64,000 bases of DNA from a virus (Duplodnaviria > Caudoviricetes): the IMG/VR virus record IMGVR_UViG_3300003320_000853; one strand, given 5' to 3'. Shown here one piece after another: positions 1 through 64,000 of the stretch. Position 1 is the stretch's first letter. Every line of letters begins with the position of its first letter. The notes under the pieces are model-generated. The model did no database searches, had not been told where the DNA came from, and was given only the letters and a program-made list of their open reading frames with translations. A program made the position numbers and the translations under genes.

Positions 1-603
1 GGCGCTTGCAAGGCATGCCCCACCTGTGACGAGAGCGAGGGCCCGAGAGATTACCCCGACAGCGGCGGGCACGACGACAACATCCCGTTCGCAGCCTCCC
101 GGGTTGCTGCAAGATTCGCGGCCCTCGAAGGTCTCCCCCGGGATCCTTCCCCGATCAGGGGGCTCGCGCCCGAGGACACGGACAACTACTGGGGCTGGCA
201 GTACACCAGAGGTTTCCTCGACGCGGGACCGCTCCCGCACCTGGCGTCCCGCGTACGCTCCCGATTCCGGCGCGACAACGCCAGACGGACCGCGGCCATT
301 GCAGGAGCGCTTCCGTTGCCTCCAGAGCTCCAGGGCCATCCGGCTCTCACGCAAGGGCTCACGACGATCGAGAATGCGAATGGCTTTCTCGGGACAATCG
401 AGGATGAGGCCGGCACGTGGATCGCGTGGGTTGAGCCGAGCGGTGAAGCCGTGCTCTACACGAATCGGGAGCCTGACGGAGGAACCATCGGCGACGGCTA
501 CGCCTTCCGACGGGATGACCTCGTCACGGCGCCGACGCTCACGGTGCCCAACCCTCTTCTCCGGCACGCACCTAGACAAGAACAAGGCCCTACCAACGGG
601 TAG
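1..603 (+). CDS. Hypothetical protein, 5'-truncated by window edge
   Basis: Frame +1 is open from base 1 to the stop at 601-603; contains ASRVAARF and LASRVRSRF motifs. Confidence 0.7.
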   Translation, partial: GACKACPTCDESEGPRDYPDSGGHDDNIPFAASRVAARFAALEGLPRDPSPIRGLAPEDTDNYWGWQYTRGFLDAGPLPHLASRVRSRFRRDNARRTAAIAGALPLPPELQGHPALTQGLTTIENANGFLGTIEDEAGTWIAWVEPSGEAVLYTNREPDGGTIGDGYAFRRDDLVTAPTLTVPNPLLRHAPRQEQGPTNG

Positions 604-626
604 TGTTCTTGTAGGGCGCACTTTGC

Positions 627-1322
627 ATGATCTGCAAAGTGTCGGAGTGTGGGCAGGGAGTGTGCGCGCAAGGTCTGTGTCGAAAGCACTACCGCAAGGC
701 CCGCCTCGAAGGGACGATCGAGATCAAGTCCAAGCATGGGGGATGCAAGGCTCCTGAATGCCCGAAGCCCCACTACGCCAAGGGGTTCTGTGACGAGCAC
801 TACTGGCTCCAAAAGAACAGCGGAGGCCTTGTCCGGACGCGAGCCCGTTCCGGATCGGTCAAACGAGCGAACGGGTACCGCTTCGTCGGCGTAGACGGGA
901 AGATGGTACCCGAGCACCGACACCTGATGGAGATCCATCTCAGGAGGCCCCTCCAGAAAAACGAGGTGATCTCACACAAGAACGGGGATCCCTCGGACAA
1001 CCGCCTTGACAATCTGGAACTGTACGTTCCCGGAACTGGAGGGTATGTCGCCTGGAACGGGTACCGCATCCTCCACAAGGGCGGGTACGATATCCCCGAG
1101 CATCGGTACATCATGGAGCAGATCCTCGGGCGCCAGCTCCGAGCGGGAGAGAACGTCCATCACAAGAACGGGGATCGCCTGGACAACCGGCCGGAGAATT
1201 TGGAGCTGTGGTCGTGCCATCAGCCGAGCGGCCAACGGGTTGTCGACAAGGTTCAGTGGGCCCGCGAGATCCTTCGCCAGTACGAGACCGATCTGGAGAT
1301 CCTCATGCAGCTCGATCGGTAA
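627..1322 (+). CDS. HNH homing endonuclease with two Cys/His zinc-finger repeats and two HNH domains
   Basis: EHRHLME..HKNGDPSDNRLDNLEL and EHRYIME..HHKNGDRLDNRPENLELW; CxxxxC..GxCxxHY repeats. Confidence 0.9.
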   Translation: MICKVSECGQGVCAQGLCRKHYRKARLEGTIEIKSKHGGCKAPECPKPHYAKGFCDEHYWLQKNSGGLVRTRARSGSVKRANGYRFVGVDGKMVPEHRHLMEIHLRRPLQKNEVISHKNGDPSDNRLDNLELYVPGTGGYVAWNGYRILHKGGYDIPEHRYIMEQILGRQLRAGENVHHKNGDRLDNRPENLELWSCHQPSGQRVVDKVQWAREILRQYETDLEILMQLDR

Positions 1323-1343
1323 CCCTCTTCTAGGAGGCCGGAA

Positions 1344-2432
1344 GTGATGAGCACGACCCAGGCTCTTCGCGTGCTGGCGAAGTATAAAGCCAAAAAGAAG
1401 GTCAAGAACAAGGACGGGGAGGAAACGACCGTCTACGAGTACAGCGACAAGCAGATCGCGAACCGGAACCGCGAGAAGGCGAAGCGCATCGAGAAGCTCC
1501 GCCACAAGATCGACGACGTTCGAGCCAAGGTCAAGAAGGACATGAAGTCCGCTGACCCCGAAAAGATGCTCACGGCGCTCGCGGTCGGGCTCATGGACCA
1601 CACGTTCGAACGGGTCGGGAACGAAGAGTCTGCCGACGAGGGCCATTTCGGGGTCACTGGATGGCAGCGGAAGCACGTCTCGTTCGGCAAGGATGTGACC
1701 ATCAAGTACGTCGGCAAGAGCGGCGTCAAGCACGAGAAGAAGGTCACCGACCCGGCCCTCAAGAAGGCGCTCCGGGACGCCTATGAAGCCAGCGACGACG
1801 AGGACGCGAGCCTCTTCGAGTACGAGGGGGGAAAGGTTACGGCCGAGAAAGTCAACGCCTACCTCAAGGAGTTCGACGTCACGGCGAAGGACATCCGCGG
1901 GATGCACGCCAACGTCGAGATGCAGGAGCGTCTCAAGGAAGTCCGGAAGAAGGGCGGCAAGCTCCCCGAGGACAAGAAGAAGCGAGAGAAGCAGCTCAAG
2001 GACGAGTTCAAGGAAGCGCTCGAAGGAGCCGCCGAGGCTGTGGGGCACGAACCCTCGACGCTCAAGAGCCAGTACCTCGTCCCCGGCCTGGAGGAGTCGT
2101 ACCTCAAGGATGGGACGGTCGTCGACAAGCTCTCCCATCGCGTCCTGGCGCGTTTCCTGGCGGCGACGCAGATTGCCTATGGGCCAGCGGGCGCATGCCT
2201 CACCTTCCAGGCAGACTTCCCCCTGACCACCCCGTGCGAGAAGTGTGGGGCAGATGCGTCCCTTCACGTCACGCTGTCCGAAGATGGCCCGACTCTGGAG
2301 ACGTACAGGCCAGAGTACGATGCAGCCGTTGCTCGGGGTTGGGTCGATCCCGTGGGCCACGACCTTGCGGCGTTCGCGACCTACATTTGCCCGGAATGTT
2401 ACGCGGCGACGACACTCTGGAATCAGGCGTGA
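1344..2432 (+). CDS. Type IB DNA topoisomerase (poxvirus/bacterial-like core) with C-terminal Cys4 domain
   Basis: Catalytic motifs RVGNE, YVGKSGV, TAKDIRG and VGHEPSTLKSQY (catalytic Tyr). Confidence 0.85.
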   Translation: MMSTTQALRVLAKYKAKKKVKNKDGEETTVYEYSDKQIANRNREKAKRIEKLRHKIDDVRAKVKKDMKSADPEKMLTALAVGLMDHTFERVGNEESADEGHFGVTGWQRKHVSFGKDVTIKYVGKSGVKHEKKVTDPALKKALRDAYEASDDEDASLFEYEGGKVTAEKVNAYLKEFDVTAKDIRGMHANVEMQERLKEVRKKGGKLPEDKKKREKQLKDEFKEALEGAAEAVGHEPSTLKSQYLVPGLEESYLKDGTVVDKLSHRVLARFLAATQIAYGPAGACLTFQADFPLTTPCEKCGADASLHVTLSEDGPTLETYRPEYDAAVARGWVDPVGHDLAAFATYICPECYAATTLWNQA

Positions 2433-2491
2433 CGGTGTAGACTTCCGCCCGTCAATCGCGACGGATCCTCTTTTCACCGCTCACGAGTAAA

Positions 2492-3553
2492 ATGCACTAC
2501 CTGAATCCGAATCGAAAGTCTGCGCACGTCGTCATCTTCTACCGGAACTTCCTGTCGATGCCTGGGGGCTACTGCCACGTCGGGCTCGGGAACAACGGGC
2601 TCCAAACGGCCAAGGTGCTGCGCAAGAACGGCATCCGCGCCGACCTCTACGGCGTCCGGGAGGCGTCCGACATCCGCCAGATCCTGGCAGGGATCGGCCC
2701 GGCAACGCATGTCGTCATCGAGGCGTTCTGGGTGTCACTTTCCGATCTCCAGTCGCTCATGGCCGAGTTCCCCAACTCGCATTTCATCGTCCGGAGCCAC
2801 AGTCAGATCAGCTTCCTCCAGGTCGAGGCGGGCGCGATCAAGAACCTCCGGGATCTCGTGACGCACCAGGAGGGGGTGCTCAACCTCACGGTAGCGGCCA
2901 ACAACCAGAAGATGTGCGACTTCGTCGAGAAGACGTACCTCGGGCGGTGCCTCTACCTGCCCAACCTCTACGATGTCGAGCGGGTTCACCGGCGCATGCC
3001 CATGGTGCCCCACACGCACCGAACGCTGCGGATCGGATCCTTCGGAGCTCTCCGGCTCCTCAAGAACCACACGGCGGCAGCGGCGGCGGCCCTGCTCATC
3101 GCCGAGCGGAAGCGCTGCGATCTGGAGTTCTGGATCAGCGTCAACCGCAGGGAGAACAACGGGGCGGAGGGCATCCTCCACTCGCTCCGGAACATGTTCC
3201 AGGGGCTCCCCTGGGCGAAGCTCCACGAGCACCCATGGGAGATGTGGCCGGACTTCCGGCGCAGCATCGCCCACATGGATCTCGCCATGCAGGTCTCCTT
3301 TACGGAGACGTTCAACATCACGGCTGCCGATGCGGTCACCGAGGGAGTGCCTTGCGTGACGGGCCCGGCGATCGAATGGGTGCCTCGCGACTGGCAGGCG
3401 GACGTCGACACGGCGGCCGACATCGCCCGGGTGGGCATGGCTCTCCTCGGCGACCCGCAAGCGGCCGAGGACGGGCTGGAAGCTCTCACGAACTACGTCC
3501 GCATGGGGACGGAGCGCTGGCTCCACTACCTCGATCAGAACCCCACCAACTAG
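2492..3553 (+). CDS. GT-B (GT4-like) glycosyltransferase
   Basis: SFGALRLLKN and SFTETFNITAADAVTEGVPCV donor-binding motifs. Confidence 0.75.
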   Translation: MHYLNPNRKSAHVVIFYRNFLSMPGGYCHVGLGNNGLQTAKVLRKNGIRADLYGVREASDIRQILAGIGPATHVVIEAFWVSLSDLQSLMAEFPNSHFIVRSHSQISFLQVEAGAIKNLRDLVTHQEGVLNLTVAANNQKMCDFVEKTYLGRCLYLPNLYDVERVHRRMPMVPHTHRTLRIGSFGALRLLKNHTAAAAAALLIAERKRCDLEFWISVNRRENNGAEGILHSLRNMFQGLPWAKLHEHPWEMWPDFRRSIAHMDLAMQVSFTETFNITAADAVTEGVPCVTGPAIEWVPRDWQADVDTAADIARVGMALLGDPQAAEDGLEALTNYVRMGTERWLHYLDQNPTN

Positions 3554-3554
3554 A

Positions 3555-3845
3555 TCACTCGGGGTAGACGGGGATCCGGTGCGTGAAATTCTTGGGGCGC
3601 TTCCGGATCGCCTCGCCACTTCTCTCCAGCCATTCGGCCAACCGATCCAGGGCCTCGTCCGTTGACGCACAGGCGGGCCCCTGGATCGCCATGCCAGCTT
3701 CGGCCTGACCCGCGGGCGTGATGTTGAGGGTGAGATCGAGACTGAGCGTCGTACCCGTAGATCCCGGCGTCGTGTGCTCTACCTCGTAGGTGGCGATCAG
3801 GTGATCTTGGGAGTCTCTCTTGACACTTTTGAGCTTCAGGGCCAT
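3555..3845 (-). CDS. Hypothetical protein
   Basis: ORF with GGTGTAA 8 nt upstream of ATG. Confidence 0.75.
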   Translation of the reverse strand: MALKLKSVKRDSQDHLIATYEVEHTTPGSTGTTLSLDLTLNITPAGQAEAGMAIQGPACASTDEALDRLAEWLERSGEAIRKRPKNFTHRIPVYPE

Positions 3846-3862
3846 GGGGCCCCTTACACCGC

Positions 3863-4750
3863 CTAGAACTCCTGGTCGAGCTGCCCCAGGAGGTCGAAGG
3901 GGTCGGCTGCACGCGCGACTCCCTTGCCGAGAACGAGCACCTCGTTCACCGGGCCGCGGGCATCGCCCTTCGAGTTGATGCTCCGCCGAGCTTGGATGAT
4001 CTTGATCTCGAATCCCGCGTAGAGCTCGCGGATCTCGGAGGCGTCCGAATTCGATAGCATCACGGAGACCCCACGGTTGGACAGATCGCGGAAGACTTCC
4101 GCCAGCGCCTTCTGGTCGTCCATCGTGAAGTCGTCGGTCGTGTAGGACGTGAAGTCGCTCGTCTTCGAGACCGGGATGTATGGGGGATCGAAGTACACGA
4201 AATCATTGCGGAGAGCCGCCTCCTTGACCCAGGCGTAGCTCTCGTGCCTCACGTAGGTGCTCTGGAGAAGCTCTGAGCACGCGCGGATGTTCTCGGGGTC
4301 GTAGAAGTTGACGTTGATGTTCTTGCCCCACGGGGCGTTGAACTCGCCCTTCTTGTTCATCCTGTGGAGCCCGTTGAAGGCCGTCTTGTTGAGGAAGAGA
4401 AAGCGGGCTGCGCGCTCGATCTCGTTCGGAGGCTTGCCCGAACGGACGGCCTTGAAGACGGCTAGTGGATCGGCGTGCGATCGGTAAAGGTCGGCCATGC
4501 GATCCACGGCCTGCATGAACTCGACCGATCGACCCTGCACGATCGCATAGAGGTTGGTGAGCTCTTCGTTGAGGTCGCTGATGAAGGCCCGATTGAAGCG
4601 GCCCTCGGACGCGAGCCGCCAGAAGAGCGCGCCACCCCCAAGGAAGGGCTCGAAATAGGTCTCGATATTTTTGGGGATGTAGGGGAGGAGGTCGGGGAGC
4701 AGTTCGCGCTTACCGCCGACCCATTTGATGAAAGGTTTGGCGTCGGGCAT
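3863..4750 (-). CDS. dam: DNA adenine methyltransferase (Dam/D12 class)
   Basis: KPFIKWVGGK, YFEPFLGGGA and FVYFDPPY motifs. Confidence 0.93.
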   Translation of the reverse strand: MPDAKPFIKWVGGKRELLPDLLPYIPKNIETYFEPFLGGGALFWRLASEGRFNRAFISDLNEELTNLYAIVQGRSVEFMQAVDRMADLYRSHADPLAVFKAVRSGKPPNEIERAARFLFLNKTAFNGLHRMNKKGEFNAPWGKNINVNFYDPENIRACSELLQSTYVRHESYAWVKEAALRNDFVYFDPPYIPVSKTSDFTSYTTDDFTMDDQKALAEVFRDLSNRGVSVMLSNSDASEIRELYAGFEIKIIQARRSINSKGDARGPVNEVLVLGKGVARAADPFDLLGQLDQEF

Positions 4751-4767
4751 CTCACGCCCTACACCAC

Positions 4768-4932
4768 CTATCTCTGGTAGTCAGACGCGCTGGACGTCTT
4801 GCGGAAGGTGAGCACGAAGCACCCATCGGTTTCCCTGAATGTGCTCCGAGACACATTGACGTCCCAGCCGCCCTGCGTGCGGTACATGTCGGCCAGGTGG
4901 TTCACCACGCGGGACGAGAACTTGCCGTCCAT
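4768..4932 (-). CDS. Small hypothetical protein (54 aa, MDGKFSSRVVNHL...)
   Basis: Own translation; fills the gap between neighbours with coding-like codon use. Confidence 0.45.
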   Translation of the reverse strand: MDGKFSSRVVNHLADMYRTQGGWDVNVSRSTFRETDGCFVLTFRKTSSASDYQR

Positions 4933-4940
4933 GGTGATAT

Positions 4941-5126
4941 TCAGCGCCCCTCCGTCCAGGTTTCCACGATCGTGTACGTGTACGTCGCCATCACCCCCGA
5001 GTTGATCCGCCGCTCGATCGCAGCAATGGCCTCCTCCCGGGTGTCCATCCGGTCGTCGGTGAGGTCGAAGCTACCGTTGTACTCGACCCTGGCGACCACA
5101 AACTTGTGCTCGATCTTTCTGGGCAT
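4941..5126 (-). CDS. Small hypothetical protein
   Basis: ORF preceded by AGGAG Shine-Dalgarno sequence. Confidence 0.65.
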   Translation of the reverse strand: MPRKIEHKFVVARVEYNGSFDLTDDRMDTREEAIAAIERRINSGVMATYTYTIVETWTEGR

Positions 5127-5133
5127 GGCGCTC

Positions 5134-5994
5134 CTACATGCCCGCCTTCGGGTTGATCAACCCGAGGAGCGTCATCTCCAGGAGAACTTTGTCGTTGACA
5201 GCCTTGTAGTTGATCCTACGGGTCGCGAGCGGATCAACCGCTTCCTCGAAGGGAGTCTCCACGGGTCGCCCTGAGATGCGGCTCGCCTCTTGGCAGAAGC
5301 GCTGGAAGGCCCGGTCGTGCCAGGGAGGCACCCAGGCTCCGCTGCGGCAGATGAAGATGCGATCGACGGTGCCGGAGACATCGCCCACCATGGGGTCGGG
5401 CCAGACGACGGGCTCAACCCGGGCGGACACGTTGAAGTCTTCCCGGCCGTCGTCGGTCGCCATGTCAGGGAACCGCTTTTCCATGATGTTCCAGTCCCGC
5501 ATCCCCTTCCATGCGGGGAAGACCACGAGGCTCGCGAGCTCGGGGTAGCGGAGCAGGGTCATCATCTGCCAGTTGTCGCACCCGGGATCTTCGTGGGCAA
5601 TCGAGGCTTCGAGCCCGGGGACGCTGTACAAGAGGTCGTGGTGCGCGTCGAAGTGAACAAGCTGGATCGTCTCCGGTCGCGGTCCCGTGCTGGCGTCGAA
5701 GGCGAAGTACGCCCACTTGTGGCTGTCCGCCACCACGAGGCTCCGCACCTGGTCGAAGCGGTAACTGAGGTTCTCCAGGGTCTTCCAGAAGGCTTTCGGC
5801 TTCGGGTTCGACCGGACGAGAGCCATCGACAGACGAAGGTCGACGCTGCCACCGCGAAGCTGGTGCTCCGCCAATCGCGCCGTCCAGGCGAACTCGATCC
5901 CCGTCTTCGTCTCCGAGTGGTTCCAGCCCCACCTGGAATCCTCGAAGACGAAGTAGTCGAAGTCGATGCTCAACCAGATGTGAGACCGACTCAC
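5134..5994 (-). CDS. Arginase/deacetylase-fold (UPF0489-like) metal-dependent hydrolase
   Basis: LSIDFDYF, DSH, HFDAHHD and ICRSxxWxP motifs; GTG start overlaps upstream stop. Confidence 0.6.
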   Translation of the reverse strand: MSRSHIWLSIDFDYFVFEDSRWGWNHSETKTGIEFAWTARLAEHQLRGGSVDLRLSMALVRSNPKPKAFWKTLENLSYRFDQVRSLVVADSHKWAYFAFDASTGPRPETIQLVHFDAHHDLLYSVPGLEASIAHEDPGCDNWQMMTLLRYPELASLVVFPAWKGMRDWNIMEKRFPDMATDDGREDFNVSARVEPVVWPDPMVGDVSGTVDRIFICRSGAWVPPWHDRAFQRFCQEASRISGRPVETPFEEAVDPLATRRINYKAVNDKVLLEMTLLGLINPKAGM

Positions 5995-6260
5995 AGACCC
6001 TCGAATGGGTCGTCCCCCAGAAGGGCCTGCGCGACGGGGTTGGGTTTCGGAGGGACGTAGATGTCTACGATTGCGTTGTATCCGAAGGGCTCCTTGACGA
6101 GGAGCCCCGCCTTGCACAGTGCCTTGAAGGCTTCGGCCGGCAACCGGATCGACCCGTTCCCCAACCTGATGAGGGCACGTCCATCCTGGTGGACGTAAAC
6201 GACCTGGATTGGATCCGCCTTCCGGAAGAATTCCTCGAATGAGCCGTCGTCCTTGCTCAC
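5991..6260 (-). CDS. Hypothetical protein with C-terminal tag variant (PVAQALLGDDPFEGL)
   Basis: ORF in operon-like array; shared tail motif. Confidence 0.75.
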   Translation of the reverse strand: MSKDDGSFEEFFRKADPIQVVYVHQDGRALIRLGNGSIRLPAEAFKALCKAGLLVKEPFGYNAIVDIYVPPKPNPVAQALLGDDPFEGL

Positions 6261-6264
6261 GACC

Positions 6265-7002
6265 CTACCTCCGGGCCGAATAGCCGATGGTGGCCACGGT
6301 GAACACGATGACGTCGTAGGCGAAGTGCACGGTGATCGCCGCCCACAGGCCGTGGGTGAACATCAGCCAGAAGAAGAACATCCCGGCGAACCAGGAATTG
6401 ATGATCCCGAAGAGCCCCTGGTACTTGTGGCCGTCCCGGAAGAATGAATTGGCCGAGATCACGGCGGCTCCCACGGCCCACCCGCCCGGGTGGAAGAGGA
6501 TGCCGTGCATCCTCTGGAGGGTCGTCCAGTCGGCGAACGCACAGAGAACGTTGACGTAGATCCAGCGGATGATGTTGATGTCTGCGAAGCCGAGGAAGAC
6601 CCAGTTCGATACCTTCACGCCGACGATTGCACCGAGGAAGATGAGCCAGCGGAAGCAGACCTCCTCCATGAAGCCGGCCCACGCGGCGAGGAACATCCGG
6701 CCGACCCACAGGGCCCCGGGGTTCGGAGCATCGAAGCGAAACGCCCGCCCGAGGACGCGTTCGAAGGGATTCCGCTTCGCCGACTGGACGAACTCCAGGA
6801 ACGTCTGGACGACGAAGCCCCAGATGAAGAGCGGGACGCCGAGGGCCAGCCATTCGGTGACGTCGCCCTTGCTCGTCCAGAGGTAGAAGGTTGGGATCGG
6901 GATGACGCCAGGCCACAGCCCGTTGACGATCCAGATGACGATCGCAGAGAGGATGGCGCTCGCGATGTAGCTCCGCTTGTTGTCTTTCAGGCTCGCGTTC
7001 AC
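6265..7002 (-). CDS. CPBP/CAAX-family intramembrane metalloprotease
   Basis: Multiple TM segments; EEVCFR, FFRDGH and AAITVHFAYD motifs. Confidence 0.85.
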   Translation of the reverse strand: MNASLKDNKRSYIASAILSAIVIWIVNGLWPGVIPIPTFYLWTSKGDVTEWLALGVPLFIWGFVVQTFLEFVQSAKRNPFERVLGRAFRFDAPNPGALWVGRMFLAAWAGFMEEVCFRWLIFLGAIVGVKVSNWVFLGFADINIIRWIYVNVLCAFADWTTLQRMHGILFHPGGWAVGAAVISANSFFRDGHKYQGLFGIINSWFAGMFFFWLMFTHGLWAAITVHFAYDVIVFTVATIGYSARR

Positions 7003-7003
7003 A

Positions 7004-7028
7004 GGTGACCCTTACACCAAGGGTCACC
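7004..7028. promoter_or_regulatory. 10-bp perfect inverted repeat with the GGTGT(A) element as loop
   Basis: GGTGACCCTT-ACACC-AAGGGTCACC just upstream of the minus-strand CPBP gene. Confidence 0.55.
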
Positions 7029-7323
7029 CCAGATCGTCGTTGAGGAGCACTTCCCACGCCGTAGGACGGTGCTTGGGTACGAATGCTCCTGGCGGGTAAT
7101 ATTTCACGAGACCGCTGCAACGGGTGCAATAGTTGATCGTCCCGCCCTTCTTGAAGCGTCCCGAGTCTTCCGGGATCATGTGGGTCTTGCGATCCCTCGG
7201 GTGATGCGGACACCCCTTCTGGGAAGCTTCAAAGAGATCCCGGAGCAACGCCTTCTCTTTCTCGTCACCCTTCCGGATGGACCGGACGAATTTGCGGAGC
7301 AGGGTGTTATTCTCGTATCCCAT
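7024..7323 (-). CDS. Zn-binding hypothetical protein with C-terminal tag (RPTAWEVLLNDDLG)
   Basis: CPHH...CTRC; ATG overlaps rnhB stop. Confidence 0.75.
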   Translation of the reverse strand: MGYENNTLLRKFVRSIRKGDEKEKALLRDLFEASQKGCPHHPRDRKTHMIPEDSGRFKKGGTINYCTRCSGLVKYYPPGAFVPKHRPTAWEVLLNDDLG

Positions 7324-8027
7324 CAGTCCTCCTCCTGGATGGGTACTTCCCATGCGGTACAGGGTTCGTCCACGGGGGCAACGACCTCAGCCACGGGAGC
7401 AAAGCTCCGCCGGTGGATCGGACAGGGGCCAAGCCGTTGGAGAGCTTCCCGATGGATGTTGCCCTTGCCTGCGTACCCCTTGTTCGAGACGAAATTGTAC
7501 CCGGGGTAGAGCTTGTCCGCTTCGATCATCATCCGGTCACGAAGGGTCTTGCCGATGAGGCTCGCCGCTGAGACCGCCGGGACATGCCCGTCCGCCCGCG
7601 GTTCGGAATAGATCCCGTTGCCGAGCGGAAGCGCACCATCGGCGATGCAGAAGGCGTCTGGGACTTCGCGCCGGAGCGCTTCGTGGAGATGCTGGTGAGC
7701 ACGGATGAGGGTGGCGTAGATCCCCTGATCATCGAGCTTGTCATGCGGCGTCTCGTGTATGAGGAAGCGCACCAGCGGGTCGGCGCGGATCGCATCGGAG
7801 AGGCGTTCGCGTTCAGCCTCTTTCTTGACCTTCTTCGAATCGGTCACCCCGGGCGGAGGTGCCCAGTTCCCCGGCACGAGGACGCCCACGACGACGAGGG
7901 GCCCAGCCCACGCGCCGTAGCCTACCTCGTCGGTGCCAATGACCCACGGAGCTTCGCGGGCGGCGCGAAGCACGTCCTCGGGGAAGTCCTCGTAGGTCGG
8001 GGCAGAGCGGAGACGGGCGAGAGGCAT
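7323..8027 (-). CDS. rnhB: Ribonuclease HII
   Basis: GTDEVGYGAWAGP, DSKK, IADG, VSAASLIGK..RD, NKGY, GPCPIHRRSF. Confidence 0.92.
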   Translation of the reverse strand: MPLARLRSAPTYEDFPEDVLRAAREAPWVIGTDEVGYGAWAGPLVVVGVLVPGNWAPPPGVTDSKKVKKEAERERLSDAIRADPLVRFLIHETPHDKLDDQGIYATLIRAHQHLHEALRREVPDAFCIADGALPLGNGIYSEPRADGHVPAVSAASLIGKTLRDRMMIEADKLYPGYNFVSNKGYAGKGNIHREALQRLGPCPIHRRSFAPVAEVVAPVDEPCTAWEVPIQEED

Positions 8028-8251
8028 CAGATCGTGATCAGGGTGTGAGGGCAGGAGATGCACGACCACGGATAGAGGTTCTTGTCGATCCCCTCTGCTT
8101 CGGTGACCTCGACGATCCAGAAGTCGATGAGGTGCTGTGATGCCTGGCCCCTGATGCGTCCCTTCCCCTTGACCCCCGTACCGAAGTCGAAATGCACCTC
8201 TTGCCCCTCGGTGTAGACGGGCTTCTCTTGACCGCGAATGTCGAGCGCCAT
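8027..8251 (-). CDS. Small beta-rich hypothetical protein
   Basis: ORF with GGTGTAG 9 nt upstream; stop overlaps rnhB ATG. Confidence 0.75.
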   Translation of the reverse strand: MALDIRGQEKPVYTEGQEVHFDFGTGVKGKGRIRGQASQHLIDFWIVEVTEAEGIDKNLYPWSCISCPHTLITI

Positions 8252-8822
8252 GGCGAGATCCTACACCGATCGTTTCAAAGCGGCGCGGCGTCGTCGAGAG
8301 CTACGGGAGCGTGCAGTCGCCTACCTTGGGGGCCAATGCCAGGCGTGCGGCTATGCCAAGAGCGCGATGGCGTTCGACTTCCACCACCCCGACCCTTTGG
8401 CGAAGGACTTCACGATCTCCGAGAAGATGACCTCGTGGGATCGGATCCGACCAGAGCTGGACAAGTGCTACTTGGTTTGTGCGAATTGCCATAGGCTGAT
8501 CCATGCCGGTGAGTTGGCGGGGTTCCTGATCGACGAAAGCTACGACCGTGGGTGGGTTGATGAAGACCTTGACCCCACCGATCAGGTCGATCATACTGTT
8601 GCCGATGCCAACTTGCAAGTGTGGGGAGGTGAACGAAGGGAGGTTCTACCGGCGGCAGAACGGGAGCTTCCGGACGCCCTGCAAGGCGTGCATCAAGCTC
8701 CGACGCACGGCCTACGATCAGAAGAACTCCGTTCCCCTCAAGAATCACAGAACGCAGTACCTCCTCCGGAACCGCGAGCACACCAACGCCAGGAACCTTC
8801 GGAGGATGAATTTCCGTCGTGA
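8250..8822 (+). CDS. HNH endonuclease
   Basis: GGQCQACGY..FDFHH.DP..K....ELDKC.LVCANCHR. Confidence 0.8.
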   Translation: MARSYTDRFKAARRRRELRERAVAYLGGQCQACGYAKSAMAFDFHHPDPLAKDFTISEKMTSWDRIRPELDKCYLVCANCHRLIHAGELAGFLIDESYDRGWVDEDLDPTDQVDHTVADANLQVWGGERREVLPAAERELPDALQGVHQAPTHGLRSEELRSPQESQNAVPPPEPRAHQRQEPSEDEFPS

Positions 8823-9549
8823 AGAACTAACCAAGATCACCGATGGGCTCAAGGCCTGCCCATGTAAGGATTGTGGGAAGATTTATCCTCCCTGCGTCAT
8901 GGATTTCGACCATGTTCGCGGGCAAAAACGAGCTGCGATTGCTGTTCTTGTTGCGCGCTGTGTCAGTCTTGAGACGCTCTTGGCTGAGATCCTCAAGTGC
9001 GACTTGAGGTGCGCGAACTGCCATAGAGTAAAGACCAACGCGGAGCGGCATTCGTGGCTCCAACCGCGTCAGAAGATGACCCCCTGGGTTCAGGCTCGCA
9101 GGACGGCTCTGAGAGCCGTCGCAGATGAGGCGAAGAGTGTCCCGTGTGGGGATTGTGGGAGCATCTTCCCAGTGTGCGTCATGGACTTCGATCACATCGA
9201 TCCCCGGACGAAGCGGTGCAACGTATCACGGATGATCCACAGTGAGATCAGCCTCCGAGAGCTTCGAGCTGAGATCGCGAAGTGCCGAATCATCTGCGCG
9301 AACTGCCATCGGATCCGGACACACGTGGAGGACGCCGATCTTGAGGTACCAACCTTCGGGGAGGACGACGCTCCGGAGATGATCGAGGACGAGCTTCAGA
9401 TCGGCGGCCGGAGCGTCGGGGGGAGCTTCGAGGGTGATGGGGGCGATGAGCTTGACCATGACCCCATCAGCTCTCGTCGTCCGGCTCTTCCGGAGGAGGA
9501 ACCTCCTCTTTCGGCTTCGGCTTCGGAGGTTGCGCCATGTGCATCTTGA
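8605..9549 (+). CDS. HNH endonuclease with two tandem HNH domains
   Basis: Two copies of PCxDCG..PxCVMDFDH...EIxKC..xCANCHR. Confidence 0.85.
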   Translation: MPTCKCGEVNEGRFYRRQNGSFRTPCKACIKLRRTAYDQKNSVPLKNHRTQYLLRNREHTNARNLRRMNFRREELTKITDGLKACPCKDCGKIYPPCVMDFDHVRGQKRAAIAVLVARCVSLETLLAEILKCDLRCANCHRVKTNAERHSWLQPRQKMTPWVQARRTALRAVADEAKSVPCGDCGSIFPVCVMDFDHIDPRTKRCNVSRMIHSEISLRELRAEIAKCRIICANCHRIRTHVEDADLEVPTFGEDDAPEMIEDELQIGGRSVGGSFEGDGGDELDHDPISSRRPALPEEEPPLSASASEVAPCAS

Positions 9550-10054
9550 TCGCGACCCGCATCTCCTCCTCGTCGCCGGTGGCGCGGAAGTCCGAGAAGG
9601 CGTGGCAGAGCTTCTCCTGGAGCCGGTGCACGATCTCATCGGTGACGGCGACGGCGCGCCGGACGGCCGCGAAGTAGTTGTTCACGAATTCGGTGAACTC
9701 GACTTTCGATCCGCCGATTGCCTCCTGGACTTCGAACGGCATGGTCGAGGTCGCATCGACCGCGAAGTCCTTCCGGTACTTCGTTGTATGCTCGAACGCC
9801 TTGCCCACACACCCCACAGCACCGTGGACGTAGAGGATGCCCGGCTCGGCAAGCCAGGAGACCTTGAGGTTCACCGCGAGCGGAAGCGCCATGGAGACAC
9901 TTTCATCCGGCTGGCTCTTACGGGGTGTGGTGGCGTAGTAGAATACGCCTACTGGGAAGAGCCCGGACTGGAGGACGTGTCCCACGATGGGCATAGGCTG
10001 GGGGGACGAGTTGTCTGGAATCTGGAAGCCTTCGAACGTGGAAGCGAGCGACAT
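9467..10054 (-). CDS. Hypothetical protein
   Basis: ATG overlaps upstream stop; coding-like codon use. Confidence 0.7.
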   Translation of the reverse strand: MSLASTFEGFQIPDNSSPQPMPIVGHVLQSGLFPVGVFYYATTPRKSQPDESVSMALPLAVNLKVSWLAEPGILYVHGAVGCVGKAFEHTTKYRKDFAVDATSTMPFEVQEAIGGSKVEFTEFVNNYFAAVRRAVAVTDEIVHRLQEKLCHAFSDFRATGDEEEMRVAIKMHMAQPPKPKPKEEVPPPEEPDDES

Positions 10055-10353
10055 CAGGACTCCTTGGCTGCAAGATAAAGGGCCGTAGCAAGCCGGTGCT
10101 TGCAGTGAGCGCCCCGCTGCGTCGAGTCGGGGCAGTTGCACGTGGAGGTCTTGGCCCCCTTGTTGACGCGAACGATGTAGCTCGCGCCCTCGGAGCCCTC
10201 GACGAAGAACACGTGCGGCATCCGGCCGGGGGTCACGTTGGCCACCAGCGCCGCCGCCCTGTGAAGGCGGTCGGTCAGATCGGGGTGCTTCGCCGCCCAA
10301 CGGGCAACGGTCGCGTTGACAGCGGCAGCGGTAGGAGCTTCGTGGGCGGGCAT
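10054..10353 (-). CDS. SWIM zinc-finger protein
   Basis: YxV..CNCPD....CKH motif; GCTGTAG element upstream. Confidence 0.8.
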   Translation of the reverse strand: MPAHEAPTAAAVNATVARWAAKHPDLTDRLHRAAALVANVTPGRMPHVFFVEGSEGASYIVRVNKGAKTSTCNCPDSTQRGAHCKHRLATALYLAAKES

Positions 10354-10383
10354 GGCTCTTCTACAGCGGGACCCTTCCCCGGA

Positions 10384-10617
10384 TCAATCTCTTGCCTTCG
10401 TCACCAAGGTCTCGACGAGCTCGACCTTGCACCGGACGTTGTACAGCTTCTCACAGTGTGGGCATTCGTGCCCCATGATTTCGATGACCCCTCTCCGCGG
10501 TTCGTAGCACTCGATGTCGAAGTCATCGAAATGCGGGGAGAACATCTTGTGACAGTGAGGGCACTCGACCTTCTTGGGAAGGCCCAGCATCTGGACGAGA
10601 TTGACGTTCAGTCCCAT
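10384..10617 (-). CDS. Small Cys4 zinc-ribbon protein
   Basis: Two ECPHC motifs. Confidence 0.75.
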   Translation of the reverse strand: MGLNVNLVQMLGLPKKVECPHCHKMFSPHFDDFDIECYEPRRGVIEIMGHECPHCEKLYNVRCKVELVETLVTKARD

Positions 10618-10629
10618 GGCATACCCTTC

Positions 10630-10803
10630 CTACTGGCGCCGCTCCTGCCAGCGACGGCAAGCGTCAGCAATCTCCTGGACGAGCTGCTCATCGTACTCGA
10701 AATCGGGGTCCGGTCCGTCAGGCAGACCATCCCGAAGGGTCTCTTCGAGGTCGCCGAACGTGTTGCCGATGACCTCCAGATCCTCTTCGAGGGGCAGCGC
10801 CAT
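10630..10803 (-). CDS. Small acidic hypothetical protein (57 aa, MALPLEEDLEVIG...)
   Basis: Own translation; AGGAG upstream; fills gap. Confidence 0.65.
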   Translation of the reverse strand: MALPLEEDLEVIGNTFGDLEETLRDGLPDGPDPDFEYDEQLVQEIADACRRWQERRQ

Positions 10804-10812
10804 GTGGATCTC

Positions 10813-11994
10813 CTAGATGAGAACGCGGGTCGCGGGGATGTAGGGGGCGCCTTCTGGGCCCTTGATGTACGCCTCCCGATGGTACACCAGGACGGCGATC
10901 CATTCATCCGGCTCCCGGCGGATCCCCCGCTTCTGGAGGATCTCGAAATGCTCCTGAGCGATCGGCTGGATGTCGTAGATCACATACCCCCGCTTCCGGA
11001 GCTTGGCCCCGATCTCGCGATCGAGGGGGAGCTTGCCCTTCGCCACCCGGACGCAATCGTGACCCCGGACGTCGAAGCGGTGCGAGTATGTGAGGGAACG
11101 ACCCGGGCCGGCGAGCTTGCGAACGGCCTCCTCAGCGAAGGAGTCCTTGAGGGTGACGACGTAGTAGGGCATCGGAAGCGGGAGCATCCCGGCCGTTGAC
11201 CTCTTCATGATGGCCTTGCGGGACATCTTCACCCCGAGCCCGGGGTGTTCCAGCGTCAAGTGCTTCTTCTCGTTGATGGCCTCGACCATGAGGGGGATGA
11301 CCCACGGGTCAAGGTTGGCCGGCTGCAACCAATCGCACGGCCAGTCGTCGCGCCCGTATCCCGGAATGCTCCGATCGTTCGTATAGGTCACGACGAAGCC
11401 CACCCCGTTCACGGCGCGGCCCTCCATCTTCACCACGGCGTAGGCTTCCTTCACATCGCCCATGGTCCCGAGAACGAACCCATAGAGCTGAGCCGACCGG
11501 ACCCCCATGCCCCGGATCGTCTCGTCCGTGATCCGCATCGACGCCTGCAATGCGGAGAGAGCAAGGTGTTTGCCGAAGCCGATGAAGACCGCATCGAAGG
11601 GAATCTTCTCCGGGAAGGGGATCTTCTCGGCTGTGTCCCGGTAGACGCTGTAGAGATGGCGCGCTTCCTCTGTGGAGGTCGTGACCTCGTTCCAGCCGAA
11701 CCCGGCCAGCTCGCACGTGTGCACGTCGGCAAGGTGGTAGAACTTGGCGTATTGCATGGGGTCGAAGGCGAACACCCGAGCCTGGCTCAGAAGCGCCCAG
11801 ACCCGGCGGGCGTTCTCGGTCGCCTCCTTCCACGTGATCCCGTCGATCCCCACGGCGCGCTTGGATTGCGACCGGGCGGACTCGCACGCCTCGAAGTACG
11901 AAGCGACAGTCTCCTCGGCCAATCTCTTGCCGCTCGGGAGCTGCCGAAGGGCTTCCTCGACGGGGATCTCCTGGCGCACCAGAATGGGAGGCAT
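10813..11994 (-). CDS. Hypothetical phage-type protein
   Basis: 393-aa ORF; C-terminal HRFDVRGH...IKGPEGAP motif; GGTGTAC 9 nt upstream. Confidence 0.8.
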   Translation of the reverse strand: MPPILVRQEIPVEEALRQLPSGKRLAEETVASYFEACESARSQSKRAVGIDGITWKEATENARRVWALLSQARVFAFDPMQYAKFYHLADVHTCELAGFGWNEVTTSTEEARHLYSVYRDTAEKIPFPEKIPFDAVFIGFGKHLALSALQASMRITDETIRGMGVRSAQLYGFVLGTMGDVKEAYAVVKMEGRAVNGVGFVVTYTNDRSIPGYGRDDWPCDWLQPANLDPWVIPLMVEAINEKKHLTLEHPGLGVKMSRKAIMKRSTAGMLPLPMPYYVVTLKDSFAEEAVRKLAGPGRSLTYSHRFDVRGHDCVRVAKGKLPLDREIGAKLRKRGYVIYDIQPIAQEHFEILQKRGIRREPDEWIAVLVYHREAYIKGPEGAPYIPATRVLI

Positions 11995-12003
11995 GTACTA
12001 CCT

Positions 12004-12043
12004 GTACACCATTCTGGGGGTTGTGGCCTAGGTGTTGGTGTAG
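12004..12043. promoter_or_regulatory. Divergent pair of GGTGTA elements
   Basis: GTACACC at 12004-12010 and GGTGTAG at 12037-12043, 9 and 8 nt from divergent ATGs. Confidence 0.7.
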
Positions 12044-12051
12044 ATGGGAGC

Positions 12052-14361
12052 ATGGACGATTTCCAGATCATTGCGCTTCCGGGTTGGCCCCACAACGCGA
12101 GGCACGGGGTGGAGAGCATCCTCAAGGAGAGGGGTTTCGATCCTCCCGGCCCCGAGGCCAAGGTGCTCAAGTGCCAGGTCACGATCCCGGTGGTGGACAG
12201 GATCCCACAGGAAGACGAGGATCTGGACGGCGCGACGGCGTTCCTCGCGGCCAAGGCGTGGTCGTGGGGGCGCTACGTCTTCGTGAGCGGGGCGGGCGAT
12301 GTCGATCTCAACTTCTACAACTACGAGGCGCGCACAAGCCCGCCCATCGAAGAGAGCGACCCATTCATCCAGATCCGGGTGCTCGAAAAGCCCTACCACA
12401 AGAAGGTGCTGAAGACAGAGTATGAGGGGCACGGGGGTTGGCCCCATTACAACCGCAGGGAGCGGCAGGTCGAGGCGCTCGACACCTACAACGACCACTA
12501 CGACCACACGCTGGAACGCACCGTCCCCGGAGATGCGTGGAACTACATGAGGGTGCGGATCACGGTGGGGGGCGCCACCGTGGACACCGACCTCCGGTTC
12601 ACCCGGCCGAACTGCGGGCTGCTCGACATCAATGCGCTCACACAGACGGGCCTCCGGTTCCAGGCGTCCATCAACCTCTTCGGCCTGCCCCTCACGTGGG
12701 AGGAGGTCGCCGAAATCGACCAGTATGGCCGTGTCTTCTCCGAGGCTCACCAGTGGGAGGCCATCACCCGGTTGCTCAACGAGTTCACGATCGTCCAGGG
12801 GAAGGACGCCCTGTGGGATCGTTTTTTCCAGCGCCATAAGAAGCGCGCCGCGGACGACAAGGGCGTCAAGGGAGCGGAGGGCAAGAAGGGGATCAAGGAG
12901 AACCTCGCCCGGCTCGCGGCGGAGGAGCCCCTGCTCTTCGCGTTCTATGGCTGGCTCCACGAGGGCAAGACGAACGGCGGCACCAGCAACAACACGCTCC
13001 TCTCGGCCTTCCTTCTGTCCGCGGGCGCTGACTACGACGCCCTCAAGGGAGGGCTCCGCGATGCGATGGAGCAGGCGCCCGGCAAGAAGACCATCACCCG
13101 GAATGGCAAGGGCCACCGTGGCTTCTACTCGTGGAACTACGTCCGGGCGAAGTCTCCGAGGGATATCTGCCTCGACCTCCCCGGCGCGAAGCAGAAGAAC
13201 GAGGATCAGCGGGCGAAGCGGGAGTGGAACTTCCGCAAGGGGGCGCGGGAGCAGGCGATCGGGCTCGGGATCTCGCCGGACATCCATCCGCTGCTTCTCG
13301 CCGCCATCGAAGCGAACGAGATTTCACTCGGCATCTTCCACAAGCACGGCGACGAGATGGCCCTGGTCAACGTCGAGTTCGATCTCTGGGAGCGGGCGTT
13401 CGCTCAGCCGGGATGGAAGGAGGTGATCGTCGAGATCGCGCAGAACGCCTCCAAGCGGTCGACCTACGAGAAGGACATCACGCCGTACCTCGCGTTCCTC
13501 TTCCGGCTGCCGAAGTATCTCGACCGCCACACGGAGGCCGGGGGCACCCCGTGGAAGGCGATGCCGAAGTTCGTCAAGTCGGAGTGGGAGCTGGAGATGA
13601 ACGAGGCCGAGGGTGAGACGACGAAGCGCCGCTCGGCTCTCACCCCGGTCGCCGACAACAAGGCCCGCGTCGTCACCGTGCCCTACGTGGCCATGGCGAT
13701 CCACGGGATCCAGACGACCTACTGCTACTCGCTCGACTACCAGGTCTTCGAGGAGAATGACGTCGACCGCGAGAGCAAGACCATCATCTCGCGCGAGCTG
13801 GAGACCAAGCTCAACGGTCGCGACGACTACGGCCTGATGTACTACACGCTCACCGGCTCGGCGCGGAACACCGGGTACCCGGCCTTCCTCATCATCTTCG
13901 AGCGGATGAAGTCCCGCGGGAAGACTCGCGTCCACTTCCACCGGGTTCACCCGTGCCGCTCGAAGGAGGGCAGGCCCACGCCCGCATGCCGGCTCGTCGA
14001 GGAGTGCTACCGCTACATGGCGGGCAACGTGCGGGCCGAGGAAATCCACGCACAGCAGGGCGACCTCATCTTCATCAAGACCGACCAGAAGATCGACGTT
14101 CCCGATGACGCCAAGAACGTGAAGGAGTTCGAGAGCCACGCCTTCGTTCCCTTGGAGGAAGGGCAGCCGATCAAGCTCGTCGAGAACACCAACAAGTCGG
14201 TCAAGAACCGGCTCGGCTTCCTCGTTTCCGGTGGTGTCTTCTCCGTGCGCCACCCGGAGCACGAGAACATCAAGGCGCTCCCGGCGGGAATCTACGACGT
14301 GCGCCGGTGCAAGTCGTGGGAGGCCAATCCCAAGGCCGTCTGGGTGCTCACCATCGACTGA
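12052..14361 (+). CDS. Large hypothetical protein (769 aa) with His-rich C-terminal domain
   Basis: Start re-assigned to ATG 8 nt after GGTGTAG; C-terminal QQGDL..HAF..HPEH..LPAGIYDVRR. Confidence 0.8.
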   Translation: MDDFQIIALPGWPHNARHGVESILKERGFDPPGPEAKVLKCQVTIPVVDRIPQEDEDLDGATAFLAAKAWSWGRYVFVSGAGDVDLNFYNYEARTSPPIEESDPFIQIRVLEKPYHKKVLKTEYEGHGGWPHYNRRERQVEALDTYNDHYDHTLERTVPGDAWNYMRVRITVGGATVDTDLRFTRPNCGLLDINALTQTGLRFQASINLFGLPLTWEEVAEIDQYGRVFSEAHQWEAITRLLNEFTIVQGKDALWDRFFQRHKKRAADDKGVKGAEGKKGIKENLARLAAEEPLLFAFYGWLHEGKTNGGTSNNTLLSAFLLSAGADYDALKGGLRDAMEQAPGKKTITRNGKGHRGFYSWNYVRAKSPRDICLDLPGAKQKNEDQRAKREWNFRKGAREQAIGLGISPDIHPLLLAAIEANEISLGIFHKHGDEMALVNVEFDLWERAFAQPGWKEVIVEIAQNASKRSTYEKDITPYLAFLFRLPKYLDRHTEAGGTPWKAMPKFVKSEWELEMNEAEGETTKRRSALTPVADNKARVVTVPYVAMAIHGIQTTYCYSLDYQVFEENDVDRESKTIISRELETKLNGRDDYGLMYYTLTGSARNTGYPAFLIIFERMKSRGKTRVHFHRVHPCRSKEGRPTPACRLVEECYRYMAGNVRAEEIHAQQGDLIFIKTDQKIDVPDDAKNVKEFESHAFVPLEEGQPIKLVENTNKSVKNRLGFLVSGGVFSVRHPEHENIKALPAGIYDVRRCKSWEANPKAVWVLTID

Positions 14362-14367
14362 GGCCCT

Positions 14368-14799
14368 GTGACCCAGGCACAGATCATGGACAGGGGACGA
14401 TGCCCCGCTTGTGGCCGTAGGAACGAGCACATCACACCTTTCGTGCTCACCCTCGGGGGGTATACGGCACGTGCCCCTTGGTGCAATGAGCAAGCGCGCT
14501 GTCCGACCCTGTCCGTCGAGGAACGCAAGGATCCGGATCTGTGTGAATACCAGACGCGCCTCACGCCCAAGATGATCGAATCTCTTGACCCCGGGATTCG
14601 TGAGCGTGTTCTCCGGGCCCGTGAAAAGGGTTGGTCCACGCTGTTCTCCTGTGACGGGCATGGAAAGCACGACGCCTACATCACGTTTTGGGATGCCGCC
14701 CATCGTGACGAAGCGATGTCTTTCTTCGGAGGCACGGCCGAGGACAAGCAGAGCCGCTTGCTCGGCCCCCTTTACAACCTCCGCTTCCCGAGGGACTGA
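14368..14799 (+). CDS. Hypothetical protein with TxxSCxGH motif
   Basis: LDPGIR...GWSTLFSCDGHG. Confidence 0.65.
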   Translation: MTQAQIMDRGRCPACGRRNEHITPFVLTLGGYTARAPWCNEQARCPTLSVEERKDPDLCEYQTRLTPKMIESLDPGIRERVLRAREKGWSTLFSCDGHGKHDAYITFWDAAHRDEAMSFFGGTAEDKQSRLLGPLYNLRFPRD

Positions 14800-14969
14800 T
14801 GAACCCGGACGACAAAGTCTTCGATCGGTGCTTCTTCTGTCGGGGGGAGGGCTACTTCCCGCAGAAGAAGCCTCACATCTGCCCGGGATGCCGCAGCAAC
14901 TACAAACTCATGGCGCTCCTGCCTCCACCGACGGTCTGGGAGCGCCTCTTGGAGGAGGACGGTTTATGA
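14799..14969 (+). CDS. 56-aa zinc-finger protein with C-terminal tag ([15 protein letters not shown])
   Basis: Own translation [56 protein letters not shown]; start/stop overlaps at both ends. Confidence 0.75.
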   Translation: MNPDDKVFDRCFFCRGEGYFPQKKPHICPGCRSNYKLMALLPPPTVWERLLEEDGL

Positions 14970-15178
14970 TCATCTTCGGCTGGGTCGTCCTCGGGCTCAG
15001 CGTTGCGGGTCTCATCTTCATGCTCGTCATCGCATACTACGACGATAGACGCATGCGGAGGGAGATCGTCGCTCGCATCCGGGCCAGGGGCCCTCTCACT
15101 TCTTGGTCGGAAGCAGAAACTCCGTCCCAATCTCCGGCTCGAAGCGCGCCCCCGGACGCTCCCGGGGGAGATCCTTGA
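14966..15178 (+). CDS. Small single-pass membrane protein
   Basis: [25 protein letters not shown]; ATGA overlap. Confidence 0.6.
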
Positions 15179-15713
15179 AGCGGTACTTCCCCGGATACCT
15201 GGGTTCGGGACACGAACCCCCACAGCGGCGACACTTCCCTCCCGCCCCGGGCTCCGTAATCTGGCAAGAGCACGCCGAGAAAGGCCTCTTTGCACGGAAA
15301 CGGAGCATGTGTGCGGTCACATCCTCCACATGATGGAGGAGGTAGACAAGACGGCCATCCGAAGAGAAGACGGGGGTGTTCACCGGCTTCCAGTATCGCT
15401 CGACGAATGCACCCCCATCTTCCTCGGGGAGCTGAATGTCATACCTCTGCGTCGGCATGACATCCGGCCGTGCCCGGATGAGCGCTCGCTCCAAAGAGAG
15501 CCCCAGGTTATCAACCCCGGTCGCGCTAGGATCCTCTGGGGGATCAGGGAACGCGTCGAACAGTTGACGCCCGATCAGTTCCTCCCGCTTCCTCATCGTA
15601 GCGCGGAGGTACGCCTCGCTAACCGCAACGATCCATAGGTCGGGCGTGAGCACCAAAAAGGCGCCCGGAGCCCCCTCGAACATCGCCCGGAAGTCGGGAG
15701 GGAGATCGTCCAT
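15096..15713 (-). CDS. Stand-alone PAS domain protein
   Basis: [26 protein letters not shown]...FDAFPD...ERYW.PVNTPV...G....HHVEDVT, typical of sensor-kinase PAS domains. Confidence 0.8.
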
Positions 15714-15814
15714 AGGGTCCTCCCATGCCCATTTGGGGGTCGATAGAAGGATCCTCGTCCCCCTGAACACAAGACCCGATCCCCTGAACGCAAGGGTTCG
15801 GTGTAAATAAGCCC

Positions 15815-16231
15815 ATGCGGAAAGTCAAGAAGGTGTTCGTACCGGGTGTCGTAATCCTCAACGAGAAGCACGACAGGTTTTACTTTCACGCGCCCGACGA
15901 GGAGACGCTTCACAGTGTGGCGCTCAGGATCCTCAAGGGGCGTGCCAGGCACAGCTACTGGTACGTCAAACCCGAAGAACCCCAGAAGCCAGATTACACG
16001 GATCCGAAGGAGATCGCCGGGCTTCGCGGGAATCTCCGGAAGACCGCGGAGGAGCAGCTCGCCAGGTATAAGGCGGAGCTGGCGTTTTTCGAGACCTCCA
16101 CGCTCAGGTTCGGGGACATCCAGAAGGCCATCACGACGAAGGATGGGGCTCTCGCCTGGAAGATCCTCCAGGAACGTTCGGGCTACGAATACGAGGAGAT
16201 CGTTTTCGAGCCCTACGCGACAAAGTATTAA
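15815..16231 (+). CDS. Hypothetical protein
   Basis: GGTGTAA 8 nt upstream. Confidence 0.75.
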
Positions 16232-16315
16232 CACCCAGATCGGGTGGAGGAGCGTCCCCGCGCACACGGTTGACGTTTCCTCCGATACGGCCGCCATGTC
16301 GAAGGAGACCACGAC

Positions 16316-16921
16316 ATGGCGGCGCACCCACTCCCTCCCCGGCCGTGCGCTCAGTGCGGCAAAGACATCCCCACCTTCATCCTCGTCGACGGCCACAAGC
16401 GGTACCACCGCGGCCGGAAGTATTGCTTCGACTGCAATCCGTTCGATAGCTACCGGGGGCGAACGATCTCAGGGGCGCTCCAACGCGACGCTCCGATCCG
16501 GACGTGCCGGCGATGCAAAGCCGATCTGTCGGCTGACGACTTCCACACGAACAATCGGAACCGAGGCTACAAAAACTCCTACTGCAAGGACTGCCAAACG
16601 GCTCGGATCCGTAGGGGGCGTCAGCAGTTCAAGGATGAGTGCATCGCCTACAAAGGGGGTCGATGTGAAAGTTGCGGCTATGACCGATGCCGCGACGCTC
16701 TCGACTTCCATCACCGCGATCCATCGGCGAAGGAGTTCAAGCTATCCAAACATCCACGCAAGGTGCTCGACCAGACACTCAAGGACGAGTTGGACAAGTG
16801 CTCCCTGCTCTGTTCCAACTGCCATCGCGAAGAACACGCGGATCCGAATGCGTTCCGCAACGGGGCAACCCCCAGGCGGTGTAAGGAAGAGGCATGCCCC
16901 GCGCCCGCACCTCTTCCGTGA
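16316..16921 (+). CDS. HNH endonuclease with N-terminal zinc fingers
   Basis: KGGRCESCGY..ALDFHHRDP..K...ELDKC.LLCSNCHR; same family as 8250..8822. Confidence 0.85.
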   Translation: MAAHPLPPRPCAQCGKDIPTFILVDGHKRYHRGRKYCFDCNPFDSYRGRTISGALQRDAPIRTCRRCKADLSADDFHTNNRNRGYKNSYCKDCQTARIRRGRQQFKDECIAYKGGRCESCGYDRCRDALDFHHRDPSAKEFKLSKHPRKVLDQTLKDELDKCSLLCSNCHREEHADPNAFRNGATPRRCKEEACPAPAPLP

Positions 16922-18012
16922 CCCCCACGACGACTTCCACGGCTCCCGTAAGGGAGCTTCTTTTGACATTTGACACAACAGGATCGATGTATCCCTGCCT
17001 CACCCAGGTGAGGCGCAACGTCGACGCTCTGATCCGCCGGCAGTTCGCCGAGATCCCCGGCATCCGGATTGGCGTCATCGCACACGGGGACTACTGCGAC
17101 GGGCCCCGGATGATCTCGAAGCACGACCTCTCGACCGACATGCGGAGCCTCTGCCGCTTCGTCGAGCGCGTCGAATCGACCGGCGGCGGCGACGCCCCCG
17201 AAGCGTACGAGGCCGTGCTCCACGAAGCTCGCGGCTTCAACTGGACGAGCGGGGAGAGCAAGGCGCTCGTCATGATCGGCGACGAGGTTCCCCACGAGGC
17301 GAGCGAGGCCCAGAACCGTCATCGCCTCGACTGGCAGAACGAAGCGAGGGCTCTCAACGACCTCGCCATCCGGATCTACGGCGTGCAGTGCCTCAACCGG
17401 CGGCACGCAACGCGGTTCTACCAGACGATCGCCCGGCTCTCCGGCGGCTTCCATCTCCAGCTCGACCAGTTCGCCAACGTCAACGAGATGCTCCTCGCGG
17501 TCTCGTTTCAGCAGGCGGGTCCTTCAGCCTTGGAGGGCTACGAGCGCGAGATCCAGACGTCGGGCCGGATGAACCGCAACCTCGACGACATCTTCGCCCG
17601 GCTCCGTGGGCGGGCCGTGTCAGCGTCGATGGGTGCGGCCGACCTCCGCGCCGTTCCCCCGGGCCGCTTCCAGGTGCTGGCCGTCGACACCGACATGCCG
17701 ATCAAGACGTTCTGCGAGAGCCAGGGCGTCACGTTCGGACGCGGACGGGGCTTCTACGAGTTGACGAAGCCCGAGCTGGTGCAGGGGACGAAGGAGGTCG
17801 TGCTCATGGATCGCCGGACGGGCGATCTCTACACGGGCTCCCGGGCCCGCGAGATGCTCGACCTCCCGCTCCACGATGAGGACGTGCGTCTCCGTCCCGT
17901 CCACCTGACGGAGTATCACGTGTTCATCCAGAGCACGTCGAACAACCGCAAGCTCGTCGGCGGGACGCGGATCCTCTACGAGGTGCCCGACTGGGACGTG
18001 TCTGCGTCGTAG
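16894..18012 (+). CDS. vWA domain protein
   Basis: MIDAS FDTTGSM, GGGDAPEAYE, IGDEVPH; GGTGTAA 9 nt upstream. Confidence 0.85.
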   Translation: MPRARTSSVTPTTTSTAPVRELLLTFDTTGSMYPCLTQVRRNVDALIRRQFAEIPGIRIGVIAHGDYCDGPRMISKHDLSTDMRSLCRFVERVESTGGGDAPEAYEAVLHEARGFNWTSGESKALVMIGDEVPHEASEAQNRHRLDWQNEARALNDLAIRIYGVQCLNRRHATRFYQTIARLSGGFHLQLDQFANVNEMLLAVSFQQAGPSALEGYEREIQTSGRMNRNLDDIFARLRGRAVSASMGAADLRAVPPGRFQVLAVDTDMPIKTFCESQGVTFGRGRGFYELTKPELVQGTKEVVLMDRRTGDLYTGSRAREMLDLPLHDEDVRLRPVHLTEYHVFIQSTSNNRKLVGGTRILYEVPDWDVSAS

Positions 18013-18021
18013 GAGAATGTC

Positions 18022-18432
18022 ATGCCCAAGGGTGTACCTGGAACCTGCTTCTACTGCAACCACCCATCGAAGCAGAACATCGTCTGGCTCAAGGACAGGG
18101 ACGGCAACCCGTCCAGACAGGTGGTTCCTTTCTGTGGAGACAGCGGACACATCAGGTTCATTGCGGGCTTTTGGCCCCCTTTCACGGGCCTTCGTGAGGG
18201 CGTCGACTACAGGTTCGAGGTGGCCGACCCGGAGTACCCCATCGTCAAGGGCGATGGGGAGCACGTGTTCTTCTCGTTCAAGAACAACGTTGACGGATCG
18301 GTCTCCATCTTCACACTCCCCAAGATCGTCGCCAGGAAGTTCGCCGACCGGGTGCGGGAGGCATCTCACGTGCCCGAGCCCGGCTGCACGGATTCGACCG
18401 ATCACTTCCGCGGTCACTGTGGGTGCAAATAG
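18022..18432 (+). CDS. Hypothetical Cys-containing protein
   Basis: ORF with AGGAG Shine-Dalgarno sequence. Confidence 0.65.
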   Translation: MPKGVPGTCFYCNHPSKQNIVWLKDRDGNPSRQVVPFCGDSGHIRFIAGFWPPFTGLREGVDYRFEVADPEYPIVKGDGEHVFFSFKNNVDGSVSIFTLPKIVARKFADRVREASHVPEPGCTDSTDHFRGHCGCK

Positions 18433-18434
18433 CC

Positions 18435-18902
18435 ATGGGAATCCCCAAGCTCACGAAGGCCGAGCTGACGCGCCGGAGCCGGATCATCCGGCCCATCTTC
18501 CGTACCGACGAGGGGATCTTCTACCAGAAGGTCGACAACCTGGACACGAGCCTCGTCTGGGATCCGAAGCCCGAGGCTCCAGCGGTCGGGCTGTACACGG
18601 TCACGGTCGTACGAACGCTGCACACGTTCAATTACTACGGGATGTTCAAGCCTTCGGCTGCCGAGGTGCTCTGCCAGATCCCCGAGGGTTGGCTCGACCA
18701 TGTCGTGGCGTACGAGCTTTGTGGTCCGAAAACCGCTGACGACCTCAATCGTGAGCGGGAGGCGGTGAACGCAGGCTTCCACGTTTCGGAGACCATCCTC
18801 TATGGCGTGAACAAGGAAGCCGTACGCAAGGAAGACCTCCAGCCGAAGACCCCGCTCGCGAAGGCACTCCTTGGGGATGACGATCCCTTCGAGAACTCCT
18901 GA
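18435..18902 (+). CDS. Hypothetical protein with C-terminal tag variant (PKTPLAKALLGDDDPFENS)
   Basis: HTFNYYGMFKPSAAEV core; shared tail motif. Confidence 0.75.
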   Translation: MGIPKLTKAELTRRSRIIRPIFRTDEGIFYQKVDNLDTSLVWDPKPEAPAVGLYTVTVVRTLHTFNYYGMFKPSAAEVLCQIPEGWLDHVVAYELCGPKTADDLNREREAVNAGFHVSETILYGVNKEAVRKEDLQPKTPLAKALLGDDDPFENS

Positions 18903-18930
18903 GCAAGGGTTCCCGGTGTAATACCCCCGG

Positions 18931-20580
18931 ATGAGACGCGCCCTCTTCGTAGGATCTCTTCTCACCATCATCGTTCTGGCCTTCTCGATCCCGAGGGTCA
19001 TCCGCTGGCGCATCCGTGCGGTCCTGGCTGAGCGGTACCCGGATGTCCACGTCGAGTGGGTCGACCTTTGGTGGGACTCCGTACTTCTCCGCGAGGTGAC
19101 CTTCGATCGCGGGTGGGCCAAGGGACGGCTCGATCTCGTGAGGGTGCCGTGGAACGAGAAGCTCACCACCATCACGGGAGGCGAGATCGCCGTCGACCTC
19201 GACAAGCGGCCCAAGCAGTTGACGGGAAGCACGAAGAGGATCGTGGCGGAGCATCTCTCGGGGATGGTGTCCCGCGAGTGCGTCACGGCGAGCTTCAACG
19301 ACCTCCGGTACGCCGACGGATCGATCGAAGCGCCGGAAGTCCTCGTCAGGCATCCGAAGCTCGGGACGGTCGTCGTGAAGGGCGTGTCCTACGCCTCCGA
19401 CATTATCACGGCCGAGGGAGTATTTCTGACGCTCCCGCCATTCGGCTCACATGATCTCGGCGATGTTGCGCTGCGGCGGGCAACGATTCTCACCACGGCT
19501 AGGGAGGTGAAGGCCGATGAGGCAACCCTTCCGAAACTCGGTGTGAACGCCAAAAACATCATCGTCGGACAGGATGGGAGCACCTACAAGATCCACGTCG
19601 AGGGGCTCCGGGTGAACGACCCCCGGTTGGCATCCGTGCCGATGACGTTCACCTACCTCGACCTCGAAGCCAACCTCGAAGCCAAGACCGTCGACCTTCT
19701 GAGGGGTGGGGAGAAGATCGCGACGCTCGCCGATCTGAACAACCACTTCCTCGTCGGCGACGCCTCGTGCGCAACGTGGCTCGACCTCCTTCCAACCGAA
19801 GTGCGGGTCCCAGCCCTCCAGGAGATGATGCCCGGCTTCACGGGGAAGCTGTCCTTCGAGCTGGACGTCAAGCCGAAGGTGTCTCTCTTCTTCCTGCATA
19901 CGTGCAAGACCACGTGCGACTTCCCCGCCTTCAAGGCGCTCCGTAAGGAGTTCTCCTACCCGATCGTCAAGAGCGATGGGACTCCGGGGATGTTGAAGAC
20001 GGGCCCCGCGGATCGCCTGACCTGGACTCCTCTCGCGGGCGTGAGCCGGCACATGGTCACGGCGCTCACGACACTCGAAGATCCTGGTTTCTTCAACCAT
20101 CGGGGGATCTCCCGCGAGGCCATCGAGAACTCGATCCGGGACGACCTCTCAGCCGGCAAGTTCCTCCGCGGGGGCTCGACGCTCACGATGCAGCTCGCGA
20201 AGAACCTCTGGCTCAGCCACGAGAAGACTTTGGGGCGGAAGGTACAGGAGGCCTTCTTGACGATGGCCTTGGAGGGCTGTCTCTCGAAGGAAGAGATCCT
20301 CGGGCTTTACGTCAACGTCGTCGAGTTCGGACGCGGTCTCTACGGCATTGGCCCGGCGGCGCGGCACTACTTCAAGGTTCCACCCTCGGACCTCACCCCC
20401 GAGGAAGCGTTCTATCTCGTGTCCATCCTGCCCCATCCGCGGACAGCGCCGCCTCCCAACGAGGCCACGATGACGAGGATCAAGGGCATGATGTCGCGGT
20501 TCGCGGCGGAGGGCCGCATCCCGGATCTCCTGGGGTCGGACGGGTCCGAGGATGTCGCGGGATGGGAGCCCGCTCCGTGA
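18931..20580 (+). CDS. Membrane-anchored peptidoglycan transglycosylase (GT51, MtgA-like)
   Basis: N-terminal TM; EDPGFFNHRG, GGSTLTMQLAKNL, RKVQE, EILGLYVNVVEFG, YGI..AARHYF; no transpeptidase domain. Confidence 0.9.
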   Translation: MRRALFVGSLLTIIVLAFSIPRVIRWRIRAVLAERYPDVHVEWVDLWWDSVLLREVTFDRGWAKGRLDLVRVPWNEKLTTITGGEIAVDLDKRPKQLTGSTKRIVAEHLSGMVSRECVTASFNDLRYADGSIEAPEVLVRHPKLGTVVVKGVSYASDIITAEGVFLTLPPFGSHDLGDVALRRATILTTAREVKADEATLPKLGVNAKNIIVGQDGSTYKIHVEGLRVNDPRLASVPMTFTYLDLEANLEAKTVDLLRGGEKIATLADLNNHFLVGDASCATWLDLLPTEVRVPALQEMMPGFTGKLSFELDVKPKVSLFFLHTCKTTCDFPAFKALRKEFSYPIVKSDGTPGMLKTGPADRLTWTPLAGVSRHMVTALTTLEDPGFFNHRGISREAIENSIRDDLSAGKFLRGGSTLTMQLAKNLWLSHEKTLGRKVQEAFLTMALEGCLSKEEILGLYVNVVEFGRGLYGIGPAARHYFKVPPSDLTPEEAFYLVSILPHPRTAPPPNEATMTRIKGMMSRFAAEGRIPDLLGSDGSEDVAGWEPAP

Positions 20581-20616
20581 GATTGATCGCGTTCTCCTCG
20601 TTGCTGTAGAGGACCC

Positions 20617-21435
20617 ATGAACGCGATCACACGTGTCTGCAAATGGGCCCTGGGCGAAGCCTGGGAGAAGATCAACGTCCGGGCGAAGTGGGAGGAGATC
20701 AAGGCGGAGGGTTTGAAGCATGGCACCCGCTTCGTGATCTTCGCCGTGGCGTGGGAGTGCATCGAGGACATCGTGCTCCCGCTCCTCGCCTGGTACTTCG
20801 GCATGCCAGCGCTCATTCCGTTCTTCCTGGTGATGCACTTCGAGCCGATCACCTGGCCAACGGCCTTGTGGGCGTTCCGCATGTACGATAGGTCGCAGGG
20901 GCGCATCCCGTGGGAACCGGATCGCACGGCGCAGTCGAGCAATCTTCGCTCCGCGGGCAAGACCCTGGTCTATCAGCTCGCCGCGACCGGCTGGTACGCG
21001 ACGATCCTCATGGGTCTCGGCTACTCCTCGAAGATCCTGCTCGTCTACGCTGCGCTCATGGCGGCGTTCGGGTTCATCCACGAACGGATCTGGCACGACT
21101 CGAACTATGGCATCGGTGACAACGGCGCCGGAGACGTCGACCACGTGTTCCTGAAGCGCGTCACGGCGAAGACCGTGACCTACAGCATCGTCTCGACGAC
21201 CATCCTCGCGTCCCTCTTCCGGGTGTCCTTCAATGGCGTCCCCTGGCTGACGCTCCTGGCCTGTCAGGCGGTCGGGATGGGGATCTACTTCGTCTTCGAG
21301 GCCGTCTGGTCGCGCTCCAAGTGGGGCGTCACCCCGGTCATGCGGGTGAGCCCGGTGCCGACCCTCGTGGGTGCGATCAAGGCTGCCGAGGTCACCATCA
21401 TCGAAGGCGACAACCGGGGTACCATCAACCTGTAG
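20617..21435 (+). CDS. Multi-pass membrane protein with two DUF2061-like repeats
   Basis: RSAGKTLVY...FIHERIW and RVTAKTVTY...FVFEAVW. Confidence 0.7.
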   Translation: MNAITRVCKWALGEAWEKINVRAKWEEIKAEGLKHGTRFVIFAVAWECIEDIVLPLLAWYFGMPALIPFFLVMHFEPITWPTALWAFRMYDRSQGRIPWEPDRTAQSSNLRSAGKTLVYQLAATGWYATILMGLGYSSKILLVYAALMAAFGFIHERIWHDSNYGIGDNGAGDVDHVFLKRVTAKTVTYSIVSTTILASLFRVSFNGVPWLTLLACQAVGMGIYFVFEAVWSRSKWGVTPVMRVSPVPTLVGAIKAAEVTIIEGDNRGTINL

Positions 21436-21439
21436 GAGA

Positions 21440-21838
21440 ATGGCCTTGAGCATCAACACGATGGAGGACTACCCTGAGTCACTGCCGCGCCCGTGGGAGT
21501 CGCTCGGGGCCTTCATCGAGCGTACGCTCATCCGGGGAAGCCGGTATCAGCCCCCGATTTTCGTGGGGAGTCAGCCCGCGAAGCGGATCGGCTGGCTCGA
21601 CTCGTGCAGGATGCCGTCTCGGGTCCATGCAACGCAGGACGATGGGGAGACCACGATCTGTCAGCACCATCCCAGGGCGTGCCACGAGGGAGGGCGGTGG
21701 AAGATCGTGGAGAGCGTTCCCTTGAAGCGAAACGGGCGGAGCGCCTTCTGTAAGACGTGCTTCACCCACACCACCAAATCGATCCCGTGGGTTGACCCAT
21801 TGATCTTCGGCGACCCACCACCTGTAGGAGAGCCATGA
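21440..21838 (+). CDS. Hypothetical Zn-binding protein
   Basis: ORF with AGGAG upstream; H...C...CKTC. Confidence 0.6.
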   Translation: MALSINTMEDYPESLPRPWESLGAFIERTLIRGSRYQPPIFVGSQPAKRIGWLDSCRMPSRVHATQDDGETTICQHHPRACHEGGRWKIVESVPLKRNGRSAFCKTCFTHTTKSIPWVDPLIFGDPPPVGEP

Positions 21839-22050
21839 GCGACGAGAAGAAGCTGAAAGCTGGGGACACGGTCAGGCTGAAGTGCGGCATCGGCCCGATC
21901 ATGATGTTGGAGACGGGAGAGTTCGGGTCGATGCACACGTGCATCTGGTTCGACAAGAACAACCAGCTCCAGTCCCACAACTTCCCCGCCGACTTCCTGA
22001 AGCCCGTCGAGCTCGACGGCCGCACCGGGGATCGTGAAATGGACTGTTGA
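21835..22050 (+). CDS. YodC/DUF2158-like small protein
   Basis: LKAGDTVRLKCGIGPIM...CIWFD. Confidence 0.75.
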   Translation: MSDEKKLKAGDTVRLKCGIGPIMMLETGEFGSMHTCIWFDKNNQLQSHNFPADFLKPVELDGRTGDREMDC

Positions 22051-22080
22051 TCGACGCCGGCTCCACGCTGTAGTGGGGCC

Positions 22081-22392
22081 ATGAACTCCAAGACGCCGCG
22101 GGCCGGAAGGTTCACCAAGGTTCTCCCCGCCGGTTTCTATTACGCCCACGTGCGCGAAGGTTACACAGTGGGCGTAGACGGTGCGAAGATCAAGCCCAAG
22201 ACCGGCAAGAGCCTGATCGGTCGACACTCAGGCAAGTCCAAAATTTTCGGCAGGAACGACGCTATCTACTGGGCGTGCCGCGAGGCCCAGCGGGACGGAC
22301 ACAACGTCTCGGTCTACGAGTCAGACGGCGAAGCTCCGCCGGTCGAAATCGCCGTTTCGATTGCGGAATTGGCGAAAGTCAACCCGGTCTAG
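22081..22392 (+). CDS. Hypothetical protein
   Basis: GCTGTAG 7 nt upstream. Confidence 0.7.
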   Translation: MNSKTPRAGRFTKVLPAGFYYAHVREGYTVGVDGAKIKPKTGKSLIGRHSGKSKIFGRNDAIYWACREAQRDGHNVSVYESDGEAPPVEIAVSIAELAKVNPV

Positions 22393-22421
22393 GGACCCCT
22401 TCCGGTGTAGATCATGCTCCT

Positions 22422-24944
22422 ATGCCCAATACCAATTCCGCATCCTACCAGATCGCCAACGGGCTCTTCCTCGTCCTCTCGACCCTGACGGGCGAGACGG
22501 CGAAGCCCGCGGCTCCCTCGGGGGCGAACCATTTCGTGGTCATCGACCGCTCGGGCAGCATGTACGGGGTCATGCCCCGCATGCGCGAGCAGTTCAAGTC
22601 GAAGATCCTCGGCCTCATGAAGGACGGGGACACCCTCACCCTCCTCGTGTTCTCCAGCCGGGATCAGTTCACGACCGTCCTGGAGGGCGTCTCCGTCGCG
22701 ACGCTCAAGGATCTCCGCGACGTCCACAATCGGATCGATCGCGAGCTTCGCGCGACGAACTTGACCGGCTTCAAGGATCCCCTCGACGAGGTCAGCCGGC
22801 TCGTCGGCCGCGTGAAGTCGAAGAACCCCGGCCCGTGCGATCTCTGGTTCCTCTCGGACGGCTACGACAACCAGTGGAGCCGCCCGCAGATCCTCAAGGC
22901 GATGGCGGACGCCTCGAAGGAAATGGCCGCTGTCACCGTGGTCGAGTTCGGGGACTACGCCGACCGCGCTCTCCTCGCCGAGATGGCCACCGTGGCGGGC
23001 GGCAAGCACATCTACGCCGAGGACTTCGACGCCTACGAGCCCGTTTTCGAGACGGCCATGGCGAGCACGGGCAGCGGCGCCCCCAAGGTCGAGGTGCCCG
23101 TCGAGGGCGACCCCATCGGCGGCTTCGCGTTCGCGCTCTCCGGGAGCGACCTCCTGAGCTCCTCGGTCGTCAACGGTCACGTCGCGGTGCCCGCCGACCT
23201 CAAGACGTTCGCGTACCTCTCCCCGTCCCCCGTGGGCATCGACGAGAGGTCGGGCCTTCCGGATCGCTTGAATCCGAAGGATCCCAGCACCATGCAGTTC
23301 CTCGCACACGCGTACGCGGCCCTGAGCCTCTTCTCCGTCCGCATGCGGAGCGATCTCGTCTTCCCGATCCTCAAGGCGCTCGGCGACGTGAAGTTCGTGA
23401 AGGACTTCTCCGTGTGCTTCGGGAAGCAGCGCTACTCGGTCTTCATGGACTCGACGCGGGCGGCGGCCTTCGGTACCGGCCGGTTCGCCCAGGGCTACGA
23501 CCCCAGCGCCGTCCCCCCGGACGACTGCTTCACCATCTGGACGCTGCTCTCGATCCTGACCGAGGAGAAGGGCGCGAAGCTCCTCATCGACCGCTTCGCG
23601 GACGGCTACAAGAAGGTCGGCCGCGCCACCGTGAACGCCTCCGAGAAGCTCACCAAAGAGGAGGCCGAGAAGGTCGCGGCCCTCCAGGTGCAGATCGACG
23701 AGATCACCACCAAGACCGCGGGCGCCAAGGGGACGAAGCTCCTCAAGTCGGCCGCCGAGGAGAAGGCCAAGCTCCAGGCCGAGATCGACGCCATCCTGGC
23801 GAGCAAGAAGGACCCCCCGAAGTTCGAGGCGGATCCCTGCCCCGAGGGCATCGACATCACGGGCCTCGTCTTCAACGAGGAGCAGCCGAACATTTCCATC
23901 CAGACCAAGCGCACGGGCAAGGTCAACATCGAGGAGGCGGTGGACGCGGCCATCGCGGACCCGGCGAACGCGGCCATCGTCCCGAGCCTCAAGAAGCTGC
24001 CCCGTGTGATCGACAGCTTCCAGTTCAGGAACTACGCGATCGTCAAGGACGGCCTGGTCAACGTGGACGAGCTGCCGGTCACGATGCCCCGTGCCATGTG
24101 GGACAAGCTTCTCGCGGCGGGTCTCTCGATGGACGCCATCACCGAGATCGGCAACCTCCACGCGAACGGCGACGTCACTGTGAGCTTCAAGCTCCGCCAG
24201 ATCCCGGTGATGAACCGGGCGATGGTCAAGGCGGCCAGCGGTCGGCAGCTCTTCGAGCTGGAGTACAACCTCTGCCGCGCCAAGGCGGCCCAGAAGGTCT
24301 ACAACAGCCTCAAGAAGGAGGCAGCGGGCGAGAGGGTCTCCGCGGGCTTCGAGGCGGCCTACGGCGCCGAGGCGGCCAAGTGGCTCAAGGAAGGCCCGCT
24401 CGGGCTCACCGACTACAGCGGCTACGGCCCCAAGCGTGTCCAGGCGGATCCCGTGGACTTCTATATGGGCAAGTTCTTGAACGTGCTCATCTACGAGGAG
24501 GGGGCACTGGCGGCCATCGCCGCTGGCAAGACGGCTCAGGGCAAGCTCGACTCGCTTCCGACCGTCAAAGAGGCCGAGGAGGCCCGCACCAAGGGCGGCA
24601 AGCTCAAGGGCGGCAAGGCGCTCATGGCCGACGTGCTGGCCGAGGTCGAGACCCAGAAGAAGGCGCTCGACAACGACACGGCGTTCACCGCGTGGCTCGT
24701 CGAGAAGCAGGAGGAGACCGTCAAGGAGACGCGCCGGCTCATCCTGGAGAAGGCCCGCTTGGCCTTCGTCCTCCTCGTCGGCCAGGTGTGGTTCACCGAG
24801 CCGGAGTTCGCCGTGCCCGTCGAGATCACCCTCAAGGGCAAGAAGGATGACAAGAAGCTCCTCGGCTCGACGCACACCTTCACCCACGCCGGCCAGAAGT
24901 TCGATTTCATCGCCGGCCAGGAAGAGCGCAAGGTTCTGATCTAG
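22422..24944 (+). CDS. Large vWA domain protein (840 aa)
   Basis: MIDAS IDRSGSM...T...LSDGYDN; strong codon bias; GGTGTAG 11 nt upstream. Confidence 0.85.
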   Translation: MPNTNSASYQIANGLFLVLSTLTGETAKPAAPSGANHFVVIDRSGSMYGVMPRMREQFKSKILGLMKDGDTLTLLVFSSRDQFTTVLEGVSVATLKDLRDVHNRIDRELRATNLTGFKDPLDEVSRLVGRVKSKNPGPCDLWFLSDGYDNQWSRPQILKAMADASKEMAAVTVVEFGDYADRALLAEMATVAGGKHIYAEDFDAYEPVFETAMASTGSGAPKVEVPVEGDPIGGFAFALSGSDLLSSSVVNGHVAVPADLKTFAYLSPSPVGIDERSGLPDRLNPKDPSTMQFLAHAYAALSLFSVRMRSDLVFPILKALGDVKFVKDFSVCFGKQRYSVFMDSTRAAAFGTGRFAQGYDPSAVPPDDCFTIWTLLSILTEEKGAKLLIDRFADGYKKVGRATVNASEKLTKEEAEKVAALQVQIDEITTKTAGAKGTKLLKSAAEEKAKLQAEIDAILASKKDPPKFEADPCPEGIDITGLVFNEEQPNISIQTKRTGKVNIEEAVDAAIADPANAAIVPSLKKLPRVIDSFQFRNYAIVKDGLVNVDELPVTMPRAMWDKLLAAGLSMDAITEIGNLHANGDVTVSFKLRQIPVMNRAMVKAASGRQLFELEYNLCRAKAAQKVYNSLKKEAAGERVSAGFEAAYGAEAAKWLKEGPLGLTDYSGYGPKRVQADPVDFYMGKFLNVLIYEEGALAAIAAGKTAQGKLDSLPTVKEAEEARTKGGKLKGGKALMADVLAEVETQKKALDNDTAFTAWLVEKQEETVKETRRLILEKARLAFVLLVGQVWFTEPEFAVPVEITLKGKKDDKKLLGSTHTFTHAGQKFDFIAGQEERKVLI

Positions 24945-25005
24945 ACAGAACGGTCACACACAAGCCTTGTAAAATCCGCTTTCCCCGGATCTACATGGTG
25001 TACGC

Positions 25006-25031
25006 TGGGGCAGCCCAAGGAGGCTGCCCCA
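25006..25031 (+). promoter_or_regulatory. Hairpin enclosing the ribosome-binding site
   Basis: TGGGGCAGCC-CAAGGA-GGCTGCCCCA 10-bp stem containing part of AAGGAGG and the A of the ATG. Confidence 0.55.
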
Positions 25032-25903
25032 TGCGTTTGATCAAGTTGTTCCCGTTGCTCGTCCTGCTCGCGACTCTTCTCGGTTGCTCGTCCAGCCCGC
25101 CCCCCGACTCGTTCACGATCACGGCGAGCCCCGCGACCGTGTCGTCCGGCGCCGAGATTCTCTACCTGTGCGAGTCTTTCGACGCTCCATCAACTCCCTC
25201 GATGGTGACGAAGATCCTGCCCAAGTACGGACAGGGTACTCACCACCTCGATGTCTTTCAGGCGTTGGCTCCCGAGCCGAAGGGCGTTTGGATGTGCCCC
25301 GAGGTTTGGAAGAGCACGTGGCTCCCGGTGTCCATCTTCGGTACGACGCCCGACGCGATCGACGTGCCGGCCGGCTATGCGATCCAGATCCCGGCTGGCG
25401 CCCAGCTCGTGATGCAGCGGCACTTGCTGAACGCGACCAGCATGCCCCTGGACACGACGGCGAGCGTCACCTTCAGCTTGACCCACGACGAGAGCGCCCA
25501 GAAGGCGGGCGGGTTCGGGTTCGAGTCGACGATGATCTCGATTCCCCCCGGCTCGGCGAACTTCCCGGTCACGACCTCGTGCGTGGTTCCGTCGGATAGG
25601 CACATCTGGGATGCCTTCTTCCACATGCACCAGCTCGGCAGCCACGCCGAGCTCTCGCTCAATGGCGAGCGGATCATCTCCCAGGTCGACACGTGGAGCT
25701 TCACCAATCAGCCGCACTTCGCGGTCGATTTCGACTTGAAGAAGGGCGATGTGGTCACCCTCACTTGCTACTACAACAACGACACCGCGGACACGGTCGT
25801 CTACGGGCCCTCGACCACGAACGAGATGTGTGCGTGGGAGGGTCTCGGCTTCCCGTGGGTCGAGTACGACGGCTGCATCGACGGCCAGCCGGTCACGCTC
25901 TGA
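25031..25903 (+). CDS. Lipoprotein, copper type II ascorbate-dependent monooxygenase (PHM/DBH-like)
   Basis: Lipobox LLGC; HH, QxHxxN, HMH and EMC copper-ligand motifs. Confidence 0.8.
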   Translation: MRLIKLFPLLVLLATLLGCSSSPPPDSFTITASPATVSSGAEILYLCESFDAPSTPSMVTKILPKYGQGTHHLDVFQALAPEPKGVWMCPEVWKSTWLPVSIFGTTPDAIDVPAGYAIQIPAGAQLVMQRHLLNATSMPLDTTASVTFSLTHDESAQKAGGFGFESTMISIPPGSANFPVTTSCVVPSDRHIWDAFFHMHQLGSHAELSLNGERIISQVDTWSFTNQPHFAVDFDLKKGDVVTLTCYYNNDTADTVVYGPSTTNEMCAWEGLGFPWVEYDGCIDGQPVTL

Positions 25904-25932
25904 CGGTCTGCGCCCCGGTGTAGCACCGGAGC

Positions 25933-26496
25933 ATGATCGACCTCCGTCAGTTCCTCATCCATAACATCGTCCAGGGGGTCTTCTATGACCCTGTTGCCCC
26001 TGGAGTGGCCAACCTCCTCTCCGACGTCGCAATCTTCGACGTGAGCGGGCTTGCCCCCGTCTTCGTTCTCGGCGCGTTGGGTGAGAGCATCACCCGGCAA
26101 ACAGGCCCTCGCGTCATCGCTCCCTATGTCGAATTCTCGGGAAGCTACGGGGAGGTCGAGCTTGCGATCCAGGAACGGATCCGCTCGCTTCTGGAAGCCC
26201 GAGGCCGAGAAGCTCACGCGGATGAGCCTACCGCGGTACAAGCGACTCGTTTGCAGGAGACGCTTCTGCATGGGCTACCTTCCAGCCAGCCGCTCAAGCA
26301 CATCATCGTCCCCAACGAGGAGATGAAGGCCAGGATCCTCCCCCATGTCACCGTGCCGGTCGGCGTTTTCGGAGGCATGAGCTTCGTCCTGGGGATCTCG
26401 GAGCCGAAATTCGTGGGTCACCTCGTGACTCACACGAAGCACGGGCTGGCGATGTTGGTACACGGCGGCGTGGTCGCCGCTCTGCTCGCCCCCTGA
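25933..26496 (+). CDS. Hypothetical protein
   Basis: GGTGTAG 9 nt upstream. Confidence 0.75.
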   Translation: MIDLRQFLIHNIVQGVFYDPVAPGVANLLSDVAIFDVSGLAPVFVLGALGESITRQTGPRVIAPYVEFSGSYGEVELAIQERIRSLLEARGREAHADEPTAVQATRLQETLLHGLPSSQPLKHIIVPNEEMKARILPHVTVPVGVFGGMSFVLGISEPKFVGHLVTHTKHGLAMLVHGGVVAALLAP

Positions 26497-26524
26497 AGTC
26501 TACGCTCCGGTGTAGCTCCGGGGC

Positions 26525-27811
26525 ATGGCTCATCGAAAAGCCTCGACACGACGTATTGAGGTTTACGGCATCTCCGGCAGCAAGGGGCATGGCAAGGACA
26601 CCTTCGCCAACCTCATCCTCCGGGTACATCCTGGGTTCAGAATTCTGCATTTTGCGGACTCTCTGAAGCGGATGTCCACTCGGATCTTCGGGCTGACGAA
26701 CGCGCAGATGAACGACCCAAATCTCAAAGAAGCGCCCCTCGGACGACCCCTCGACATGGACCCCTATGTCCCTGCTATGTGCAAGGAGACTGGGCTCCTG
26801 ATCCAGCCTGCGGGGAAGGTAGCCCATAGCCCGCGGGAGGTCATGCAATTCTTTGGAACGGAGTATGTGCGTCGAGCACAGGATGACTACTGGGTCCAGA
26901 GGTTGCTCGCCGAGGTAGGAACCTCGCACCGCATTCTTATCCCCGATGCGAGGTTCCTGAACGAGACGGAGGCTCTTCGATCAATCGGAGGGATCATCAT
27001 CAAGATCGAGAGGATCGACGCTCCACCCCCCAAAGACGGACACGCCTCGGAAACCGAGATGGCCAAGATCGTTCCCGACCTCCTCGTTGGAGCCAAGACG
27101 GGGGACCTGTCCCTTCCGATGAGGGTCGCGACCCTCATCGCGGTGAACCGTTTCGAGGCGGCTTCCAGCTACGACTACCGAAAGGCTCAAGCGGCGATCC
27201 AATCCTACACATCAGGGCGGGGAGCGGAGGCGAGCGCACTGTTGCTTGGACACAAGCATTCCTACGCGCTTTACAACATCCTGGACTACTATGGGATCCT
27301 CCGTCGGAGGCAGGCTGCGAACCGCATCCAACACGAGACGGTCGACGGTGTCGTGGGGAAGCGCTGCATCAAGTGCGTGTGGAGACCCCTTACCGAGTTC
27401 AACGCGAGCACCAAGGCGTGGGACGGAAAGCACAGTCTATGCCGGGATTGTGCGTCCAAGGACAACCAGGCGCGATACCAAAAGCATGGGAAGACGGACA
27501 CCCTGTTGAGAATCTTCATGGCCTCGAAGAAACAGGCTGCGTACCGTGGCATCTCCTTCAATCTGGACTATGCCGACGTCCAAATGCTATGGGATGACCA
27601 GAGGGGCCGCTGCAAGTACAGCGGGTTGGAGATGACTCCCGAACCCAAGTCTCCCAACAAGATCACGATCGATCGGATCGACTCCTCGAAGGGCTATGAG
27701 AAGGGGAACGTCGTCCTTTGTAGCTACCGCGTCAACCTGATGAAGCGCGAGATGTCCCTGAAGGAGTTCCGTGAGATGATTCAGGTACTCCATGCACATC
27801 TGATGGTGTAG
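26525..27811 (+). CDS. Deoxynucleotide monophosphate kinase fused to a C-terminal HNH-type endonuclease
   Basis: GSKGHGKDT, FADSLK, PREVMQ.FGTE, D.RF.NE, HASE; then CKYSG..IDRIDSSKGY..GNVVLC...NLMK. Confidence 0.85.
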   Translation: MAHRKASTRRIEVYGISGSKGHGKDTFANLILRVHPGFRILHFADSLKRMSTRIFGLTNAQMNDPNLKEAPLGRPLDMDPYVPAMCKETGLLIQPAGKVAHSPREVMQFFGTEYVRRAQDDYWVQRLLAEVGTSHRILIPDARFLNETEALRSIGGIIIKIERIDAPPPKDGHASETEMAKIVPDLLVGAKTGDLSLPMRVATLIAVNRFEAASSYDYRKAQAAIQSYTSGRGAEASALLLGHKHSYALYNILDYYGILRRRQAANRIQHETVDGVVGKRCIKCVWRPLTEFNASTKAWDGKHSLCRDCASKDNQARYQKHGKTDTLLRIFMASKKQAAYRGISFNLDYADVQMLWDDQRGRCKYSGLEMTPEPKSPNKITIDRIDSSKGYEKGNVVLCSYRVNLMKREMSLKEFREMIQVLHAHLMV

Positions 27812-27820
27812 GGTCACGCC

Positions 27821-28195
27821 ATGGGACATCTGGTTCTTGGCGTTTTCTATGGGTGTGTGGTTCCTGACGATCTCACGCTTCGCAAAAGGGTCGGGGAGCC
27901 GGGGGAGGACGAGCTCCTCGACAAATGGGACGCCACGAAGGTGAACCGCAAGCTCGGGCTGGACACGACCGGCCTTGGGGACAAGCACCTCATCGGCTTC
28001 TGGCTCGGCGTGGGTGGAGACGATCGTCGGGCACCGGACATCTCGGAGAAGTGCCTGGTCTTCACCGTCATCGAGAAGTCGAAGGAGGCGAAGCGGGCCA
28101 TCGAGTCCTGGAAGGCGTTCGCCACCTTCTCGAAGAACAACGGGGTCCACCTCCCCACGCCGACGTTCTGGATCGCGCCCCTGGAGATCGCCTGA
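27821..28195 (+). CDS. Hypothetical protein
   Basis: GGTGTAG (includes upstream stop) 9 nt before ATG. Confidence 0.75.
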   Translation: MGHLVLGVFYGCVVPDDLTLRKRVGEPGEDELLDKWDATKVNRKLGLDTTGLGDKHLIGFWLGVGGDDRRAPDISEKCLVFTVIEKSKEAKRAIESWKAFATFSKNNGVHLPTPTFWIAPLEIA

Positions 28196-28362
28196 TGCTC
28201 ACCGAAGAACAGAGAGCGAAGAGTCGAGCCGAGAGCGACCGGCTCTGGAAGCAGGCGGGTCGAGAAGTTCTGATCGAGACGCTGGCGAGGGAGATCCCGC
28301 TCCTCCTCTGGCGTATCGCCATCGCTGCCACGATCTTCAGGGTGTGGTGGCCGAGGCACTGA
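28195..28362 (+). CDS. Small membrane protein
   Basis: TGATG overlap; hydrophobic C-terminus. Confidence 0.55.
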   Translation: MLTEEQRAKSRAESDRLWKQAGREVLIETLAREIPLLLWRIAIAATIFRVWWPRH

Positions 28363-28553
28363 AGTACCGGGCGACGCAGGAGTTCTACTACTCCTTGATG
28401 CTCGGGGACATCACCGTCCACAAGGGCGAGATCGTGTCGGACTGGACGGTCAAAGAGTACCATCTGGAGGAGGCTATCGAGAATGGGTGGCTCGTCCCAG
28501 CCGATCCTCCAACTTGGCACCAACGGCTCGACGAGGACCCTTTCGGAGCGTGA
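28347..28553 (+). CDS. Small protein with C-terminal tag (PPTWHQRLDEDPFGA)
   Basis: Shared tail motif; start uncertain. Confidence 0.65.
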   Translation: MAEALKYRATQEFYYSLMLGDITVHKGEIVSDWTVKEYHLEEAIENGWLVPADPPTWHQRLDEDPFGA

Positions 28554-28555
28554 TC

Positions 28556-28861
28556 ATGGGCTGGGCAACCAAGTACATCGAAGCCTTGAAAAAAGGCGAG
28601 ACCGTCAAGTTCCGGCCCTCGGGCGGATCGATGACCGGGCGCATCGAGAACCGCCAGCTCGTCACCGTGGCACCTCTCGCCGAGGGCGACGAGCTGGCGA
28701 AGGGGGACGTCGTGCTCTGTAAGGTCGCCGGACACGAGTATCTCCACCTCATCAAGGCCATCGGCGACGGGCAGTACCTCATCGGCAACAACCGCGGCGG
28801 CACCAACGGGTGGACGCACCGCAAGAACATCTTCGGCAAGTGCATTCAGGTAGAGCCCTGA
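28556..28861 (+). CDS. S24/S26 peptidase-like small protein
   Basis: GGSMxxxI, GDVVL, HLI and GNN motifs. Confidence 0.65.
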   Translation: MGWATKYIEALKKGETVKFRPSGGSMTGRIENRQLVTVAPLAEGDELAKGDVVLCKVAGHEYLHLIKAIGDGQYLIGNNRGGTNGWTHRKNIFGKCIQVEP

Positions 28862-28956
28862 ACTACGGGCACTGGTCGGACGCGCTCATGGGGGATGGCG
28901 GTGTATAGCTTGCCCATGGGCCCCGGCTGCCCCACGATGGGCGGCTGAGGTGAAGC

Positions 28957-29481
28957 ATGCACACGTCGCTGGAATGGTGGCAGGCAGTGAAGGGGGACGA
29001 CAAGCTGCTCAACGACTGGCTCATCCGGCAGTACCGGGGTGAGGTAACGGCCGCGAAGCGCATCGAGCTCTTCCGGGATAGATACGTCCTGGATATTGAA
29101 ACGAGGCGCATCCTGACGCTCATCGCGGCACAGGAAGCGAAGCACGCCGCGTGGGTGCTCGATCTTCTCCGGGCACGGGACATCACGCCGAGCATCAAGG
29201 GGGCGGAGGATCGCTACTGGAAGGAGACGCTGCCGGCCATCGAGGACTTCGAGACCGGAGCAGCCGTGGGGGCTCACGCCGAGGAGATGCGCCTCGCCCG
29301 GATCCGGGTCATCTGCGAGGACGACACGGCTCCGGAGGACATCCGGGACGTCTTCCAGAAGATCCTCCCGGAGGAGGAGTTCCACGCACGCACCTTCCGC
29401 AAGCTCGCGGGCAACGAGGCGTACTCCCGGACGATGGGCGCTCACGAGAAGGGCATGGCTCTTCTCGGCCTCACCGCCTGA
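28957..29481 (+). CDS. Ferritin-like diiron protein
   Basis: E...QEAKH...EE...EEEFH four-helix ligand pattern. Confidence 0.75.
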   Translation: MHTSLEWWQAVKGDDKLLNDWLIRQYRGEVTAAKRIELFRDRYVLDIETRRILTLIAAQEAKHAAWVLDLLRARDITPSIKGAEDRYWKETLPAIEDFETGAAVGAHAEEMRLARIRVICEDDTAPEDIRDVFQKILPEEEFHARTFRKLAGNEAYSRTMGAHEKGMALLGLTA

Positions 29482-29504
29482 TCTTGGGGGTGTATCTTCC
29501 CCTG

Positions 29505-30023
29505 GTGGAAGACCCCATCGACGAGCTGTGGGACGAGCTGCATCCACCTCGGCCCCACGAAATTCGTCCCCTCCCTGAAGGCACCCACGTTGACCCCATC
29601 CGGGAGATCGACGGCCTGTTTTTGCGCTCCGAAATCCACCTTGTGCTCGCCTGGACGTGGGCCGACCTCGGGAAGGCGCTCGATCGGCTTCGTGCCATGA
29701 CACCCCCACGGGTCACCGTCGACAAGCTCACGAGTCACCTTCCCATCCTGCTCCTCGGGAACGAGCACTGGACGGTCATCCAGGAAGGACTTGAAAAGCT
29801 CCCCGGCCGCAACCGCCAAGCGTTCATCGGCACGATGAACACGTTCGTCATCGACTGCTTCGGCTTCTCGTCCCTGGAGGACGTCCAGGAGAGGATCTTG
29901 TTCGCAGACGGCTCGGCCAGGTTCAGCCGGATGGGCCGAGGCAGCGCAGACGAGTTCTTCGAGGCATACAAGACGGGGATCCAGCACACGTCCGAGATCC
30001 TTCGCACCATGGGGATTTGGTGA
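29505..30023 (+). CDS. Hypothetical protein with N-terminal tag (EDPIDELWDELHPP)
   Basis: GTG 9 nt after GGTGTAT. Confidence 0.7.
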   Translation: MEDPIDELWDELHPPRPHEIRPLPEGTHVDPIREIDGLFLRSEIHLVLAWTWADLGKALDRLRAMTPPRVTVDKLTSHLPILLLGNEHWTVIQEGLEKLPGRNRQAFIGTMNTFVIDCFGFSSLEDVQERILFADGSARFSRMGRGSADEFFEAYKTGIQHTSEILRTMGIW

Positions 30024-30066
30024 GGTCCGCGTTGATTGTCCCTGGTCTCGGGCTGTAGAGAGAAGC

Positions 30067-30237
30067 ATGAGCACCGGCTTCGACTTCAACGAGCTCTTCT
30101 ATGCGCGGCCCGAGAACGTGGTCAGGCTCGCCCGCTCGCTCGGCATCCAGGTAGACGGCCGGAAGCACGCCGACGTTTGCCGGGACGTCGTGCGCTGGTA
30201 CAAGCGGAACCCGCAGCCGAAGCCGAAAAACCGCTGA
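30067..30237 (+). CDS. Small hypothetical protein (56 aa, MSTGFDFNELFY...)
   Basis: Own translation; GCTGTAG 8 nt upstream. Confidence 0.65.
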   Translation: MSTGFDFNELFYARPENVVRLARSLGIQVDGRKHADVCRDVVRWYKRNPQPKPKNR

Positions 30238-30281
30238 GTTTTCGGCAATCTACGAGGATTCGACGTACGCGCCTTGCTTTC

Positions 30282-30319
30282 GTGTCCGGATGACACCATC
30301 TTTGGTGTACAGAAGACAC
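30282..30319 (+). promoter_or_regulatory. Two NrtR-type operators, the second overlapping the GGTGTA element
   Basis: GTGTC-CGGAT-GACAC (30282-30296) and GTGTA-CAGAA-GACAC (30305-30319) fit the GT-N7-AC NrtR box, directly before nrtR. Confidence 0.7.
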
Positions 30320-30320
30320 G

Positions 30321-31049
30321 ATGTCACACAGTTACAAATGGCCTCGACCGTCCCTGACGGTCGACTGTGTTCTCTTCGGCGTCGATCCGCTGGCGAACGG
30401 CGCCTTCAGCCTTCAGGTGCTCCTCATCCGGCGGAAGGGCGAACCTTTCAAGGGCCGGTGGGCGTTGCCTGGCGGGTTCGTCAACGTCACGGACGAGGGC
30501 GGCCAGGGGGAGTCTCTGGAGGACGCGGCTCGCCGGGAGCTGAGGGAGGAGACGGGGGCGGACGTCGACTACCTCGAACAGCTCTACACGTTCGGGAAGC
30601 CGGGGCGTGATCCACGAGGCCGGGTCATCTCGGTGGCCTTCATGGCGCTCACGCGGTCGAAGGCGCACGAGGTCCAGGGGGCCGACGATGCGGCCGAGGC
30701 GCAGTGGGTCTCGATCGATGCCGTGGCCCTCTCGTGCAACCTGGCCTTCGATCACGACGAGATCCTCACGAAGGCGATCGATCGGCTGCGGGCCAAGGTC
30801 CGCTACGAGCCGATCGGCTTCAACCTCCTGCCGCCGAAGTTCAGCCTCACGCAGCTCCAGAGGCTCTACGAGGCGATCCTCGGGAGGGATCTCGACAAGC
30901 GCAACTTCCGCAAGCGGATCCTCGCCATGGGGATCCTCGTGGAGAGCGGCAAGCAGACGAAGACTCCGCACCGGGCTGCTCTCCTCTATCGGTTCGACAA
31001 GACGGCCTACGACAAGGCCGTCAAGAAGGGCTTCAACTTCGAGATTTGA
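30321..31049 (+). CDS. nrtR: NrtR-family regulator (Nudix + winged HTH)
   Basis: WALPGGFV, AARRELREETG, QLYTFG..RDPR, LAFDH, F.L.QLQ.LYEAILG..LDKRNFRK. Confidence 0.9.
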   Translation: MSHSYKWPRPSLTVDCVLFGVDPLANGAFSLQVLLIRRKGEPFKGRWALPGGFVNVTDEGGQGESLEDAARRELREETGADVDYLEQLYTFGKPGRDPRGRVISVAFMALTRSKAHEVQGADDAAEAQWVSIDAVALSCNLAFDHDEILTKAIDRLRAKVRYEPIGFNLLPPKFSLTQLQRLYEAILGRDLDKRNFRKRILAMGILVESGKQTKTPHRAALLYRFDKTAYDKAVKKGFNFEI

Positions 31050-31062
31050 CAGGGAAACACAC

Positions 31063-31398
31063 ATGACCCCCAAAGGAATTCGGTGGCTCCAGACGGTAGG
31101 ACGGATCGCGCGTGATCCGCGTCTCGAAAGACTCCCCGCTAGTTTGCGTGCAGACTACCTGCTCACGCTCAAGTCTTTCGAGATGCTGATCAGGGGTCTG
31201 GACGCAAATAACACGTGGTCGCCGGGCTGCATGACGGACTTGGCGCTCTTTGCCTTCGAGCTGAACTACGTGGACTTCGTGGGGGAAAGGCAGCTCTCCA
31301 AGGGAAGCTGTGACTTCATGCGCAAGATTTGCACGGAGATGCGGCAGAGACTCGCAAACCGTGTACAAGGTGTTGGAGTAAGCCGTCTTCACTCCTAA
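31063..31398 (+). CDS. Hypothetical protein
   Basis: ORF between nrtR and nadV. Confidence 0.6.
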   Translation: MTPKGIRWLQTVGRIARDPRLERLPASLRADYLLTLKSFEMLIRGLDANNTWSPGCMTDLALFAFELNYVDFVGERQLSKGSCDFMRKICTEMRQRLANRVQGVGVSRLHS

Positions 31399-31422
31399 CT
31401 TCCGCAAACACAAGGAAATGAC

Positions 31423-32802
31423 ATGAATACGAACCTCATCCTCGACATGGACAGCTACAAGGCCAGCCACTCGGTCCAGTATCCGCCGGGCACGACCGGC
31501 ATGTTCTCGTACCTGGAGAGCCGCGGGGGCCGCTACGACCGCACCGTCTTCTTTGGCCTCCAGTACCTCCTCCAGGAGTACCTCTCGAAGCCCGTTACCA
31601 GCGCGGACGTCGAGGAGGCCAGCGCCTTCCTCGGTCCCCACGGGGAGCCATTCCCCCGCGGGGGTTGGGATCGCATCGTCGACAAGTTCGGCGGCTACCT
31701 CCCGATCCGCATCCGCGCCGTCGAGGAGGGCTCCGTCGTTCCGACCCACAACGCGCTCATGACGGTGGAGTCGACCGACCCCGAGACCTTCTGGGTCGCC
31801 TCGTGGCTCGAAGACCAGTTCGTGCGCCTCTGGTACCCGATCACGGTCGCGACGCAGAGCTACATGATCAAGCGGATCATCCTCGCGGCCCTCCAGAAGT
31901 CGGCGGACGATCCGGCGGCCGAGATCAACTTCAAGCTCCACGACTTCGGCAGCCGTGGCGTGTCGAGCCGCGAGACGGCCGGCATCGGCGGCATGGCCCA
32001 CCTGGTGAACTTCATGGGCAGTGACACGGTCGAGGGCATCCGCTTCGCCAACCACTTCTACAACCACGCGATGGCGGCGTTCTCGATCCCCGCGGCCGAG
32101 CACAGCACGATCACCTCGTGGGGTCGCGAGAACGAGGAGGCGGCCTACCGCAACATGATCCGGCAGTTCGCCGGCCCGGGCAAGCTGGTCGCGTGCGTCT
32201 CGGACTCGTACGACATCTACGCCGCCGTCGAGCACCTCTGGGGCGGCAGCCTCAAGGACGAGGTCAAGGCCAGCGGCGGAACGCTCGTCATCCGCCCGGA
32301 CAGCGGCGAGCCGGTCGACGTCATCCTCAAGTGCCTCCAGCTCTTGGAGGCCAAGGTCGGGATGACGACCAACTCGAAGGGCTACAAGGTGCTCCCGAGC
32401 TACTTCCGCCTCATCCAGGGGGACGGCGTGAACGAGGAGAGCATCGGGCACATCCTGGCGAGCATGCTTGCGAACGGCTACTCGGCGAGCAACATCGCCT
32501 TCGGCTGCGGCGGCGCGCTCCTCCAGAAGCTCGACCGCGACACCCAGAAGTTCGCGTTCAAGTGCTCGTCCGTCACCGTGAACGGCGTCGAGCGCGACGT
32601 TGTGAAGAGCCCCGTCACCGACCCCGGCAAGCGGTCGAAGGCGGGGCGGATCGATCTGATTCGTGTGGGGGAAGGCTATTTCACGGTCAGGAGCGCGGGG
32701 CCCGGACAGAGCGTCCTCCGGACGGTCTTCGAGAACGGCCGGATCCTCCACACGACGACGCTCGACGAGGTGCGGGCCCGCGTCAACAAGACCCTCTTCT
32801 GA
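31423..32802 (+). CDS. nadV: Nicotinamide phosphoribosyltransferase
   Basis: DSYKASH..QYP, LHDFGSRG, SIPAAEHS, VSDSYD, IRPDSG, IQGDG, RDTQKFAFK. Confidence 0.93.
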   Translation: MNTNLILDMDSYKASHSVQYPPGTTGMFSYLESRGGRYDRTVFFGLQYLLQEYLSKPVTSADVEEASAFLGPHGEPFPRGGWDRIVDKFGGYLPIRIRAVEEGSVVPTHNALMTVESTDPETFWVASWLEDQFVRLWYPITVATQSYMIKRIILAALQKSADDPAAEINFKLHDFGSRGVSSRETAGIGGMAHLVNFMGSDTVEGIRFANHFYNHAMAAFSIPAAEHSTITSWGRENEEAAYRNMIRQFAGPGKLVACVSDSYDIYAAVEHLWGGSLKDEVKASGGTLVIRPDSGEPVDVILKCLQLLEAKVGMTTNSKGYKVLPSYFRLIQGDGVNEESIGHILASMLANGYSASNIAFGCGGALLQKLDRDTQKFAFKCSSVTVNGVERDVVKSPVTDPGKRSKAGRIDLIRVGEGYFTVRSAGPGQSVLRTVFENGRILHTTTLDEVRARVNKTLF

Positions 32803-32812
32803 TCTCCCAACC

Positions 32813-32848
32813 GTTCAGGGGGTCTCTGGTGTAAGCGACCCCCTGAAC
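32813..32848. promoter_or_regulatory. 12-bp inverted repeat enclosing a GGTGTAA element
   Basis: GTTCAGGGGGTC-TCTGGTGTAAGC-GACCCCCTGAAC between nadV and the vWA gene. Confidence 0.55.
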
Positions 32849-32868
32849 CACCACCTAGGAAGAATCAC

Positions 32869-33846
32869 ATGGGATACGAGCACTGGAGTGACGATTTCTA
32901 CAAGCACCGCGAAGAGACGCGAAAGGCGAAGGGAGAGACCGCCTTCGTCTACCACGCGGCCGTCGCGGCGAAGCCCGCCTCGGAGCAGAAGGTGCACGAC
33001 GCGATGAGCCCCAAGCGGAAGCGGGTCCGCGAGGCTCGGGACAGCGCGGATCACCCGAACAGCCTGCCGATCGGCGTGCTCTTCGACATCACGGGCAGCA
33101 TGCAGCGGAGCCCGGTGGCGTTCCAGAGGAAGCTCGGGGACCTGATGACCCGGCTCGTCACGCACGAGTACGTCACCGATCCCCAGATTCTGATCGGTTG
33201 CGTCGGCGACACGAACGACCACGGAGGCGGCTTCGATGGAAGCTGCCAGATCGGCGAATTCGAGTCGGACATCAAGATCGACGACTGCCTCGGCCAGTGC
33301 TGGCTCGCGGGTGGCGGCGGCGGATCCATCGAGGAGAGCTACCAGAACGCGGCCTACTTCTTCGCCCGCCACGTCCAGGCCGACCACATCGAGAAGGGTC
33401 GGGGCAAGGGCTGCCTCTTCATGCTCGGCGACGAGAACCCCTACCCGACCGTCAAGAGGCGGGAGGTCGAGGCGCTCTTCGGCGACACCCTCCAGGAGGA
33501 CATCCCGACGCCCAAGCTCTTCGAGGAGCTGCGCCAGTCCTGGGACGTCTACTTCATCATCCCGCGGGAGACGAACCACGGCACCAACCCGAGCATCCGC
33601 CGCCAGTGGGAGGAGCTCGTCGGCAGGGAGAACGTCTTCTCTCTCGATTCCGCGGAGAACGTCTCCGAGCTGATCGCCCTCATCCTGGGCATCCGCCAGG
33701 GCAAGGTCACCGATCTCGACGCCGCCCGCTCGATCCGCATCGCCGAGGGCATGTCGGCAACGACCGTCCAGTCCCTCATCTCCAGCGTCGCCGACTACGC
33801 ATCCGCCAAGGGCGTCACCGACACCAGCCTCACCGCCCGCCTGTAG
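32869..33846 (+). CDS. vWA-like protein
   Basis: FDITGSM, QIGEFES, GGGGG..ESY, F.LGDE. Confidence 0.8.
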   Translation: MGYEHWSDDFYKHREETRKAKGETAFVYHAAVAAKPASEQKVHDAMSPKRKRVREARDSADHPNSLPIGVLFDITGSMQRSPVAFQRKLGDLMTRLVTHEYVTDPQILIGCVGDTNDHGGGFDGSCQIGEFESDIKIDDCLGQCWLAGGGGGSIEESYQNAAYFFARHVQADHIEKGRGKGCLFMLGDENPYPTVKRREVEALFGDTLQEDIPTPKLFEELRQSWDVYFIIPRETNHGTNPSIRRQWEELVGRENVFSLDSAENVSELIALILGIRQGKVTDLDAARSIRIAEGMSATTVQSLISSVADYASAKGVTDTSLTARL

Positions 33847-33879
33847 ACCCAGCCCCTATCTTTGGGGTAAGAGACCGAC

Positions 33880-34134
33880 ATGTCGGTCTCTTGGGAAACC
33901 AAACGGGTCGTCTTCTCCATCGTCTTCGCCTTCGTCTACATGATCCCCGGAGGGATCGCCGCAGCGCGAAGACACTACCGTCAGACGCCCATCATCGTCA
34001 TGAACACCATCGCAGGATGGACGGGCGTGGGATGGATCGTGGCCCTCGTGTGGAGCCTGACGCCGAGAACGTGGAGTCTCACACCGCGAACCCCCAAGAA
34101 CGGTGTAAGAGATCCCCCATGTGGGTCAAGCTGA
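33880..34134 (+). CDS. Superinfection immunity protein (T4 Imm-like)
   Basis: YxIP..IA..R.H....I...N...GWTGVGWIVALVWS. Confidence 0.8.
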   Translation: MSVSWETKRVVFSIVFAFVYMIPGGIAAARRHYRQTPIIVMNTIAGWTGVGWIVALVWSLTPRTWSLTPRTPKNGVRDPPCGSS

Positions 34135-34313
34135 TGAGCAAGGACGAGCACGTGACGCATCTGGCGAAGGATCTCTCCGGTCCTTCGCCAGACGTCATTG
34201 TATACCAGGATCGCACCTTCGTGTTCGTGCGGGTGGGCAAGGACATGGCCTACGGCCACCTCGTCAACGTGCGAATCTACCACGAGGCCACCGTCACCAC
34301 GATCAAGTCATGA
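34119..34313 (+). CDS. Small hypothetical protein
   Basis: ATG 10 nt after GGTGTAA; stop overlaps purA start. Confidence 0.65.
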   Translation: MWVKLMSKDEHVTHLAKDLSGPSPDVIVYQDRTFVFVRVGKDMAYGHLVNVRIYHEATVTTIKS

Positions 34314-35728
34314 GCACAGCCATCCTCATCGCCGGCCTTGGCTTCGGAGACGAAGGGAAGGGGGCCACGGTCGACTGGCTCACCCGCACCACGGGGGCTC
34401 ACACCGTGGTGCGGTACAACGGAGGGGCGCAAGCTGGCCACAACGTGGTGACCGCCGACGGGCGCCACCACACGTTCTCCCAGTTTGGCGCGGGTACGTT
34501 CGCGGGCGCGAAGACACACCTCAGCCGGCACATGCTGGTCAACCCCATCTTCCTGCTCTCAGAGGGCAAGCACCTTCTGGAGATCGGTGAGAAGGACGTC
34601 TACGACCGGCTCACCGTCGACGAGGGCGCGCTCGTCACGAACCCCTTCCAGGTCTCAGCGAACCGCATCCGCGAGATGGCCCGCAACGAGGGTCGGCACG
34701 GCTCCTGTGGGATGGGGATCGGGGAGACGGTGGCCGACTCCCTCGCTCCTGAGACCCCCAAGCTGTACGTCAACGATCTGTCCAAGCCGGGCACGACCAG
34801 AACGAAGCTCGCAGCCTCCCGCAAGCAGAAGATGATGGAGCTCGTCGAGCTTCATCTGAAGGACTGCCCCGTCTCCAACGCGTCGTGGAACTACATGACG
34901 CTGGCTCAGACCGAGTGCTCCTGTCCCTTCAAGCGCGAGTGGGAGGTGATCGTCGACGAGACGACGGTCGACCTCGCGTTGGAACGCTACGCCGAGTTCG
35001 TCGCCCGCGTTCGGATCGTCCGCTCATACTATCTCTCCGACATCATGCGCGAAGGGACGACCATCTTCGAAGGGGCCCAGGGGATGCTCCTCGACCAGGA
35101 CTATGGGTTCCACCCGTACACGACGTGGACAGACATCACGTTCGGGAACGCCGACGATCTGTTGGCCGTGCAGCGGGGATGGGACACGCGTTCCGAGGGA
35201 GATGTGTTTGTAGCGGAGTTCCTCGAATCCGCTGGGTTCAAGGGGGAGGTGCGCCGGATCGGCGTCCTCCGCAGCTATCACACGCGCCACGGGGCCGGGC
35301 CGTTCCCGACCGAGGACGCATCGCTCGACAACCCCGAGCCTCACAACGCCAACGGGCCCTGGCAGCACGGCTTCAGGCAGGGGCACTTCGACCTCTGCCT
35401 GGCCCGATACGCCGTCGCGGCCATCGGGGGGATCGATGAATTGCACCTGACGCACCTCGACCGCATCCAGAACGAGCAGAAGGTCTGCGTCCAGTACGAC
35501 TCCCAGGGGCACATCATGCACGAGCCATACCACGCGGAGATGTGGGAGTGGAGGAACCAGCTCGATGTCCGTGAGGGAGCAACGAAGAGAATGATGGGGT
35601 ACAAGCCCGTCTACCGCACCCTCCAGTACAGCCCCGAAGGCTTCGCGACCGAGATCGCCAAGCACATGGGTGTAAAGATCGGATCTCTGGCCTATGGGCC
35701 GACGTCTGAGGATCGGAGGACATTGTGA
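34310..35728 (+). CDS. purA: Adenylosuccinate synthetase-like protein
   Basis: GFGDEGKG, RYNGGAQAGH, GSCGMGIG, FEGAQG.LLD, TRHGAGPFPTE, THLD. Confidence 0.85.
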   Translation: MSTAILIAGLGFGDEGKGATVDWLTRTTGAHTVVRYNGGAQAGHNVVTADGRHHTFSQFGAGTFAGAKTHLSRHMLVNPIFLLSEGKHLLEIGEKDVYDRLTVDEGALVTNPFQVSANRIREMARNEGRHGSCGMGIGETVADSLAPETPKLYVNDLSKPGTTRTKLAASRKQKMMELVELHLKDCPVSNASWNYMTLAQTECSCPFKREWEVIVDETTVDLALERYAEFVARVRIVRSYYLSDIMREGTTIFEGAQGMLLDQDYGFHPYTTWTDITFGNADDLLAVQRGWDTRSEGDVFVAEFLESAGFKGEVRRIGVLRSYHTRHGAGPFPTEDASLDNPEPHNANGPWQHGFRQGHFDLCLARYAVAAIGGIDELHLTHLDRIQNEQKVCVQYDSQGHIMHEPYHAEMWEWRNQLDVREGATKRMMGYKPVYRTLQYSPEGFATEIAKHMGVKIGSLAYGPTSEDRRTL

Positions 35729-35844
35729 GCCCGTCGGTCATTTTCGGAATCGGTTTTCTCGTGGGTCTCCTGGAGTACAGCCTCGGCTTTGCCATGGGGT
35801 GGTGGCTCAAGGAGCCCCTCTTGCGACGTTTCAGGAGGCGCTGA
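35725..35844 (+). CDS. 39-aa membrane peptide (MSPSVIFGIGFLVGLLEYSLGFAMGWWLKEPLLRRFRRR)
   Basis: Own translation; GTGA and TGATG overlaps link purA to the kinase gene. Confidence 0.55.
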   Translation: MSPSVIFGIGFLVGLLEYSLGFAMGWWLKEPLLRRFRRR

Positions 35845-36743
35845 TGCCCCGCATCGAGCTTACGGATCTGCCCAAGAATCCCGCCGCGTCCCACGGATCG
35901 GACGGTTGGAGCGCGCTCCTCGACGACTCCCCTTTCGACAGCCCGGAGATCGTCTTCGATACGACGCCGGTCATCTCGGGTGACCTCGCCGACATCTACC
36001 GGGGGTCGCTCAACGGCTCCGAAGTCGCTGTGAAGGTCACGCGCAACGTGGGGGACAACGATCTCGTCGAGCACGAGGCAGGCATCCTCGCAGGGCTCTA
36101 TCCAGATGGAACCGCCGACGAGAAGTTCTACCGCTATCTTCCTCGGCTCATCGCCTCGATCGTGTGGGAGGGCAAGCGGGTCAACATCTTCCCCTGGTAC
36201 GATGGCTTCGTCTCCCTGGAGGACGTCCGGCGGGCTTACCCCGAAGGACTCGACTTCCGGGACATGGTGTGGATGTTCAAGCGCCTCCTCGTGGGCATCG
36301 GCTTCGCCCACACGAAGGACATCGTCCATGGGGCCATCCTCCCGCCCCACGTGATGATCTTCCCGCCCAACCACGGGGCCAAGATCGTCGACTGGTCGTA
36401 TGCCGTGTCGAACGCGAGCCTCAAGAATAGCCGTGTCGGAGCGATGAGCCGGACCTTCCGGCCGTTCTACGCCCCGGAGATCCTCGACCGCCAGCCGCCG
36501 ACGCCGGCCACGGACATCTACATGGCGGCCAAGTGTGCTGTCGCTCTCATCGGCGGGGACGTGACGACCCTCGTCATGCCCGACGCTGTGCCACCTGAAG
36601 TCCAGGGGTTCCTCCGGCGCTGTATACGGGAACAGCCCGGGCTCCGGCCGCAGAACGCCTGGGATCTGCACGATGAGTTCGCCCATCTCCTCCAGTCTCT
36701 CGTCGGACCCCCGACCTTTCGCCCCTTCCGGATGCCGCCTTAG
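35844..36743 (+). CDS. Atypical Ser/Thr protein kinase-like protein
   Basis: VAVK, alphaC Glu, HGAILPPHV (no HRD Asp), DWS, YAPE, TDIY. Confidence 0.8.
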   Translation: MPRIELTDLPKNPAASHGSDGWSALLDDSPFDSPEIVFDTTPVISGDLADIYRGSLNGSEVAVKVTRNVGDNDLVEHEAGILAGLYPDGTADEKFYRYLPRLIASIVWEGKRVNIFPWYDGFVSLEDVRRAYPEGLDFRDMVWMFKRLLVGIGFAHTKDIVHGAILPPHVMIFPPNHGAKIVDWSYAVSNASLKNSRVGAMSRTFRPFYAPEILDRQPPTPATDIYMAAKCAVALIGGDVTTLVMPDAVPPEVQGFLRRCIREQPGLRPQNAWDLHDEFAHLLQSLVGPPTFRPFRMPP

Positions 36744-36804
36744 CGCCGAGAACGTACCCGGGCTGTCAAACGGCCGACGTTTTCTCACGTTTTAATGGGG
36801 CACG

Positions 36805-38508
36805 ATGATCTTCCTGCGATGTGCCCTCGCCATGGCGATCCTTGCGGTGTCGCTTCCGGCAGAAGCGTTCAGCTACCCCGAGCACTTCATCCTCACGCGG
36901 CACGCCTTGAAGGCCGAGCGCGGCTCGAACAGCCGGGTGTGGGCAGACCTTGAGCACTTCTTTTCCGATGTGCCCCTGAGCCTTGCATCGAGGCTCGATC
37001 CCGAGAAGTTCGACCTCGCCGACATACCCGCGCTCGCGGGTGACCATTCGGTGTCGCCTCACCACCTCGTTCAGCGTTGGTTGCGAGGGCCGTCGAATGC
37101 CGGATCGTGCCAGCTCCGCAATCTCGGGGACGCTCTTGGAGACATCACCGCGAATACGGAATCCCCAACCGTATGTGCCTCCCGGGTCGATAATGACCCT
37201 TGCAACCGCAACGTCCTCCTTGCAGTGGTGCGGCAGTACCAGAACGGGGACGAAGTGGTGCAGAGCACGGCGGACATCGACCCCCAGCTCGCCACTGCGG
37301 ATTGTTCCTACGTCTGCCTTGCAGAGCGTGGGTCGACACACTTTCGGCTTCCCAATGTCCCGATCGAGAAGGCTTCGCACACCGACACCCCCAACGCGGC
37401 CCTCTCCTACGCCCGTTGGCACACGGTGGCTCTTCTGATCGCGGGTCGGTCTCATGACCGCGTGGAGGACGCCGGACACTTCCGTGCCGTGGCGATGATC
37501 TACGAGCTCTTCGCCTTGCACTACTTGCAGGATGGTGTTGCGGCCGGGCACATGATCACGCCCTCGGGCTACGGGAACATGACGATCTTGGCGACTCACG
37601 ATCTCTACAACCGCATCGGGGTCTCCATCCGGCTGTCGGAAGCGGTATGCGAGCGGCTCCCGGCGGATCGGTTCCCTCGTCTTCGCCAGCAATGTGCGAG
37701 GCCGGGTCATCTTGCGGTCGTTCGTGGGGATCACGCCATCGCCGATCAGACGGTTGCGCATGACCCCGCCGACGTGACGCAGGAGCTCGCTGAATTCGTG
37801 ACGGAGGTTTCTCTTCACGAGGTCTTGGCCGAGATGTCCGCACCCCGGATCGAGAGCACCTTCCAGGAGGAATCCGATGCCACAGTCGCGGCCTTCGATA
37901 CTTCGGATCCGAGCTGCGCCGCGGACTGGGACTGTCCGGCAAGGGACATGCGCCTCGGTGCGTCGATCCCAGGAGTTTGGGAGCACGACGGCTTCGGGGC
38001 CCTCGCCATGTGGCCCGTGTTGGCGACGCCGGAGAACCCCCCGCCGCTGGTCACGGAGCCCGGAGGCGGGAACTTGTATGTGCGGCTCACGACCGAGCTT
38101 GAGCACCGCATGATGGGCAGCGGGAGCATCGCCGCGGGGTACACGTTCCTTGCGCGGATGAAGGGTCGTCGTCTGGGTCTCACGGCCGGGGCGGTGCTCT
38201 CCTACGAGGCGAGCCATGTTGGGCTTGGCGTGCACGGGGCCGCGATCGTGCACTGGGTGCACATCGGGCCTGTGTCGTTTTTGAACGAGATCGGGATGAC
38301 CGTCGAGGGCATGCAAGGTTCGCATGTCCAGGGGAAGATCGCGGGCTACTTCTGCCCGATCTCGTACGACCTCACGGCCGATCGGGCATCTCTACGCGTT
38401 GGGATCTTGGGGGGGTTGACCGCGGGGCCCGATCCGACGGGTTGGACCGTCGGCCTGGGCATCTCTGCGACGATGCAGCGGCGTGGCGTCGCAGCCGACG
38501 CTCAGTGA
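36805..38508 (+). CDS. Secreted protein, possible Zn-dependent phospholipase C/P1 nuclease-like domain
   Basis: Signal peptide (AEA-F), EH near mature N-terminus, HYLQD..AAGH, HD.YN. Confidence 0.55.
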   Translation: MIFLRCALAMAILAVSLPAEAFSYPEHFILTRHALKAERGSNSRVWADLEHFFSDVPLSLASRLDPEKFDLADIPALAGDHSVSPHHLVQRWLRGPSNAGSCQLRNLGDALGDITANTESPTVCASRVDNDPCNRNVLLAVVRQYQNGDEVVQSTADIDPQLATADCSYVCLAERGSTHFRLPNVPIEKASHTDTPNAALSYARWHTVALLIAGRSHDRVEDAGHFRAVAMIYELFALHYLQDGVAAGHMITPSGYGNMTILATHDLYNRIGVSIRLSEAVCERLPADRFPRLRQQCARPGHLAVVRGDHAIADQTVAHDPADVTQELAEFVTEVSLHEVLAEMSAPRIESTFQEESDATVAAFDTSDPSCAADWDCPARDMRLGASIPGVWEHDGFGALAMWPVLATPENPPPLVTEPGGGNLYVRLTTELEHRMMGSGSIAAGYTFLARMKGRRLGLTAGAVLSYEASHVGLGVHGAAIVHWVHIGPVSFLNEIGMTVEGMQGSHVQGKIAGYFCPISYDLTADRASLRVGILGGLTAGPDPTGWTVGLGISATMQRRGVAADAQ

Positions 38509-39266
38509 ATGGCGATGAGCGTCTGAACCTCGGCCAGGCTCGCCTGGAAGACGGCGTTGCCCACGGTGTTCCAAGCCGCATCGGAGGCAGCCTGGACCGC
38601 GGCCTGTGCCGCCATATGGACCGCCTTCGGATCGGAGAGATCGGGGTCTGCCGCCGCGAACGCCTTGTTGCCTGCATCGAGGCCGATGAGGTACGACGCC
38701 TGCGAGCAAGCGGCGAAGATGCTGTCCGAGCCGTACCAGTCCTGGGGCAGGCCAGGGATGTTGTCCATGACCATGCCGTGGTTCCTGGTCGCGGTGGCGT
38801 CCCAGGTGGTCGACCACGGGTTCGTCGGGGTCATGGCCCTCTTCTGGGTGGCGAGCAAGAAGGCCTGCCGAGCGATGCCCGAGACCTCTTCCGGCGTGTA
38901 CTGTCCGGCCGTCGTGTCGCCCGGAGGCGAGAGCCAGTCGGTGTCCTTGATGCCGATTTCCGACATGTACGGCTCCAGGTAGCCCGTGGCCATGAAGTCC
39001 ATCGCGGAGAATTCCCGCATCGTCTCGGTGAGGAGATCGGAGGCGGAATTCTCCGCGCCCATGAACAGGAAGTTCGTCATGAACTGATCGGGGTGGATGC
39101 GGTTGAGGCGCGTGATGAACGCCCCGATCGGAGCGGACACCTTGTTGGGGTAGGGCGGAGCCGGCGGCCCCGGCACGATCTCTTCCGTCGCAGCGGGCGG
39201 CTCCACCGGCTGTCCGTTGCAGGCGGCGAGGAAAAGCGGGAGCAGGCAGAAAAAGCGCATTCGCAT
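38502..39266 (-). CDS. Lipoprotein
   Basis: Lipobox FLAAC; GGAGG upstream. Confidence 0.75.
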   Translation of the reverse strand: MRMRFFCLLPLFLAACNGQPVEPPAATEEIVPGPPAPPYPNKVSAPIGAFITRLNRIHPDQFMTNFLFMGAENSASDLLTETMREFSAMDFMATGYLEPYMSEIGIKDTDWLSPPGDTTAGQYTPEEVSGIARQAFLLATQKRAMTPTNPWSTTWDATATRNHGMVMDNIPGLPQDWYGSDSIFAACSQASYLIGLDAGNKAFAAADPDLSDPKAVHMAAQAAVQAASDAAWNTVGNAVFQASLAEVQTLIAIH

Positions 39267-39373
39267 GGGTATCCTCCAGGCGTTGAGTCGCCTGGCATTC
39301 CTGGAGCAAGAGGCAAGCCTACCTTGTGGGATGTACGTCCGAGACGTCGACTCGGTGTACTAGTTCCAGGTCT

Positions 39374-39577
39374 ATGGACAACGACCTCCGCAACATCATC
39401 CTCGGCTTCCTGGCTTTCGTGGCGATCGTCACCACCGGCATCGTGTTGACCCCTCCTGGGCAAGACTCGATCAAGGCGTGCGGCGACTCGTGTCAGCACA
39501 CGGGACGGGCGATGCTCAAGATGGACCGTGAGGGGTGCACGTGCGACGTTGTCCCCCAGCCTCCTATGCCGAAGTAG
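39374..39577 (+). CDS. Small membrane-anchored Cys-rich protein
   Basis: N-terminal TM; C..SC...CTC; GGTGTAC 13 nt upstream. Confidence 0.65.
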   Translation: MDNDLRNIILGFLAFVAIVTTGIVLTPPGQDSIKACGDSCQHTGRAMLKMDREGCTCDVVPQPPMPK

Positions 39578-39586
39578 GAACCGATC

Positions 39587-40069
39587 ATGGTCATTCGGAT
39601 CTCCCGCTGTCTTCACTGCGGCAACCGCTACGGGTATCAAGCGAGCGGGACAGGTTGTGGGCGCGCTGAGAACGACCCCCTCTACTGTCCGATCTGCAAA
39701 AAGGCTCAGAACGACGCGCTCCACGAGATTTCGCGCCGATTCGAGGGCCGATACCAGAACGTGCGGGATCTCCCCGCGTTCAGCGATATCACCTCGGAGA
39801 TGATGCTCGCGTGGGAGCGGGACGAGGAGGACGATCGGGAGCAGCGTCGGAACGACGGGCAACTCGTCGCCGTGCGCGTCTTCCCCGGACTCATCCGGCT
39901 GGAGACGGGAGAGTGTCAGAGGATCCGAGAAGTCGCGGCACAGGACGGACCTCACAAGGGGACGCGCTTCAAGGTCGCGTCGTGGCCCAATGACACGGAG
40001 GTCGAGGTCGCGATCCTTCGGGAGTACGACCTCGCCGAGATGAGGTTTACCGGCCGTCCCTGGCCGTGA
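39587..40069 (+). CDS. Hypothetical Zn-binding protein
   Basis: CLHC...CPIC. Confidence 0.7.
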   Translation: MVIRISRCLHCGNRYGYQASGTGCGRAENDPLYCPICKKAQNDALHEISRRFEGRYQNVRDLPAFSDITSEMMLAWERDEEDDREQRRNDGQLVAVRVFPGLIRLETGECQRIREVAAQDGPHKGTRFKVASWPNDTEVEVAILREYDLAEMRFTGRPWP

Positions 40070-40776
40070 TCCTCTTGTGGGAAGGCTCCGGCATGAGCCT
40101 TCCCACACCTCCCGCCGACTGGCTTCTCCTCGTCGATACAAGCGCCGCTCAAGGTCGTCTCGACTGCTCGGTCTTCGTCAAGGCAGGCGTCTCCGGCATC
40201 TGGCACAAGGCCACGGAGGGGCTCCACGATGTGGACACGCAGTGGAAGGCGTCGGCGGCCTCCTCGCTCGCGAACAAGCTCCCCTTCGGCGCCTACGGTG
40301 TCCTCGAACCCTACGGTTCGACCAAGGCCCAAGCGCAAGCCAACCACTTCTGCGACACCATCGAGAACACGGGGTGGACGCTGGCCCCCTGGCTCGACTT
40401 CGAGCTGGCCCATGGTGTGTCGGGTCTCGACGCCCTGACGGCGGCGGCCATCTGGTGCGATGCCGTCGAGCAGCGGCTCGGACGCGGGGTCTGCGTCTAC
40501 ACGGGGCCGAGCTTCATCCAGACCCTGGAGAAGTACGCCGGCCACACGGCAGATGCCGTTCTGGCCAAGCTCGGAGCTCGTCCTCTCGTGGTGGCCCACT
40601 ACAACGGCGGGCCCCCCAAGTCGCCCATGGTTCCTCCCCCGTGGAAGGACTGGACGATCTGGCAGGCGAGCGGCGATCATGCTGCGAAGATCCCCGGGAC
40701 GACCAAGGACATCGACGTCGATTTCTTCCGGGGGACGATCGACGACCTTCTGGGTATCGGGGTTTCCCTGGTGTAG
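40066..40776 (+). CDS. GH25 lysozyme (endolysin-like)
   Basis: DTS..QG, KATEG, GAY, LDFE, VYT, WTIWQ, D.D.F. Confidence 0.85.
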   Translation: MILLWEGSGMSLPTPPADWLLLVDTSAAQGRLDCSVFVKAGVSGIWHKATEGLHDVDTQWKASAASSLANKLPFGAYGVLEPYGSTKAQAQANHFCDTIENTGWTLAPWLDFELAHGVSGLDALTAAAIWCDAVEQRLGRGVCVYTGPSFIQTLEKYAGHTADAVLAKLGARPLVVAHYNGGPPKSPMVPPPWKDWTIWQASGDHAAKIPGTTKDIDVDFFRGTIDDLLGIGVSLV

Positions 40777-40785
40777 GGATCCGAC

Positions 40786-41097
40786 ATGTCGAAAGCATCG
40801 AAGAGCCTGGCCCGCGCCAAGCGAGCCGCAAACAAGCGGGCCGCGAAGGCGGCGAATCAGAAGCGGTGGTCGGAGTTCGCCGGCACGGAGACGAACCGCA
40901 AGAAGCGGCAGAACTCCCGCCGACTTTCGTACGGCCTGACGAAGCACACGCACCCGAACGGGGCCTGCGGCAACATCGGGTGCCTCAAGTGCTCGACGGT
41001 CGCCAAGACCGCCAAGGTACGGCTCGTCATGAAGACCGGCGGCATGTTCCACGCTCAGCGGGCGGCCGATCGTCTCGGGGTCATCCTCGCTCGATAA
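40786..41097 (+). CDS. Basic hypothetical protein
   Basis: GGTGTAG 9 nt upstream; CGNIGC..C. Confidence 0.7.
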   Translation: MSKASKSLARAKRAANKRAAKAANQKRWSEFAGTETNRKKRQNSRRLSYGLTKHTHPNGACGNIGCLKCSTVAKTAKVRLVMKTGGMFHAQRAADRLGVILAR

Positions 41098-41512
41098 GGT
41101 CCGTGGGATCGTCGAGAAGTCGCAGGATCTCCTGATTTTCCACACGTACGAGCTGCGCGATCTCCGCGGTCACCCTCTCAGTCTCAGCGGCCTTGAGCCG
41201 CGTAACGATGTCCCGGACCTGTCTGAGAAGCGCGGGCAGGTCCGGTGCGTCCAACTCGGAGATGGTGGCGTCGATGACGCTCACCGGGAGGTGGGTGAAA
41301 TCCTCGCCCTCCAACGTGGCACGGCCGAGAAGCCGAAGACCTCCCTGGAGGAGGTAGTTTCCCTGGCCAAAAGCATCTTTCATCGCGCCATCGGCTGCGA
41401 TGTACTCCTGGCATGGCCTGACCAGCGAGAGCGCCAGCTTGAGCCGATCCTCGGGGCGGCCTTCGATGTAATAGTTGATGACCTGATTGCGAACTTCGTC
41501 GGAGACTTTCAT
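41081..41512 (-). CDS. Hypothetical protein
   Basis: GGTGTAG 10 nt upstream. Confidence 0.7.
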   Translation of the reverse strand: MKVSDEVRNQVINYYIEGRPEDRLKLALSLVRPCQEYIAADGAMKDAFGQGNYLLQGGLRLLGRATLEGEDFTHLPVSVIDATISELDAPDLPALLRQVRDIVTRLKAAETERVTAEIAQLVRVENQEILRLLDDPTDLIERG

Positions 41513-41522
41513 GGGACGAGGA

Positions 41523-41538
41523 CTACACCGCGGTGTAC
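41523..41538. promoter_or_regulatory. Back-to-back GGTGTA elements forming a palindrome
   Basis: cTACACCGCGGTGTAc, 10 and 9 nt from divergent ATGs. Confidence 0.75.
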
Positions 41539-41547
41539 CTTCGCCGC

Positions 41548-42216
41548 ATGCCTGAACCTTCCATCGAGTGCCCCGTCGAGGGCTGCGGCTACACCCACAA
41601 CATGAACGAGTTGGAGGCTACTCAAGAGCGGCCTCTCATCCTGGAGTCGACCCGATCGCACAGGAACGAGGACGCCTGGCGCGACACGGATCACTTCAAC
41701 CTCGACGAGGAGCTGGCTAGGCTCCGTCGAGCGGTGCACGAAGTCCGCACGAACTTCCTGGCACAGCCCCGACCCAGGCATCTGCCGTGGGTGTTGAACC
41801 GATGCCTCTTCTCCGACGACTTCGTTGATTCGATGCGGGGGCTCCTCGGATTCATCTGCGAAGCCTTCGACAACATCGACGAGAACCTCGTGCGGCTCGG
41901 TCCGCTTCCACGGGCCTGGTTCGGGTCGTCTTCCCTCAACCCGCTCCGGCACATCGCCCGGGCGGCGTCCGTGTCGATCCACATCGACATGCGGGAGGGC
42001 AGGGTGACCGGCGATCTGCACATCCGGCTCATCAACGACCTCCTCATCGTCGCGCCTCTCGAATGGTTCCCCGCACTTCTCGGAGCGACCAACGAGCAGC
42101 TCCACAATTTTCGCGTCATCGGCGACGGGGTCGGGATCCAGTGGCCGGAGCTGGACGTCGACATCTCGATCCGCGGCATCCTCCTGCGGCAAGGCGAGGG
42201 CGAGGAGCCGGTGTAG
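41548..42216 (+). CDS. Protein with C-terminal DUF2442-like domain
   Basis: PLEWFPALLGATNEQL.NF.VIG.G.GIQWPELDVDISI.GIL. Confidence 0.75.
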   Translation: MPEPSIECPVEGCGYTHNMNELEATQERPLILESTRSHRNEDAWRDTDHFNLDEELARLRRAVHEVRTNFLAQPRPRHLPWVLNRCLFSDDFVDSMRGLLGFICEAFDNIDENLVRLGPLPRAWFGSSSLNPLRHIARAASVSIHIDMREGRVTGDLHIRLINDLLIVAPLEWFPALLGATNEQLHNFRVIGDGVGIQWPELDVDISIRGILLRQGEGEEPV

Positions 42217-42226
42217 CCTCGCTCCC

Positions 42227-42782
42227 ATGAGCGATCATTCTCACGACACCAAAACGATCGAGAGCGTCTACTTTCACTGGGGCAACGGCGGCCTGTCTTT
42301 CCGGGTCGGCGAGCACACCCACACCTGGACGACCGACTACACGCAAGAAACGCTCGACTCCTTCCCCAAGGAGACCGGGCCGCACGTCAACAAGACCCAC
42401 GTCTACGTCACCTACCGGATGGAGGTCGATGCCTCTCACCATGGGGGCGTGATGAAGACCTCTTTCGACCTCGGCAGCATGGAGATCGTTGGCTGGCTCC
42501 ACGAGATGACCGGCCGACTCCTCAAGCGCATGGCGAGCAAGCCCGACCAAGGTCGTCTTCGAGTATCATCCCCAGGGCGATGTCTCGATCGAAGATGGAC
42601 AGGAGAAAAAGTACGCCTTCCGCTTCAAGGACGGCAAGGTGACGCCTGTGGTCATGAAGCGGGTGGAGTTCTCAGGCCCCGGAATCGCGGGCGTTACCAC
42701 GGTCGAAGAGGGGGACGAGGAGACGAAGCTCAGTGACTTCGTCTCCCGTATCAACGGCGAGACGAAAGCGAACGATAACTAG
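42227..42782 (+). pseudogene. Hypothetical gene with apparent +1 frameshift near 42543
   Basis: Coding-like codon use moves to the +1 frame after AAG-CCC and runs to TAG at 42780-42782. Confidence 0.55.
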
Positions 42783-43480
42783 AGCAGGGAGACCTTCCCC
42801 GGATCGATGCCCGGCTGGGGGGTCGGGATCTTCGGGAGGATGTCGACGTTCGTGAACGTCGGGGTGTGCGCCCCGAACCAGCGGATCGCCACCGACATGC
42901 GACGGCGGCTCGCATCCGATCCCCCCTCGCACGATCCGCTGGCATAGGCCCGGAGTCCCTCCAGCGCCCCGTACTTCGAGCACGCCCCGATAGAGCCCCG
43001 CATCAGACGGTGGGCCGCGATGAAGCACTTCTTCCGATCCGCGATCAGCTCGGCTGCGGTCCAACCGAGCTCCACGTCCTTCGGGTCATCCTTCGGCGTC
43101 GCCCACTTCTTCGTCACCGTGTTCCACGGCTGCGTTCGACCGGATCCCACGTTGATCTGCATGAGGCAGACCGAGCGACCGCTATCCCCGCGGAGCAGAC
43201 CCTTGTCCACCTTCGCCGAGAAGCCCGACTCGAAGAACGCGGCCGAGAGCATCACGGATGCCGTCCGCGCGAGTCCCTGCTCTCCAGCGAAGAAGGACGG
43301 CTCGCTTGCCACAACCTCGGCGAGGTCTTGCGCGATCGATTCGTACCGGGTCTCCGTCTCCCGCGGTGTCTCCATCAGCCCCCCATATTGGGGTTGTCCC
43401 GGCGGGGCCTTGGCAGCGAGAAACGCGATGATCCAGGCCACGAATTCCTTCATAGTGTTCTCCAATCCCAGACTCCCCAT
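42779..43480 (-). CDS. Secreted lysozyme-like (lytic transglycosylase-like) protein
   Basis: Hydrophobic N-terminus; FESGF...GD.G.S.CLMQI...AY.SG; start may be 43453. Confidence 0.6.
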   Translation of the reverse strand: MGSLGLENTMKEFVAWIIAFLAAKAPPGQPQYGGLMETPRETETRYESIAQDLAEVVASEPSFFAGEQGLARTASVMLSAAFFESGFSAKVDKGLLRGDSGRSVCLMQINVGSGRTQPWNTVTKKWATPKDDPKDVELGWTAAELIADRKKCFIAAHRLMRGSIGACSKYGALEGLRAYASGSCEGGSDASRRRMSVAIRWFGAHTPTFTNVDILPKIPTPQPGIDPGKVSLL

Positions 43481-43581
43481 ACCACTATGGGGGAGGGGTT
43501 TCTACACCGGATTCCGTCCAGGGCAAGAAAAAAAGGCTTTTCTGGGGGTTGTAAGGGTCGTTTTGGTGTAGACTGCATGGG

Positions 43582-44061
43582 ATGGCCGACACGCGTAGAC
43601 TTTTCACCCGACATCGGATGTTCACGGGTCGGGAACCGACGGCGCTCCAAGCACGCCTCTATGAGGGCTTCCCGGGTGTCCTCGGCTTCTCCAGCCAGGA
43701 CAAGATCCCGGAGCAACTCGAAGCAGTCGCGATGCTGGGCATCGCGCAGACATGGCAGCAAGAGGGAGAGGAGGCCCCGAACAAGGTCTTTTTCCTCGTG
43801 CCCAATGCGACGTCGATGCTGTGGTGCCTCGAAGTTCTGAAGACGATGGCGAAGGATTTCTTCCAGACGGTCAAGGAGCGCCCGGTACCCAAGGACACCA
43901 AGATCAAGGTCGCCAAGACCGTCGGGGATCTCTTCAACCACCTCCAGATCGGCATCCCTCGGGACGCTGAGGGACCCCCTGAGCGGTGGGTGGCGTTCGG
44001 CTATCTCCACACAGATGCGGCCCAGCCGTCATGGATCCGGTCCCGTCTTCTCGTACCCTAG
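43582..44061 (+). CDS. Hypothetical protein
   Basis: GGTGTAG 10 nt upstream. Confidence 0.75.
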   Translation: MADTRRLFTRHRMFTGREPTALQARLYEGFPGVLGFSSQDKIPEQLEAVAMLGIAQTWQQEGEEAPNKVFFLVPNATSMLWCLEVLKTMAKDFFQTVKERPVPKDTKIKVAKTVGDLFNHLQIGIPRDAEGPPERWVAFGYLHTDAAQPSWIRSRLLVP

Positions 44062-44173
44062 CCCCTGGTGTAATAATTCATCGTGGTGGATCCCATGGGC
44101 AGGACAGAGGAGAGCCTTGGCGTCTTCGCGAGACAAGCGGCGTTCTTCGTCGTCCTTGGGCAAGGGGGCGGGG

Positions 44174-44959
44174 GTGTCTGATCCGCTCACGTCCTACTGG
44201 ACATTGATCGAGCCCCCAAAGCGGCGCGCCGCAGACGCCATCCTGGATACCCCAGAGAATTGCGCTCCCTTGGCCGTTTGGTTGTTGAACCTCGGACAGC
44301 CCGGAGCGTCGCCGATCTTGACCCTTCCGGGACGAGATCGGCTGGGGGTCTTCGAGCGTCTCAGGGTCCACGATGCCGAGGGGTCGTTCGCCGGCCGGAT
44401 CCGCATCGGCGAGGATCTTCCGCTCCCCTTCGTCACCGGGATCGTCCGGAACCTGATGCAGGCGCCGGAGCTCTCCGTTGAGGGCCCCCTCCGGGACTAC
44501 GCGGACAAGTCCTCCCACATCGCGCACGACGTATACCGGCTCCTCTGGGAGGGGAGGTTCATCCTCCGCGAGAAGCCGGGGGAGTTCGAGGAGTTCGTGA
44601 CGCAGATGGCCAAGTGGATCGGCTGGTGCTCGACGAGCGCCTACGTCGAGCGGGTCGTTTCCGGCCCACAAGAGCAAGCGGCCGTGCTCTGCTTCCTGAC
44701 GGCACTAGCGGCACAGAACGGCATCACGAAGCGCGTCATCCTGTGCCTTGACGGCATCGACCAGATTGAGGATCGCGGCCTCGCCAAGAACGTCATGGCC
44801 GTCCTCACCGAGGTGCGGCGGTGGGCTTTGCTCACCGCCTGTCCGTTCGGTCTCCTCCTTGGCTTCGCTGGTTCTCGGAGCGACGTCGCGAAGCTCCGGA
44901 AGCTCAACCCAACGCTCGGGGCCGAAGTCGACGAGGGCCTCGTCTGGACGAAGAAATAG
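44174..44959 (+). CDS. Hypothetical protein
   Basis: Long ORF; start uncertain. Confidence 0.65.
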   Translation: MSDPLTSYWTLIEPPKRRAADAILDTPENCAPLAVWLLNLGQPGASPILTLPGRDRLGVFERLRVHDAEGSFAGRIRIGEDLPLPFVTGIVRNLMQAPELSVEGPLRDYADKSSHIAHDVYRLLWEGRFILREKPGEFEEFVTQMAKWIGWCSTSAYVERVVSGPQEQAAVLCFLTALAAQNGITKRVILCLDGIDQIEDRGLAKNVMAVLTEVRRWALLTACPFGLLLGFAGSRSDVAKLRKLNPTLGAEVDEGLVWTKK

Positions 44960-44971
44960 GAGAAGATCGAC

Positions 44972-45475
44972 ATGATGCACATCGACACGACGATGGAGGT
45001 CGTCACCCTGGAGGCTCTGGAGGTCAATGAAGCCGAGGGTGTGCTGGCCGTCCTTGCAACGGCAGCTACGGCGGATGCCTCCGACGAGGTGTACCGTCGC
45101 GACGAGACTTCCCACGAGGAGCATATCATCTCGTCCGTCGCCGGGGCGAAGGCTCCAGGAGGCGTGGCGCTCCGGGAGCGGCATCTCTACGAGGCAGGGG
45201 AGTATCGCGTGGTTTCGTCGACCCGCGACCGGAAGTTGCGCCGGCAATTCCTCTTCAAGATCGACGAGATGGGTAGGCACTGTGCGAGGATCCAGATCCT
45301 GCCGGGGAGTGCTTCGGCCACGTGGATCATCGGGGACTACGACCCCGTGAGGTTCGATGGGACGCTCATCACCATCCACATCGACAACGGTCGGGTCGCC
45401 TCGATCGAGGCTGGCGAAGGTCATAGCCAGCGGCGCCTCACCGCGTGGGAGCAGCTCGACAACGACGCCCTCTAG
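44972..45475 (+). CDS. Hypothetical protein with C-terminal tag (RLTAWEQLDNDAL)
   Basis: AGGAG upstream; shared tail motif. Confidence 0.75.
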   Translation: MMHIDTTMEVVTLEALEVNEAEGVLAVLATAATADASDEVYRRDETSHEEHIISSVAGAKAPGGVALRERHLYEAGEYRVVSSTRDRKLRRQFLFKIDEMGRHCARIQILPGSASATWIIGDYDPVRFDGTLITIHIDNGRVASIEAGEGHSQRRLTAWEQLDNDAL

Positions 45476-45492
45476 GCGGTGTAGTTCTGGGG

Positions 45493-46602
45493 GTGCCGTA
45501 CTGCCCGAATTGCAGGACTGAATCCGTCAACTCAAGGCTGTGCCATCGCTGCATCAGCTCGCTCCGAGGCCAGATCGATGGCGGGCGTGTTTGCTATCGG
45601 TGTGGACTCGCAGAGCGCTCCGTTGGAGGATCTTTCTGTGCCTTCCAGGATCTGGACGGAGAGATTACCTTCGTGGAGCATTCCTTCACCCCTCTCCCGG
45701 ATCTCCCGCGAGATGAGCGCTTCGAGGCACTCGAAAGGGTCGCGGCGAACGTTCGGAGGGACAGGGATCAGGAAGAGCGTTGCATGGGATGCGGGGCGAC
45801 GCGGGAGCGTGCCGCGGAGTACCACTGTTGGGAGAAGAACCACGTGTTCATGGCGGATCTCTTCCGGCCGGCGGAGCCTCCTCCTCCCGAGCCTTACCAG
45901 GAGGAGATCAGCATGGACGAGACGCCGCCCGGTCTTGGGTTGAGCGGCGAGCGCTTCGACCTTCGGTGCGCCGACTGCGGCAAGAACTTCCTCCGGCTCA
46001 AGAAATCCGCCCACGGACACTTCTACGGCTGCACGAGCTGGCCCGAGTGTGCAGGGACGCACGGGGCACATCCGGACGGTCGCCCCAAGGGAATTCCGGG
46101 GGATAAGAAGACCCGGCTCGCCCGCATCGAGGCCCACAACGTCTTCGACCAGCTCTTCAAGGGCCCGAAGAGCCAGATGTCCGTGAGCGAGGCGTACTTC
46201 TGGATGGCCCAGGAGATGAAGCTTTCGGAAGCGGACGCCCACATTGCCCGCTTCACCGTCGAGCAGTGCAACCAGCTCATCCGCCTCGTGAACGTGAAGC
46301 TCGGGCCCACCGGGTGGGACGCCATCCTGGGGGACGAGGATCCGTTCGGCGCATCCGAGGTCGTGGCCGAACAGGAAGGGACAAGACCTCCCGCTCCTCG
46401 GCCGCCGAGCGGGGATCGCTACACGATCACCGAGTTCAGCGATGGGTGTCTGGACGGGAGCTGGACGGACGACGACGGGATCGGATACTTCGGCACCGCG
46501 ACGGCGGAGTTCCACGAGGATCCGGTCTCCTGTGCCGCCTTCGAGGAGGACAACACGTACATCCCCCCGGGATGTACCCACGTCTGGTGGTACAACAAGT
46601 GA
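45493..46602 (+). CDS. Multi-zinc-finger protein (topoisomerase C4 ribbon + DUF3268-like) with internal tag
   Basis: CADCG...FYGC.SWPEC; G.P...R.AR..AH..FD.L....AY.WMA....HIA.F..EQC; GPTGWDAILGDEDPFG. Confidence 0.75.
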   Translation: MPYCPNCRTESVNSRLCHRCISSLRGQIDGGRVCYRCGLAERSVGGSFCAFQDLDGEITFVEHSFTPLPDLPRDERFEALERVAANVRRDRDQEERCMGCGATRERAAEYHCWEKNHVFMADLFRPAEPPPPEPYQEEISMDETPPGLGLSGERFDLRCADCGKNFLRLKKSAHGHFYGCTSWPECAGTHGAHPDGRPKGIPGDKKTRLARIEAHNVFDQLFKGPKSQMSVSEAYFWMAQEMKLSEADAHIARFTVEQCNQLIRLVNVKLGPTGWDAILGDEDPFGASEVVAEQEGTRPPAPRPPSGDRYTITEFSDGCLDGSWTDDDGIGYFGTATAEFHEDPVSCAAFEEDNTYIPPGCTHVWWYNK

Positions 46603-46898
46603 GCCGGCCCGCCCACCGCTACCCGCCCGGCTGGAAGCCGACGCCAACGCTCCCCCACGTGGCGAAGCTCCTCCGGGACATCGCGCCGACGAAGAAGCGG
46701 GACGACATCCGTTGCACGTGCGGTGCCTTCATGAGGCTCATCGACGGGCCGTACAGTCGGTTCTACGGATGCCGCCGGTGGCCCGACTGCAAGGGTCGCG
46801 TCCCCGCGGGATTCGATGGAGCACCCTTCGGCAAGCCCACTCCAAACCCCACGTGGCATGAGCATCTGCTCGCGTCCGATCCATTCGGGGACTCATGA
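46599..46898 (+). CDS. Topoisomerase-type C4 zinc ribbon protein with C-terminal tag (NPTWHEHLLASDPFGDS)
   Basis: CTCG..M....G....FYGC.RWPDC. Confidence 0.75.
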   Translation: MSRPAHRYPPGWKPTPTLPHVAKLLRDIAPTKKRDDIRCTCGAFMRLIDGPYSRFYGCRRWPDCKGRVPAGFDGAPFGKPTPNPTWHEHLLASDPFGDS

Positions 46899-47081
46899 GC
46901 GAGGACGCCGCCCGCGAAGCATTCCTGCGGATGTTGGAGCACGACGAAGAAGAGGGTCGACAGGATCGGACTACCTTCACCCGTGTGCGATTTTCGTGAG
47001 AGGGTTCCGGTGCTCGAACAAGTACCGATGGGCGGGTCGTCTGTATCTCGCCGAGATGTACAAGCGCCGCCAGCGGAAGGT

Positions 47082-47888
47082 CTAGCCGCCCGCCGCCACG
47101 AACGAGCACCCGCCGCCCACCCATGGGGCCCCGCACTGGCAGTGGGGTTCGGAGGTGTACTCGTGGTGCCAAGGAGCCGCTTCGCAGCTCACACAGAAGG
47201 CGTGGGTCGGAGCGGTGGGGTGAACCATGAAGGAGTCCCCGAGGTCGTCAGGAGGGGCCGGTGCGGGCCGAGCGGGCGGGAAGACGCCGGCTTCCCTGGC
47301 GCACCTGTTGTCATCGAGCCAAGGGGCTCCGCAGAGGCAGTACCATGGGGCGCATTCTCCATAATCGGCCCGACGGTGGACGAACGGTTCGCCCCGACGG
47401 TGCCCCGGACGCATGAGCTGTGCGACGGGGGGCGGAGGATCCGGCCGGGCGACAAGTCCGCGGGCGAACTCGATCGTCTGATGCACGACCGCTTCGAGGT
47501 TCCGGTGGCTGATCTCGGCCATGAATCGGTCGTGCTCGGTCGCATCCGGCCGGCGAGATCGAAGCACGGCGGCCTCATACGAGAGATCGGCACTGCCGAG
47601 CCTCTGGAGGAATTGCTCGACGACTCCGAGATGTAGGACGCGCTCCTCGGATTCCAGCCGGCGGACGGCCATCTGCGTCCAGAACTCGACGGCAGCTTCG
47701 TCAGGGGTGTACTCCGGACCGTAGGTCAGGGTTCCGTCCGGATGGATCCGGACGAGGATGCGATCCTTCGAGGTTCCGATGACCAGGTCGCCCGGGTGGG
47801 TGCCGGGCTCGCGGGGTTCGGGTCGAGCTGTACGGCCAGGGGGGTGAAGGTCATCCCAGTATTCCAGGAGATTGTCGTCGGTCGGCAT
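47082..47888 (-). CDS. Hypothetical protein with N-terminal tag (DDNLLEYWDDLHPP) and Cys/His-rich tail
   Basis: ORF; shared N-terminal motif. Confidence 0.75.
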   Translation of the reverse strand: MPTDDNLLEYWDDLHPPGRTARPEPREPGTHPGDLVIGTSKDRILVRIHPDGTLTYGPEYTPDEAAVEFWTQMAVRRLESEERVLHLGVVEQFLQRLGSADLSYEAAVLRSRRPDATEHDRFMAEISHRNLEAVVHQTIEFARGLVARPDPPPPVAQLMRPGHRRGEPFVHRRADYGECAPWYCLCGAPWLDDNRCAREAGVFPPARPAPAPPDDLGDSFMVHPTAPTHAFCVSCEAAPWHHEYTSEPHCQCGAPWVGGGCSFVAAGG

Positions 47889-47950
47889 TTTTCGACTCGT
47901 GATCGAGGATTTGCGTTTCAGAAGTGTAACGTGGTGCCTCTAGGATAGTG

Positions 47951-48253
47951 ATGGACACCTCTTCCAACGATGATCTGGTCTCCTACTGGGACGACCTCCA
48001 GCCGATCTCGTTCGCCCGCGCCTGTTCCTCTGCCCTGGATGCTGCATGGAAACGCGATGCGACCCTCGTTGCCTCGTTCCTCACCGCTGCCGAGCGTCTC
48101 ATGGGGGAGGAGAACCGCGTGGCCCGGGCCCGGTGTGAGTTCGTCACCGTGGGCATCACCACGCGCGTTTTCGAGAAGGTGAGCGCGAACTGCCGGTCCA
48201 TTCTCCAGGGCAAGCCCCCGCCCTTCATATGGCCTCTGGACGGCCAGCTCTAG
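47951..48253 (+). CDS. Hypothetical protein with N-terminal tag (NDDLVSYWDDLQP)
   Basis: ORF; shared N-terminal motif. Confidence 0.7.
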   Translation: MDTSSNDDLVSYWDDLQPISFARACSSALDAAWKRDATLVASFLTAAERLMGEENRVARARCEFVTVGITTRVFEKVSANCRSILQGKPPPFIWPLDGQL

Positions 48254-48801
48254 CTTGTCTTGACCTCTTCCTGCGCCGGCTTCGGTTCGTCGATGTGGTC
48301 GAAGTCGTCGTCCAAGAGACGTTCCTGCCAGGCCCGAGGCTCCGCCGCCGATGGGACGCCCTCGGCCTTCTTTTTGCGTTTCGGCTTGGCCGCCTGGCGC
48401 GCGTCATGATTGTCGTGGCGCGAGAACGGAACCAGCGGGATCGCGACAGGCGACCGAGGATCCGGGGCCAGCCTCTGGACCTCCTGCTGAAGGTCGGCGT
48501 TCTGGCGCGTCAGCTCGCGTGCAAGCTGCTCCAGGGCGGTCTTCTCGGCGGTCAGGAGGGCCAGCGCTTTGATGGTGCGGTCGACCAGGCGGTTGTTCTT
48601 CACCCATCCAAGGAGGAGACCGAGGCCGAAGGCGACCGTGACGGCGTAGAGGATCGGATGGTGCTCCCCTGCCCAATGCCATCCGTCGATCGCCCACCGG
48701 GCGCCCGTAACGTACTGCGTCTTGAACCAAGGGAACTTGGCCGCGACGAAGGCCCCCACGGACAGAAGGAAGGCCCAGGCGAGCCAATCGAACTTGCGCA
48801 T
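48250..48801 (-). CDS. Membrane/coiled-coil protein with near-terminal tag (PRAWQERLLDDDF)
   Basis: Two TM segments; GGTGTAA 8 nt upstream. Confidence 0.75.
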   Translation of the reverse strand: MRKFDWLAWAFLLSVGAFVAAKFPWFKTQYVTGARWAIDGWHWAGEHHPILYAVTVAFGLGLLLGWVKNNRLVDRTIKALALLTAEKTALEQLARELTRQNADLQQEVQRLAPDPRSPVAIPLVPFSRHDNHDARQAAKPKRKKKAEGVPSAAEPRAWQERLLDDDFDHIDEPKPAQEEVKTS

Positions 48802-48852
48802 GGCCTACTTTACACCCGTTGATCCTCGGGGCGGTGTTCTTGTAGAGCAAGC

Positions 48853-49545
48853 ATGGCGAAGCACACCCTCACGTCCGTGACCCAGCTCCTCGAAGAGGTG
48901 TTCGATCTCGCCTACTTCCATGCGGAGGACGGGGAGGCCGAGCCCGCGATCCCCCACATGTGGGTTCCCGGTTCCTCGAAGCTCGTCGTCGTGGTCGGGG
49001 AGAATGCGTCCGGCAAGAGCTTCCTCCGGCGCATCGTTGCCGGGCTCTCTCGGCGGGCCGAGACCGAGTGCATTCACATCTCGATGGAGGGCCGGGCGGA
49101 CAACGGCATGATGATGATGCCGATCGCCCGGGCCTTGGTCTACGGGGACGAAACCTACAACTCGACCGGGCAGCTCTCGGCGCACACGGTCACCGCGGGC
49201 ATCAATACGTGCCGCGATCGGGAGAAGCCGCACTTCATCTACTGGGACGAGCCCGACTTCGGACTGTCGGATGGATGGGCCGCCGGTCTCGGGGTGAAGG
49301 TCCGCGAGTTCGCCGAGACGATGCCCGAGTTCACGTTGGGCGCCTTCGTGGTGACCCATCGTCGGGCCATGGTGCGCGAGATGGCGCCGGCCAACCCGCA
49401 CTACATCTACCTCGGGTCGATGGCGCCGCCGCCGAGCCTCCAGGCTTGGATCGAGACACCCTCTCCCGTCCGGAGCATCGACGAGCTGGACGAGATCGCC
49501 CACACCCGGTTCAAGAGGATCCAGGCGATCCTCAATCGGAAGTAG
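48853..49545 (+). CDS. Stand-alone ABC-type ATPase
   Basis: Walker A GENASGKS, STGQ signature, Walker B YWDEPD.GL, VVTH. Confidence 0.8.
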   Translation: MAKHTLTSVTQLLEEVFDLAYFHAEDGEAEPAIPHMWVPGSSKLVVVVGENASGKSFLRRIVAGLSRRAETECIHISMEGRADNGMMMMPIARALVYGDETYNSTGQLSAHTVTAGINTCRDREKPHFIYWDEPDFGLSDGWAAGLGVKVREFAETMPEFTLGAFVVTHRRAMVREMAPANPHYIYLGSMAPPPSLQAWIETPSPVRSIDELDEIAHTRFKRIQAILNRK

Positions 49546-50281
49546 CGACGCCAGGAAGCCGGAGGAGCTTGAGCGGGCCATTGTGGCTCGCGAGGGGGGC
49601 GAGCTCCTCGTTCTGGAGGACATCGGAGAGCTTCATGCTCTGCCCATCGACCACGCAGGTTGCCGAGACCAGAACGACGATCTGGCTGTAGTCGACGTGC
49701 TCCTTGTTGTGGCGCCAGCCGCGCCCTTGGATCACCCGGACGAAGCGCCCATCGTCGTCCTTGATGAGCGAGGCGTTCACTTCGCCGACGATCCCCTCGA
49801 AGGCCACACCCTCGAAGTGCCATCCGTAGTTCTCGACGAACCCCGGATGGTCGAGGATGTCGTTGTCGAGAACCCAGTGCTTGCCGACTGTCGAGATCAG
49901 GCCCTTCGCTCCGCCGAGCTTGTTGAGCGCACCATCGATCCGCTCGCTGTGGGCGACCATGGCCGCCGTCGTGTCCGAGATCGTCTGCGGGGATGGAACC
50001 AGGGTCGTCTCACGTTGCGACCAGATGAGGTCGGCGATCTTCGGCGTGAGGAGCATGCAGTCGAGGAGGTCGGCGATCTTCTGTTCTGTGTCCGCGCAGG
50101 CGTTGATGCGAACGCCGTCCATCTTGAGCGCATCCGAGAACACTTCGAAGGTCGCCGTGTGTCCCTCGTGTTGGGAGGTCACGGGGCTCCACGAGATGTC
50201 GTCGTAGTTCCCCTGACGGACACGGTCGAGGATCGCACTTTCGCGATCCGGGCCTGCAACAGTGGGAAGGTCGATGCTCAT
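49532..50281 (-). CDS. Hypothetical protein
   Basis: Enzyme-like motifs GKHWVL, NYGWH, H...HVDYSQ. Confidence 0.7.
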   Translation of the reverse strand: MSIDLPTVAGPDRESAILDRVRQGNYDDISWSPVTSQHEGHTATFEVFSDALKMDGVRINACADTEQKIADLLDCMLLTPKIADLIWSQRETTLVPSPQTISDTTAAMVAHSERIDGALNKLGGAKGLISTVGKHWVLDNDILDHPGFVENYGWHFEGVAFEGIVGEVNASLIKDDDGRFVRVIQGRGWRHNKEHVDYSQIVVLVSATCVVDGQSMKLSDVLQNEELAPLASHNGPLKLLRLPGVATSD

Positions 50282-50328
50282 GCCCTCGCCAGGCGAAAAG
50301 AGAATCTTCTAAAAGGTGAGATAGGGGC

Positions 50329-50931
50329 ATGAGCATGGTTGGTCTCCGAGTTCCGGAAGAGGCTGCTCGGATTTTGTGGGCGTTTTTCGAGTCGAAATAC
50401 GACTGGCCGGATACAGTCCCGATGGAGGACGCGCATGTGACGCTCCTCCACCTCGGAGACTCTCTCCCAAAAGACATGAGCGATCGGGCCGCCGAGGCGC
50501 TCCTGCGAGCCACCGCCGACGTCCGACCCTTCACCGTTTCGACAAGCCGCGTCCGAACGTTCGGGAGCGCCGGAGAGGATGGGACGCCGATCGTCTGCCA
50601 GATCGACTCCGAACCGCTCCACGCGCTCCGACAACGTCTCGCGGAAGCCTTCGATGCGGCAGGGGTGCCCTACTCGAAAAAGTACCCCGAGTACAAGCCG
50701 CACGTCACGCTGGCCTACAGCCCGGATCCCCTCGTGGACGAGTTGTTCGGGAGCTACTCGGGCTTCTCTCCCGTTGAGTGGGGCGTCCACGAGGTGATCT
50801 TGTGGGGTGGGGACAAGGGTCTTGGGGAACCCTCGGAGAGCTTCCCCCTCTCGGTCGTCCCTCGGACGGCTCAGTTCCGGCTCGCGGTCAAGAGGGCGTT
50901 GGGGATGTCGACTCAGCCCGCCCACAGGTGA
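50329..50931 (+). CDS. 2H phosphoesterase (2'-5' RNA ligase / Acb1-like)
   Basis: Two HxT motifs: HVTLLHLG and YPEYKPHVTLAY. Confidence 0.85.
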   Translation: MSMVGLRVPEEAARILWAFFESKYDWPDTVPMEDAHVTLLHLGDSLPKDMSDRAAEALLRATADVRPFTVSTSRVRTFGSAGEDGTPIVCQIDSEPLHALRQRLAEAFDAAGVPYSKKYPEYKPHVTLAYSPDPLVDELFGSYSGFSPVEWGVHEVILWGGDKGLGEPSESFPLSVVPRTAQFRLAVKRALGMSTQPAHR

Positions 50932-50971
50932 CGACCGGGGCAGGAGTTTTGATAGCCTTCCTGTAGGTATC

Positions 50972-51976
50972 ATGCCCCAGTTCGTCGAACAGTGCCCCGC
51001 CTGCAACAACCCGATCTACCTGGAGGACAATGTCCAGGGGTCGTGCGAATGCCTGGAGGGTGGTCTCCGCCAGCTCCTCGCCCGCAAGCAGCGGGCTCGG
51101 GGTGGCGTCCAGTATGTCGGCCGTGACACCCGTCCCACGATGGCGCGGGTTGCGAGCCAGGCGACACAGAGACCGCAACTTCAAGCCCGCCAACTGCCCG
51201 AGCTCTCTCCCGAGATGTTCCTCTCGAACGGGGCGCTCAGGGAGGTTCAGGCAGCCTCCCAGGTGCTGGGCCCGAGGCCGCCCGCGCCGGTCGATCCTCG
51301 ACGTGTCACGTCCGAGCAATGGGCGACGGGCAGGCACTCGGGCGAGGGGTTCGACCTCGACCTCAGCATGGACAGCGCGATCGAGCAGGCGATGAACGAG
51401 CGTGCTCAGGAGACAGCAGAGCTGGCGTCGTCGATCGCGAATCTGTGGCGGGGCTCCGTGGCCCGCGACATCGGAGAAGACGCGGCGTCGATCGAGTTCA
51501 CCACCAACGAAGACATCTCGTTCGAGCCGCCGGATCTTCCAGTCCGGGCACCTCTTCCCGACCCTCGCAACCCGCGCTTCCGAGTCGATCGTCCGCCTCC
51601 GGGGCCCCCTCCGTTCCGGCGCGAGACCATGAACGCCGACGGGTACGACGTCATCCCGTACGAGGAGACTCCCCGTCCCATGCGTGAGATCGGGCAGGTT
51701 CGTGGTGCGAGGATCCTGACTGACCGGGGCGCTCGCCCCGCTCCGCCCATGAGAGAGGCGGTGACCAACCTGAACGGAGACACATCCAGTCTCCAGGCCA
51801 TCCGGGATCGCGCTCGCACCCACTACTACCCGGAAGGGGTGCAAGCGCCTATCCGCATTCCGGCCAAGGACGCCAACGGCAGGACGGCAGAACAGCGGAT
51901 GGCGGAGCACATGCGGCGGCCCACGGCCTACGAACACCTCGTCCGGTCGGATCCCTTCGAAGACGTCGACTTCTAG
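50972..51976 (+). CDS. Pro-rich, likely disordered protein with N-terminal Cys cluster and C-terminal tag (RPTAYEHLVRSDPFEDVDF)
   Basis: ORF; shared tail motif. Confidence 0.75.
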   Translation: MPQFVEQCPACNNPIYLEDNVQGSCECLEGGLRQLLARKQRARGGVQYVGRDTRPTMARVASQATQRPQLQARQLPELSPEMFLSNGALREVQAASQVLGPRPPAPVDPRRVTSEQWATGRHSGEGFDLDLSMDSAIEQAMNERAQETAELASSIANLWRGSVARDIGEDAASIEFTTNEDISFEPPDLPVRAPLPDPRNPRFRVDRPPPGPPPFRRETMNADGYDVIPYEETPRPMREIGQVRGARILTDRGARPAPPMREAVTNLNGDTSSLQAIRDRARTHYYPEGVQAPIRIPAKDANGRTAEQRMAEHMRRPTAYEHLVRSDPFEDVDF

Positions 51977-52020
51977 CTTTTGGGAATCGAATACGTCCAA
52001 GGCGGTGTAGCTCGCCCGCC

Positions 52021-52473
52021 ATGAGCGAGCAGACTTTCGGGTTCGAGAACATGTCGGAGCGCGAGTTCCGATCGGTCTTCAAGTTGAACATGCTGGCCCA
52101 ATTCGTGGTCGAGAACAGCACGCGAAAGGGATTCCGAGACAAGTTGATGGAGGGCCTCACCGATGCCCAACGGATCGGGCCCCTCGGGCGTCTCCTCAAG
52201 GCCGCCGTGATGACGATCAACGAGGTCGGCGAGCTGATGGAGTTCTGGGAGTCGTTCCGCGCCGGGACGCTCGATCAGCCGTGCGACAAGGCCGCGAAGA
52301 TGGAGGCGCTCGGTCTCCCCGTGCTCACGAACGCCGAGGAGGAGATCGCGGACACGATTATCCGTGCCCTCGACCGAGCCGAGGCACACGGCGTGGACGT
52401 CTGCCGCGCCGTGTGGGCGAAGATGCGCCTCAATTCGTCCCGACCCCATCTTCATGGGGGAAAGGCCGCCTAG
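52021..52473 (+). CDS. MazG-like NTP pyrophosphohydrolase
   Basis: EVGELME...EEEIADTIIR.LD...KM..N..RP..HGGK. Confidence 0.8.
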   Translation: MSEQTFGFENMSEREFRSVFKLNMLAQFVVENSTRKGFRDKLMEGLTDAQRIGPLGRLLKAAVMTINEVGELMEFWESFRAGTLDQPCDKAAKMEALGLPVLTNAEEEIADTIIRALDRAEAHGVDVCRAVWAKMRLNSSRPHLHGGKAA

Positions 52474-52477
52474 GGGG

Positions 52478-52681
52478 ATGCCGACCCGCGACTTCAAGCC
52501 GGACGACCGTGTCATCTACGCTCGCGGCGTGAAGGAACCCCTCATTGGTAAGGCAGGGGTCATCCTGGAGATCGACGCCAGCGACGCGCCCCTCATCTAC
52601 GCCAACGTCCAGTTCGACGGCTTGGGATCCTATCTCTGTTGGGTCGGCAATCTCGATCCGGAGCCCGCGCCCACGGTGTAA
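52478..52681 (+). CDS. Small SH3/KOW-like protein
   Basis: FKPDDRV....G..GVI.......V.FD. Confidence 0.6.
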   Translation: MPTRDFKPDDRVIYARGVKEPLIGKAGVILEIDASDAPLIYANVQFDGLGSYLCWVGNLDPEPAPTV

Positions 52682-52690
52682 GATCGGGGC

Positions 52691-53209
52691 ATGCCCAGGC
52701 TCGACAAGCGGCTCCTCACCGAGGTCGCCGAGACCATCCTCGAAGGACGTTCCGCGCTCTTCCTGACCCCTTCAACGCTCGGGGAAACGACCGTCCGCCA
52801 GGAGGTTGCCGATCGCGTGGCCGATCGCTTCCGCAAGGCGTTCATCGAGGCGGCACAGATGCACCGCAACTGCGCCGAGGTGACGGCCAGGAAGCTCCTC
52901 CGGCCGGAGATGAACAACCCTTCCTTCGTGAAGATGGCCGGGCGGGAGACGGGTTGGGTGTTCTTCCACCCGAACGAGGATGTCGTCCATGCGGACGAGG
53001 ATTTCGCGGCGCCGAACTACGTCTACTGGCCCACCGAGGGCGCCGACTACCAGAAGTTCTCGTACCTCTCGTGGCGTCGTGAGCGCCGGTTGAACGTCTG
53101 GCGTCCCGTCCATCTGGAGGGCGCCCTGGCTTGGGAGGATCCCCCTGGTGAGGTCGCCGCCCGTGGGCCGAAGGACGCATGGGCGGCGCTCCTGGAGGAT
53201 GTCTTCTAG
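52691..53209 (+). CDS. Hypothetical protein with C-terminal tag (GPKDAWAALLEDVF)
   Basis: GGTGTAA 9 nt upstream; shared tail motif. Confidence 0.75.
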   Translation: MPRLDKRLLTEVAETILEGRSALFLTPSTLGETTVRQEVADRVADRFRKAFIEAAQMHRNCAEVTARKLLRPEMNNPSFVKMAGRETGWVFFHPNEDVVHADEDFAAPNYVYWPTEGADYQKFSYLSWRRERRLNVWRPVHLEGALAWEDPPGEVAARGPKDAWAALLEDVF

Positions 53210-54222
53210 GCGGCCTTCTTCCAGCCGGTCTCGTCATCGACGAGGGTGATGCGGTAGGTGCCCTTCGGGTTGTCCTTCCGCTGACCGTTGTCGCTCTCGT
53301 TCAGCCAGAAGCGGATGACGAGGCCCGGCGTGTGGTGGAGGAGCCACACGAAGCAGACCCCACTCTCCAGCTCGCGGGTCGCGCACACAGGGCGACCATC
53401 CACGTGCACGAGGATGCTCTCGTCGGCATCCTTGATCCGTCGGTAGTTCTTCGCCGTGCAGTTCGCCGAACGACCGACGCCCTCTCGCTTCGCCGAACGG
53501 ATCGTGGCCGTGCCGACGACGATGTAACGCTTCCCCTCGCACGTGAGCGACTCGATGAAGGGATGCCGCAGGCTCTTCGAGAACCTCTCCGCGACGTCCT
53601 CCAGAGCCGCCTGGAGGGCACTCCGGGGCGACGGCGGCGCCTCGACATCGACCTCATCGAGCAAGAGGTCGATGTCCGCCGGGTCGAGCTTGAGATCGAC
53701 CCGCGGAGCCACGGAGATGCCCGCTCCCTCCAGCGCCTTGGCGACGTCGAGGTGCCCACTCGTGTCGGTGTCGGTCTTGTGCTTCAGGGCCGCATCGAGG
53801 ATCGGCTGCGGGTTCGGGTAGAAGGCCGGCGAGGTCGGGAGCTGTGTACCCCGCATGTCGTAGCTCTTCTCGAAGAGCTCCCGCGTCCGCTTCAGCTCGG
53901 CCTCGACCGTCTGCTCGGTGAGGGGCGCCTCATCGACGACGAAGGCCGAAAATTTGTCCGCCAGCTTCTGGCCCGGAGAAGACTCCGAAGTCTCCGGCTC
54001 GGACTTCTTCAGCCCGAGCGGGTAGAGCCACCCGAGCACCTCGCCCACATGACGGAGCACCTCCGCCGGGTTCTTCTTCGCGGTGTCCGTCTCGTTCACA
54101 CGCTCCGTGAACCGCTTCGTGAGCGGCTCGATCTTCTCGCCCGGGATCGCGTTCGTGTCGACGATCGCCTGGAGAAGAGCCTTGAGCAGAAACGAGTTCG
54201 CACCGCCACTGATCTTTGCCAT
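53206..54222 (-). CDS. Hypothetical protein
   Basis: 338-aa ORF with GAGG upstream. Confidence 0.75.
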   Translation of the reverse strand: MAKISGGANSFLLKALLQAIVDTNAIPGEKIEPLTKRFTERVNETDTAKKNPAEVLRHVGEVLGWLYPLGLKKSEPETSESSPGQKLADKFSAFVVDEAPLTEQTVEAELKRTRELFEKSYDMRGTQLPTSPAFYPNPQPILDAALKHKTDTDTSGHLDVAKALEGAGISVAPRVDLKLDPADIDLLLDEVDVEAPPSPRSALQAALEDVAERFSKSLRHPFIESLTCEGKRYIVVGTATIRSAKREGVGRSANCTAKNYRRIKDADESILVHVDGRPVCATRELESGVCFVWLLHHTPGLVIRFWLNESDNGQRKDNPKGTYRITLVDDETGWKKAA

Positions 54223-54342
54223 GGCACACCTCTCGGTTGTGGTTCCCCCGGCCCTCCTCTGAGCGACCGAAGGTGGCGGGCCCTCCTCTGAGAGCCAACC
54301 TGCCCAAAGTCTACACCGAGAAAGTCTGCGCCCTGGACGAAA

Positions 54343-54552
54343 TCAGAGGTCGTCATCTTCGAGAAGATGCTGCCAGGCGGTCGCCGGACGATCTCGATGC
54401 CAAGTCGGTTGTACGTGCGGTTGGCATGCGAAAAAAGTCCGTGGTGGCTCGTTGCTTCGACGCTGCAACCCACAATCCGCACAGAGAAAATACTCTGTCT
54501 TCGTCCCTTGGTCGTAGACGACCCGCCATTGCTCCCAGCGGTGGGGCTTCAT
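54343..54552 (-). CDS. Small zinc-ribbon protein with C-terminal tag (RPATAWQHLLEDDDL)
   Basis: ATGA overlap; H...CADC...C. Confidence 0.7.
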   Translation of the reverse strand: MKPHRWEQWRVVYDQGTKTEYFLCADCGLQRRSNEPPRTFFACQPHVQPTWHRDRPATAWQHLLEDDDL

Positions 54553-55076
54553 CCAAACGGATCTTCGTCGAGGATGACGTCGTGCCAGGTCGGGATGTTC
54601 GGAGGCCGGGTGAGCGGCTCGTAGCCCACGAGAAGGTGCGGGATCGAGATGCTGATCGTCTCCTTGGACTCGACGTGCGTGAGGACAACGAGCGGTGCTG
54701 CGTCCGACCCCTTCACGGCCGTGACCTTGTAGACCGCCGCGTGATGCTTGCGGCGGGCCCACTCGCCGACCTTGAAGCCGTTCGAAAGCACAGGCGGAGG
54801 CGGCCGATGAAGCTCGGCCAGAGGAGAACCCATCGGCCGGGCCGGCGGGTTCGTGGCGGGGTAGCGCAGGTTCAGACCTCGAAGTTCGTGCCGCTCCGGC
54901 TGGTAGTGCCCGAGCCGGAACTCGACGGCCACCTCGATGATGTGCGGGTTGTCCTCGGCCGTCTGCCAGGAGACGTTCTGCACATGAGGGTCCGCTTCCA
55001 GATCGATGAAGATGCGCCGAACCTGGAAGAGATCCGATGCCGGAAAGGCGAGGTTCCACACGAGAGTCTCGGGCAT
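54549..55076 (-). CDS. Hypothetical protein with C-terminal tag (IPTWHDVILDEDPFG)
   Basis: GGTGTAG 9 nt upstream. Confidence 0.75.
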   Translation of the reverse strand: MPETLVWNLAFPASDLFQVRRIFIDLEADPHVQNVSWQTAEDNPHIIEVAVEFRLGHYQPERHELRGLNLRYPATNPPARPMGSPLAELHRPPPPVLSNGFKVGEWARRKHHAAVYKVTAVKGSDAAPLVVLTHVESKETISISIPHLLVGYEPLTRPPNIPTWHDVILDEDPFG

Positions 55077-55102
55077 CACCAAAGACTACACCGTGGGGAT
55101 CC

Positions 55103-55483
55103 CTAGAGCACGTCCTCGTCCAACCTCTGCCAGGACGTCGGACGGCCTTCGGCTTCGAGTTGGCTGGCCTTGGTCTCCAGCTTGTGGCGGACTGCCGCCA
55201 CATCGGCGGTCAACTTGTCGATGGCCGTCGTGACGAGGGCGTTCAGATTCTCCTGTTGGGCACGGATCAGCTCATGCTGTTGCTGCATGGTGTGGAGCGC
55301 CGCCTCGCGCTCCCGAATGAGCCGGGAGAGCGTGTCGTACGGGTTGCGATCCTCGGGACTCTGATGAGGGACGATCTGTTCGAGAAGGCGGCCGTACGGC
55401 GTCCTCAAGACGTCAGGTCCGATGATCCAAAGGAAGATCGTGTCGAAGATCCAGAGGGAGATCCTAGATCGGATCCTTTGCAT
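55103..55483 (-). CDS. Coiled-coil protein with C-terminal tag (RPTSWQRLDEDVL)
   Basis: Shared tail motif; start uncertain. Confidence 0.7.
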   Translation of the reverse strand: MQRIRSRISLWIFDTIFLWIIGPDVLRTPYGRLLEQIVPHQSPEDRNPYDTLSRLIREREAALHTMQQQHELIRAQQENLNALVTTAIDKLTADVAAVRHKLETKASQLEAEGRPTSWQRLDEDVL

Positions 55484-55745
55484 CCGGTACAGGAGCCATC
55501 GGCTGAATTCCTTCTGTCGGAGAGCTCTCCGAAGGGTTCTCCCAGGCATGGTCATTCCTCGCGTAGGGATCGTGTCGCCGCGACCCAGGTTCAGGGCAGG
55601 GACCGTTCTGGCACTCGGGGCGCTCGCACACGGTGCCGAGCGCCGGGTTGTTCTCGGAGTGAATCGCGCAGCAATACTCGCGCTTGTCTTCGGCCCCACA
55701 GTCGAGGCACCATGCCCCGGGCCATCCGCTCCATCGGTGCGTCAT
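55464..55745 (-). CDS. Cys-rich hypothetical protein
   Basis: ATGA overlap; HRWSGWPGAWCLDCG. Confidence 0.6.
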   Translation of the reverse strand: MTHRWSGWPGAWCLDCGAEDKREYCCAIHSENNPALGTVCERPECQNGPCPEPGSRRHDPYARNDHAWENPSESSPTEGIQPMAPVPDAKDPI

Positions 55746-56131
55746 CCGAAGGGTTCCTCTCTGAGAAGAGGGGACACGACAACATCATCGGGCACGACTC
55801 TCTTCCCAGCATCTGCCGGAACGACCCCGATGTTCCATGCGGAATCGTGTGGGCTTTCCCCTACCACGATCGAGAGCAGGGTCGCGTTCAGAGTCTTGAA
55901 AGCAGCCATGATGTCGTCGACGACCACGGAGGCCGCCCGCTTTTCCCCCACGGGCTCCACAGCCTTTTCAAGCTTGAGCGCAATGATGGAGCAGAGGGAG
56001 TTGTCCCAGTGCGTCGTCTTGTTGTCACAGGATAGGGTTGAGACGACATACCCTTGATGGATGAGCTGCGTGATGAGTCCCGGCTCGCTGGCTGGCGTAG
56101 GCACCGTGACCCACAGATAGAAGGTCTTCAT
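55742..56131 (-). CDS. Hypothetical protein, paralog of 56128..56511 (tail SPLLREEPFG)
   Basis: Shared GY.VS and D+..A.K...A...SI+V motifs. Confidence 0.7.
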   Translation of the reverse strand: MKTFYLWVTVPTPASEPGLITQLIHQGYVVSTLSCDNKTTHWDNSLCSIIALKLEKAVEPVGEKRAASVVVDDIMAAFKTLNATLLSIVVGESPHDSAWNIGVVPADAGKRVVPDDVVVSPLLREEPFG

Positions 56132-56511
56132 CCGAACGGTTCCTCGGTGAGGATGGGCGAAATCGGATCCGCTGGCAGGGACTCGATGTTGGTGTTCTCC
56201 CAGATGGTGTGTTCCCCAACCTGGACGATGATCGAGTGCCACCGGGCGCGCATATCCTTGAGAGCGCGGATCACGTCCGCGAGAACGACGTCACGCTCGT
56301 CAGGCTCTTCCTCTTCGATCCCGTCGTAGTCTTCGTCATCGAACTCCTTCTCGACGTCGAAAACGGCCAATGCCGATGCGGGGCCGGAGGATACGATCGT
56401 GTTGCTGGTTGGAGAGACAGCGTACCCACGGCGAAGGAGCCTGGACAGGAGGCCGTCGACATAGGCATCCGTGACGAGGGTTGCATAGACGGTGGCGGAG
56501 GTCTTGGCCAT
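56128..56511 (-). CDS. Hypothetical protein (tail SPILTEEPFG)
   Basis: CGTGTAG 8 nt upstream. Confidence 0.7.
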   Translation of the reverse strand: MAKTSATVYATLVTDAYVDGLLSRLLRRGYAVSPTSNTIVSSGPASALAVFDVEKEFDDEDYDGIEEEEPDERDVVLADVIRALKDMRARWHSIIVQVGEHTIWENTNIESLPADPISPILTEEPFG

Positions 56512-56580
56512 GGGCTTCTCTACACGGCGACGGCGAAGATGTGGACGGCCGCGGGACCGTCCACATCTCGCGGGGAGGGA

Positions 56581-64000: not shown

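Follow-up and report, generated by a model that had tools for sequence, protein, structure and literature searches.

A putative pair of NrtR operators precedes nrtR, orf111 and NAMPT on a probable giant phage

In the 64,000-nucleotide stretch of viral DNA analysed here (the window), the 44 bp at positions 30279-30322 are likely to be two adjacent operators for the NrtR repressor encoded downstream, which would place the genes nrtR-orf111-NAMPT under metabolite-gated control. The NAMPT gene of the phage would probably be switched on by a metabolite, most likely ADP-ribose (ADPR), rather than being always on. As judged from sequence comparison, the nrtR operator pair and the NAMPT operon make a well-supported case of the NrtR family in a phage. 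The features of the locus are listed in the table.

The sequence around both boxes, read directly, is gccTTGCTTTCGTGTCCGGATGACACCATCTTTGGTGTACAGAAGACACGATG. It contains two palindromes, GTGTC-CGGAT-GACAC in the distal box 1 and GTGTA-CAGAA-GACAC in the proximal box 2. The box centres lie 23 bp apart and the 21-bp boxes are separated by 2 bp. Compared as direct-repeat 21-mers, the boxes are identical at 16 of 21 positions. The final two bases of box 2 are the AT of the nrtR start codon. Both palindromes and their 23-bp offset were found where the original prediction, made from the letters alone, had placed them, and the second palindrome shares bases with GGTGTAC (30304-30310) and ends 1 nt before the ATG, again as proposed. 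A search of the two strands of the 64-kb window for GTGT-N7-ACAC gave these two matches and no others, where 0.58 would be expected. When one mismatch was allowed, 16 matches were found against 15.4 expected. One-mismatch matches thus sit at background, and the operator signal rests on the two exact sites.

Table. Coordinates of the putative operators, promoter-like elements, genes and hairpin at the nrtR locus
Feature	Coordinates	Strand	Remarks
TTGCTT, decayed -35-like hexamer	30274..30279	+	Overlaps the first base of box 1; in the register of cTTGAC(A/T) in relatives
NrtR box 1 (distal), putative operator	30279..30299	+	TTCGTGTCCGGATGACACCAT; core palindrome 30282-30296; 17.3 bits
CATCTT, weak -10-like hexamer	30297..30302	+	17 nt after TTGCTT; runs from the 3' end of box 1 across the linker into the first base of box 2
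NrtR box 2 (proximal), putative operator	30302..30322	+	TTGGTGTACAGAAGACACGAT; core palindrome 30305-30319; 19.6 bits
GGTGTA	30304..30309	+	Inside box 2, 11 nt before the nrtR ATG; window-wide upstream motif
nrtR	30321..31049	+	242 aa; Nudix domain and NrtR winged helix
orf111	31063..31398	+	111 aa; no family match; GGGA 7 nt upstream; no GGTGTA; GC3 0.69
NAMPT	31423..32802	+	NadV-type nicotinamide phosphoribosyltransferase; AAGGA 7 nt upstream; no GGTGTA
GC-rich hairpin	32813..32848	+	12 bp; directly 3' of NAMPT; GGTGTA in the loop

We compared the locus with 166 loci encoding nrtR homologues, taken from viral contigs (6), genomes (80) and metagenomes (80); the genome loci include Myxococcota, Planctomycetota, Bacteroidota, Verrucomicrobiota and Cyanobacteria. 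A 21-bp weight matrix was trained on GT-N7-AC palindromes upstream of the nrtR homologues, with the window left out of training, and its consensus at these other loci was TTAGTGT-N7-ACACTAA. Applied to the window, the matrix gave its two highest scores at box 1 and box 2. A scan for further boxes found none beyond these two in the 64 kb, the third-best position scoring 3.8 bits. Among 300 Markov-1 random windows the maximum was 13.8 bits, and none reached the score of box 1. The 215 bp preceding nrtR contained sites of at least 10 bits at 2.5 per kb, compared with 0.077 per kb elsewhere (161 usable loci), a 33-fold contrast that is partly circular because the training sites were chosen as GT-N7-AC palindromes upstream of nrtR. 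Most of the sites elsewhere precede the neighbouring gene, either ~1.5 kb upstream (pncB, which adjoins the nrtR relative, in locus L012) or just after nrtR in Myxococcus, Corallococcus and Archangium.

The relatives contained 40 distinct tandem pairs of such sites, and in 36 of them the spacing is 22-23 bp, compared with 23 bp in the window. Box 1 fits the distal-box consensus of these pairs (ATAGTGTnnnTnnGACACTAT) and box 2 the proximal-box consensus (TTGGTGTnGnAnnTACACGAA), with the two types in the correct order. Of the 40 pairs, 33 have cTTGAC directly adjoining box 1, in the register that cTTGCT occupies in the window. Note that this -35 register played no part in the site search. In the layout of the relatives, the core of box 1 fills the 17-bp spacer, the 3' end of box 1 and the linker make up the -10 (TATgTT or TAAgnn), and box 2 lies over the transcription start. 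The layout is present in the nearest syntenic relatives (L087, L088 and L092; ~60-65% identity), where nrtR is followed by NAMPT; the closest NrtR homologue (P0002) is 74% identical. Two of these syntenic loci, L087 and L092, are bacterial operons on metagenome contigs and resemble the window closely: both have the two boxes, with box 1 placed relative to the -35 as in the window and box 2 finishing with the AT of the start codon, and their NrtR proteins are 60-65% identical to that of the window. They differ from it in having a good -35 (TTGAC(A/T)) and a TAAnnn -10, in lacking orf111 (NAMPT begins 18 and 9 bp after nrtR, respectively) and in carrying, next to NAMPT, a third gene that is CinA/NMNAT-like. 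The prediction of tandem NrtR operators before nrtR is thus strongly supported by a family-specific motif, by the 22-23 bp spacing, by the promoter register and by the match, described below, to a recognition helix crystallised on GTGT.

In the window, the sigma-70 frame has decayed. TTGCTT and CATCTT together match the sigma-70 hexamers at 6 of 12 positions, and a sigma-70 scanner run over 29800-34200 returned no promoter and did not call CATCTT. GGTGTA is present in 52 copies in the window, most of them intergenic; in 36 an ATG or GTG follows 8-12 nt later, and several are arranged as back-to-back pairs between divergent genes. The longer form GGTGTAC occurs 13 times against 2.45 expected in the window, and TGTA variants are also found, such as CTGTAG before orf56. 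If the TA of the motif starts a -10-like hexamer, 5-7 nt remain to the start codon. This geometry fits a leaderless promoter, and we lean towards that function for GGTGTA. The overlap with box 2 had been taken as further support for GGTGTA being the promoter, a step that does not hold. Of the 40 tandem pairs in the relatives, 20 have GGTGT at positions 3-7 of the proximal box (6 have the full GGTGTA), and TTGAC abuts box 1 in the 33 cases described above. Because GGTGT is native to the proximal box and the frame is an ancestral sigma-70 frame, the position of the boxes is explained without the phage motif, and the overlap adds nothing. The decayed frame is compatible with a hand-over to the phage GGTGTA signal, of which it is no proof. 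A tally of Shine-Dalgarno sequences versus GGTGTA at 69 gene starts was too noisy to settle the promoter question.

We next turn to the protein. The NrtR of the window matches the Pfam families PF00293 NUDIX (74.7 bits, residues 32-149) and PF21906 NrtR_WHD (91.6 bits against a cut-off of 27, residues 166-225). Full-length alignments were obtained with PDB 5BS6 (BtAraR; E 2.7e-44) and 3GZ5 (SoNrtR; E 6.6e-32), and the Nudix domains of 3GZ8 and 2QJO were also matched; at the level of sequence, these matches to solved structures of the NrtR family are unambiguous. The score with NCBIfam NF050029 ('ADPR responsive transcriptional repressor NtrR') was 186.4 bits. As this is below the 400-bit equivalog cut-off, the window NrtR belongs to the same family but to a different subfamily. 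Its core Nudix motif, REUxEExGU, is intact as RELREETGA and is conserved in 145 of the 166 homologous loci.

The recognition helix of the window NrtR is D192-K193-R194-N195-F196-R197-K198 and its wing is His217-Arg218. A phmmer alignment shows the same DKRNFRKR in BtAraR from Bacteroides thetaiotaomicron, which was crystallised on GTGT-N7-ACAC (PDB 5BS6/5DD4; Chang et al. 2015, PMC4666351). In that complex Lys179, Arg180, Asn181 and Lys184, together with the wing residues Lys204 and Arg205, 'define the GTGT motif' (PMC4666351). The corresponding K193, R194, N195 and K198 would read GTGT in each half-site of the window. In the wing, Lys204 of BtAraR is replaced by His217 and the Arg is kept.

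Helix and site were found to vary together among the homologous loci. A site of at least 12 bits is present at 67 of the 96 loci with a DKRNFRK helix versus 21 of the 70 with other helices (Fisher p = 4e-7). NKRNFRT helices, found in Bacteroidota including Saprospiraceae, go with TTAGTTT-N7-AAACTAA, and GTGT boxes are missing from the phage-contig relatives whose helix is DLSNFRK, NRSNFRR or DRGNFRKK. Since helix variants track site variants, the NrtR helix and its site co-vary as would be expected of a real operator. A search for the same boxes in the phage-contig relatives (L001-L006, L145 and L152-L162) found none, apart from a weak single GT-N7-AC in L001. The syntenic phage relatives L002/L094 and L145 have other recognition helices and no such boxes; thus, the NrtR switch is not general to this phage gene cluster.

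Two characterised repressors provide the closest comparisons. BtAraR is the closest solved structure and shares with the window NrtR the identical DKRNFRK helix, the GTGT half-site and the use of tandem sites. The araM promoter carries two tandem 21-bp BtAraR sites that are bound by two dimers and are 3 bp apart (PMC4666351), compared with 2 bp here. In contrast to the window NrtR, with its intact RELREETGA and NAD-gene neighbours, BtAraR has lost the Nudix catalytic residues (RVLAELTG); it senses L-arabinose and controls sugar use (PMC4666351). The window NrtR is thus predicted to read DNA like AraR, yet it is no AraR. SoNrtR, likewise a Nudix and winged-helix repressor, recognises 21-bp palindromes with a GT-N7-AC core and binds, as two dimers, both tandem sites of the Shewanella oneidensis prs-nadV operon (Rodionov et al. 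2008, PMC2330246). ADPR releases SoNrtR and SyNrtR from DNA (PMC2330246). The likeness extends to the two tandem sites in front of a nicotinamide-salvage (nadV/NAMPT) operon, whereas the flanking consensus and the protein subfamily of SoNrtR are other than those of the window NrtR. Compared with the SoNrtR system, the window has nrtR as the first gene of the operon, no adjacent prs, an intact core Nudix motif and a phage as carrier.

NAMPT lies 374 bp downstream of nrtR on the same strand, providing the linkage to NAD metabolism. Its product matches the Pfam families NAMPT_N and NAPRTase, NCBIfam NF006629 (622 bits) and phrog_448 (E 2.6e-155). For orf111 no match was found in Pfam, NCBIfam or PHROGs, and the Atlas returned only generic helical look-alikes. 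Both orf111 and NAMPT have Shine-Dalgarno-like sequences and lack a GGTGTA of their own. A strong hairpin follows NAMPT (RNA fold of 32796-32872: -29.5 kcal/mol, z = -2.7), and no comparable hairpin was found between nrtR, orf111 and NAMPT. The hairpin probably marks the end of the operon. With these clues to co-transcription, the regulated transcription unit is most likely nrtR-orf111-NAMPT. The proposal that the boxes control the NAD salvage genes of the element can be retained for this unit, but not for NAD salvage genes in general within the window. NAMPT by itself does not make NAD+. The operon contains no Nmnat gene, and we found no cytidylyltransferase-like (Nmnat) match for any ORF tested in the 26.5-38.5 kb interval.

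Binding of NrtR to the DNA, the repression, the choice of ligand and the transcription of all three genes as one unit are our inferences, and we propose the following mechanism. One NrtR dimer would bind each box via its winged helix, and the pair of dimers would block access to the promoter of nrtR-orf111-NAMPT, along with the transcription start and the start codon. Because the promoter region and the start codon would be covered, the operon would be negatively autoregulated and kept at a low level. Binding of a ligand in the Nudix domain would swing the DNA-binding domains out of register, the repressor would leave, and NAMPT would be made. The ligand would most likely be ADPR, the product of NAD+ cleavage by SIR2- or TIR-type defences. 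NAMPT would then begin the resynthesis of NAD+ from nicotinamide. Induction by NAD-cleaving defences, which had been part of the original prediction, is plausible. NAD-depleting defences are described as yielding ADPR and nicotinamide, making the link to defence a reasonable one. If this is true, the inducer of NAD rebuilding by the phage would be the product of the NAD-cleaving immune effector of the host.

The repressor is phage-encoded and therefore absent at infection, so that the circuit would act only after NrtR has accumulated, unless a host NrtR is already on the boxes. Upon entry, the operon may fire first and then shut itself off, or a host NrtR of the same specificity may hold the boxes. 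Since the operators follow the consensus of bacterial NrtR proteins of the same clade, a host NrtR could keep the operon closed as soon as the DNA enters. With an intact Nudix motif, the phage NrtR could moreover split ADPR into AMP and ribose-5-phosphate, a reaction that would supply PRPP synthesis and reset the switch. We advance only tentatively, as rather doubtful in its entirety, the joint reading in which ADPR released in the host induces NAMPT, a host NrtR holds the operon and the phage NrtR hydrolyses the inducer.

As to the ligand, indirect support from the NAD-salvage context across the whole clade, the intact Nudix motif and the NadM-type Nudix relatives makes ADPR somewhat favoured as the releasing molecule. 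Effectors vary within the family, from NAD for NdnR of Corynebacterium to L-arabinose for BtAraR, and in published electrophoretic mobility shift assays several dinucleotides besides ADPR weakened the binding of SoNrtR. The window NrtR is moreover nearer in sequence to BtAraR than to SoNrtR and scores under the equivalog cut-off of the ADPR-responsive repressors. The same repressor and operators might thus respond to another ligand, either NAD+ as a co-repressor, as in NdnR, or another pyridine or ribose metabolite. This appears unlikely, however, given that the Nudix motif is intact, unlike that of BtAraR, that the Nudix domain has its closest enzymatic kin in the ADPR-pyrophosphatase domains of NadM-type NMNAT/Nudix proteins, and that the genomic context is NAD salvage and not sugar use. 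Were NAD+ the co-repressor, the operon would open upon a fall in NAD+, still a response to NAD depletion but with a different logic.

The decay of the sigma-70 hexamers relative to those of the relatives also bears on whether the boxes function in the phage at all. They could be an inherited relic or serve the host, with nrtR transcribed from GGTGTA and its product acting chiefly as an ADPR pyrophosphatase. The intact core Nudix motif would suit such an enzyme (in NuhA, according to the literature, an intact signature accompanies high ADPR pyrophosphatase activity), and NrtR homologues in many bacterial phyla use the motif of the boxes, which might therefore be recognised by a host NrtR. Against this, all eight core GTGT/ACAC bases and the 23-bp spacing are kept in both boxes while the adjacent hexamers have decayed, a contrast that points to selection on the boxes. 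Full conservation is also seen in the DNA-contact helix, and phage relatives with changed helices lack boxes, as protein-site co-evolution predicts. We therefore regard a relic or host-serving function of the boxes as improbable. That the palindromes are chance inverted repeats or an RNA element (a terminator of the upstream 56-codon gene, or a leader) is very improbable: although a terminator scanner reported 30282-30296 as a 5-bp stem followed by CATCTTTGGT and the box region can fold as RNA, the scanner's 2 matches show no enrichment over shuffles (2.7) and the fold is unexceptional (z = -1.66; 11 of 200 shuffles fold as well), for which reasons this reading was dropped, and it leaves unexplained the agreement with a motif drawn from other genomes, the conserved tandem spacing and the -35 register.

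NrtR repressors, their operators, tandem sites and release by ADPR are textbook knowledge for bacteria. In phages, by contrast, the accessible text of the literature searched, which included the NARP1/2 preprint, the NARP3 paper, a jumbo-phage survey and a viral NAD-ADPr survey, contained neither a phage-encoded NrtR with operators nor a regulated NARP pathway; NARP1, NARP2 and NARP3 are described there as enzyme sets. NARP2 consists of phage Nampt and Nmnat, the NadV/NatV of Vibrio phage KVP40 (Osterman et al., bioRxiv 10.1101/2024.02.11.579819), and the searchable text of the preprint names no regulator for it. The window shares with NARP2 a phage-borne NAMPT, which in NARP2, according to that text, rebuilds NAD+ after an NAD-depleting defence. 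It differs in that NAMPT is placed behind a repressor and an operator pair and that the operon is without an Nmnat gene. Here a key salvage enzyme of a probable giant phage would stand behind a putative metabolite-sensing repressor, for which the operators are identifiable with high confidence, suggesting that in some phages a counter-defence is expressed only while NAD is being destroyed.

The carrier is a probable giant phage. The window NrtR is recorded on a contig of 376,986 bp. An 889-aa protein encoded at 22275-24944 falls in phrog_2426 (E 4.6e-128), with homologues listed in 493 phage records, and synteny with a 208-kb IMG/VR contig is seen for the vWA and PurA-like genes that follow NAMPT. 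A megablast search of 29000-34000 against the phage collection gave no match. This uncultured phage is known from a single root metagenome, probably its source; among the sequencing runs listed for the stretch this is the only one of DNA, and none is of RNA.

The promoter, the boxes, nrtR and NAMPT together look like a bacterial module taken up by the phage. The GC3 values of nrtR, NAMPT and the vWA gene are 0.88-0.95, compared with the lower value of orf111, a pattern consistent with a cassette from a high-GC bacterium into which orf111 was inserted later. Within the phage, TTGACt would have changed to TTGCTT and TAtgTT to CATCTT, and the proximal box now coincides with GGTGTA-N11-ATG.

The relation between helix and motif (DKRNFRK with GTGT, NKRNFRT with GTTT) could serve as a rule to predict the operators of other family members. 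Finally, phrog_1198, annotated as 'MutT/NUDIX hydrolase', matches the window NrtR over nearly its whole length. Since the match includes the winged helix, some members of phrog_1198 may be transcription factors.

Among the loci encoding NrtR homologues, the form of the predicted operator varied with the recognition helix. Homologues with the helix NKRNFRT, found in Bacteroidota including Saprospiraceae, were associated with the form TTAGTTT-N7-AAACTAA, replacing the GTGT form, and this element was located ~1.5 kb 5' of nrtR. This pairing of helix and operator represents co-variation of protein and operator, which could be usable as a specificity code. In Myxococcota (Myxococcus, Corallococcus, Archangium and similar), a promoter made up of TTGAC plus tandem boxes was found immediately 3' of nrtR, at +740 to +790 relative to the start of that gene. 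The promoter must therefore control the next gene. In one of these loci, L037, the gene following nrtR had no Pfam match.

Full-length phage proteins combining Nudix and winged-helix domains (NrtR-like) are labelled only 'MutT/NUDIX hydrolase' (PHROG phrog_1198). One homologue, gp273 of Bacillus phage G (L006, NC_023719 200174-200842), aligned with residues 6-225 of the window protein. Past nrtR-NAMPT, vWA and PurA-like neighbours were common to the window, the viral contig L002/L094 and locus L145. In the window, the vWA-like gene (phrog_2971) lies upstream of the PurA-like and kinase-like ORFs.

Counted over the whole window, GGTGTA occurs in 52 copies, with an ATG or GTG 8-12 nt past the motif in 36 of them. 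Between divergent genes the copies are often paired back-to-back, and other genes are preceded by the TGTA variants CTGTAG and CTTGTAG. We consider GGTGTA a candidate phage-specific leaderless promoter. Close 5' of several GGTGTA copies there is a second repeated word, which reads CAACCCCCAG(A) or, as the complement, CTGGGGGTTG.

5' of the operators, an inverted repeat spans the stop codon of a 56-codon ORF and may mark the end of the preceding transcript. Elsewhere in the window, we noted a topoisomerase IB core and a 428-aa protein with a long C-terminal extension, its match to phage dNMP kinase being limited to residues 101-180.

Positions of window features and loci carrying the alternative operator arrangements
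Feature	Position or loci	Remark
GGTGTA copies (examples)	3860(-), 15800, 18915, 25917, 26509, 27805	
GGTGTA, paired copies (examples)	41529(-)/41532, 58936(-)/58942, 61056(-)/61062, 63108(-)/63114	
TGTA variants (examples)	627, 30067, 48853, 56128	
Second word	12010-12040, 16865-16878, 34088-34102, 43508-43565, 63095-63125	
Inverted repeat GCCGAAAA/TTTTCGGC	30222-30246	perfect, 8-bp
PurA-like protein	34121-35728	Adenylsucc_synt, E 7.8e-57
Protein-kinase-like ORF	35694-36743	weak; next after PurA-like gene
Topoisomerase IB catalytic core	1344-2432	eukaryotic-type, phage-like context; Pfam Topoisom_I, E 2.1e-29
428-aa protein	26525-27811	
NKRNFRT loci	L015, L017, L019, L020, L024, L030, L031, L034, L036, L051, L054, L079, L086, L095	
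Myxococcota loci, promoter after nrtR	L008, L011, L037, L041, L082, L104, L107, L120
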